Sequence record: SRR22947727_800
Length of the DNA: 34,800 nucleotides
Direction: 5' to 3' (one strand)
Within the stretch, counting starts at the first letter, position 1. Every line of letters starts with the position of its first letter. The position numbers and the translations under genes are program-made. Shown piece by piece: positions 1 to 34,800 of this stretch. Below the pieces are notes generated by a model that searched no databases, was not told where the DNA came from, and saw only the letters and a program-made list of their open reading frames with translations.

Positions 1-17
1 CAAAATCGTCCGCAGAT

Positions 18-491
18 GTGAAAGGGAGCCTATTTTTTCTGATCGGAAGCATTGCTACCATTTGGGGAGTGAAAACATTTCTTTCCGCGCAAGCAACTGA
101 GGAATGGCCGCAGGTTGAGGGAAAGGTGACCGCATCTGAAGTCACCCGCAAACGGACACGCGGAGGTGGGAAAGGGATTAAACAACGCAAGACGAACTAT
201 ACCGCGGAAATCAGTTACGATTATGTGATCGACGGAGAGGCCCTCTCATCGGATCGGTTTTCATACGGAAATTACAGCAGTAGCAATCGAGAAAATGCTG
301 ACAGTATCGTCGCTGAGTTTCCGGTGGGAAAAACGGTTCCGATTTTTTACGATCCTGAAAATCCAGAGTCAGCCGTATTGAAAACGGGCGGAAACTTTTT
401 GACTTATCTTCCGCTTGGAATCGGAAGTGTTTTCGCGCTGGTTGGCGGAGTAGTGGCGATCCGCGGATTTCTTGGCTTCAGGAAATCCTGA
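18..491 (+). CDS. DUF3592-like membrane protein
   Basis: N- and C-terminal hydrophobic segments flank a WPQVEGKV...ISYDYVIDG...VPIFYDPENPESAVL pattern typical of DUF3592; GTG start. Confidence 0.75.
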   Translation: MKGSLFFLIGSIATIWGVKTFLSAQATEEWPQVEGKVTASEVTRKRTRGGGKGIKQRKTNYTAEISYDYVIDGEALSSDRFSYGNYSSSNRENADSIVAEFPVGKTVPIFYDPENPESAVLKTGGNFLTYLPLGIGSVFALVGGVVAIRGFLGFRKS

Positions 492-497
492 TGATTT

Positions 498-1925
498 TTA
501 TCCGCCCACAAGTTCGGGAATGGGCTTGCCATTGCTGACGATTGGCGTGGGGCGTCCGTTGAAATCGTCGATCGTGATTTTCTGGTGATCGATGCCGAGG
601 TGTTGATAAACGGTCGCGAGAAAATCGCCGGGGCCGCACGGTCGTTCGGTGACGTCTTCGCCTCGCTTGTCGCTGGCTCCGATCACTCCGCCTGTTGTCA
701 TTCCGCCGCCCGCCCAAATGTTTGAAAAAGCACGTGGCCAGTGATCGCGCCCGGGCTGGAGCGTTCCGGCAGGTGCGCTGGCGTTACCGGCTCCGGTGCT
801 GCGATTGAAACTAATTTTTGGAGTCCGCCCAAATTCTCCGGTGACGACGACCAGAACGCGTTCGTCGAGGCCACGAGCGTAAATGTCTTCGATCAGGGCG
901 GAGACGGCTTGATCGTAATTAGGCATGCGGAAACGGAGGGCTTCAAATTGGTGCTGGTTGACTGCGTGATCGTCCCAGTTGTTGACGCGTCCGCACAACG
1001 GACCGCTCAGGGTGCTGGTGACGATATCGACGCCGGATTCTACGAGACGACGGGCGAGGAGAAGTTGTTGTCCCCAGCGATTCCGGCCGTAGCGATCGCG
1101 GATTTTTGCGTCCTCTTTGGAGAGGTCGAATGCATCGCGCGTGGTTGGATTTGTCAGGAGCGTCATGGCCTGAGTTTCGAATTCGTCGAGCGCGCCGAGC
1201 TCGTTTTCTTTATCAAAAGCACGCTCCATTTTGTCGAGGCTTTTGCGCAGGGCGAGCTTATCGCTAAGGCGTTTCGTTTCCGCCTGATCGGTGAGGCCGA
1301 TGTTAGGCACTTCAAAATTCGGGCGGTTCGGATCTGCAGTCACGGCAAATGGCGAGTAGGCATTTCCAAGATAGGCGGGACCGCTGTAGTTGGCCGGGGT
1401 TGGATTTACGCCAACATAATGCGGAAGCGGATTGGACTGATCACTTTCTTTAGAGCGCAGGTAATTTGCGACAGACATCCAATCAGGAAGACGCGGTTTC
1501 GGTTTGTCGCGCGTGTCGGTGTCACCTGAAAACATCTGCATCGAACCAGCTGGATGGCCTCCTGCAGATTGATTCATCGAGCGGACGATGTTGAACTTGT
1601 CAGCGATTTTTGCCTGCATCGGCATGAGTTCGGAAATTCGAGTGCCGGGAACTTTGGTCGCGATCGTTTTAAATGGACCACGATATTCGCTGCCAATATC
1701 CGGCTTCGGATCGTAAGAATCGACGTGCGAAAGCCCGCCGGGAAGCCAAACCATTATGATGGCCTTCTTTTCGTGATTCGGTTTCAGCGCGTTCTCTGCT
1801 TTCAAACGCATGAGCCCTGCCAAACTGAGCGAGGTGAAACCGGTCAGGCCAACCTGCATGAATCCGCGGCGGTTGAGCGGACCAGAGCAGAAGCCTGAAT
1901 TTTCGAGAGAAGGAATTGAGGGCAT
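498..1925 (-). CDS. DUF1501 domain protein, Tat-like signal
   Basis: NRRGFMQVG twin-arginine motif, WLPGGLSHVDSYDPKP, GQQLLLARRLVESGV, WDDH, GEFGRTP and GRDHWP motifs. Start moved to ATG 1925 to avoid overlap with the upstream gene, which ends at 1942. Confidence 0.9.
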   Translation of the reverse strand: MPSIPSLENSGFCSGPLNRRGFMQVGLTGFTSLSLAGLMRLKAENALKPNHEKKAIIMVWLPGGLSHVDSYDPKPDIGSEYRGPFKTIATKVPGTRISELMPMQAKIADKFNIVRSMNQSAGGHPAGSMQMFSGDTDTRDKPKPRLPDWMSVANYLRSKESDQSNPLPHYVGVNPTPANYSGPAYLGNAYSPFAVTADPNRPNFEVPNIGLTDQAETKRLSDKLALRKSLDKMERAFDKENELGALDEFETQAMTLLTNPTTRDAFDLSKEDAKIRDRYGRNRWGQQLLLARRLVESGVDIVTSTLSGPLCGRVNNWDDHAVNQHQFEALRFRMPNYDQAVSALIEDIYARGLDERVLVVVTGEFGRTPKISFNRSTGAGNASAPAGTLQPGRDHWPRAFSNIWAGGGMTTGGVIGASDKRGEDVTERPCGPGDFLATVYQHLGIDHQKITIDDFNGRPTPIVSNGKPIPELVGG

Positions 1926-1941
1926 GGAAGTTATGATTTTG

Positions 1942-4900
1942 TTAGTTCGATCCGAAAGCGGCGAGTTCTTTGCCATTGGTGCCATCCCAAATGCGAAGAA
2001 AGCTGTCTTCCCCGCCTCCGATCACGGTTACGCCATCGGGTGTGCTGGCGGCGGCTTGCATGAAGTCAGGAAGCTTGGCGATGGAGCGAATTTGGGCGCC
2101 GTCGTCATTGACTATTCGAATGAGATTGTCTCCTGCGGACGTTACAATTTTATTGGTCGCTCCGATAAATTGCAGAGAGGTGACTTCTTTAGTCCAGCCA
2201 ATGATTTTCTTCTTCCGTTCACCGAGAATCATATCCCAGGAATTGACAACGCCGTCTGCCCCCGCTGTCGCGAGGACGCGGCCATCGGCACGAAATGCGA
2301 CGCTGGTCACGTGATGGGTGTGACCTTCGAAAAGATTCACCTGTTTGCCTGTCGCGATGTCGGTTACTCGCGCAATTTTGTCTGCGGCTCCGGAGGCGAG
2401 AAGTTTCCCATCAGGTGAGAAGTCGAGACTCACGACGCAATCGGAGTGGCGTTCCTGCCAGGTCGACTTCCATTTTCCGGTGGCCGCATCGAAAAGTGAA
2501 ATGTCGCCGGATCGGGATGGTTCGCCGCTTCCGGTTGCGAGGATTTTTCCGTCGGGGCTGAACTCAACGGCGTTGACTCGATCAGCGAAAAATTCGAGAT
2601 TTTTCTCACCGCCCAACGTGCGTTCCAGTTTCCACTGAGAATTCAAGTTTGTTGTTGTGAAAGTGCCATCTGCTGAACAGGCGGCAAAGGCACCATTTTT
2701 CTGGAGAGCAAGTGAAGCTGCTGATGTCGCGACGCCTGAAACTTGTTCGACAGGAATGCCGCTCACGCTGGCCCAAACAGTCAGTGAACCGTCAGCGAAG
2801 ATTACCGCCACCTTTTGCTCATTGGCCGAAAATTTAACAGCGAGCGGTTTCGCTGCCGGAGTGGTGAGCGTTTTTTTGAGGGCTGCAAGATCGGTAGTCG
2901 CCGTGGTCTGTAACTTTTTGGCAGCTTCGCTGGTTGCTTTCGAATCCGCGATGTTCGTTGTGTTTTTCACTTTCGTTTCAGTGATTCGTTTCACCTGCGC
3001 TCCAGAGTCGGTGATGTTCGCCTGGACCGCTTTGAATGCAGCGACTGCAGAATTTTCGGCAGTCACGGCGGTAATCAATTTATCCTGCGCCGCTTTGAGT
3101 GATTTCTCCATCGCAGCGTCAGCCTTGCCCTCGGGGGCTTTCGCGATCAGGGCTTTCGCTTCGTCGACTTTTTTCTGTTCAGCGGCGCGAGCTTCTTCGG
3201 TCGGCTTGATTGCTTTTTCGTTTACAGGAAGCTTCTTGTTCATCGCGACGATAGCATCTTTCGCTTTCTGAAGCAGAATATCGAGCGCCTTGTTTTGCGC
3301 TTCGGTTTTCGTCACGACCGTCTTTTGAAATGCTTGCTCCAATGTCTGGCGAGCGATTGCCCAATCGAGTTCAGCGATTTTTTTGGAAGTCGAAACACTC
3401 CCGCGAAGTTCGACCGTTTGCTTGCCAGTCGCGACGTCCCAAATACGAATGGCGCTGTCGGCTCCCCCAGTCGCGAGCAGCTTTCCAGTTGGTGAAGCAT
3501 CGAGGCTGACGATACCTGCAGTGGCGATCTCTTTGATCAACTTCCCATCTGCAACATTCCATATCCGGATCTTGTTGTCGGTGCTGGCGGCAAAAACCTG
3601 GCTCTGACCTATGGCGAGCGCGGTGATCGAACCTGTTGCGCCTTTAAGTTCTCTCGGTGTTGGAAATCCCGATCCCGGCGAAGCGGGGAGCGTCCAGATT
3701 CGTGCGACTTTATCGTCTCCTGCAGTCACAACTGCTTTTCCATCGGCAGTCCAGGCGAGGGCTTGGATGACGATTTTGCGAGACTGATTCAATTTCTCAG
3801 CGGCCTCTTTCGATGACTTCTCGGCCGCCGATTTTTGAGTCAGCACGGTTTTCGAAGCAGCGATTGCTTTTGTTTCAGCCTGAGTAGCGGCGCCGAGTTT
3901 CGCATTCGCGTGCGTCAATTTTTTCTGTAATTCAGGCGTCGGAGCTTTTGAAATTTCAGCTTTAACCGTTGCTAATTCCTTCACCGCTGCCGCCTTTCCA
4001 GCTTTTAATTTTGTCACTTCAGCATTAGCGGCCGATTCCGCTTTCACGGCAGCCGCGAGTTTCACTGCGCCATCTTTTGCAAGTTTGCTGAGCGTCAAAT
4101 CAGGCGTTTCCTGCGATGCAATTTGTTTTCCATCGGCCAAATTCAATACGTTCAGATTCCAGCCATCGGAAAAAACGGCGACCTTTGCTCCGTCAGGCGA
4201 AATGCTCAGCAGCTTGATTGCGGTTTTTCCGATTCCGTCAAATTTCTGAATCACCGTCCCATCAGCAGCATTTTGAACGAGAAGTGCTCTGTTTTTATCT
4301 GCCGATACAATTTTGCTTCCATCACTCGAAATTGCCGAAACTTGCGCGGCGAGAGTTGCATTTGTTTTTCGAGTCGCCGCCGATATTTCAGTCTTTTTCC
4401 AAATCTTCACTTCCCGAAATCCACCCGAAGCCAATCGCGTGCCGTCAGGACTGAATGCAAGTGAATGCACCAGCGCTTTGTGAGCGGCAGCGGGTTGTTC
4501 AGCGCCATCAGCAATTTGCGAAACGAATTGTCTCGTTGCTAAATCATAGAGAAAAATCTGGTTTGATCGACTGCAAGCCGCGTAACGCCCGTCCTCAGTC
4601 ATCGCCAGCGTATAAATTGGATGGACGCCTGGTGCGAGTGGTTGCCAGACTATTTTTCTTTCTTGCCGAACTGAATCCTTCGCGCCTAGGTCGATCCATG
4701 TTTTCAGAACCGCGATTTCCTGAGTCGTGAGCTGCACTGCATCGGTCTTGTTATTTTTTGGCGGCATTTCGAGATCGAACTCGTGCGTGGACGCCTCGAC
4801 AACGAGACTTTCTGCGCTCTTGCCGGGAACGATCGAAGGTCCCGAATCGCCGCCTTTTTTCATCAACGCCGGCGTCTCCATATTCAGATCGGCCTTCGTA

Positions 4901-5040
4901 GTGGTTTTGTTATGGCAGGAGATACAATTCGCCTTCAGAAATGGATAGACGTCTTCATAGAAATCGGGCTCCGCAGGGGCAGCGCTCGCAATGCCTGCCC
5001 CAACGAATGTCGCGAATAAAAATGTAAAACAGCGGATCAT
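1942..5040 (-). CDS. Planctomycete-type cytochrome c domain + WD40 repeat protein with coiled-coil inserts
   Basis: Signal peptide; NCISCHN heme motif followed by LNMET...IVPGKSAES...MPP...WIDLGA; many FSPDG..LASG..D...RIWD repeats; Ala/Lys-rich helical inserts. Confidence 0.9.
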   Translation of the reverse strand: MIRCFTFLFATFVGAGIASAAPAEPDFYEDVYPFLKANCISCHNKTTTKADLNMETPALMKKGGDSGPSIVPGKSAESLVVEASTHEFDLEMPPKNNKTDAVQLTTQEIAVLKTWIDLGAKDSVRQERKIVWQPLAPGVHPIYTLAMTEDGRYAACSRSNQIFLYDLATRQFVSQIADGAEQPAAAHKALVHSLAFSPDGTRLASGGFREVKIWKKTEISAATRKTNATLAAQVSAISSDGSKIVSADKNRALLVQNAADGTVIQKFDGIGKTAIKLLSISPDGAKVAVFSDGWNLNVLNLADGKQIASQETPDLTLSKLAKDGAVKLAAAVKAESAANAEVTKLKAGKAAAVKELATVKAEISKAPTPELQKKLTHANAKLGAATQAETKAIAASKTVLTQKSAAEKSSKEAAEKLNQSRKIVIQALAWTADGKAVVTAGDDKVARIWTLPASPGSGFPTPRELKGATGSITALAIGQSQVFAASTDNKIRIWNVADGKLIKEIATAGIVSLDASPTGKLLATGGADSAIRIWDVATGKQTVELRGSVSTSKKIAELDWAIARQTLEQAFQKTVVTKTEAQNKALDILLQKAKDAIVAMNKKLPVNEKAIKPTEEARAAEQKKVDEAKALIAKAPEGKADAAMEKSLKAAQDKLITAVTAENSAVAAFKAVQANITDSGAQVKRITETKVKNTTNIADSKATSEAAKKLQTTATTDLAALKKTLTTPAAKPLAVKFSANEQKVAVIFADGSLTVWASVSGIPVEQVSGVATSAASLALQKNGAFAACSADGTFTTTNLNSQWKLERTLGGEKNLEFFADRVNAVEFSPDGKILATGSGEPSRSGDISLFDAATGKWKSTWQERHSDCVVSLDFSPDGKLLASGAADKIARVTDIATGKQVNLFEGHTHHVTSVAFRADGRVLATAGADGVVNSWDMILGERKKKIIGWTKEVTSLQFIGATNKIVTSAGDNLIRIVNDDGAQIRSIAKLPDFMQAAASTPDGVTVIGGGEDSFLRIWDGTNGKELAAFGSN

Positions 5041-7334
5041 TTTTTCGCGGTTGTGGGCGCGGCTTTCGCTGGTTCAACTGGCTTTGCTTTCACCAAAATT
5101 CGAATCGGTTCTGACACCACGATATCAACGATGTCTTTTGGCGCCGCTGCTTTTGTGACGGCCTTCATTTTCGCCACTGCCTTCGTCATTTCCGCTTCGG
5201 CCGCTTTCTGCTTTTCTGCTGCGAGTTTGGCCGCTTTCTCAATTTCAGCTTTCTTATCCGTCGGCGCGCTCGCTACTTCAGACGCCATTTTCTTTGCCTT
5301 CGCCGCAATTGCCGCGGCTTTAGTTTCCGTTTTTTTCTGCTCGGCTTCAGCGGCTTTTACGGCATCCGGATTGTAGCGGTATTTAGTTATGGCTCCGCCG
5401 TAAAACGCGACGGTGTATACACCCGGTGGAACTTTCATTGCAGCCAAATCGAAAACCACGTCGTGCGCTTTCTTCTTCAACGGGATTTCTGTTCCCGGTG
5501 ATTTCTCAAACCCCGCACCGTGAACTTTCAATTTCACCGATGTGCCAGAGAATTCCTCGCGCCAAATTGCTTTGAGCGGAATAGTCAATTTTTCGCCCTC
5601 TGTCACTTCCCAAACTTTGTCCTTGCTCGCTGCGATGCTCAGCGATGCCTTTTCAGAATTGCTAACAGAAACCGGAATGTTGCCAACCAATCGTGGAGCG
5701 GGAATTTCAGATTTCGCATTTTTCACGGGCCATTCCATTGTCGCGAGGTGGCACGGACGCGTCACCGCAGCGTCACCGATGGTTGCGCTTCCTGAGATAC
5801 TCGCTAACGAAACTGTGTTTTTTGAATTTTCATCTGCCGTAACCACGACATGACCGACCGATTTTCCTTTAGGAATTTTCAAACCGCGCGCCGTCACTCC
5901 GGCTGGAAGGCCTTCCATTTTCAATTCGATATCACCATCGAACCCGTCACGGCGAATTGCCAAGACTTCGAGGATCATTGATCCACCTGCCCGCAGAGCG
6001 ATCGGTTTCGAAAAGGCAGCCCGATCTCCGTTTCGAAGGGTCATGTGCAAAGCCCACGCCGACAAATCAAAATCGGGCTGCGCTTTGCGAATAATAAGCC
6101 GGTATTTATTGGCTGGATCATTTCGAGTGCCGCCAAATAAATCTCGAACTTGAATTCGATGAACGCCGTCTTCTTTGATTTCAACCTGCCCCAACACATC
6201 GGGTGAACCCACGTTATAGGGAGGTCCATCGTAGGAATAGCCGTTCGACGACACCTTCACCGGACTTTTGATATCATAAAGCTCGGCAACATCTGTGAGT
6301 GTTTCTTTGCCTTTGGTTTCGGTAACCTTCTGAGCTAGCACGAATGGATCGGTTGGTAAACCGAGTCGCTCAGATGCTACTTCCACCCACCAGATCTCGC
6401 CTTTTTTCGCAGAAAACTCAAACGTATCAACATCAGCTGCGGGAAAGAAACTGCCTGATAAATCGCACGGCAGCGTGATTTTTTGGGCCTTGTCAGGTTT
6501 GTCATTCGGCTCTGCTTCCTGGCCTGGCGCATACGCCGCAATGCCTTCTGGCGGCCATGACATCGCACTCACCGTTTGAGTCGCCGGATGGCGCGGAGCT
6601 GGAACGCCTGCGGCGACCTCTTGCAATGCCAGTCGATAGAAGTGCCGAGCCCCGCCTTGATACGTCAGGTCGTTTACTTTCACCAAATAATCACCATCGG
6701 CTTCCGGTGTGAAATCTACCGCGCCGCCAGTTCGATTCACGAGCAAATCACGTCCTTCTGAATCAGCGATAATCACCACCGGCGTCAAACGCGAATCGAT
6801 CCCGACCGCTGCGCATTCAACAACGACGCGCTTTCCTTTCTTCGCCTTGAACGAATAAAAATCGATCATCCGCGTGGTCATTGTCGCGTTGGAAATCGAA
6901 TTTGTTTTAACAGCCATGGCCGTTTCAATCGAATTGTTTGCCACCGTGCGGGTTTGCTCCGGAATATTTCCAACAGTGAAAGCCCTTGGTGATGAGATTC
7001 CCAAACGCGACATCACGCGAACATCATGCACGCCGATCGGTGCGTCCGGAGCGATCGTCAGTACAAATTTGTTTTCGACCACAGCACCCTTTTCATCTTT
7101 AACCGGAACCGCGGTGATCTTTGGAGTCGAGAAAAGCATCTCCGTCACGCTTTCAATATTCTCACCCGTCAAAGTCACCTCCACCGTCGTACCAGCCTGA
7201 CCACCCATCGGCATTAGAGTCAGCAAACGAGGGAGCGGCAAGCCGACCAGTTGTGCGACTGCCGATTGGCCCTGACACAACACCAGCGCAGCGAGCGCAA
7301 AAGATAAAATCGATTTCGATTTTCGAGAAAACAT
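5037..7334 (-). CDS. PPC (pre-peptidase C-terminal-like) domain protein of the DUF1549 cluster
   Basis: Signal peptide, PMGGQAGTTVEVTLTG, DFYSFKAKKG, EAEPND and DVDTFEFSAKKG repeats; no catalytic protease motif seen; ATGA overlap with the next gene. Confidence 0.8.
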   Translation of the reverse strand: MFSRKSKSILSFALAALVLCQGQSAVAQLVGLPLPRLLTLMPMGGQAGTTVEVTLTGENIESVTEMLFSTPKITAVPVKDEKGAVVENKFVLTIAPDAPIGVHDVRVMSRLGISSPRAFTVGNIPEQTRTVANNSIETAMAVKTNSISNATMTTRMIDFYSFKAKKGKRVVVECAAVGIDSRLTPVVIIADSEGRDLLVNRTGGAVDFTPEADGDYLVKVNDLTYQGGARHFYRLALQEVAAGVPAPRHPATQTVSAMSWPPEGIAAYAPGQEAEPNDKPDKAQKITLPCDLSGSFFPAADVDTFEFSAKKGEIWWVEVASERLGLPTDPFVLAQKVTETKGKETLTDVAELYDIKSPVKVSSNGYSYDGPPYNVGSPDVLGQVEIKEDGVHRIQVRDLFGGTRNDPANKYRLIIRKAQPDFDLSAWALHMTLRNGDRAAFSKPIALRAGGSMILEVLAIRRDGFDGDIELKMEGLPAGVTARGLKIPKGKSVGHVVVTADENSKNTVSLASISGSATIGDAAVTRPCHLATMEWPVKNAKSEIPAPRLVGNIPVSVSNSEKASLSIAASKDKVWEVTEGEKLTIPLKAIWREEFSGTSVKLKVHGAGFEKSPGTEIPLKKKAHDVVFDLAAMKVPPGVYTVAFYGGAITKYRYNPDAVKAAEAEQKKTETKAAAIAAKAKKMASEVASAPTDKKAEIEKAAKLAAEKQKAAEAEMTKAVAKMKAVTKAAAPKDIVDIVVSEPIRILVKAKPVEPAKAAPTTAKK

Positions 7335-7338
7335 AAGA

Positions 7339-9543
7339 TCAGTGGTTATAGAGAAATTCTTTCGTGTTCATGATCGCCCAAAGTAGGTCCTCGTGGGCCT
7401 GCCGTTTTGCGACTTGCGGCGCGAGGGGTTTTCCAGCCGAATCAGTTCGCGGCTTGGCGAGGTGCGCCTTTGAAATTTTCAGTTCCTCGGCCGTGGGCTT
7501 TCGCGAGAACGCAGCGAGATAAATTTCGTGAACCGCTTCGTCATCAGCTTTGTCGGGCTGCGAAAGCAAATCCGCCCGGCCTTTGCTCGTTGTGAGTTTT
7601 CCTTTCACATCACTCGAATTCATCAGGTGCAAACTTTGCGCCAAACTTGAAGATTGAACCCGCTCGCACTCACAAACGCTCGCGCCTTCGGGCCGACCAA
7701 ACACTTTTAGAAACGGCGATGTGTTGTAGCTGTTATCCGGCAACGAAACGGCCCGCGTCCCGAGCGGCAAATTCGCAAACGTCGACTTCGCACCCGTCAG
7801 CATATCGATTGAATCCAGCAGCACTTCAGCCTGCATCCGCTTCGGATAATAGTGGGAAAAATTCTGACGATCCACCGCGTTGTGCTCATTTGTCATCGCG
7901 CTCAATTGATACGTGTTGCTTTGCGTGATCAGCCGAATCACCGCTTTCAGATCAAATTCAGTTTCCACAAAATGCGCAGCCAACGCGTCCAGCAATTCAG
8001 GGTTTGTCGCCGGATTTGTATCGCGAATATCATCCTCCGGCTCCACCAGGCCACGTTTGAAAAAGTGTTTCCAATAACGATTCACCAGCGCCTTCGCGAA
8101 AAACGGATTCGACCTCTCAGCCATCCAATTCGCCAACTCAAGCCGCGGATCATCGTCCGGCGCGATCTCAATCGGTTCCGCACCGAGCGCGGCCGGCTTC
8201 ACCTTCTCCAACGTCTTTTTGTTTTCCAGCTGAGCCACGCCCCGCTTGTGAAAAATCAAATCCTCGCCCGCAATCGCCGTTGGCTTTCTGCCCACCTGAC
8301 TGAAAAATGCGGCGAACGAATAGTAATCATTCTGACTCCAGCGCTCGAACGGATGGTGATGGCACTGAGCGCATTGCATCCGAACACCGAGGAAAAGTTG
8401 CGCCACATCCTCCAGCTGAACATTCGGCTCTTTCACTCGCTTATACCAGGCTACCGGAGGACTCGCCACGATCGTTCCGGTTGCTCCGAGAATTTCCCGC
8501 ACAATTTTATCATACGGTTTGTTTGCCAAAAGGCTGTCCCGCACCCACGAGTGAAACGCGAAATTCGCCGTGATATCGGCCGCATCTTTCCGCTGATTTT
8601 TCAAAAGCGCTGTCCACTTGTTTGCAAAATAGTCCGCGTAGTCCGGGCTTTTCAAAAGCGCATCAATCGCCACGTCGCGTTTCTTCGGATCCTTGTTCGC
8701 GAGAAAAGCCGCAGTCTCCTTTTCAGTTGGAAGCCGACCCGCGATATCCAGCGACACCCTACGGAGAAATGTTGAGTCGTCACAAACCTCCGACGGTGGC
8801 ACCCCAATCGCTTTCAAGTTCGCAAACACCAAATCATCGATAAAATTCTTCGAAGGTGGCACCTTTTCCACCGGCGCACCGAGCGGAATCGAAACATTCG
8901 AAACCGTCATCTTTCCTGCATAGCGAACCATCACCGCCACGTTTCCCGGGATATCCAGCGTTTTGATCATCCCGTCGTGATCCGTCTCCGCCATTGCCTT
9001 GTCATTCGGTTCGTATAGCGCCATGTGGGTCACATCACGCTTCGTCCCATCTGAGTAATTCGCGGTCACTTTCAGTGCTTGCGTCTTATTCACTTTCATC
9101 GAAATCCGCTTCGGCTCGACATCCAGCGATGTCAGTTTCCCGTCCGCTTCATTCTCAAAAACCATCCCTTCACTGATCCATTTCACCAGCGTTTCATAAT
9201 TTTGCGTGCCCGGCGCTAACCTTACGCCACCGCCATGCGGCACAATATTTGCCGCTTTTAAAACCAGCAAACTTTGGTCCGGCGCAGCCGCAAAAACTCG
9301 TCGCCCCTTCGCCTCCTTCACGATGTGCTCGTAATCTTCCTGCGGCTCAAAACCCAGCAACGAAAGACTAAACCCTCGCTGCCCAGTTACTGATTTCGCA
9401 TGACAAGCCCCCGTATTGCAATCCGCCTTCGTCAAAATCGGCATGACGTCTTTAACGAACGTGACCTCACCCGAAAAAAGTGCCGAAGAGTGCAGCAGCG
9501 AAACGATAAGAAAAATTCCCGGGAGTGTGGATTTTAGAATCAT
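7339..9543 (-). CDS. DUF1549/DUF1553 domain protein with Ig-like domain
   Basis: CNTGACH, FLRRVSLDIAGRLPT, QLFLGVRMQCAQCHHHP, NPFFAKALVNRYWKHFF, CECER and the C-terminal DLLWAIMNTKEFLYNH. Start set at ATG 9543, ahead of the signal peptide. Confidence 0.92.
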   Translation of the reverse strand: MILKSTLPGIFLIVSLLHSSALFSGEVTFVKDVMPILTKADCNTGACHAKSVTGQRGFSLSLLGFEPQEDYEHIVKEAKGRRVFAAAPDQSLLVLKAANIVPHGGGVRLAPGTQNYETLVKWISEGMVFENEADGKLTSLDVEPKRISMKVNKTQALKVTANYSDGTKRDVTHMALYEPNDKAMAETDHDGMIKTLDIPGNVAVMVRYAGKMTVSNVSIPLGAPVEKVPPSKNFIDDLVFANLKAIGVPPSEVCDDSTFLRRVSLDIAGRLPTEKETAAFLANKDPKKRDVAIDALLKSPDYADYFANKWTALLKNQRKDAADITANFAFHSWVRDSLLANKPYDKIVREILGATGTIVASPPVAWYKRVKEPNVQLEDVAQLFLGVRMQCAQCHHHPFERWSQNDYYSFAAFFSQVGRKPTAIAGEDLIFHKRGVAQLENKKTLEKVKPAALGAEPIEIAPDDDPRLELANWMAERSNPFFAKALVNRYWKHFFKRGLVEPEDDIRDTNPATNPELLDALAAHFVETEFDLKAVIRLITQSNTYQLSAMTNEHNAVDRQNFSHYYPKRMQAEVLLDSIDMLTGAKSTFANLPLGTRAVSLPDNSYNTSPFLKVFGRPEGASVCECERVQSSSLAQSLHLMNSSDVKGKLTTSKGRADLLSQPDKADDEAVHEIYLAAFSRKPTAEELKISKAHLAKPRTDSAGKPLAPQVAKRQAHEDLLWAIMNTKEFLYNH

Positions 9544-9750
9544 AGAAAAATAGATCGAAAGCGAGCCTTCGATCATATTCCAAAAGCTATGGGAGTAAGT
9601 GACAACGGGCAATTTCCCGCATCGCGCCATGCATTCAGAATCAACGAGGCCCAATCCCTGGATCGGAAACGAATAGTTCTTGTTGGCGGATTGTGATCGG
9701 TGCCTAGGCAGCCCTATTCACGGGCCGTTGCCAAATTACAAAAAACGAGA

Positions 9751-10758
9751 TCAAATCCCAAGGCCCCATTGAAGGAGCGCTTGCGATTCGGTCCACACAT
9801 TAGGTGTTTTGCTGCCGAGCATGACCACGATCACACTTTTGTTTCCCACTTCTGCCGTCGATACCAGACAACGTCCGGCCGCGTTTGTGTATCCAGTTTT
9901 CGCACCGGTGCAGTAAGGAAATGTCCGCAAAATCTGGTTGGTATTGTGGATCGTTTTGGTTTGACCGCTCGCGAAGCGAAACGTCATCGACTTCGTCGAA
10001 ACCGCGTCTTGGATGAACCGATGGCGCATCGCGGCAGCGGCAAGGATCGATAAATCACGTGCCGTAGAAAATTGCCCGGGAGGGTCTGGCAGCCCACTCG
10101 CATTCGTGAAATACGAATTCCGCATTTCCAACTGTTTCGCTTTTTGGTTGGCTGCATGTGCAAAACCGGAGACGCTGCCGAATTGATCACGAGCCAGGCA
10201 ACGGGCGATGTCATTGCTGCTGCGAACCATTACCGCCTTCAAAAGCTCATCTTTCCGGTAAGTTTCTCCTACCTTGAGCCCCATGATGGTAGGTTCTGCC
10301 CAAGTATCCGATGCTTGAACGGTAATCGATTTGTTCATGTTCCCCGCCTCAACCATCATCAGTCCCAAAAGCAGCTTTTGCGTACTCGCGACCGGAACCC
10401 GCTGGTCGATGTTTTTTTCAAACAGGATCTTTCCGTTTCGGGAATTTACGACGATCGCCGCTTTTGCCGTCACGTTGGGAACATTTCGCGATCCGATCTG
10501 ATGATTCACCAATGTCGGCTGAGGAACCGCAGCAGGGGATGGATTTGCAGGCGAAGTAATGCCAGCTGGCGATGGGTTGAAAACTGCCGCTTCCGGTAAA
10601 TCGCCGCCAGCGTAGGGACTCTGTGTTGAATTGCAGCCAGTTGCCACTGTCGCTACGACCGCAAGCGTCACAAAAATGGATGCAATACGAGTCAATAGGG
10701 TTGGTTCATCAATCAAACCCTGTTGGTTCGTTTGGCGGCGTTTGATTTGAAATGACAT
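9751..10758 (-). CDS. D-alanyl-D-alanine carboxypeptidase (peptidase S11), probable lipoprotein
   Basis: SxxK (ASTQK), SxN (SSN), NASGL and KTG (AKTGYT) motifs; lipobox-like VATGC. Exact start uncertain. Confidence 0.9.
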   Translation of the reverse strand: MSFQIKRRQTNQQGLIDEPTLLTRIASIFVTLAVVATVATGCNSTQSPYAGGDLPEAAVFNPSPAGITSPANPSPAAVPQPTLVNHQIGSRNVPNVTAKAAIVVNSRNGKILFEKNIDQRVPVASTQKLLLGLMMVEAGNMNKSITVQASDTWAEPTIMGLKVGETYRKDELLKAVMVRSSNDIARCLARDQFGSVSGFAHAANQKAKQLEMRNSYFTNASGLPDPPGQFSTARDLSILAAAAMRHRFIQDAVSTKSMTFRFASGQTKTIHNTNQILRTFPYCTGAKTGYTNAAGRCLVSTAEVGNKSVIVVMLGSKTPNVWTESQALLQWGLGI

Positions 10759-10819
10759 CGATTTGGGAAAAGTGGTTTGGCGGAAGCCTTACGGAAGCCG
10801 ACTTTATCGCAGAAGTTTC

Positions 10820-11689
10820 CTACTTTGTCGATTTAGAAGCTTCCAACGCTGCAGCTTCGATTTCATTTTCCATCGCAGGATCCGGTTTAGCGCCCAAATC
10901 GATGGCTGTGTAATAATGACGACGGGCCAATTCGACCGCGACCGGAGTTTTGCGCAAATAGAGCAGCGCTAAGTTAAAATGAGCATCAGCAACCGTCGAA
11001 TCCAGGTGAATCGAGCGTTGCAGCTCCTTCTCAGCCGCGTCGGCCCAGCCATACTGTCCCACCACGACTCCCAAATAAAGATGAGCTCTTGCGTTTTCCG
11101 GCTCAAGGGCAATCGAGCGAGTCAGCGATGAAATCGCCATTTCCAGACCTCCTTCACGGAAGTGAACCAGACCAAGATTCAGCCAATTTTGCGCAATTTT
11201 TGGATTGATCCGCACTGCGGAATTAAACTGTTCGCGAGCGGCCGGATAGTCTTTCAAGCGATATTCCGCCATGCCTAAATTCGCCCGGGCCAATTCATTA
11301 TTTGGCAAAGCGGCAACCATTTTTTCATAAACCGCTTTGGCTTTTGTGAAATCACGCCCCGCCATTGCCATGGCACCTTCTTTTGCCAGAGGCTTTAGAT
11401 TCGCCGGCAAACTGGCACCAATGCTTTCGTCTAGCACCCCCAAATTTACGGTTCCAGGAGGGAACGCATTCTCAGTGGTAATGGCCTTTGCGTCTTTAGC
11501 AGGGCGCCGCGCGGACATCCGGAACTCACTGCCTTTTCCCTGTTCGGAATCGTCTTTTGGGTCTGTCGCTGTCTGCTTGTTCGGGAAAGAAACTTTCGGC
11601 GTTTGCGCGTGCGATTTGAAGCATAAGCCCGTAAACAAAACGACAGCAATGAGAGTTTTGAAATTGGAAATTCGAGGGCAAGTCAGCAT
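10820..11689 (-). CDS. Tetratricopeptide repeat protein, probably exported
   Basis: Repeated TPR helices (ARANLGMAEY, NWLNLGLVHF, AHLYLGVV, AHFNLALLY) after an N-terminal hydrophobic stretch; ATG 11689 chosen as start. Confidence 0.85.
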   Translation of the reverse strand: MLTCPRISNFKTLIAVVLFTGLCFKSHAQTPKVSFPNKQTATDPKDDSEQGKGSEFRMSARRPAKDAKAITTENAFPPGTVNLGVLDESIGASLPANLKPLAKEGAMAMAGRDFTKAKAVYEKMVAALPNNELARANLGMAEYRLKDYPAAREQFNSAVRINPKIAQNWLNLGLVHFREGGLEMAISSLTRSIALEPENARAHLYLGVVVGQYGWADAAEKELQRSIHLDSTVADAHFNLALLYLRKTPVAVELARRHYYTAIDLGAKPDPAMENEIEAAALEASKSTK

Positions 11690-11741
11690 AAAATTGAAAT
11701 AAACGGCATTTTTTGATTGCACACCACCCCAAATTGGGGTT

Positions 11742-11755
11742 TGTTCATTCGAACA
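11742..11755. promoter_or_regulatory. LexA (SOS) box TGTTC-N4-GAACA
   Basis: TGTTCATTCGAACA lies 9 bp upstream of the lexA ATG and matches the motif described for Verrucomicrobia LexA; an extra TGTTC half-site is at 11757-11761. Confidence 0.85.
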
Positions 11756-11764
11756 TTGTTCATT

Positions 11765-12385
11765 ATGACTGAATTAACCGATCGCCAACAACAGCTTCTC
11801 GACTTCCTGCATGCTGAACATCGTAGTTGCGGCATCATGCCGTCGACTCGTGAGATTCAGGAACACTTTGGGTTTGCCAGCCAAACCGCCGCCGTCAGCC
11901 ACTTGCGTGCGCTGGAAAAGAAGGGGGTCATTACTCGTCGACCGGGTAAAGCTCGAGCGCTCGAATTTGCAGATGCGCCAGACCGTGAGCCGATCGTGGA
12001 CATCCCGATTTATGGAATGATTCCTGCCGGTTATGCTGAAGGTGTCATGCCTGAGCCTGAAGGTTGCATCACAGTCGATACCCGCTCGATGGGGGTCACG
12101 CCGACCACGAAAACTTTTGCAGTAAGAGTTCGGGGAGATTCAATGATCGATGCGCACATCATGGAGGGTGATCACGTTATTTTAGAAAATCGTCCTCCCC
12201 GCGATCACGACATTGTGGCTGCGTTGATTGACGAAGAAACCACGTTGAAGCGCTACATTGTTGATGGTCGGAAGCCATTTCTCCGTGCGGAGAACGAAGC
12301 GTATCCCGATTTAATTCCGATGAATGAACTCAAAGTTCAGGGCGTCATGGTTGGATTGGTTCGCGGAGCGACCCGTCGCTGGTAG
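11765..12385 (+). CDS. lexA: SOS repressor LexA
   Basis: LTDRQQQLLDFL...PSTREIQEHFGF HTH, Ala-Gly cleavage site (IPAG), catalytic Ser (GDSM) and Lys (TTLKR). Confidence 0.97.
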   Translation: MTELTDRQQQLLDFLHAEHRSCGIMPSTREIQEHFGFASQTAAVSHLRALEKKGVITRRPGKARALEFADAPDREPIVDIPIYGMIPAGYAEGVMPEPEGCITVDTRSMGVTPTTKTFAVRVRGDSMIDAHIMEGDHVILENRPPRDHDIVAALIDEETTLKRYIVDGRKPFLRAENEAYPDLIPMNELKVQGVMVGLVRGATRRW

Positions 12386-12426
12386 TCAGGAACTTGGAAT
12401 CAAGACCTCAAAAATCGCCATAATTT

Positions 12427-12480
12427 GGCGTGGACATCGTTAGTCGTCGGCTTTCCAGAGTCCGATGTCCGATGTCCGCC
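12427..12480. terminator. Hairpin between convergent lexA and rlmD-like genes, containing a 7-bp tandem (TCCGATG)
   Basis: GGACATCG at 12432-12439 pairs with CGATGTCC (12463-12470 or 12470-12477); no clear U-tract. Confidence 0.35.
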
Positions 12481-12484
12481 CACC

Positions 12485-13723
12485 TCACTTCCGCTCCAGC
12501 GTAATCACGCACTCAAGATGTCGAGTTTGCGGAAACAAATCAAACGGCTGAACCCGCGTGATTTTATAGCGTTTGTTCAATTCAACAAGGTCACGAGCCT
12601 GCGTTGCGGGGTTGCATGAAACGTAAACCACGCGCTTGGGTGCAAATTCGACCAGCTGCTTGAGGAATTCTGGGGTGCTGCCTTTTCGCGGGGGATCGAT
12701 GATAACCGATGTTTTCGAAGGATCGAGATCCGTCACGTTTTCAAAAATATTTGCCGCATCGCCCTGAATAAATTCTGCATTCTCGATGTTGTTCAAACTG
12801 GCGTTCCGTTTTGCCCAAAAGATCGCGGGATCGCTGACTTCGATTCCGATAACGCGGTCGAATCGTTTCGCGGCAGTTAACGAAAATAGACCGGATCCAC
12901 AATACGCATCGACCAGCTGAGTGATGCCTGGAATGGCCACTTCCTCGGCAACGTAGTCGACAAAGGCGGGAAGAATGCGCGGGTTGTTTTGGAAAAACTC
13001 ACCGGCGTGAAATTCAAATTTCACATCGCCCACTGTTTCTTCAGCAACATCTTTCGGATCCACACAGACATGACCGGGCTTTTCGGTGGAGTCTCGCAAC
13101 AGAAGGCTGGCTCCTTTTTTGTAGCTGAGGGCGTTGGCGTGGACTTCCTTTCTAAGTTCGGGGAGTCGTTGATTGATCGAATCGGATGCAATCGGGCAGT
13201 GTGTTACATCCAGAATTTGCTGGCGACGGGCAAGGCGAAGGAATCCGATCTCACTGATTTCGCCATTGCGAGGGCGGTGGAAATGCGGTGTTATTTTTGA
13301 TCGGTAGCCGTATTGGACAGGCGATGGAATCGGCGGCGAAATTTCGGTTTCGACTCCGGCCAGTTTTTGCAGAACCTCCTGAACGTGTTTCGTTTTCCAT
13401 TCCAGCTGCATGTCATAGCCAATGTGCTGGTATTGGCAGCCGCCGCATTCACCAAACAAAGGGCACTTTGGCTCAATCCGGCTTGGAGAAGGTTCTAGAA
13501 TTTCGACTAGGTCAGCATCTGAAAAATTCGGCATGTTCCGGAAAATCCGGACGCGCACTTTTTCACCGGGAATTGCGAAAGGAACAAACACAACCCAGTT
13601 GTCTTCGCCGTATCGCCCCACGCCTTGACCGAGGTTGGTCAGCGAATCGATCGTGATTTCGATTTCCTGATGGTAATCGAAGGGAACTGGATGGAATTTT
13701 TTCGGAGGACTAGGCTGCGACAT
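12485..13723 (-). CDS. rlmD: RNA (uracil-5)-methyltransferase, RlmD/TrmA family, with TRAM domain
   Basis: TRAM N-terminus (FVPFAIPGEKV), Fe-S motif CPLFGECGGC, FFQNN, DAYCGSG, DPPRKG, YVSCNP and DLFPQTRHLE. Confidence 0.88.
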   Translation of the reverse strand: MSQPSPPKKFHPVPFDYHQEIEITIDSLTNLGQGVGRYGEDNWVVFVPFAIPGEKVRVRIFRNMPNFSDADLVEILEPSPSRIEPKCPLFGECGGCQYQHIGYDMQLEWKTKHVQEVLQKLAGVETEISPPIPSPVQYGYRSKITPHFHRPRNGEISEIGFLRLARRQQILDVTHCPIASDSINQRLPELRKEVHANALSYKKGASLLLRDSTEKPGHVCVDPKDVAEETVGDVKFEFHAGEFFQNNPRILPAFVDYVAEEVAIPGITQLVDAYCGSGLFSLTAAKRFDRVIGIEVSDPAIFWAKRNASLNNIENAEFIQGDAANIFENVTDLDPSKTSVIIDPPRKGSTPEFLKQLVEFAPKRVVYVSCNPATQARDLVELNKRYKITRVQPFDLFPQTRHLECVITLERK

Positions 13724-13767
13724 TGGGGAGACTCTGGACAGAAATCGCGAAATTTACAGAGATAAAA

Positions 13768-14889
13768 TCACTGGATTGTCGCTCGCAACGTCATCGAACC
13801 TCCGCTTCCACCTGTTGAAGTGAATGCGCTCCCGCCAGTTGTCCCGAAAAACGCCGAATTAAACTCCGAAGACGCATTCGAAAAACTTCCGATCGTGATA
13901 GTGGCTCCGCTTTTGACGGTCACAGTTGTCTTCAACCGAGTGTAGCTCACGTATTGATCAGCCTCGGTTAGGTGAGAGTTGATTGCCCGGTTTTGGACCT
14001 TCTGTGGGTCAACAATCACAATTGCCGAAACCTGCGGAATCACTTCAATCGTGATGAGGTCGCCCTGCACCGTTGGCCGCACCAACAGCTGTGTCCCTGC
14101 TTTTTCCCACCGAAATTCAGGCACTTTGAATTCGCCACCCAGAAAAATCTGCTGATTGAAATTTCCCGGCCCACGAATCAAAGGCGGCCCTTGGTTTCCC
14201 GCCGTGAATTGCGTAAAAAAATCGACTAGAGGAACTTCGCGGACAACTTCAAGCGTTCCAGTCCCGCCACTTTGAATCAGAATGAAACTCTTGTTCAGGC
14301 TGGAGGAGGTATTGCGCTGTTGGGTGATCCCGACATCAACTCCGCCTCGGGGCATGATGATATTCCCATTATTTGTCTGGATGGGACGACCGATTGGCCT
14401 CCCGTCAGCTGTGTTTTGGTGAATGATGCCGGGAGTTGTCGTCCCGTTTTGTCGAAACGGCTGATTGGTTCCACCGAAAACCCGCCCGCCTGAATTGACT
14501 CGCGGCGCTATATCAATCGTGCCTCCGCGCAGGTTGTTTCCGCTGATCGACATCGCCGTCACCTCGATTTTTACATTCACTGGTTTCTCGCCAAGCCTAG
14601 CCATGAACGCAGTCATCGCTTTGATATTTTCCGCAGTATCAACCACTCGAACGACACGCCGTGACGAAAGGATTACATACTTTCCACCCTCGCTCTTGAG
14701 TTCTTCGACCGTTTGTTTGACCCGACCGAAAACGGCAAACCCCGAAGGAATGTCTTTGCGAGTCATCCCCGGCGGAATGGTTTGAGTCGCTCTGACAGCT
14801 TCGACAAGCGGATTTTGCGCAGCGGCATCAGGAACTCCCGTGAGGGCGACAACTAAAGCAACGAACGAACCCGCAAATAACCGCTTCAT
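13768..14889 (-). CDS. Small secretin-like (type II/III secretion system domain) exported protein
   Basis: Signal peptide; VVDTAENIKAM...PVNVKIEV N-domain-like segment; GTQLLVRPTVQGDLITIEVIPQVS and LKTTVTVKSGATITIG, which resemble the secretin barrel. Confidence 0.65.
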   Translation of the reverse strand: MKRLFAGSFVALVVALTGVPDAAAQNPLVEAVRATQTIPPGMTRKDIPSGFAVFGRVKQTVEELKSEGGKYVILSSRRVVRVVDTAENIKAMTAFMARLGEKPVNVKIEVTAMSISGNNLRGGTIDIAPRVNSGGRVFGGTNQPFRQNGTTTPGIIHQNTADGRPIGRPIQTNNGNIIMPRGGVDVGITQQRNTSSSLNKSFILIQSGGTGTLEVVREVPLVDFFTQFTAGNQGPPLIRGPGNFNQQIFLGGEFKVPEFRWEKAGTQLLVRPTVQGDLITIEVIPQVSAIVIVDPQKVQNRAINSHLTEADQYVSYTRLKTTVTVKSGATITIGSFSNASSEFNSAFFGTTGGSAFTSTGGSGGSMTLRATIQ

Positions 14890-14954
14890 AGTAAATTAAA
14901 CATGCCTTGAGTTTGAAAGTTGCGCCAACGATTTCGGTGGTGTTTGATCTCGCC

Positions 14955-15332
14955 ATGACATTGATCAATTCTCCCGAAGCTCCCGCTGCCGTTGGCCCTT
15001 ATTCACACGCTGCCCGTGTCGGTGATGTGTTGTTTTGTTCCGGCCAAATTCCGCTCGATCCGGAATCCATGAAGATCGTCGAAGGTGGGATCGAAGCGCA
15101 AACCAAACAGGTCATCACAAACATCAAGGCGCTTCTCGCCACGGTTGACTCAACGCTCGACGACGTCGCCAAGTGCACGATTTTCCTGACCGACTTGGGT
15201 GACTTCGCCGCCGTGAACGCTCTTTATGCAGAAGCATTTGGTGAACACAAGCCCGCGCGCTCAACGATCCAGGTAGCCGCGTTGCCTCTCGGATCCAACG
15301 TCGAAATCGAGTGTATTGTTGAGCTGTCGTAA
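14955..15332 (+). CDS. RidA family reactive intermediate deaminase
   Basis: APAAVGPYSHA, LFCSGQIPLDP, PARSTIQVAALP and VEIECI; ATG 14955. Confidence 0.95.
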   Translation: MTLINSPEAPAAVGPYSHAARVGDVLFCSGQIPLDPESMKIVEGGIEAQTKQVITNIKALLATVDSTLDDVAKCTIFLTDLGDFAAVNALYAEAFGEHKPARSTIQVAALPLGSNVEIECIVELS

Positions 15333-15336
15333 GACA

Positions 15337-17085
15337 TCAGTCGACTTGATTGAGTTCAACTGAGTGAACGTCGATTGCCTGACCGCCCACGATTCCGTGC
15401 GCGGTTAGTCGCAAAATGCCCCGCCCTTTATTCAAGCTGATTTCACCGAGGGACAGTGGCTTAAAGTCTTTCACAAAGTAATGCGATTCCTCGACACGTT
15501 CTTTTGATTTGTCGTAAAGCGGCGGATCAAAGGCTTCGGTCACTTTTGATTCAGCAAAACTCTCGGTGTCATCAATCTCCAATCGAATGGTCGTGCCAAC
15601 GTTTCCCCCTGCGCAGGTGTAGTGGAGAATCGCTTCGTATTTCCCCGTGGTGCCAACTTCGATGTCCCACGTGATGGAATCGGCATCGCTCGTCCAGTTT
15701 TTGAAAAATGAATTGTTCGGAGCTTTTGAACTGCGCTGAATCGTTTCGTGAGGAATCCCATCGCGAGCGGGGAGGGTAGTCAGTTTTGAAAATCCAACGG
15801 TGAAGGGACGCGCTTTATTCTTTTCGAAATAGGTTTGCATCTCCACTTGATGAGCTAAAGCTGCGGCTTTGAGGCGAGCTGTTTCCTCGGGATGATTTTT
15901 AGAAACATCCGTGAGCTGACCTCGATCGTTTCTGATGTCGAAAAGCATTCCAGTCGCATCAAGCCTGAATTTCGAACCCCGAACGCTGACTCTCTTTTTT
16001 TGAATTGAAAAAATGAGGCGATCAGAGGTTTCTGAATTGTTCCCGAGGAACAGTGAATCCAGATTAAGTCCATCAAGTGGTTTTGCTGTTTTCGGCAGGG
16101 TTCCAGTCAGGCTGGCTAGAGTTGGCAGTAAATCGATCCCACTGGCAATCTCTGAAATCTTTCGCTCAGCCTCGATCTTTCCGAGCCACCGAATGAAAAA
16201 CGGAGATCGCAATCCGCCTTCGTCGATCGATCCTTTTTTGCCTTTCATCCCACCGTTCCAGCGATAGGAATTGGGGCCGTTGTCTGAAAAATAAATGACA
16301 ATCGTGTCGTCGCGGAGCTTTAACTCATCAAGCTTCTTCAAAACGCGACCGACGTTCCAATCAATGTTTTCGCACATCGCGAGAGCGGCTCGCGTCATCA
16401 AATCGTCTTCCTTTTCAGGATCACGATTTCGCATTTTTGGATCAACGCCTTTGAATTTCTCGTAGAAATTGTCGTCGATCATCATCGGCGAGTGCGGCGT
16501 GTTGTAAGGCAAATAACAGAAAAATGGTTGGTCTGCATTCTTCTCGATGAAGGCCATCGCGTGATCGGTGAAATCATCGACGACGTAGCCTTTGCCGCGA
16601 ACTTTCGTTCTGTTGTGATCCAGTGGTGGACTGAAATAATGGCCCCAATGACCGGAGGTGAAGCCGTAGTATTCGTCGAACCCGCGATCGTTTGGATGAT
16701 ACGGAGATTGGGTCCCGTTGTGCCATTTTCCGAAAGCACCCGTCGCGTATCCGTTCGCTTTCAAAAGGTCAGCAATGGTCGTTTCGTCAGGATTGAGCCG
16801 CTCTTCCCCTCGACTAACGCCGCTGACTCCCGTTCGTGGATAGTAACGGCCAGTTAGGAATTCGGCTCGGGTTGGAGAACAGACCTGACAGACATAAAAG
16901 TTCTCCAGCGATGCCCCGTCTTTTGCAAGCGAGTCGATGTTCGGCGTCGCAAGATTTGTATTTCCGCTCACGCTGAGATCGCCCCAGCCTTGGTCATCGG
17001 TCAGGAAAATGACGACGTTTGGTTTGCGTTCAGCCGCCGTCGCGACGCTGGCCGCCGCAATCAAAAGGCTGAGAAAAATCCGCAT
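15337..17085 (-). CDS. Arylsulfatase (Cys-type, formylglycine-dependent) with a C-terminal beta-sandwich extension
   Basis: PNVVIFLTDDQGWGD, CSPTRAEFLTGRY, FGKWH and YFSDNG; signal peptide. Confidence 0.95.
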   Translation of the reverse strand: MRIFLSLLIAAASVATAAERKPNVVIFLTDDQGWGDLSVSGNTNLATPNIDSLAKDGASLENFYVCQVCSPTRAEFLTGRYYPRTGVSGVSRGEERLNPDETTIADLLKANGYATGAFGKWHNGTQSPYHPNDRGFDEYYGFTSGHWGHYFSPPLDHNRTKVRGKGYVVDDFTDHAMAFIEKNADQPFFCYLPYNTPHSPMMIDDNFYEKFKGVDPKMRNRDPEKEDDLMTRAALAMCENIDWNVGRVLKKLDELKLRDDTIVIYFSDNGPNSYRWNGGMKGKKGSIDEGGLRSPFFIRWLGKIEAERKISEIASGIDLLPTLASLTGTLPKTAKPLDGLNLDSLFLGNNSETSDRLIFSIQKKRVSVRGSKFRLDATGMLFDIRNDRGQLTDVSKNHPEETARLKAAALAHQVEMQTYFEKNKARPFTVGFSKLTTLPARDGIPHETIQRSSKAPNNSFFKNWTSDADSITWDIEVGTTGKYEAILHYTCAGGNVGTTIRLEIDDTESFAESKVTEAFDPPLYDKSKERVEESHYFVKDFKPLSLGEISLNKGRGILRLTAHGIVGGQAIDVHSVELNQVD

Positions 17086-17094
17086 CGGAGAAAA

Positions 17095-17144
17095 AACGAA
17101 ACAACAGGGTCTGTTCGATGAACGTACCCTTTTCGTTCGGAAAA
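17095..17144. repeat. Inverted pair of the ~22-bp dispersed repeat, copy 1
   Basis: CGAAACAACAGGGTCTGTT (17097-17115) is identical to 24679-24697; it is followed by C-GAT and an opposed GAACGTACCCT... unit. Confidence 0.75.
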
Positions 17145-17147
17145 TGG

Positions 17148-18176
17148 TTACTCAGCCTTGTGGTGTTTTGCGAAGTGCTCGCCTAAAACATCGTTGCCAA
17201 AGTCTCCGTTAAAATCGCGCCAGACTGCGTGAACGTGATTCGCGCCGTTCTGAGTGTTGGCGTATTCGAGAATGAATGTTGGGCCTTGGACTCGGTAATA
17301 ATGCGGCTCTTTCACCTCAGTTCCGCCGGCCCAGGCGAAGACGATTTTGTCGAGTCCGGCAGCTTCGATGTCATTCATGTCATCAGCGGCGACGTCGGGG
17401 CGAAGACGATTCACGTAAACGTCGATCAGGGCGTGGAGTTTCTTTTTCTGGTCGTCGTTTAGCTTCCCGTAAGGCAAACCGGCTTCGCCGAGTGAGGCGA
17501 CTTTCCGCTCAGCGGCGGTGAGAATATCGCGTGGGGCTTTGGCTTCGATGATGGCGACTTTTTTCTGATCGTCGTCGAGCGATTGCACGAGGGCGCGAGC
17601 AACGTCTTCCTCTTCCGCCAAAACGCGAAGCCCTTTGCGGGGGCCGTCTGGCACTTCCGCGGGATTCGACGCAAAAAACACGGGTGTTCCAGCAACCACT
17701 TTTCCGTCGGCGATGGTGAAATTCATCGAAATGTGGTGGCCCTCAACACGCCAACCCCAAGCTTTATCGCCAGGAGTTCCGAAGATCGACACGTAATACA
17801 TTTCAGGGTTCCGTTTGTCTGCTTTCTCGATTTCGAAAAGCACCTGCTCCAACGTCATGATGTTCAGGGCTTTCACATAGGCGTCGTGGCTGAGGCCTGT
17901 GCTGAGAAGTGCAAGCGCAAGCAAACTCTGATCGTGACGCATTTCTTTAATCGGAAGTCCGCCGCGTTTTCCTTCGCCTTCAAACGGTTTGGGGATGAAA
18001 TGCCAGTTTTCTCGGTCTTCGTCTTTGATTTTAAAGGTGGCTTTAGCGCGTTGCTCGTCGTCGAGATTTTGGAGGAAACCCGCGGCGGCCTTTGCCATAT
18101 CGTCAGCGGTATCGTGCGCGAAAATCGGGCCGGAGACGAGCGCCGCGAAAAGTAGTATTGAGAGCAGTTTCTTCAT
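17148..18176 (-). CDS. DUF3500 domain protein
   Basis: RENWHFIP, YYVSIFGTP, WGWRVEGHHISMNFT, HYYRVQGP and NHVHAVWRDFNGDFG; signal peptide from ATG 18176. Confidence 0.9.
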   Translation of the reverse strand: MKKLLSILLFAALVSGPIFAHDTADDMAKAAAGFLQNLDDEQRAKATFKIKDEDRENWHFIPKPFEGEGKRGGLPIKEMRHDQSLLALALLSTGLSHDAYVKALNIMTLEQVLFEIEKADKRNPEMYYVSIFGTPGDKAWGWRVEGHHISMNFTIADGKVVAGTPVFFASNPAEVPDGPRKGLRVLAEEEDVARALVQSLDDDQKKVAIIEAKAPRDILTAAERKVASLGEAGLPYGKLNDDQKKKLHALIDVYVNRLRPDVAADDMNDIEAAGLDKIVFAWAGGTEVKEPHYYRVQGPTFILEYANTQNGANHVHAVWRDFNGDFGNDVLGEHFAKHHKAE

Positions 18177-18230
18177 GAAGTCAGATTGAAGCGGTTTGAG
18201 TAAAAAGGGCAAGGGCGCGATTAGGTCCGA

Positions 18231-18809
18231 CTATTCGGAAAGCCGCTGATTTCGTTGTTCGATTTCCGGTGCAGTCAGGGCCCGATCGTAAAAGGCGATG
18301 GCGTAAAATTGCCCCTGCCAATCGCGACTGCCACCAGACCATTCATCCCCGAGTATCAGACCCTGGCCGTCGCTGTTCCAATTCGAAAAATCGCCGCTGA
18401 CTTTGTTGGACTTCATGACTGGTTTACCATTCTGATAAAAAACGAGCGAACCTTGTTGGTATGTCAAACAGACCCTGTTGATTCGTGATTGAGCAACTTT
18501 GCCCAACGTGACTTCCGGTTTGGAACCGTTCTCGCCGGTTTTGGGGGTGCGAAGTCGCAACGTCAGATTTTGGCCTTCCTGTCCGAGGGGGAAATTCCTT
18601 ACGTAAGGATCTTTGGAAAACGAGACAATTCGAGCGGGACCTTTTTGGGCGATGTTGTCGGTGGCGAAAACGAGTTCGATGGTGAATGCGTTCGATTTTT
18701 TGCACGCTTCGAGGAGCGGACTGGAAACGCCGTTCAGGGCAAATCCACCGCCGGAAACATCCATTGCGCCGGTTGTCGTGATCATGGCGTCGCCCCGTGC
18801 TTCGAGTTT
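18231..18809 (-). CDS. LamG/concanavalin A-like lectin domain, probably the displaced C-terminus of the upstream gene
   Basis: ACKKSNAFTIELV...QKGPARIVSFS...RLRT...LGDEW...WQGQFYAIAFYDRALT; the frame stays open upstream to 18893; no signal peptide. Confidence 0.75.
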   Translation of the reverse strand, partial: KLEARGDAMITTTGAMDVSGGGFALNGVSSPLLEACKKSNAFTIELVFATDNIAQKGPARIVSFSKDPYVRNFPLGQEGQNLTLRLRTPKTGENGSKPEVTLGKVAQSRINRVCLTYQQGSLVFYQNGKPVMKSNKVSGDFSNWNSDGQGLILGDEWSGGSRDWQGQFYAIAFYDRALTAPEIEQRNQRLSE

Positions 18810-20250
18810 GGCCCGTCGTGCCGCAGCGGAGCGTTTCGAGATTCCATAACCAAATTTGACCGGCGGGCGAATTTCCGTCCCATGCGGTGAAATTTAGGTC
18901 TTCAACTTTAGGTGATTTTTTCGAAGGCGCGGTGGCAGATTTTTCACCGGTTAAAGAAAAACAGGCGAGTTCGCCGTCGGTCGTTTTACAAAAAATCCGG
19001 CGATCAGCGAGAACGACGTGGGGCCATGCCATTTCGTTAAAAATGCCCCGCTTTTCGGCAAGAATGGTAATTTTTTCAGGGGAGCGTTTTGCGGTTTCGA
19101 CAAGGGATAAATCGCCGCCGTTTCCCCACACAAGGAGTCGATTATCACCCGTGACGAGACACGATCCGGCATCGCCGACTTTGCCACCTTCCCAAATTAG
19201 TTTACCGGTTTTGAACTCGACGCAGTGAATTCCTTTGTTCGCAAAATAAACGTGATCCCCATGAATAACTGGAGTGCAGACGCCGCTGGGCAATTTATTT
19301 TTCCAAATTTCACGAGCTCCATTTTCCAATGAAACTTGGACTTTGGCCATCGCCATATGATTGTATCGCGAGCCGATCAAGAGTTCGTTTCCGCGCGCGG
19401 CGATCCCGGCGATGGTGTTGGAGAAATCGGTCGGCCACGGAAATTCAGCGACGGTTTTGCCTGCGTTTTTTCCATCGAGCCGCACGACCAACGCGTGATA
19501 CGAAGTCGCAATTGCGACGCACGGAACGCCATCAATCGTCATTGGAGTGAGGGCTCCGGCATGGCCGGCGACGTCCCGGTTTTCTGAAGCCCAGACTTGT
19601 TTACCGGTCTTTTTATCAAATGCGTGAAGGTTCCCGGATTTAGGATCGCCAACCTCAACAATGATCCAATTTTCGAAAACGAACGGGGCTGTGGTGTATC
19701 CGTAGTCTCGCAGGGTGTTTTTTCGTTTGGTGATTTGAGGGCGTTTCGGGACGTTGAATTGCTCGTAAAGATTCAGGTTCCAACCGGGCGCGCCACTTTT
19801 CGTCGCATCCCAGGCTCGCAAATCACCGTCGCAGGAAAGAGTGTAGAGTAATCCGGTCGTGGGATCGAATTCCGGAGTGGCCGTCGCGCCTCGATACATC
19901 CGCTGATCACCCACGGCGTGTCTTCCGTATTTTGGTGCAGGGTAATATTGTTCCCAAACCGTCGCGCCGCTTTTCGGATTGATTGCGCGGACGGTATCAG
20001 AGTCGTTTTTCCAACCGATGGTGTAGACCGTGCCTGAAGCGATAATTGGACTGGAAGCGCCTTCACCGACGTTAATTTTCCAAAGCGCAGGAGCGGGCGG
20101 CCAGGGCTTTCCGTTTTCATAACCGGAAGATTCGGTGGTGATGTCTACGCGATTTTGACCGCGCCAGTGAGGCCAGTCTTCGGCGATAGTTTGGGTTTGC
20201 GGAAACAGACAAAGCGCGAGGATTCCTGCACAAAAAGAAAGTCGTGGCAT
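18810..20250 (-). CDS. PQQ-binding-like beta-propeller protein, apparently frameshifted near 18810-18843 (formal ORF runs to 18424)
   Basis: Signal peptide then EDWPHWRG, SSPII, ATPEF, AFDKKTGKQVW, TPVIHGDHVY and WPHVVLADRRIFCK; the tail beyond ~18840 is Arg-rich and looks off-frame. Confidence 0.8.
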
Positions 20251-20347
20251 AAAATAACCATGGATGATGCAGGAGGATATGCCAATGGCCACAACGAGCC
20301 TCAGGCTATGGCGGTTGTTTGGTATTCGAGAATATCGGGTCGCTAAG

Positions 20348-20806
20348 TCAGCAAATTTTCAAAAACGCAACCAACAGCACTCCAACTCGAGCAGTCCAGA
20401 TAAAGACGCGAATCCAGTTTACTTTGATGATCTCACGCACCGTCGTTTCGTTCCAGCCGGATTCGGCGAGAGACGCATGTTGCGGAACCTGAACGAAAAA
20501 CGTGACCATCCAGACAGCGGGGACGAGCAGGCCGGCAGTAACGATGTGCCAATGAATTTCGGAATCCCAAAAATACCAGACTCCAAGAATCGCGAAAATG
20601 AGCTCGGCGACCATGACTGGCCCGACGACCCATGACATCCGCTTCATGTAGCGGTCGTGATACTTGAGGAATCCGGATTGAGGAACTTCTAGAAATTGCG
20701 GATAGGTAACAATTTGAACCATCCAGATGATGCCCGCCATGGCGCAGGTGGCCAGAAGCTGGCCGAGTATGAGCAGCATCGATTTATCTACGGGAGTGAG
20801 TTCCAT
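20348..20806 (-). CDS. Conserved hypothetical membrane protein (about 4 TM helices)
   Basis: Four hydrophobic segments; IWMVQIVTYPQF...YH...VVGPVM and FVQVPQH...NWIRVFIW pattern. Confidence 0.75.
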   Translation of the reverse strand: MELTPVDKSMLLILGQLLATCAMAGIIWMVQIVTYPQFLEVPQSGFLKYHDRYMKRMSWVVGPVMVAELIFAILGVWYFWDSEIHWHIVTAGLLVPAVWMVTFFVQVPQHASLAESGWNETTVREIIKVNWIRVFIWTARVGVLLVAFLKIC

Positions 20807-21072
20807 TTGCTTATTTTCGCCGCATTTCCTGTTTTCGCATTGGCGTGGTGTCGATGAGTGAAAAAACGCTGCTTAAACGGCGGAAAAGGGCGCGCCACGT
20901 AATATCAGATCTCTCATTTCTAAAGGTAACGCTAACAGTGAAAAATCGGACAGCTTTGGTGATTTGAGTCTTTTTTTAGGAAACTGGCATTTTTTTCACA
21001 AATCACCTTGTCTAACCCAAAACCACGTGTGACCGATCCATGGTTAGGGCGGTTCCTTTTTCTGCCATTCCA

Positions 21073-23982
21073 ATGATCTCCTACGAAATCTCTGATCGAT
21101 TTATTGACGCTGGCGACGCCAGTGCGCTCCTTTACGCGCCGCTGGAATTTGACCTCACTTTCCGCAAGACCAGGCGTTACCTCTTTGAACTTGAAGACAT
21201 CGGGGGAGATTCGACGGCTGCGTTAGCGCGTTTCGTGAAGCGCACTCTGCTCGATGAGGCGTCGCAAGAGCTGTTCATTGACCAGAACGCCTGTGATGAT
21301 TGGCTTTTCATGATCGAATACGGCATGAAGCCGGGTGGTCTCGATTTGGAAAAAGAAGCGATCCGCGCCCGATTTCAGGGACGGTCTCAGGAGTTGGGCT
21401 TCCATCCCAACCGCTTTGATTTGCACCAGCGGGTTTACGTTTTTGGTGATCTTGCCGAAGACGTCAGTGTTGAAGAGGTTGCGAAAACGTTTGTGAAAGA
21501 CGTCTGCAACCCGGCTATTCACAAATCTACGATTCATTATCCGAGTTCGCAGGCTTTGACGGGAAATGCGCTGATGGATCGGATCACGACGCATCCTACC
21601 GATTTTTATCGCCGCTTTAAGATTTCTGATCTCAATGAAGACGAGCTGTTTGAAATCAGTCAGTTCCTCAAGCTGTCGCTTTCTAAAGTGGACATGCTGG
21701 CAGTTCAAAAAATCTACGCTGATTGGAACCGCGAGCCGACTGATGTTGAGCTTGAGGTCATCGCGCAGACTTGGAGTGAGCACTGCAAGCACCGGATTTT
21801 CGGGGCGACGATAGCCCACGACGGACCTGACGGTGCCGAGGCGATCAATTCGCTTTTCAAGACTTACATTTACGATGTGACGAATCGCATCATGGAACGG
21901 AAGCCGGGCTTCGTGCTTTCGTGTTTCCATGACAACGCGGGTTTCATCAAGCTCGATGACAAACAGGCCGTTTGTTTGAAAGCCGAGACGCACAATCACC
22001 CGTCGGCGCTTGAGCCGTATGCGGGTGCAAATACCGGTCTTGGTGGCGTGATTCGTGATATTTTGGGGGCGGGTAAAGGCGCCAAGCCGATTGCCTCGCT
22101 CGATGTTTTTTGCTTTGGCCCGCCAGATACTCCTGCTGAAAAAATCGGTGCGGAAGACGTGATTCACCCACTTGGCGTGATGCGCGGCGTGGTTCGTGGC
22201 GTTCGCGATTACGGAAACCGGATGGGAATTCCCACGGTGAGCGGCGCGATTCAGTTCGACGACGCCTATATCTATAACCCGTTGGTTTACTGCGGAACAG
22301 CCGGTGTGATTCCAAATGGCGACATCGACAAAGAAATGTCCGCCGGCCTGAAAATTGTTGCCGTTGGTGGCAAAACGGGCCGTGACGGGATCAAAGGTGC
22401 GACGTTCTCATCAGCCGCGCTCGATACCGATTCACACGAAGAAGATCAGACTGCGGTTCAGATTGGAAATCCGATCGAAGAGAAAAAGGCAGCTGATTTT
22501 GTCCTCGCTGCTCGCGATGCGGGGCTGATCGAATTTGTGACCGACTGCGGTGCGGGTGGATTTTCCAGCGCCTGCGGTGAAATGCTCGAAGACGTTGGTG
22601 GTGAAATCAATCTCGATACGATGCCGCTGAAAGAGCAGGGCATGGTTTCGTGGGAGCTGTTTATCTCTGAAAGTCAGGAGCGCATGGTTTTGGCCGTGAA
22701 AGAAGAGTCGCTTCCGCAGCTTCAAGAAATTGCTGATCGATGTGAAACCGAAATGGCGGTGCTAGGTGATTCCGATGGCTCGGGAATTTTGAAAGTAAAG
22801 CATCACGGCGAGACCGTGTGTGAACTTGATTGTTCCGCGCTTCACGATGCGCCGATTCGTCAGATGAAGTCGAAGTGGACTTCAAAGCCTGATGCGGCAG
22901 CTGCTCCGACGATTTCTAATTTGGGCGAAGCCCTTCGCGATGTCCTGTCTGACTTCGCAGTCGTTTCGCGCGAGCCAATCATTCGTGAATACGATCACGA
23001 AGTTCAAGGCAACACCGTTCAGAAACCACTCGCAGGTGCCTCCGGCGATGCTCCGCAAGATGCGGCGGTCATGCGGATTGATGGATCGGATAAACTCATG
23101 GCGATGGGGCTTTCTGTCCTGCCGGAGTGGGGAAAAACCGATCCATACGCGATGGGAACGGCTTGTGTCGATGAGTGTTATCGTCAGCTCGTTGGTGCCG
23201 GCTCAAATCCTGAGCGTATTGCAATTCTCGATAACTTTTGCGGCGGAAACCCCGACAATCACGAAGAACTTGGTGCACTGGTCGAAACGGTGAAAGGCAT
23301 TGCGGTTGCTGCGGATGCTTATTCTGCACCGTTTGTTTCCGGTAAAGATTCGTTCTACAACTATTTCGAAACAAAGGACGGTCCTGTTTCAATTCCGGTA
23401 ACCATTCTGATTTCCGGAATGGGAATCGTCGAAGATAAATCACATGTCGTTGGCGCATCGCTTCGTCGTTCGAATAGCGTGGTCGCCGTTCTCGGAACCA
23501 CTGGTAACGAACTTGGTGGCAGCGTTTTGGCTCGCCAGCTTGAGCACATTGATGCAGTTCCTCAGACTGATCTCGAAACGAATCTTGCTCTGTATAACGC
23601 CTATTACGAAGCGCTTAAAAATGGCTGGATTCTTTCCGCTCACGACGTTTCTGAAGGTGGACTCGCTGGAGCGCTCGCTGAATTTGCTTTCTCTGGAAAA
23701 GGCGGGCTTGAATTGAATCTCGATCAATTGCCAACCGACGGCGACGTTTCAAAAGTGGCTCTGCTTTTCGCGGAAACTCCCGGCCGATTCGTAATCGAGA
23801 TTGCACCGGAAAATCGCGAAGCGGTTGCTGCGCATTTTGCAGATCACGCCTACGGTGAAATTGGAACTGCCACTGATTCGCACACGAATTTGAATATTGA
23901 ATGGGGCAAAGAAACCCTGATCAACGAACCGCTTTCTGAACTGAAATCGTTATGGAAAAACGGCCTCGCGCCCTACTACTAA
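21073..23982 (+). CDS. purL: Phosphoribosylformylglycinamidine synthase PurL with an N-terminal PurS-like extension
   Basis: EPTDVELEVIAQTWSEHCKH, KAETHNHPSALEPYAGANTG, DCGAGG, SESQERM, SGKDSFYN and AHDVSEGG; ATG 21073 preferred over 21040. Confidence 0.95.
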   Translation: MISYEISDRFIDAGDASALLYAPLEFDLTFRKTRRYLFELEDIGGDSTAALARFVKRTLLDEASQELFIDQNACDDWLFMIEYGMKPGGLDLEKEAIRARFQGRSQELGFHPNRFDLHQRVYVFGDLAEDVSVEEVAKTFVKDVCNPAIHKSTIHYPSSQALTGNALMDRITTHPTDFYRRFKISDLNEDELFEISQFLKLSLSKVDMLAVQKIYADWNREPTDVELEVIAQTWSEHCKHRIFGATIAHDGPDGAEAINSLFKTYIYDVTNRIMERKPGFVLSCFHDNAGFIKLDDKQAVCLKAETHNHPSALEPYAGANTGLGGVIRDILGAGKGAKPIASLDVFCFGPPDTPAEKIGAEDVIHPLGVMRGVVRGVRDYGNRMGIPTVSGAIQFDDAYIYNPLVYCGTAGVIPNGDIDKEMSAGLKIVAVGGKTGRDGIKGATFSSAALDTDSHEEDQTAVQIGNPIEEKKAADFVLAARDAGLIEFVTDCGAGGFSSACGEMLEDVGGEINLDTMPLKEQGMVSWELFISESQERMVLAVKEESLPQLQEIADRCETEMAVLGDSDGSGILKVKHHGETVCELDCSALHDAPIRQMKSKWTSKPDAAAAPTISNLGEALRDVLSDFAVVSREPIIREYDHEVQGNTVQKPLAGASGDAPQDAAVMRIDGSDKLMAMGLSVLPEWGKTDPYAMGTACVDECYRQLVGAGSNPERIAILDNFCGGNPDNHEELGALVETVKGIAVAADAYSAPFVSGKDSFYNYFETKDGPVSIPVTILISGMGIVEDKSHVVGASLRRSNSVVAVLGTTGNELGGSVLARQLEHIDAVPQTDLETNLALYNAYYEALKNGWILSAHDVSEGGLAGALAEFAFSGKGGLELNLDQLPTDGDVSKVALLFAETPGRFVIEIAPENREAVAAHFADHAYGEIGTATDSHTNLNIEWGKETLINEPLSELKSLWKNGLAPYY

Positions 23983-24671
23983 AATTCCCTGGCACGAACT
24001 GCGACGCTGAAACGGCGCGCGCACTTACGTCTGTAGGATTTGAAGCGGAAATCGCTCCCAGCTCAACGCTCACGCGGGAAATGCTCGATGGCGTCAGCCT
24101 CGTGGTGCTCGTCGGTGGCTTTAGCTACGGGGATTATGTCATGTCCGGCCGAATTGCGAAGCTAGTGACCGAAAATAAAATCGGCGACGCACTGAAGGGA
24201 TTTCGCGATGGCGGCGGCTATCTACTCGGTATTTGCAATGGCTTCCAGATCCTGACGCAGCTCGGCTTGTTACCTGATTGCAGCCTCGTTCACAACACCA
24301 GCGGTCGTTATCAGTGCAAATGGTCGATGCTGAAAAATCACGCGCCGAACAGCCCGTATCTTTCGAAATTACCTGAAGAATTCGAATTTCCGTACGCTCA
24401 TGCAGAGGGACGCCTTGTCACTGCTGATCCAGCCGATGCCAAAAAACTCGTCGCCGATGGATTCGCCGCGCTGACCTACTCAACTGATGAAAACGGCAGC
24501 TTCGAGCAGATCGCCGGGCTTCAGGATGAAACGGGCCGCGTGCTTGGATTGATGCCGCACCCCGAGCGTTTCATGGAGCGCGAAGATCATTACGATCCCG
24601 ATTGGGACAAACAGGAGCGCGGCAACGGCCATTACCTTTTTGCATCCCTTTTTGAAGCCGTATCAAAATGA
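23952..24671 (+). CDS. purQ: FGAM synthase glutaminase subunit PurQ
   Basis: FPGTNCD, GGFSYGD, GICNGFQ (catalytic Cys), AHAEG and GLMPHPER; overlaps the purL end by 31 nt. Confidence 0.95.
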   Translation: MEKRPRALLLKFPGTNCDAETARALTSVGFEAEIAPSSTLTREMLDGVSLVVLVGGFSYGDYVMSGRIAKLVTENKIGDALKGFRDGGGYLLGICNGFQILTQLGLLPDCSLVHNTSGRYQCKWSMLKNHAPNSPYLSKLPEEFEFPYAHAEGRLVTADPADAKKLVADGFAALTYSTDENGSFEQIAGLQDETGRVLGLMPHPERFMEREDHYDPDWDKQERGNGHYLFASLFEAVSK

Positions 24672-24673
24672 TG

Positions 24674-24726
24674 TTTTTCGAAACAACAGGGTCTGTTTGC
24701 CAAACCAACCCTATTGGTTCGTGGAG
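24674..24726. repeat. Inverted pair of the ~22-bp dispersed repeat, copy 2
   Basis: 19-bp identity with 17097-17115 and 16-bp identity (CTATTGGTTCGTGGAG) with 34630-34645. Confidence 0.75.
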
Positions 24727-24729
24727 GTG

Positions 24730-24838
24730 GGTAGGGACGATTGTCCCCAATCGTCCGCGAAGCCTATCGGATCGAAGCAACCTGACCGAAGTAGACCCGC
24801 CGTTGCATTGCGGACGATTGGGGACAATCGTCCCTACC
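24730..24838. repeat. GTAG-family REP doublet (REPIN-like)
   Basis: Perfect 29-bp inverted repeat GGTAGGGACGATTGTCCCCAATCGTCCGC (24730-24758 / 24810-24838) with a 51-bp spacer; each arm is GTAG plus a 9-bp-stem palindrome. Confidence 0.85.
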
Positions 24839-24880
24839 TGCCTTTCATTTTAAATTTGCCGATTTTCTAAAACACCCGCC

Positions 24881-25879
24881 ATGTCCGAAAACGAATCATT
24901 CACTTACAAAAACGCCGGAGTCGATATCCACGAAGCGGCTGCGCTGGTTGGCGATATCAATGACCTCCGCCAACGAACTGAGGGCGGGCGCCAGCTGATG
25001 CAGGCGTTTGGTCTTTTCGCAGCGAGCTACGATTTGTCCGACTACAAACAACCGGTCATTGTGACAGGTTGTGATGGAGTCGGCACGAAGCTGGAGCTTT
25101 TACTCGAATACGATCTGCTCGAAATCGCCGGAAAAGATCTGGTGGCGATGAATGTGAACGACATTCTCACGACCGGCGGCGATCCACTGATGTTTCTCGA
25201 TTACGTCGGTGTTGGCGCGATCGATAAAACGAAGATCAAACGACTGATCTCCGGAATGGCCGAGCATTTGGAGAGCTGCGACTGCATTCTCGCGGGCGGC
25301 GAAACGGCTGAGATGCCGGGAATCGTGCCGGATAACATGGTCGAGCTGAGCGGATTTTGCGTCGGTGCGGTGGAGAAGCCTGAAATGATCGATCCGACTC
25401 GAGTTGAAGTCGGTGATGTCCTGGTTGGCTATCCATCCGATGGATTTCACGCGAACGGCTGGAGTTTGATTCGCAAAATCATCGCGGCATTTCCCGACGA
25501 AGTGACTCGCGAAGAAATGGCTGAAATGCTGGCTCCGACTCGTTTGTATCACGATGCGTGCGCGGGCCTTAAGGCGGCTGGCGCGGATGTTCGAGCCTAC
25601 GCTCACATTACCGGCGGCGGACTTCCTGAAAACCTCGAGCGTTTGCTCGGTGAAAAAGGAGCCGCGATTACCATTCCGAAATGGGAGCTCGGAGCGGTTC
25701 AGAAAATTTTGCAACACGTAGACACCGAGAAGGACGCGATCGACACCTTCAACATGGGTTGGGGCTGGGTCGCGATTATTCCTGCAGCAGATGCTGAAAA
25801 AGCGACATTATTTCACGAAGGAGCGAAAGTTCTTGGCGAAGTGACCGACGGAGGTGGTGTGAACGTCCAAATAGGATAA
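24881..25879 (+). CDS. purM: Phosphoribosylformylglycinamidine cyclo-ligase (AIR synthase)
   Basis: YKNAGVDI, DGVGTK, DLVAMNVND, GGETAEMPG, GFHANG, AHITGGG and TFNMG. Confidence 0.97.
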   Translation: MSENESFTYKNAGVDIHEAAALVGDINDLRQRTEGGRQLMQAFGLFAASYDLSDYKQPVIVTGCDGVGTKLELLLEYDLLEIAGKDLVAMNVNDILTTGGDPLMFLDYVGVGAIDKTKIKRLISGMAEHLESCDCILAGGETAEMPGIVPDNMVELSGFCVGAVEKPEMIDPTRVEVGDVLVGYPSDGFHANGWSLIRKIIAAFPDEVTREEMAEMLAPTRLYHDACAGLKAAGADVRAYAHITGGGLPENLERLLGEKGAAITIPKWELGAVQKILQHVDTEKDAIDTFNMGWGWVAIIPAADAEKATLFHEGAKVLGEVTDGGGVNVQIG

Positions 25880-25899
25880 CCGACCAGCTTCATTAACAA

Positions 25900-27879
25900 A
25901 TGAGCGACTCAATCAATCACGAATGCGGCTTGGCCTTTATCCGGCTGAAGAAACCGCTCGGCTATTACAACGACAAATACGGCACGCCGTTGTGGGGATT
26001 TCAGCGGCTCTATTTGTTGATGGAGAAGCAGCACAACCGTGGTCAGGACGGCATCGGGATTGGTTGCTGCAAGTTGAACCCTCCTCTCGGGAAGCCTTAT
26101 ATTTTCCGTGAACGAAACGCGAAACGGGATTCACTAATAAAAGTGATGGAGGACCAGTTGTCGACTTTTGCGAAGCTGGAACGACGTGGGAAAATCACTT
26201 CAGATGAAGTCGGCAAGAATGGAAAGCCGCTGATCGATCCTGACAAATTCAAAGATCAATTCGATTTTGGCGGCGAACTGCTGTTGGGGCATTTACGATA
26301 TGGAACATCAGGTCGGCTGGGTTCTGGGGGGTGCCATCCCTACCTGAAGCGCACTAGCTGGCCTACGAAAACGCTGATGGTGGCCGGCAATTTCAACATG
26401 ACCAACGCGCGTGATTTGAATCACCATCTGATCGAGCGTGGTCAGCATCCGATTTTCGATACCGATACGCAGACGGTGCTGGAAGAGATCGGCTTCAATC
26501 TCGAAGAAGCCCACGATGCGGTTTATCACCGTGAACGAGATAAAGGAACGCCAGGACAGGAAATTCCGGGGATCATTTCAAAAGAAATCGATATCCGCCG
26601 AATTTTGGAAAAATGTGGGAACGTTTGGGATGGCGGTTATGCGATTGCCGGAGCCATCGGAAATGGTGATGGCTTTGTCCTTCGTGATCCCAGCGGAATT
26701 CGCCCCTGCCATTATTACGAAGATGACGAGGTGATCGCTTTTGCAAGTGAGCGGGTGCCGTTGATGACGGTTTTTGCCTGCGAAAAAGGTGATGTTCGCG
26801 AACTTGAACCCGGGCATGTTGCGGTGATGAAGCGGCAACAGGGAACGATCGCGACGGAGCTTCAGATCGAGAAATTTGCTGAACCACTTGAATTCAAACC
26901 ATGTTCGTTCGAGCGCATTTATTTTTCACGCGGAAATGATCCAACGATTTATCAGGAACGCCTTGCTCTAGGTCATGCACTGGTACCGCAAATTCAAAAA
27001 GCGATTAACAACGATTTTGGGAAAGCGGTCTTCAGTTTTGTGCCGAATACGGCGGAGATTGGTTACCACGGAATGATGGACGGATTGCGTCGCGCGCGTC
27101 GTGAGGAAGTCCGCGATCAACTGTTGGCGGCGGTCGCTGACGGATCGATCAATGCGGATTTGATCGATGATTTGATTATGGGGAATTGGCCGAAGGGCGA
27201 AAAAATTACCCATAAAGACATCAAGCTGCGGACCTTTATCAATCAGGAAAAAGGCCGTGACCAGATGGTGTCTCACGTTTACGACATCACTTATGGCATC
27301 GTGAAAGAAGACGATACCTTGGTGGTAATTGATGATTCAATTGTGCGCGGAACCACTCTGCAAAAGTCGATTCTAAAAATTCTGACGCGGACCAATCCGA
27401 AGAAAATCGTGATTGTCTCAACCGCGCCTCAGATCCGCTATCCCGATTGTTACGGCATCGATATGTCCGAGCTTGGGAAATTTATCGCCTTTCGCGCGGC
27501 TGCGAATTTGCTGGAAAAACGCGGCCTTCACAATGTGAAGATCGACGTATACGCCGCCTGCAAAGCGGAGTTGGAAAAGCCGGTCGAAGAGCAGGTGAAT
27601 TGCATGAAGGCCTTTTACGAGCCGTTTACAGCGGAAGAAATTTCAGCTGAAATTGCCGAGATCGTTTATCCAACGGACGTTCAGTGGAGTGGTGAAATTG
27701 AAGTAATTTATCAGACAATCGAAAGCCTTCACGGAGCGATTCCGGTTCACAATGGCGATTGGTATTTCACCGGAAATTTCCCTACGCCTGGAGGCACCAA
27801 GATTGCGAATCAGGCCTATATTTCCTATATCGACGGAGATGAAGAGCGGCCTTACGACATGCTGCCGCTCAATTCTTGA
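25900..27879 (+). CDS. purF: Amidophosphoribosyltransferase (long type)
   Basis: HE|CG N-terminal nucleophile, QHNRGQDG, GHLRYGT, CSFERIYFSR, DDSIVRGTT PRPP loop and YGIDM. Confidence 0.95.
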   Translation: MSDSINHECGLAFIRLKKPLGYYNDKYGTPLWGFQRLYLLMEKQHNRGQDGIGIGCCKLNPPLGKPYIFRERNAKRDSLIKVMEDQLSTFAKLERRGKITSDEVGKNGKPLIDPDKFKDQFDFGGELLLGHLRYGTSGRLGSGGCHPYLKRTSWPTKTLMVAGNFNMTNARDLNHHLIERGQHPIFDTDTQTVLEEIGFNLEEAHDAVYHRERDKGTPGQEIPGIISKEIDIRRILEKCGNVWDGGYAIAGAIGNGDGFVLRDPSGIRPCHYYEDDEVIAFASERVPLMTVFACEKGDVRELEPGHVAVMKRQQGTIATELQIEKFAEPLEFKPCSFERIYFSRGNDPTIYQERLALGHALVPQIQKAINNDFGKAVFSFVPNTAEIGYHGMMDGLRRARREEVRDQLLAAVADGSINADLIDDLIMGNWPKGEKITHKDIKLRTFINQEKGRDQMVSHVYDITYGIVKEDDTLVVIDDSIVRGTTLQKSILKILTRTNPKKIVIVSTAPQIRYPDCYGIDMSELGKFIAFRAAANLLEKRGLHNVKIDVYAACKAELEKPVEEQVNCMKAFYEPFTAEEISAEIAEIVYPTDVQWSGEIEVIYQTIESLHGAIPVHNGDWYFTGNFPTPGGTKIANQAYISYIDGDEERPYDMLPLNS

Positions 27880-27933
27880 ACTGATAATTTTGGTTTAAAA
27901 CGTGGCTGATTGGTCCGACCATTCCCTTAACGA

Positions 27934-29145
27934 ATGATCGAAGAACTCGAAGCGCGAAAACGAATTTTAGAGAGCACCTCCAGTGGCCCCGTGATGTGGG
28001 TTCCGATTTCGATGGCGGTTGATGGAGTCGCGGCCGAAACACTTGGTGCTCGATTGGATTGCCCGGTTTTCGATAATTCGTCGATGGACGGTTATGCGGT
28101 TCGCGCTTCGGAATGTCGAACCGGAGATACACTGAACGTCGCCGGTCAAGTCCAAGCTGCAGGGCCAGATCTTGATCTGATTCTTAAGCCCGGCGAAGCC
28201 CTGCGAATTTTTACAGGAGCCGCCATTCCGCGCGGTGCGGATGCCGTTATCATGCAGGAGGATGTCGAATTTGTGGATGATGAGCGGACGGCGATTCGAA
28301 TTGTCGAAGGGGTTGAGCTTGCCGAGAACATTCGGCGGCGGGGTTCTGATGTCTGTGAAGGTCAGCGAATTCTCTCAAAAGGGGAGCGTATCAAGCCTAC
28401 GACGATTGGTTTGCTTGCCTCGCAAGGACTTCCCAACGTGCCGATTTTTTCGCGACCAATGGTGAATATTGTGACAACGGGAGACGAGCTGGTTGAGACT
28501 GGTGAATGGCTTGGCGAAGGCGAAATTTACAATAGCAATGGACCCATGCTTACAGCGGCAGTTGAAAGACTGGGAGGCATTGCTGCGCGATTTCACGCGA
28601 TGGATGATCGTGGGCATCTTCGCTCGGTATTGGAAAATGCGCTTCACACGGGGGACTTTGTGATCATTGCGGGCGGCGTTTCGGTGGGCGATCGCGATTT
28701 TGTAAAAGAAACCCTGACCGATCTGGGGGTGACCACTGAATTTTGGCGAGTGAATGTAAAGCCCGGTAAACCCTTCGTTTTTGGGCGATTCGAAGATCGG
28801 GTGTCTGTTTTTGGTCTGCCGGGAAATCCAGTTTCTGCGTTCGTGACCTTTTCGATGTTTGCCGGTCCGGCGATTCAAAAATGGCTAGGCAAAAAAGATG
28901 TTTCCGTAGATCAACCTGCCCTGGAATCGTTTTCGGGAGTGCTTGGCACGGACCTCGAAAATCGGGGTGACCGCCCCCATTACCTTCGAGTGAAAGTGGA
29001 TCGTGAAAACGGAAATCGGATCACTCCATTCGGAGTTCAGCAAAGTCACGCCGTTCACGGGCTTGCGCAGGCTGATGCATTGGTGCGGTTGGCTGCATCT
29101 GAAAGTCTGCAGTCCGGTCAAAGCGTTACTGGTTGGTGGATTTGA
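27934..29145 (+). CDS. moeA: Molybdopterin molybdenumtransferase (gephyrin-like)
   Basis: FDNSSMDGYAV, IFTGAAIPRGADAVIMQE, TGDEL, GGVSVGDRD, VKPGKP and GLPGNPVS. Confidence 0.95.
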   Translation: MIEELEARKRILESTSSGPVMWVPISMAVDGVAAETLGARLDCPVFDNSSMDGYAVRASECRTGDTLNVAGQVQAAGPDLDLILKPGEALRIFTGAAIPRGADAVIMQEDVEFVDDERTAIRIVEGVELAENIRRRGSDVCEGQRILSKGERIKPTTIGLLASQGLPNVPIFSRPMVNIVTTGDELVETGEWLGEGEIYNSNGPMLTAAVERLGGIAARFHAMDDRGHLRSVLENALHTGDFVIIAGGVSVGDRDFVKETLTDLGVTTEFWRVNVKPGKPFVFGRFEDRVSVFGLPGNPVSAFVTFSMFAGPAIQKWLGKKDVSVDQPALESFSGVLGTDLENRGDRPHYLRVKVDRENGNRITPFGVQQSHAVHGLAQADALVRLAASESLQSGQSVTGWWI

Positions 29146-29199
29146 TTTTTTCGATCGAACAGGGTCTGTACGATGAACACACCCCGTTGTTTTGTGAAA
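29146..29199. repeat. Inverted pair of the ~22-bp dispersed repeat, copy 3
   Basis: AACAGGGTCTGTAC-GAT-GAACACACCCCGTTGTTTTGTG has the same architecture as 17095-17144. Confidence 0.7.
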
Positions 29200-29264
29200 T
29201 CTGAAACACACATTTGCGGCGCGAAAGCCGTTGATTGCCAAGACTGTGTTTGTAGTATTTGGAT

Positions 29265-30230
29265 ATGAACTTTCGAAAAGCGCTTCCTATTTTGCTGGCC
29301 GTGGCTGCGGCTCCGGTCTTTGGCCAGAACAAGGTCAATTTTGAAAAAGAAATCTGGCCTTTCATCGAAAAAAGCTGTGTGGAATGCCACAAGGCTCCTT
29401 ACGAGGAAAATGGACGCACGAAAAAACCGAAGGCAGGTCTCCGGCTTGATGGGGCATGGGGCTGGGTGGCAGGAAGTGAAAACGGTGCCGTTTTTACGGC
29501 AGGGGAAGCGGACGATAGTGAAATGGTCGTGCGGGTGACGCTGCCGGCGGATGACGACGATTTTATGCCGCCAACGGATAAGGCTGATCCGCTCACGCCA
29601 GAGCAAATTGAGCTGTTTAAAAAGTGGATCAATGAAGGTGCTGATTTTGGTGGTTGGGCTGGAAATTTGGAAGGAAAGCCGAAGGAAGTTTCAAATACAG
29701 GTGCAAAAATTCCGGTCTCTGAGATTCAGGAAACCTACAAAAAATTGAGCGAAGGCCTCAAGCCATTCGAAGAAAAAGCGTGGGAAGGAATTACCGCTGC
29801 GGGAGGTCGGGTGATGCCACTTTCGGATTCAAGCCCTCTTGTTTCGGTCGATTTCCGCCTCACGGGTGAAGAGGCAACGGATGAGAAAGTGGGTTCGATT
29901 GCAAAAATTGGCGATCATGTGGCACATTTGGACCTTTCGAAAACAGCGATCACGGACGCTTCACTGGCGCAGGTTGCTGAGTTGAAACGGCTCGTCCGGC
30001 TGGATTTACACCAGACGAAAATTGGTGATGCCAGCATTTCGCAGTTGAAGGGGTTGTCGAATCTGCGGTATCTTAATCTTTATGGCACGGAAGTTTCCGA
30101 TGCTGGTTTGAAACAGCTGGAAGGGCTGAAAAATCTAAAAAATGTCTATCTATGGAATTCAAAAGCGACAGAGAAGGGTGCCAAAGCATTGGAAAAGGCG
30201 TTGCCCGGCGCAAAGGTGAATTTCAAGTGA
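29265..30230 (+). CDS. Planctomycete-type cytochrome c domain + leucine-rich repeat protein
   Basis: Signal peptide, SCVECH, GLRLD, MPP...WINEGA; C-terminal LxxLxLxxTxIxD repeats. Confidence 0.88.
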   Translation: MNFRKALPILLAVAAAPVFGQNKVNFEKEIWPFIEKSCVECHKAPYEENGRTKKPKAGLRLDGAWGWVAGSENGAVFTAGEADDSEMVVRVTLPADDDDFMPPTDKADPLTPEQIELFKKWINEGADFGGWAGNLEGKPKEVSNTGAKIPVSEIQETYKKLSEGLKPFEEKAWEGITAAGGRVMPLSDSSPLVSVDFRLTGEEATDEKVGSIAKIGDHVAHLDLSKTAITDASLAQVAELKRLVRLDLHQTKIGDASISQLKGLSNLRYLNLYGTEVSDAGLKQLEGLKNLKNVYLWNSKATEKGAKALEKALPGAKVNFK

Positions 30231-31099
30231 AGCGATCGGTTACTGCCGCCTTCATTTGTCTAGTTTCAGTGGCTCTCGGAATTTCTCAGGAAACTGCGAA
30301 ACCGGCGTTATTGCCTCCAGTGAATGACAACGCCATCCGGGTCACGTTTGAAAAAAAGGTGACGGCTTTGATGGAGGAGGGCGAAACGGCGGATGTAGAG
30401 GCGTTGCTAGCAGGGTTGAAAACGGCACGAACGGATACAAAACTTACGGCATTGCCACAGTCTTATCCGAAACTTTCGGATGCTGAATTTTATCGAAAGG
30501 CTCGGAAGGCGACGCTGGTTTTCGGCCGGGTATACCAGTGTGATAAATGTGACAAGTGGCATGGTAGTAATGCCGGAGCGGTGATCATTGACCCTTCAGG
30601 TATCGCCGTGACAAATTATCATGTGATGGATCATCTCGATTCCGGAGCATTCGGAGCGATGAATTCGGATGGGGAGGCATTTGCTGTTGAGGAGGTATTA
30701 GCCGCCTCAAAAAAGGATGATTTGGCTGTAGTGCGGTTGAAGAAAAATGCAGATGGCGCAGATTTTCCTTTCGTTCCACTTTCGAAAGGCGATCCAGTTG
30801 GAACTGAAATCCGTGTTGTGAGTCATCCTGATGGACGGTTTTATACTCTCTCTGAGGGAATTATTGCCCGCTATTTTGTAGACAAGAAAACGAAGACCAA
30901 CCGAGTTCAAATCACTGCAGATTACGCTCGAGGATCGAGTGGCTCGGGTGTTTTCAATATGCGAGGCGAATTGATCGGCGTGGTCGCTGCGACAACATCG
31001 ATTTATTATAGTCGGGAAAAAGGGCGCAGTGAGAATCTTCAGATGGTTGTAAAAAGCTGCATTCCGGTGGCCAGCGTTCATGCGCTTTTTGAAAAATGA
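30227..31099 (+). CDS. Trypsin-like serine protease (S1 family), exported
   Basis: Catalytic triad motifs VTNYHV, DDLAVV and GSSGS; GTG start overlaps the previous stop (GTGA); signal peptide. Confidence 0.85.
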   Translation: MKRSVTAAFICLVSVALGISQETAKPALLPPVNDNAIRVTFEKKVTALMEEGETADVEALLAGLKTARTDTKLTALPQSYPKLSDAEFYRKARKATLVFGRVYQCDKCDKWHGSNAGAVIIDPSGIAVTNYHVMDHLDSGAFGAMNSDGEAFAVEEVLAASKKDDLAVVRLKKNADGADFPFVPLSKGDPVGTEIRVVSHPDGRFYTLSEGIIARYFVDKKTKTNRVQITADYARGSSGSGVFNMRGELIGVVAATTSIYYSREKGRSENLQMVVKSCIPVASVHALFEK

Positions 31100-31476
31100 A
31101 GCGGCTGGCGAAAAGCATGCGCCACGGCTTTCGGGGAATCGCGACAACGTTTCGTTCTGAGCCTAATTTTCGAATCCATTGCGTTCTCAGTGTAGCGGCG
31201 GTCATTTTTGGAATCGCCCTTCACATTTCGTTGGGCGAGTGGGTCGCGGTGGTTTTTGCGATCGGTTTTGTCATGGCTGCGGAAGCTTTGAACACAGCGA
31301 TCGAAAAACTTGCAGATCGAGTCGAGCCGGAAATTGATCCAGCGATTGGAGTGGCGAAAGACGCTTCGGCAGCTGGTGTTTTGATCACAGCCATTGCAGC
31401 CGGCGTGGTCGGCGCTATCATATTCCTACCGAAATTATGGAATTGGCTGAATCTGCTTCTGGAAGCGCTGAATTGA
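31096..31476 (+). CDS. dgkA: Diacylglycerol/undecaprenol kinase family protein
   Basis: EPNFRIH, EALNTAIEKLAD and AKDASAAGVL; three TM helices. Confidence 0.92.
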   Translation: MKRLAKSMRHGFRGIATTFRSEPNFRIHCVLSVAAVIFGIALHISLGEWVAVVFAIGFVMAAEALNTAIEKLADRVEPEIDPAIGVAKDASAAGVLITAIAAGVVGAIIFLPKLWNWLNLLLEALN

Positions 31477-32849
31477 AGGACTGGATCCCCGATTTGGTGG
31501 ATTTGTTGGGCGAAAGTGTGGTCTCTGTGCGAGACGATGATCTGGCGACCCACAGTGTCGACAAATGGTATGCATCAAATCCGCCGGAAGCCGTTGTTCT
31601 GGCAAAGTGCCGTGAAGACGTTGTAAAAACGATGCGGTTTGCGAACGAGCGCAATATTCCCGTGACGACGCGTGGAGCCGGGGTGGGTTACGTTGGTGGC
31701 GCCGTTCCGATGTCGGGCGGCATTGTACTCTCCGTTCGAGGAATGGATGCGATCCGCGAAATCAATCCGGCGGATGGTGTTGCGGTGGTCGAACCGGGCG
31801 TGATTTTAGATGATTTGCAAACCGCTGCTCGCGAGCTTGGCTGGTATTACCCACCTGATCCAGCGAGTTTGAAAGAGTGCTCCATCGGCGGAAATGTCGC
31901 GACGAATGCAGGTGGACCGCGTTGTCTGAAATACGGAGTGACGCGGCATTATATCCTTGGATTGGAAGTGGTTCTCGCCAACGGAGAGGTGCTGCAAACG
32001 GGTGGTCGTTGCCACAAGAACAAAACCGGATTTGATCTCATTGGTATGTTTGTGGGTTCAGAAGGGCTTCTCGGAGTTGTTACCGAAATCACTCTGCGGC
32101 TCATTCCGCATCCCGAAGCGCGAGCGATGTTGACCGTGACGTTCCCTGAATTTTCTGACGCAGCAGCGGCAGTTCAGGCAATTTTAAATTCACGTTGGCA
32201 ACCTTCAGCGCTGGAAATCACGGATGGCTTCACCTTGGCGGCAGCTCGTAAACGCCTGGGCCCCGAAGCATTGCCGGATGGGAATGCGCACCTGATTGTC
32301 GAAATCGATGGCCGTGAAAAATCGTTGCCAGGTGAACTTGCCGAGCTGCGGGCTTTTCTGGAATCGCTCAAGGCCATCGAAATTGGCGAGGCAACGGATG
32401 ATAAAAGCTGCGAAGCGATCTGGAAATTGCGCCGTGAATTTTCCTATTCGCTGCGGGACACGGGGCTGATTAAATTGAATGAAGACATCGTCGTGCCGCG
32501 TTCTAAGTTGGTGGAGTTGGTGAATTTTGCTCGAAAATTACAAGATGAAACGGGGATTCCCGTGGCTTGTTTTGGTCATGCGGGTGACGGAAATATCCAC
32601 ACAAATTTAATGGTCAAAGATTACGATATTGATCCCGTGGCTCGCGAAAAAGCGGATGCCGCGCTCGATGTGCTCTTCAAATGGGTGCTGGCCCAGGGCG
32701 GTGCGATCACAGGTGAACACGGCGTTGGCTTGGCGAAAAAACGTTGGTTCGGCGATGCTGTTTCGGACGTGAGTCGCGCGGTCCATCGTGATTTGAAAGC
32801 AACGCTCGATCCGAAGGGCATTTTGAATCCCGGGAAATTTGTGGAGTGA
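31473..32849 (+). CDS. FAD-linked oxidase, GlcD/D-lactate dehydrogenase family
   Basis: RGAGVGYVGG, YPPDPAS, SIGGNVATNAGG, GSEGLLG, GHAGDGNIH and GEHGVG; likely TTG start at 31473 (TTGA overlap), alternative ATG at 31437. Confidence 0.92.
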   Translation: MKDWIPDLVDLLGESVVSVRDDDLATHSVDKWYASNPPEAVVLAKCREDVVKTMRFANERNIPVTTRGAGVGYVGGAVPMSGGIVLSVRGMDAIREINPADGVAVVEPGVILDDLQTAARELGWYYPPDPASLKECSIGGNVATNAGGPRCLKYGVTRHYILGLEVVLANGEVLQTGGRCHKNKTGFDLIGMFVGSEGLLGVVTEITLRLIPHPEARAMLTVTFPEFSDAAAAVQAILNSRWQPSALEITDGFTLAAARKRLGPEALPDGNAHLIVEIDGREKSLPGELAELRAFLESLKAIEIGEATDDKSCEAIWKLRREFSYSLRDTGLIKLNEDIVVPRSKLVELVNFARKLQDETGIPVACFGHAGDGNIHTNLMVKDYDIDPVAREKADAALDVLFKWVLAQGGAITGEHGVGLAKKRWFGDAVSDVSRAVHRDLKATLDPKGILNPGKFVE

Positions 32850-32913
32850 ATTCAAATAAGTTCTTAGCCGTTTCAAATTGCATCCACGATCTGATTCGAT
32901 ACGTTTCAACATC

Positions 32914-33144
32914 ATGAAGATTTCCATCGAATACTGCGGCCAGTGAAACTACGAGCCTTCGTCTGCCAGTTTGGCAGCAAAGATTCTCGAGAAAATTCCT
33001 TCAGCTGAAATCGACCAAATTCGTGGAGGAGGCGGTGACTTTATCGTCATCGCTGACGGGCAAAAATTGTGGGACAAAAATGGTCCGGATGACGGATTCC
33101 CCAACGATGAGGTATTGGCTGGCAAAATCGCGGCGCTTGCCTGA
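32914..33144 (+). CDS. Rdx family (SelW/SelT/SelH-like) selenoprotein, 76 aa, Sec encoded by TGA 32944-32946
   Basis: Manual translation: MKISIEYCGQ(U)NYEPSSASLAAKILEKIPSAEIDQIRGGGGDFIVIADGQKLWDKNGPDDGFPNDEVLAGKIAALA*. It shows the family pattern I.IEYCxxU.Y...G..G.F.V..DG..LW.K....GFP and fills the gap between the oxidase and mgtE. Confidence 0.9.
32957..32982 (+). promoter_or_regulatory. Putative bacterial SECIS element
   Basis: CUU-C-G(U bulge)CUGCCA-GUU-UGGCAGC-A-AAG hairpin; the apical loop starts with GU, 22 nt after the UGA. Confidence 0.7.
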
Positions 33145-33185
33145 TTTCCGTTTGCCAAAATTGTCAGGTCGTCGTCTCTGACACG

Positions 33186-34592
33186 ATGCCTGATTCTGCC
33201 ACAGTTTATCCTCAACCGCTCGACGTCGAAACGATTGTCGAAGTGCTGGAGAGTGATGACGAAGCGAGAATCGTCGACGTCTGTAAAAGGGCGCATCCAG
33301 GCGATGTCGAGGAAGCGCTGGAACGACTCGATGATGGGGAGCGTGAAGCAATTCTTCACATGCTTCCGTCCGACCTTTTCACGAGTGATTTGATCAATTA
33401 TCTCGATGCGGGTGACGTCGAGAAGAAGCTGCAAACGCTGCCCGAAACCGAGCAAGCGGAAGTGCTTGATGCGATGGATGACGATGAACTCGTCGACTTG
33501 TTGCAAGAGGTTTCGGATGAGCAGCGGCCTCAGCTGATCGAGCTTCTGCCGGAGAAAAAGCAGGCGGTATCCGAGGAGCTTTTGCAGTTTGAGGAAGAAA
33601 CTGCCGGTGGCCGGATGACCACCGCGATGGGGAAGATTCATGAGTCGTGCACTGTTGCTGAAGCTCTGGCGATTCTTGAAAAGATGAAGGAGGAAACCGA
33701 AGTTCTCAGTCGTATTTTTGTGGTGGGAGACAATGATCAATTGATCGGGAAAATTCGCCTTCGTGATCTCGCTTTCGGTGAAAAAACGGCCTTGGTCGGC
33801 AATTTGGCTGATGACGACCAAATGTCGATTCAGGTGGGCGCAGACCAGGAGGAGGCGGCAAACATGATCGCTCGTTATGATTTGGTCGCGCTTCCTGTCG
33901 TTGATGCTGAGGGGCGATTGCTTGGGGTTATTACCCACGACGACGCGATGGAGATTTTCGAGGAAGAGGCCACTGAGGATATGGAGATGATCTCCGGTAT
34001 TGGCGGTGAACGTGGCGAGCTTTCCTACCTTCAGACTTCGGTTTTTGGACATGTGAAACGTCGCTTCGGCTGGGTTCTGGTTCTCGCATTTCTCGCGTTG
34101 GCGTCGGGCGTGGTTATGCACATGTACGAGAATGTTTTAAAAGCCTACTACGTGCTGGTTATTTATCTTCCCATGGTCGTTGCCGCGGGTGGAAATACCG
34201 GTGGGCAAGCGGCGACGATGATTATCCGCGCGATGTCGCTGGGGGAATTAGGCCCTGGAGAATTTACTAGAGTTGTCTTTAAAGAGATGCGTGTTGGCAT
34301 GATCTTGGGGGCGTTGCTCGGAGTTTGCGTCGCCGTTCAGATTCAATTTCTGCTTCCTCAGAGCGTTCTCGGTGAGGGCGATTCGCTCATTCGAATTGCT
34401 GCCGTGGTTGGGATTTCATTGCTCGCGCAAGTGACGACGTCGACTTTGATCGGTGCTGCTTTGCCTCTCATTGCGCGAGCGGCAAAACTCGATCCAGCCG
34501 TGGTCGCTTCACCTGCGATCACCACGTTAGTCGATGTCAGCGGCTCGATCATATACTTCGCGCTTGCGAGTGCATTGATGGCGTCTGGGTGA
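33186..34592 (+). CDS. mgtE: Magnesium transporter MgtE
   Basis: Acidic N-domain, ETAGGRMT, CBS pair (YDLVALPVVD, GVITHDD), GGNTGGQA and DPAVVASPAITTLVDVSG. Confidence 0.96.
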   Translation: MPDSATVYPQPLDVETIVEVLESDDEARIVDVCKRAHPGDVEEALERLDDGEREAILHMLPSDLFTSDLINYLDAGDVEKKLQTLPETEQAEVLDAMDDDELVDLLQEVSDEQRPQLIELLPEKKQAVSEELLQFEEETAGGRMTTAMGKIHESCTVAEALAILEKMKEETEVLSRIFVVGDNDQLIGKIRLRDLAFGEKTALVGNLADDDQMSIQVGADQEEAANMIARYDLVALPVVDAEGRLLGVITHDDAMEIFEEEATEDMEMISGIGGERGELSYLQTSVFGHVKRRFGWVLVLAFLALASGVVMHMYENVLKAYYVLVIYLPMVVAAGGNTGGQAATMIIRAMSLGELGPGEFTRVVFKEMRVGMILGALLGVCVAVQIQFLLPQSVLGEGDSLIRIAAVVGISLLAQVTTSTLIGAALPLIARAAKLDPAVVASPAITTLVDVSGSIIYFALASALMASG

Positions 34593-34598
34593 TTTCAC

Positions 34599-34686
34599 GA
34601 ACGTACCCTATTGATTCATTGAAAGTACTCTATTGGTTCGTGGAGCCTTTTCCAACGTACCCCGTTGGTTCGTTGAACATACCCTA
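34599..34686 (+). repeat. Direct tandem array of the ~22-bp repeat
   Basis: GAACGTACCCTATTGATTCATT (34599-34620), GAAAGTACTCTATTGGTTCGTG (34621-34642), CAACGTACCCCGTTGGTTCGTT (34653-34674) and partial GAACATACCCTA (34675-34686). Confidence 0.8.
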
Positions 34687-34800
34687 CCAAATCGCATCAG
34701 GGTGAAGTCGTTCATAATCAGTGAAAATGTTATCGCGATCTGGTGGGGTTTTTACAGGCGGTATCGCCGGTCAATTATTGCTGTTGGATTGTGCGATTGC

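Follow-up and report, generated by a model that had tools for sequence, protein, structure and literature searches.

A predicted SelW-like selenoprotein gene with an in-frame UGA codon in marine Verrucomicrobiales

The window, by which is meant the whole stretch of 34,800 nucleotides from sequence record SRR22947727_800 that was analysed, contains a short reading frame with a TGA after its tenth codon. The question raised by this locus is whether that codon ends translation, is an error in the sequence, or is read as an amino acid, and in the last case as which one. The evidence considered here makes it highly probable that the UGA at 32944-32946 is the selenocysteine (Sec) codon of a real SelW-like gene, carried by a marine member of the Verrucomicrobiales.

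By direct reading of the window, the frame begins with ATG at 32914-32916, and codons 2-10 specify KISIEYCGQ. The TGA at 32944-32946 follows in the same frame, after which 65 sense codons lead to a stop TGA at 33142-33144. These elements agree exactly with those described in the initial annotation. With the in-frame TGA translated as U, the read-through product has 76 residues and reads MKISIEYCGQ-U-NYEPSSASLAAKI...GGGGDFIVIADGQKLWDK...GFP...ALA. The features of the gene are as follows.

32914..33144, + strand: predicted SelW-like (Rdx) selenoprotein gene, 76 codons with residue 11 as Sec, then a TGA stop
32935..32937, + strand: TGC, Cys8, first redox position of CxxU; Cys or Sec in this column in 30/30 relatives; aligned with the first Cys of CxxC in 2ljk, 3dex and 2fa8
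32944..32946, + strand: in-frame TGA, residue 11, predicted selenocysteine; solved Cys homologues have the second Cys of CxxC here
32971..33144, + strand: shortened 57-aa ORF with a TTG start, as given by standard ORF finding (six-frame ORF list; clusters P0002-P0006)

The last of these is the form in which the gene is seen by standard methods. In the six-frame ORF list, the 57-aa ORF from TTG 32971, which has the same stop, is the sole entry for the locus. A search of a collection of 5.8 billion proteins gave five hits, all of them truncated to 55-57 aa (P0002-P0006) with a query coverage of 66-74%, and one of the five is 100% identical to the window. Because the public clusters hold only these 55-57-aa forms, the window gene and its close relatives have evidently been cut short by gene callers, which is what the initial annotation had expected in stating that such programs would miss or truncate the gene.

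The family of the read-through protein was derived from profile and structure searches, in which its U was entered as C. The Pfam Rdx domain (PF10262) is matched at 53.2 bits against a cut-off of 22.6 (E 3.6e-14), over residues 2-72 and profile positions 1-72 of 74, so that the match covers both sides of the TGA. The NCBIfam model TIGR02174 (CXXU_selWTH) is matched at 46.2 bits against a cut-off of 34.2. The proposal that the protein would be recognised by the Rdx profile is thereby borne out, and by TIGR02174 as well. The best NCBIfam E-value (3.1e-18) belongs to the equivalog NF041051 (SelTWH_Campy), yet its score of 65.8 bits is below the cut-off of 88, and by this measure the window protein is placed outside that equivalog.

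Among the PDB sequences, phmmer retrieved seven Rdx-family structures at E ≤ 1.2e-4. In three of the alignments, residues 8 and 11 of the window protein fall on both Cys of the redox motif, namely CEPC in 2ljk and CTQC in 3dex and 2fa8. As residue 11 corresponds to the later of the two Cys in these solved homologues, the TGA occupies the second redox position, in keeping with the earlier suggestion that it would align with Cys or Sec in homologues.

The fold predicted for the protein is that of the family. An AlphaFold model, made with an alignment of 30 relatives, has a pLDDT of 94.6 and a pTM of 0.83. Its predicted elements are E2-8, H14-27, E32-38, E43-47, E50-54 and H65-75, in the order b1-a1-b2-b3-b4-a2, and the motif C8-G-Q-U11 lies after strand E2-8 and before helix H14-27. 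In Foldseek, the model is matched to 2obk, 2fa8, 2oka, 2p0g, 2ojl and 3dex with TMq values of 0.86-0.91 and rmsd values of 1.1-1.5 Å; for the subset of 2fa8, 2obk, 2p0g, 2ojl and 2oka, TM is 0.88-0.91. Mouse SelW (2npb) follows with a TMq of 0.79 and MIEN1 (2ljk) with 0.70, and thioredoxins come next at about 0.6. On the predicted model, the protein adopts the thioredoxin-like fold of the Rdx family in minimal form. By analogy with that family, Cys8-x-x-Sec11 would alternate between selenenylsulfide and selenol/thiol states, and the protein may serve as an antioxidant or a small thiol-dependent oxidoreductase.

The host of the gene may be judged from its neighbours, which are on the same strand.

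31437..32849, + strand: upstream neighbour, FAD-linked oxidase (GlcD-like) with Pfam FAD_binding_4 and FAD-oxidase_C; TGA stop; 64-nt gap to the SelW-like gene
33186..34592, + strand: downstream neighbour, MgtE magnesium transporter with Pfam MgtE_N, CBS and MgtE; 41-nt gap from the SelW-like gene

The nearest named relatives of the GlcD-like neighbour (80 records) are metagenome-assembled genomes (MAGs) labelled Verrucomicrobiales, Akkermansiaceae or Roseibacillus. The initial annotation had spoken of a probable verrucomicrobium, and the names of these relatives bear this out. The runs containing the stretch are labelled as marine, seawater, aquatic or brine metagenomes.

If the UGA is a Sec codon, the host would be expected to carry the machinery for Sec insertion, as the initial annotation had pointed out. 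A genome that contains window positions 32600-33500 at 100% identity (G001) is about 6 Mb in size, in 230 contigs, with a completeness of 95% and a contamination of 1%. Three protein components are found in it above their cut-offs: selA (496.3 bits against 267.9), selB (283.2 bits against 242.25) and selD (278.5 bits against 125). The SelB ORF of 647 aa has the GTP_EFTU domain, the SelB beta-barrel, SelB-wing_2 and SelB-wing_3, and so includes the SECIS-binding end. The selD gene encodes a fusion of 748 aa with an N-terminal pyridine-nucleotide-disulphide oxidoreductase domain.

The tRNA-Sec of this genome (selC) was recognised by cmscan applied at the locus, at 51 bits against a gathering threshold of 47. 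Its anticodon, UCA, lies in the loop CUUCAAA, the D stem has 6 bp and the variable arm is long; the 3' end is cut by the contig end, and the 8-bp acceptor stem falls outside the visible part. A whole-genome Rfam search for tRNA-Sec gave sub-threshold rows only, one of them at a contig end, and most of these rows are ordinary tRNAs according to ARAGORN (Leu, Ser, Gly, Trp and Tyr); at the tRNA-Sec locus itself, no tRNA was called by ARAGORN. All four machinery genes are thus present in the genome identical to the window at this locus, the tRNA-Sec being 3'-truncated by the contig end. They are on contigs other than that of the SelW-like gene, and a binning error behind their assignment to this genome is conceivable.

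The association of the gene with the machinery may also be followed in a comparison set of 101 genomes from the same bacterial family, representing 30 genera. The protein has a match in 42 of these genomes, in 16 of the 30 genera, with 43 matches altogether. A selA gene over the cut-off is found in 56 of the 101 genomes and, by hand comparison, in 38 of the 42 that have the SelW-like gene. In the remaining four, selA is represented by pieces only in two (one at a contig end in G055, one of 135 aa in G013), and is absent in two, which are 80% complete (G081) and 53% complete (G087). At the level of genera, all 16 with the gene fall among the 19 with selA, and the 11 genera in which selA has no match all lack the gene.

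These data bear on an alternative in which one of the standard amino acids is inserted at the UGA, either by genome-wide reassignment to Trp or Gly or by near-cognate read-through to Cys or Trp, and selenium has no part. Sec machinery itself can mis-insert Cys when selenium is limiting. Verrucomicrobiota are also among the phyla for which reassignment of UGA to Trp is given (PMC13462651). However, of the 22 long ORFs of the window, 14 end in TGA, among them both neighbours and the SelW-like gene itself, and most of these have complete Pfam domains; the code is therefore not reassigned. Furthermore, Trp or Gly would not suit a position at which all the aligned solved homologues have Cys, and the full Sec set is present in the genome identical at this locus. 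Decoding as a standard amino acid is, on this evidence, very unlikely. A scan of the window for further genes with an in-frame TGA gave 288 candidates, of which 51 passed the length filter; by eye, these appear to be stop codons of known ORFs or to lie in shadow frames, and further selenoprotein genes may be present in the window.

The in-frame TGA itself is conserved throughout the comparison set. It is found in all 43 matches, with one TGA in 24 of them and two in 19, and a form with Cys only is found in none of the 43 matches (42 of the 101 genomes). This agrees with a published remark that organisms with Sec contain few Cys homologues of SelW-like proteins, or none (PMC1794560). Thirty loci were read in detail. 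In all 30 the TGA is at the second redox position, and in all 30 the ten codons upstream of it are conserved as M-x-I/V-x-I-x-Y-C/U-x-x-U. The same TGA codon is present in a relative of the same genus with 80% identity.

Such conservation is at odds with the possibility of a dead or truncated gene, in which a Cys codon (TGC or TGT) has undergone a nonsense mutation to TGA and nothing longer than the 57-aa ORF is translated. A single substitution suffices for this change, and the 57-aa ORF is the only one given by standard ORF finding, as the 55-57-aa forms are the only ones in the public protein sets. Against this, the TGA is present in every match across the 16 genera, and the ten codons before it are conserved at the protein level in every locus read. 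Because the TGA and these ten codons are kept across 16 genera, the pseudogene reading fails. In terms of the predicted fold, a 57-aa product would also lose strand 1 together with the redox motif, and the co-occurrence of the gene with selA and the covarying hairpin after the TGA, described below, weigh in the same direction. It is extremely improbable that the gene is dead or truncated.

Bacterial insertion of Sec depends on a SECIS hairpin downstream of the UGA, and a candidate for this element is found within the coding sequence of the window gene.

32963..32977, + strand: SECIS-like upper stem-loop, 6-bp stem CUGCCA/UGGCAG closing a GUU loop; begins 16 nt downstream of the UGA
32949..32991, + strand: extended hairpin with a lower stem, internal loops and unpaired U19; single-sequence MFE fold of the window only

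The arms of the upper stem are at 32963-32968 and 32972-32977, and the spacing from the UGA to the loop is 22 nt; the range of UGA-to-loop spacings used by bSECISearch is reportedly 16-37 nt. Taken by itself, the sequence at 32935-33010 (76 nt) folds no better than its shuffles (z -0.62), 45 of 200 shuffles folding as well. Since the single-sequence fold is no better than shuffles, the SECIS claim rests on the comparison of relatives.

In that comparison, the 48 bases from the TGA onward align without gaps in 30 sequences. The register of the hairpin is fixed, with columns 18-25 pairing with columns 29-36 around a loop of columns 26-28, whose G26 and T27 never vary. Most relatives also form the outer pairs 18-36 and 19-35, which the window's own sequence does not. 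Paired cells amount to 86.2%, as against 15.9-52.2% when the 3' partner is slid by 1-3 columns.

Covariation in the stem was assessed by five measures, of which two are not above shuffles. The number of cells changed on both sides is 26, compared with 8.7 in shuffles, and none of 500 shuffles reaches 26; the aligned sequences are kin, so that the events are fewer than the cells, and the hairpin lies inside conserved coding sequence. The covariation score is 0.392, compared with 0.209 in shuffles, and again none of the 500 reaches the observed value. The two measures not above shuffles are the number of pairs changed on both sides (4, reached by 393 of 500 shuffles) and the number of further pair types (12, reached by 32 of 500). 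Judging from genus labels, several independent changes have probably occurred in the hairpin.

In two of the pairs, 21-33 and 24-30, both partners are third codon positions, and the pairing holds in 29 of 29 distinct sequences. Pair 21-33 links Ala or Ser codons (GCC, GCU, UCU) with Ala codons (GCG, GCA), and pair 24-30 links Ala codons (GCC, GCU) with Leu codons (UUG, UUA). From the codons involved, pairing at these positions would be hard to explain by selection at the protein level. In the consensus fold of the 30 sequences by RNAalifold, four pairs are kept (20-34, 21-33, 23-31 and 24-30), all of them paired in all sequences, with a weak energy of -2.1 kcal/mol; compensatory changes are seen in three of the four, and the lower stem of the extended hairpin is absent from this consensus. 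The hairpin downstream of the UGA is, on this comparison, both conserved and covarying, and may be regarded as a predicted bacterial SECIS.

That the TGA is merely an assembly or sequencing artefact of the window has a negligible probability, as no other letter occurs at 32944-32946 in assembled contigs (not raw reads) of three DNA runs from three studies, two of which (X3 and X10) have contigs that span the whole stretch, are near-identical and may be its source, while only X15, with a piece over 32700-32971 without differences, is clearly independent, these contigs giving the majority sequence from which rare variants are dropped, and as the same codon is present in the 80%-identical relative of the same genus and in all the other relatives. 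Five further runs that contain the stretch are flagged as possible origins of this DNA. An artefact of this kind is conceivable for any assembly of one metagenome, and nothing in its favour was found.

The reading of the UGA as selenocysteine, which the initial annotation had put forward, is therefore supported by the family of the protein, the position of the TGA in it, its conservation, the hairpin and the Sec machinery. On this reading, translation would begin at ATG 32914 and would not terminate at the UGA at 32944-32946, where SelB-GTP would bring Sec-tRNA(Sec) with its anticodon UCA. The SelB-GTP complex would be tethered by the SECIS hairpin in the coding sequence (32963-32977, loop GUU, 16 nt past the UGA). 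Selenocysteine would thus be inserted as residue 11, and translation would proceed to the ordinary UGA stop at 33142-33144.

With regard to transcription, no promoter-like site was found in 32700-33300, and the one terminator-like site there is inside the upstream coding region, with no more such sites than in shuffles. No Shine-Dalgarno-like motif was seen before ATG 32914. Co-transcription of the gene with its neighbours is possible. Two contigs from an RNA library (X17), at 32715-32943 and 32943-33278, meet at 32943 and together cover the gene, and DNA can occur in such libraries.

The neighbourhood of the gene is hardly conserved. An Rdx CxxU gene lies within ±3 kb in only one of the GlcD-like loci of the 80 relatives, by a motif scan that divergent forms may escape, and this single locus is that of a relative with 89% identity. 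Because the gene neighbourhood is not conserved, the window member is of no help toward the function of bacterial SelW-like proteins.

Some of the relatives differ from the window gene at the first redox position. Of the 30 loci read in detail, 12 have TGA at the first redox position as well as the second (Y-U-G-x-U-N-Y), and the same hairpin, again a single one, follows. Two TGAs are carried by 19 of the 43 matches; the UxxU variant is absent from the window. A UxxU form of SELENOW is described in amphioxus and Ostreococcus (PMC7539508), and in the tables of the prokaryotic reviews UxxU is entered for other families only (PMC9312934, PMC13188914). These observations lead to a broader proposal, for which the chances appear to be about even: in the verrucomicrobial family the SelW-like protein would be solely a selenoprotein, with a first position that toggles between Cys and Sec, and about two in five of the sister-genus matches would be UxxU, suggesting that one SECIS hairpin serves two UGAs 9 nt apart and that the protein forms a diselenide. 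If this is true, the window gene represents the single-Sec state, and the family would lend itself to work on how much variation in spacing bacterial SECIS and SelB tolerate.

The more immediate value of the locus is in annotation. The public proteins hold only the N-terminally truncated ORF of 55-57 aa, which is without the active site, and the selenoproteomes of Verrucomicrobiales MAGs are consequently under-counted unless a Sec-aware step is run. Beyond this, the locus adds one more marine lineage with the Sec trait and with the commonest marine selenoprotein, and raises no new questions of mechanism.

Among the known systems close to the window gene are the solved Cys-containing Rdx proteins. 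They comprise Agrobacterium Atu0228 (2fa8), the proteins of P. fluorescens (2obk), V. cholerae (2p0g), Bordetella (2ojl) and P. aeruginosa (2oka), and Streptomyces SAV_2001 (3dex). The window protein resembles them in its predicted fold (TMq 0.86-0.91, with 27-34% identity) and has the redox motif in the same place. It differs in that they have CxxC and are about 100-108 aa long as deposited, whereas the window protein has Sec and is 76 aa long.

Mammalian SelW (2npb) and MIEN1 (2ljk, phmmer E 3.1e-07) belong to the same Rdx family, and SelW also has CxxU. Eukaryotic SelW is decoded by means of a SECIS in the 3'-UTR with SBP2 and eEFSec. In contrast, the element proposed for the window gene is a hairpin in the coding region, and its proposed reader is the bacterial SelB.

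A further close system is the prokaryotic SelW-like family. In the Sargasso Sea data set, SelW-like CXXU proteins are the most abundant selenoprotein family, with 48 genes (PMC1088965). In the Global Ocean Sampling (GOS) data, SelW-like (CxxU) proteins likewise rank first among the families, with 427 selenoproteins compared with 56 Cys homologues, and are commoner in marine samples (PMC2398784). The tables of the reviews of 2022 and 2026 give SELENOW-like (PF10262) as CxxU with one Sec (PMC9312934, PMC13188914). The term 'Verrucomicrobi*' is absent from the main text of PMC2398784, PMC9312934, PMC13188914 and PMC1794560, the supplements of which may list taxa. With this family the window gene shares the domain, the length of about 75 aa, the N-terminal CxxU with Sec at its second position, the marine occurrence, and, just downstream, a SECIS hairpin, here a predicted one, whose small apical loop contains a G. 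The gene is no different in kind, and its host is an uncultured genus of the Verrucomicrobiales. The family, the motif and the mechanism have been in print since 2005, and the gene is an ordinary member.

In G001, the genome that carries window 32600-33500, with the SelW-like (Rdx family) selenoprotein gene, at 100% identity, both selD and a tRNA-Sec gene are present:

L010 (locus from contig C43) 1393-3639, minus strand: selD, a fusion of 748 aa
L014 (locus from contig C113) 1-84, minus strand: tRNA-Sec, anticodon UCA, 51 bits

The N-terminal part of the selD product is a pyridine-nucleotide-disulphide oxidoreductase domain (Pfam Pyr_redox_2, residues 13-304), followed by the selenophosphate synthetase part (AIRS/AIRS_C), and the fusion frame (L010:1393-3639) contains no in-frame stop. 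The 3' end of the tRNA-Sec is lost to the contig end; this tRNA was missed by ARAGORN in L014 and scored below threshold when the whole genome was searched. Surveys of the Sec trait in MAGs that rest on selC alone would miss G001.

At the selenoprotein gene itself, contig comparison reveals one A-to-C difference at window position 32908, 6 nt before the ATG; contigs of both X10 (a DNA run) and X17 (an RNA library) of study P6 carry it, and it looks like a strain variant. On the opposite strand, a long open frame overlaps the 3' part of the gene:

32949-34121, minus strand: open frame of 390 aa, antisense to mgtE

Because the plus strand opposite this frame encodes complete MgtE_N/CBS/MgtE domains (Pfam), the frame is most likely a shadow ORF.

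Elsewhere in the window, Pfam domains define a purine-synthesis block with moeA after it:

21040-27879, plus strand: purine-synthesis block
27934-29145: moeA

The block comprises a purL-like FGAM synthase (AIRS/AIRS_C with an FGAR-AT linker), a GATase_5 purQ-like gene, a purM-like AIRS protein and a glutamine amidotransferase, and is ordinary housekeeping context. Three long ORFs match no Pfam family at E <= 1e-5:

5037-7334, minus strand: ORF of 765 aa
13768-14889, minus strand: ORF of 373 aa
20348-20806, minus strand: ORF of 152 aa

The first has a PSCyt2/PSD1 (DUF1549/DUF1553) gene on one side and a WD40/PSCyt1 gene on the other, with a DUF1501 gene adjoining. Such clusters are typical of Planctomycetes and Verrucomicrobia.

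Among relatives of the SelW-like gene in the same bacterial family, two TGAs occur in 19 of the 43 matches. A UxxU version, with TGA at both redox positions (Y-U-G-x-U-N-Y), is seen in 12 of the 30 loci read:

L037, L039-L041, L043-L048, L050 and L052, in the gene's orientation: gene start at about 1501, except L040 (313) and L045 (375)

The hairpin 3' of the UxxU pair is single, the same as elsewhere in the SelW-like relatives, so that both UGAs, which lie 9 nt from each other, would depend on one SECIS. In the prokaryotic review tables consulted (PMC9312934 and PMC13188914), the SELENOW-like family is entered as CxxU with one Sec only. SELENOW with UxxU is reported from amphioxus and Ostreococcus (PMC7539508).
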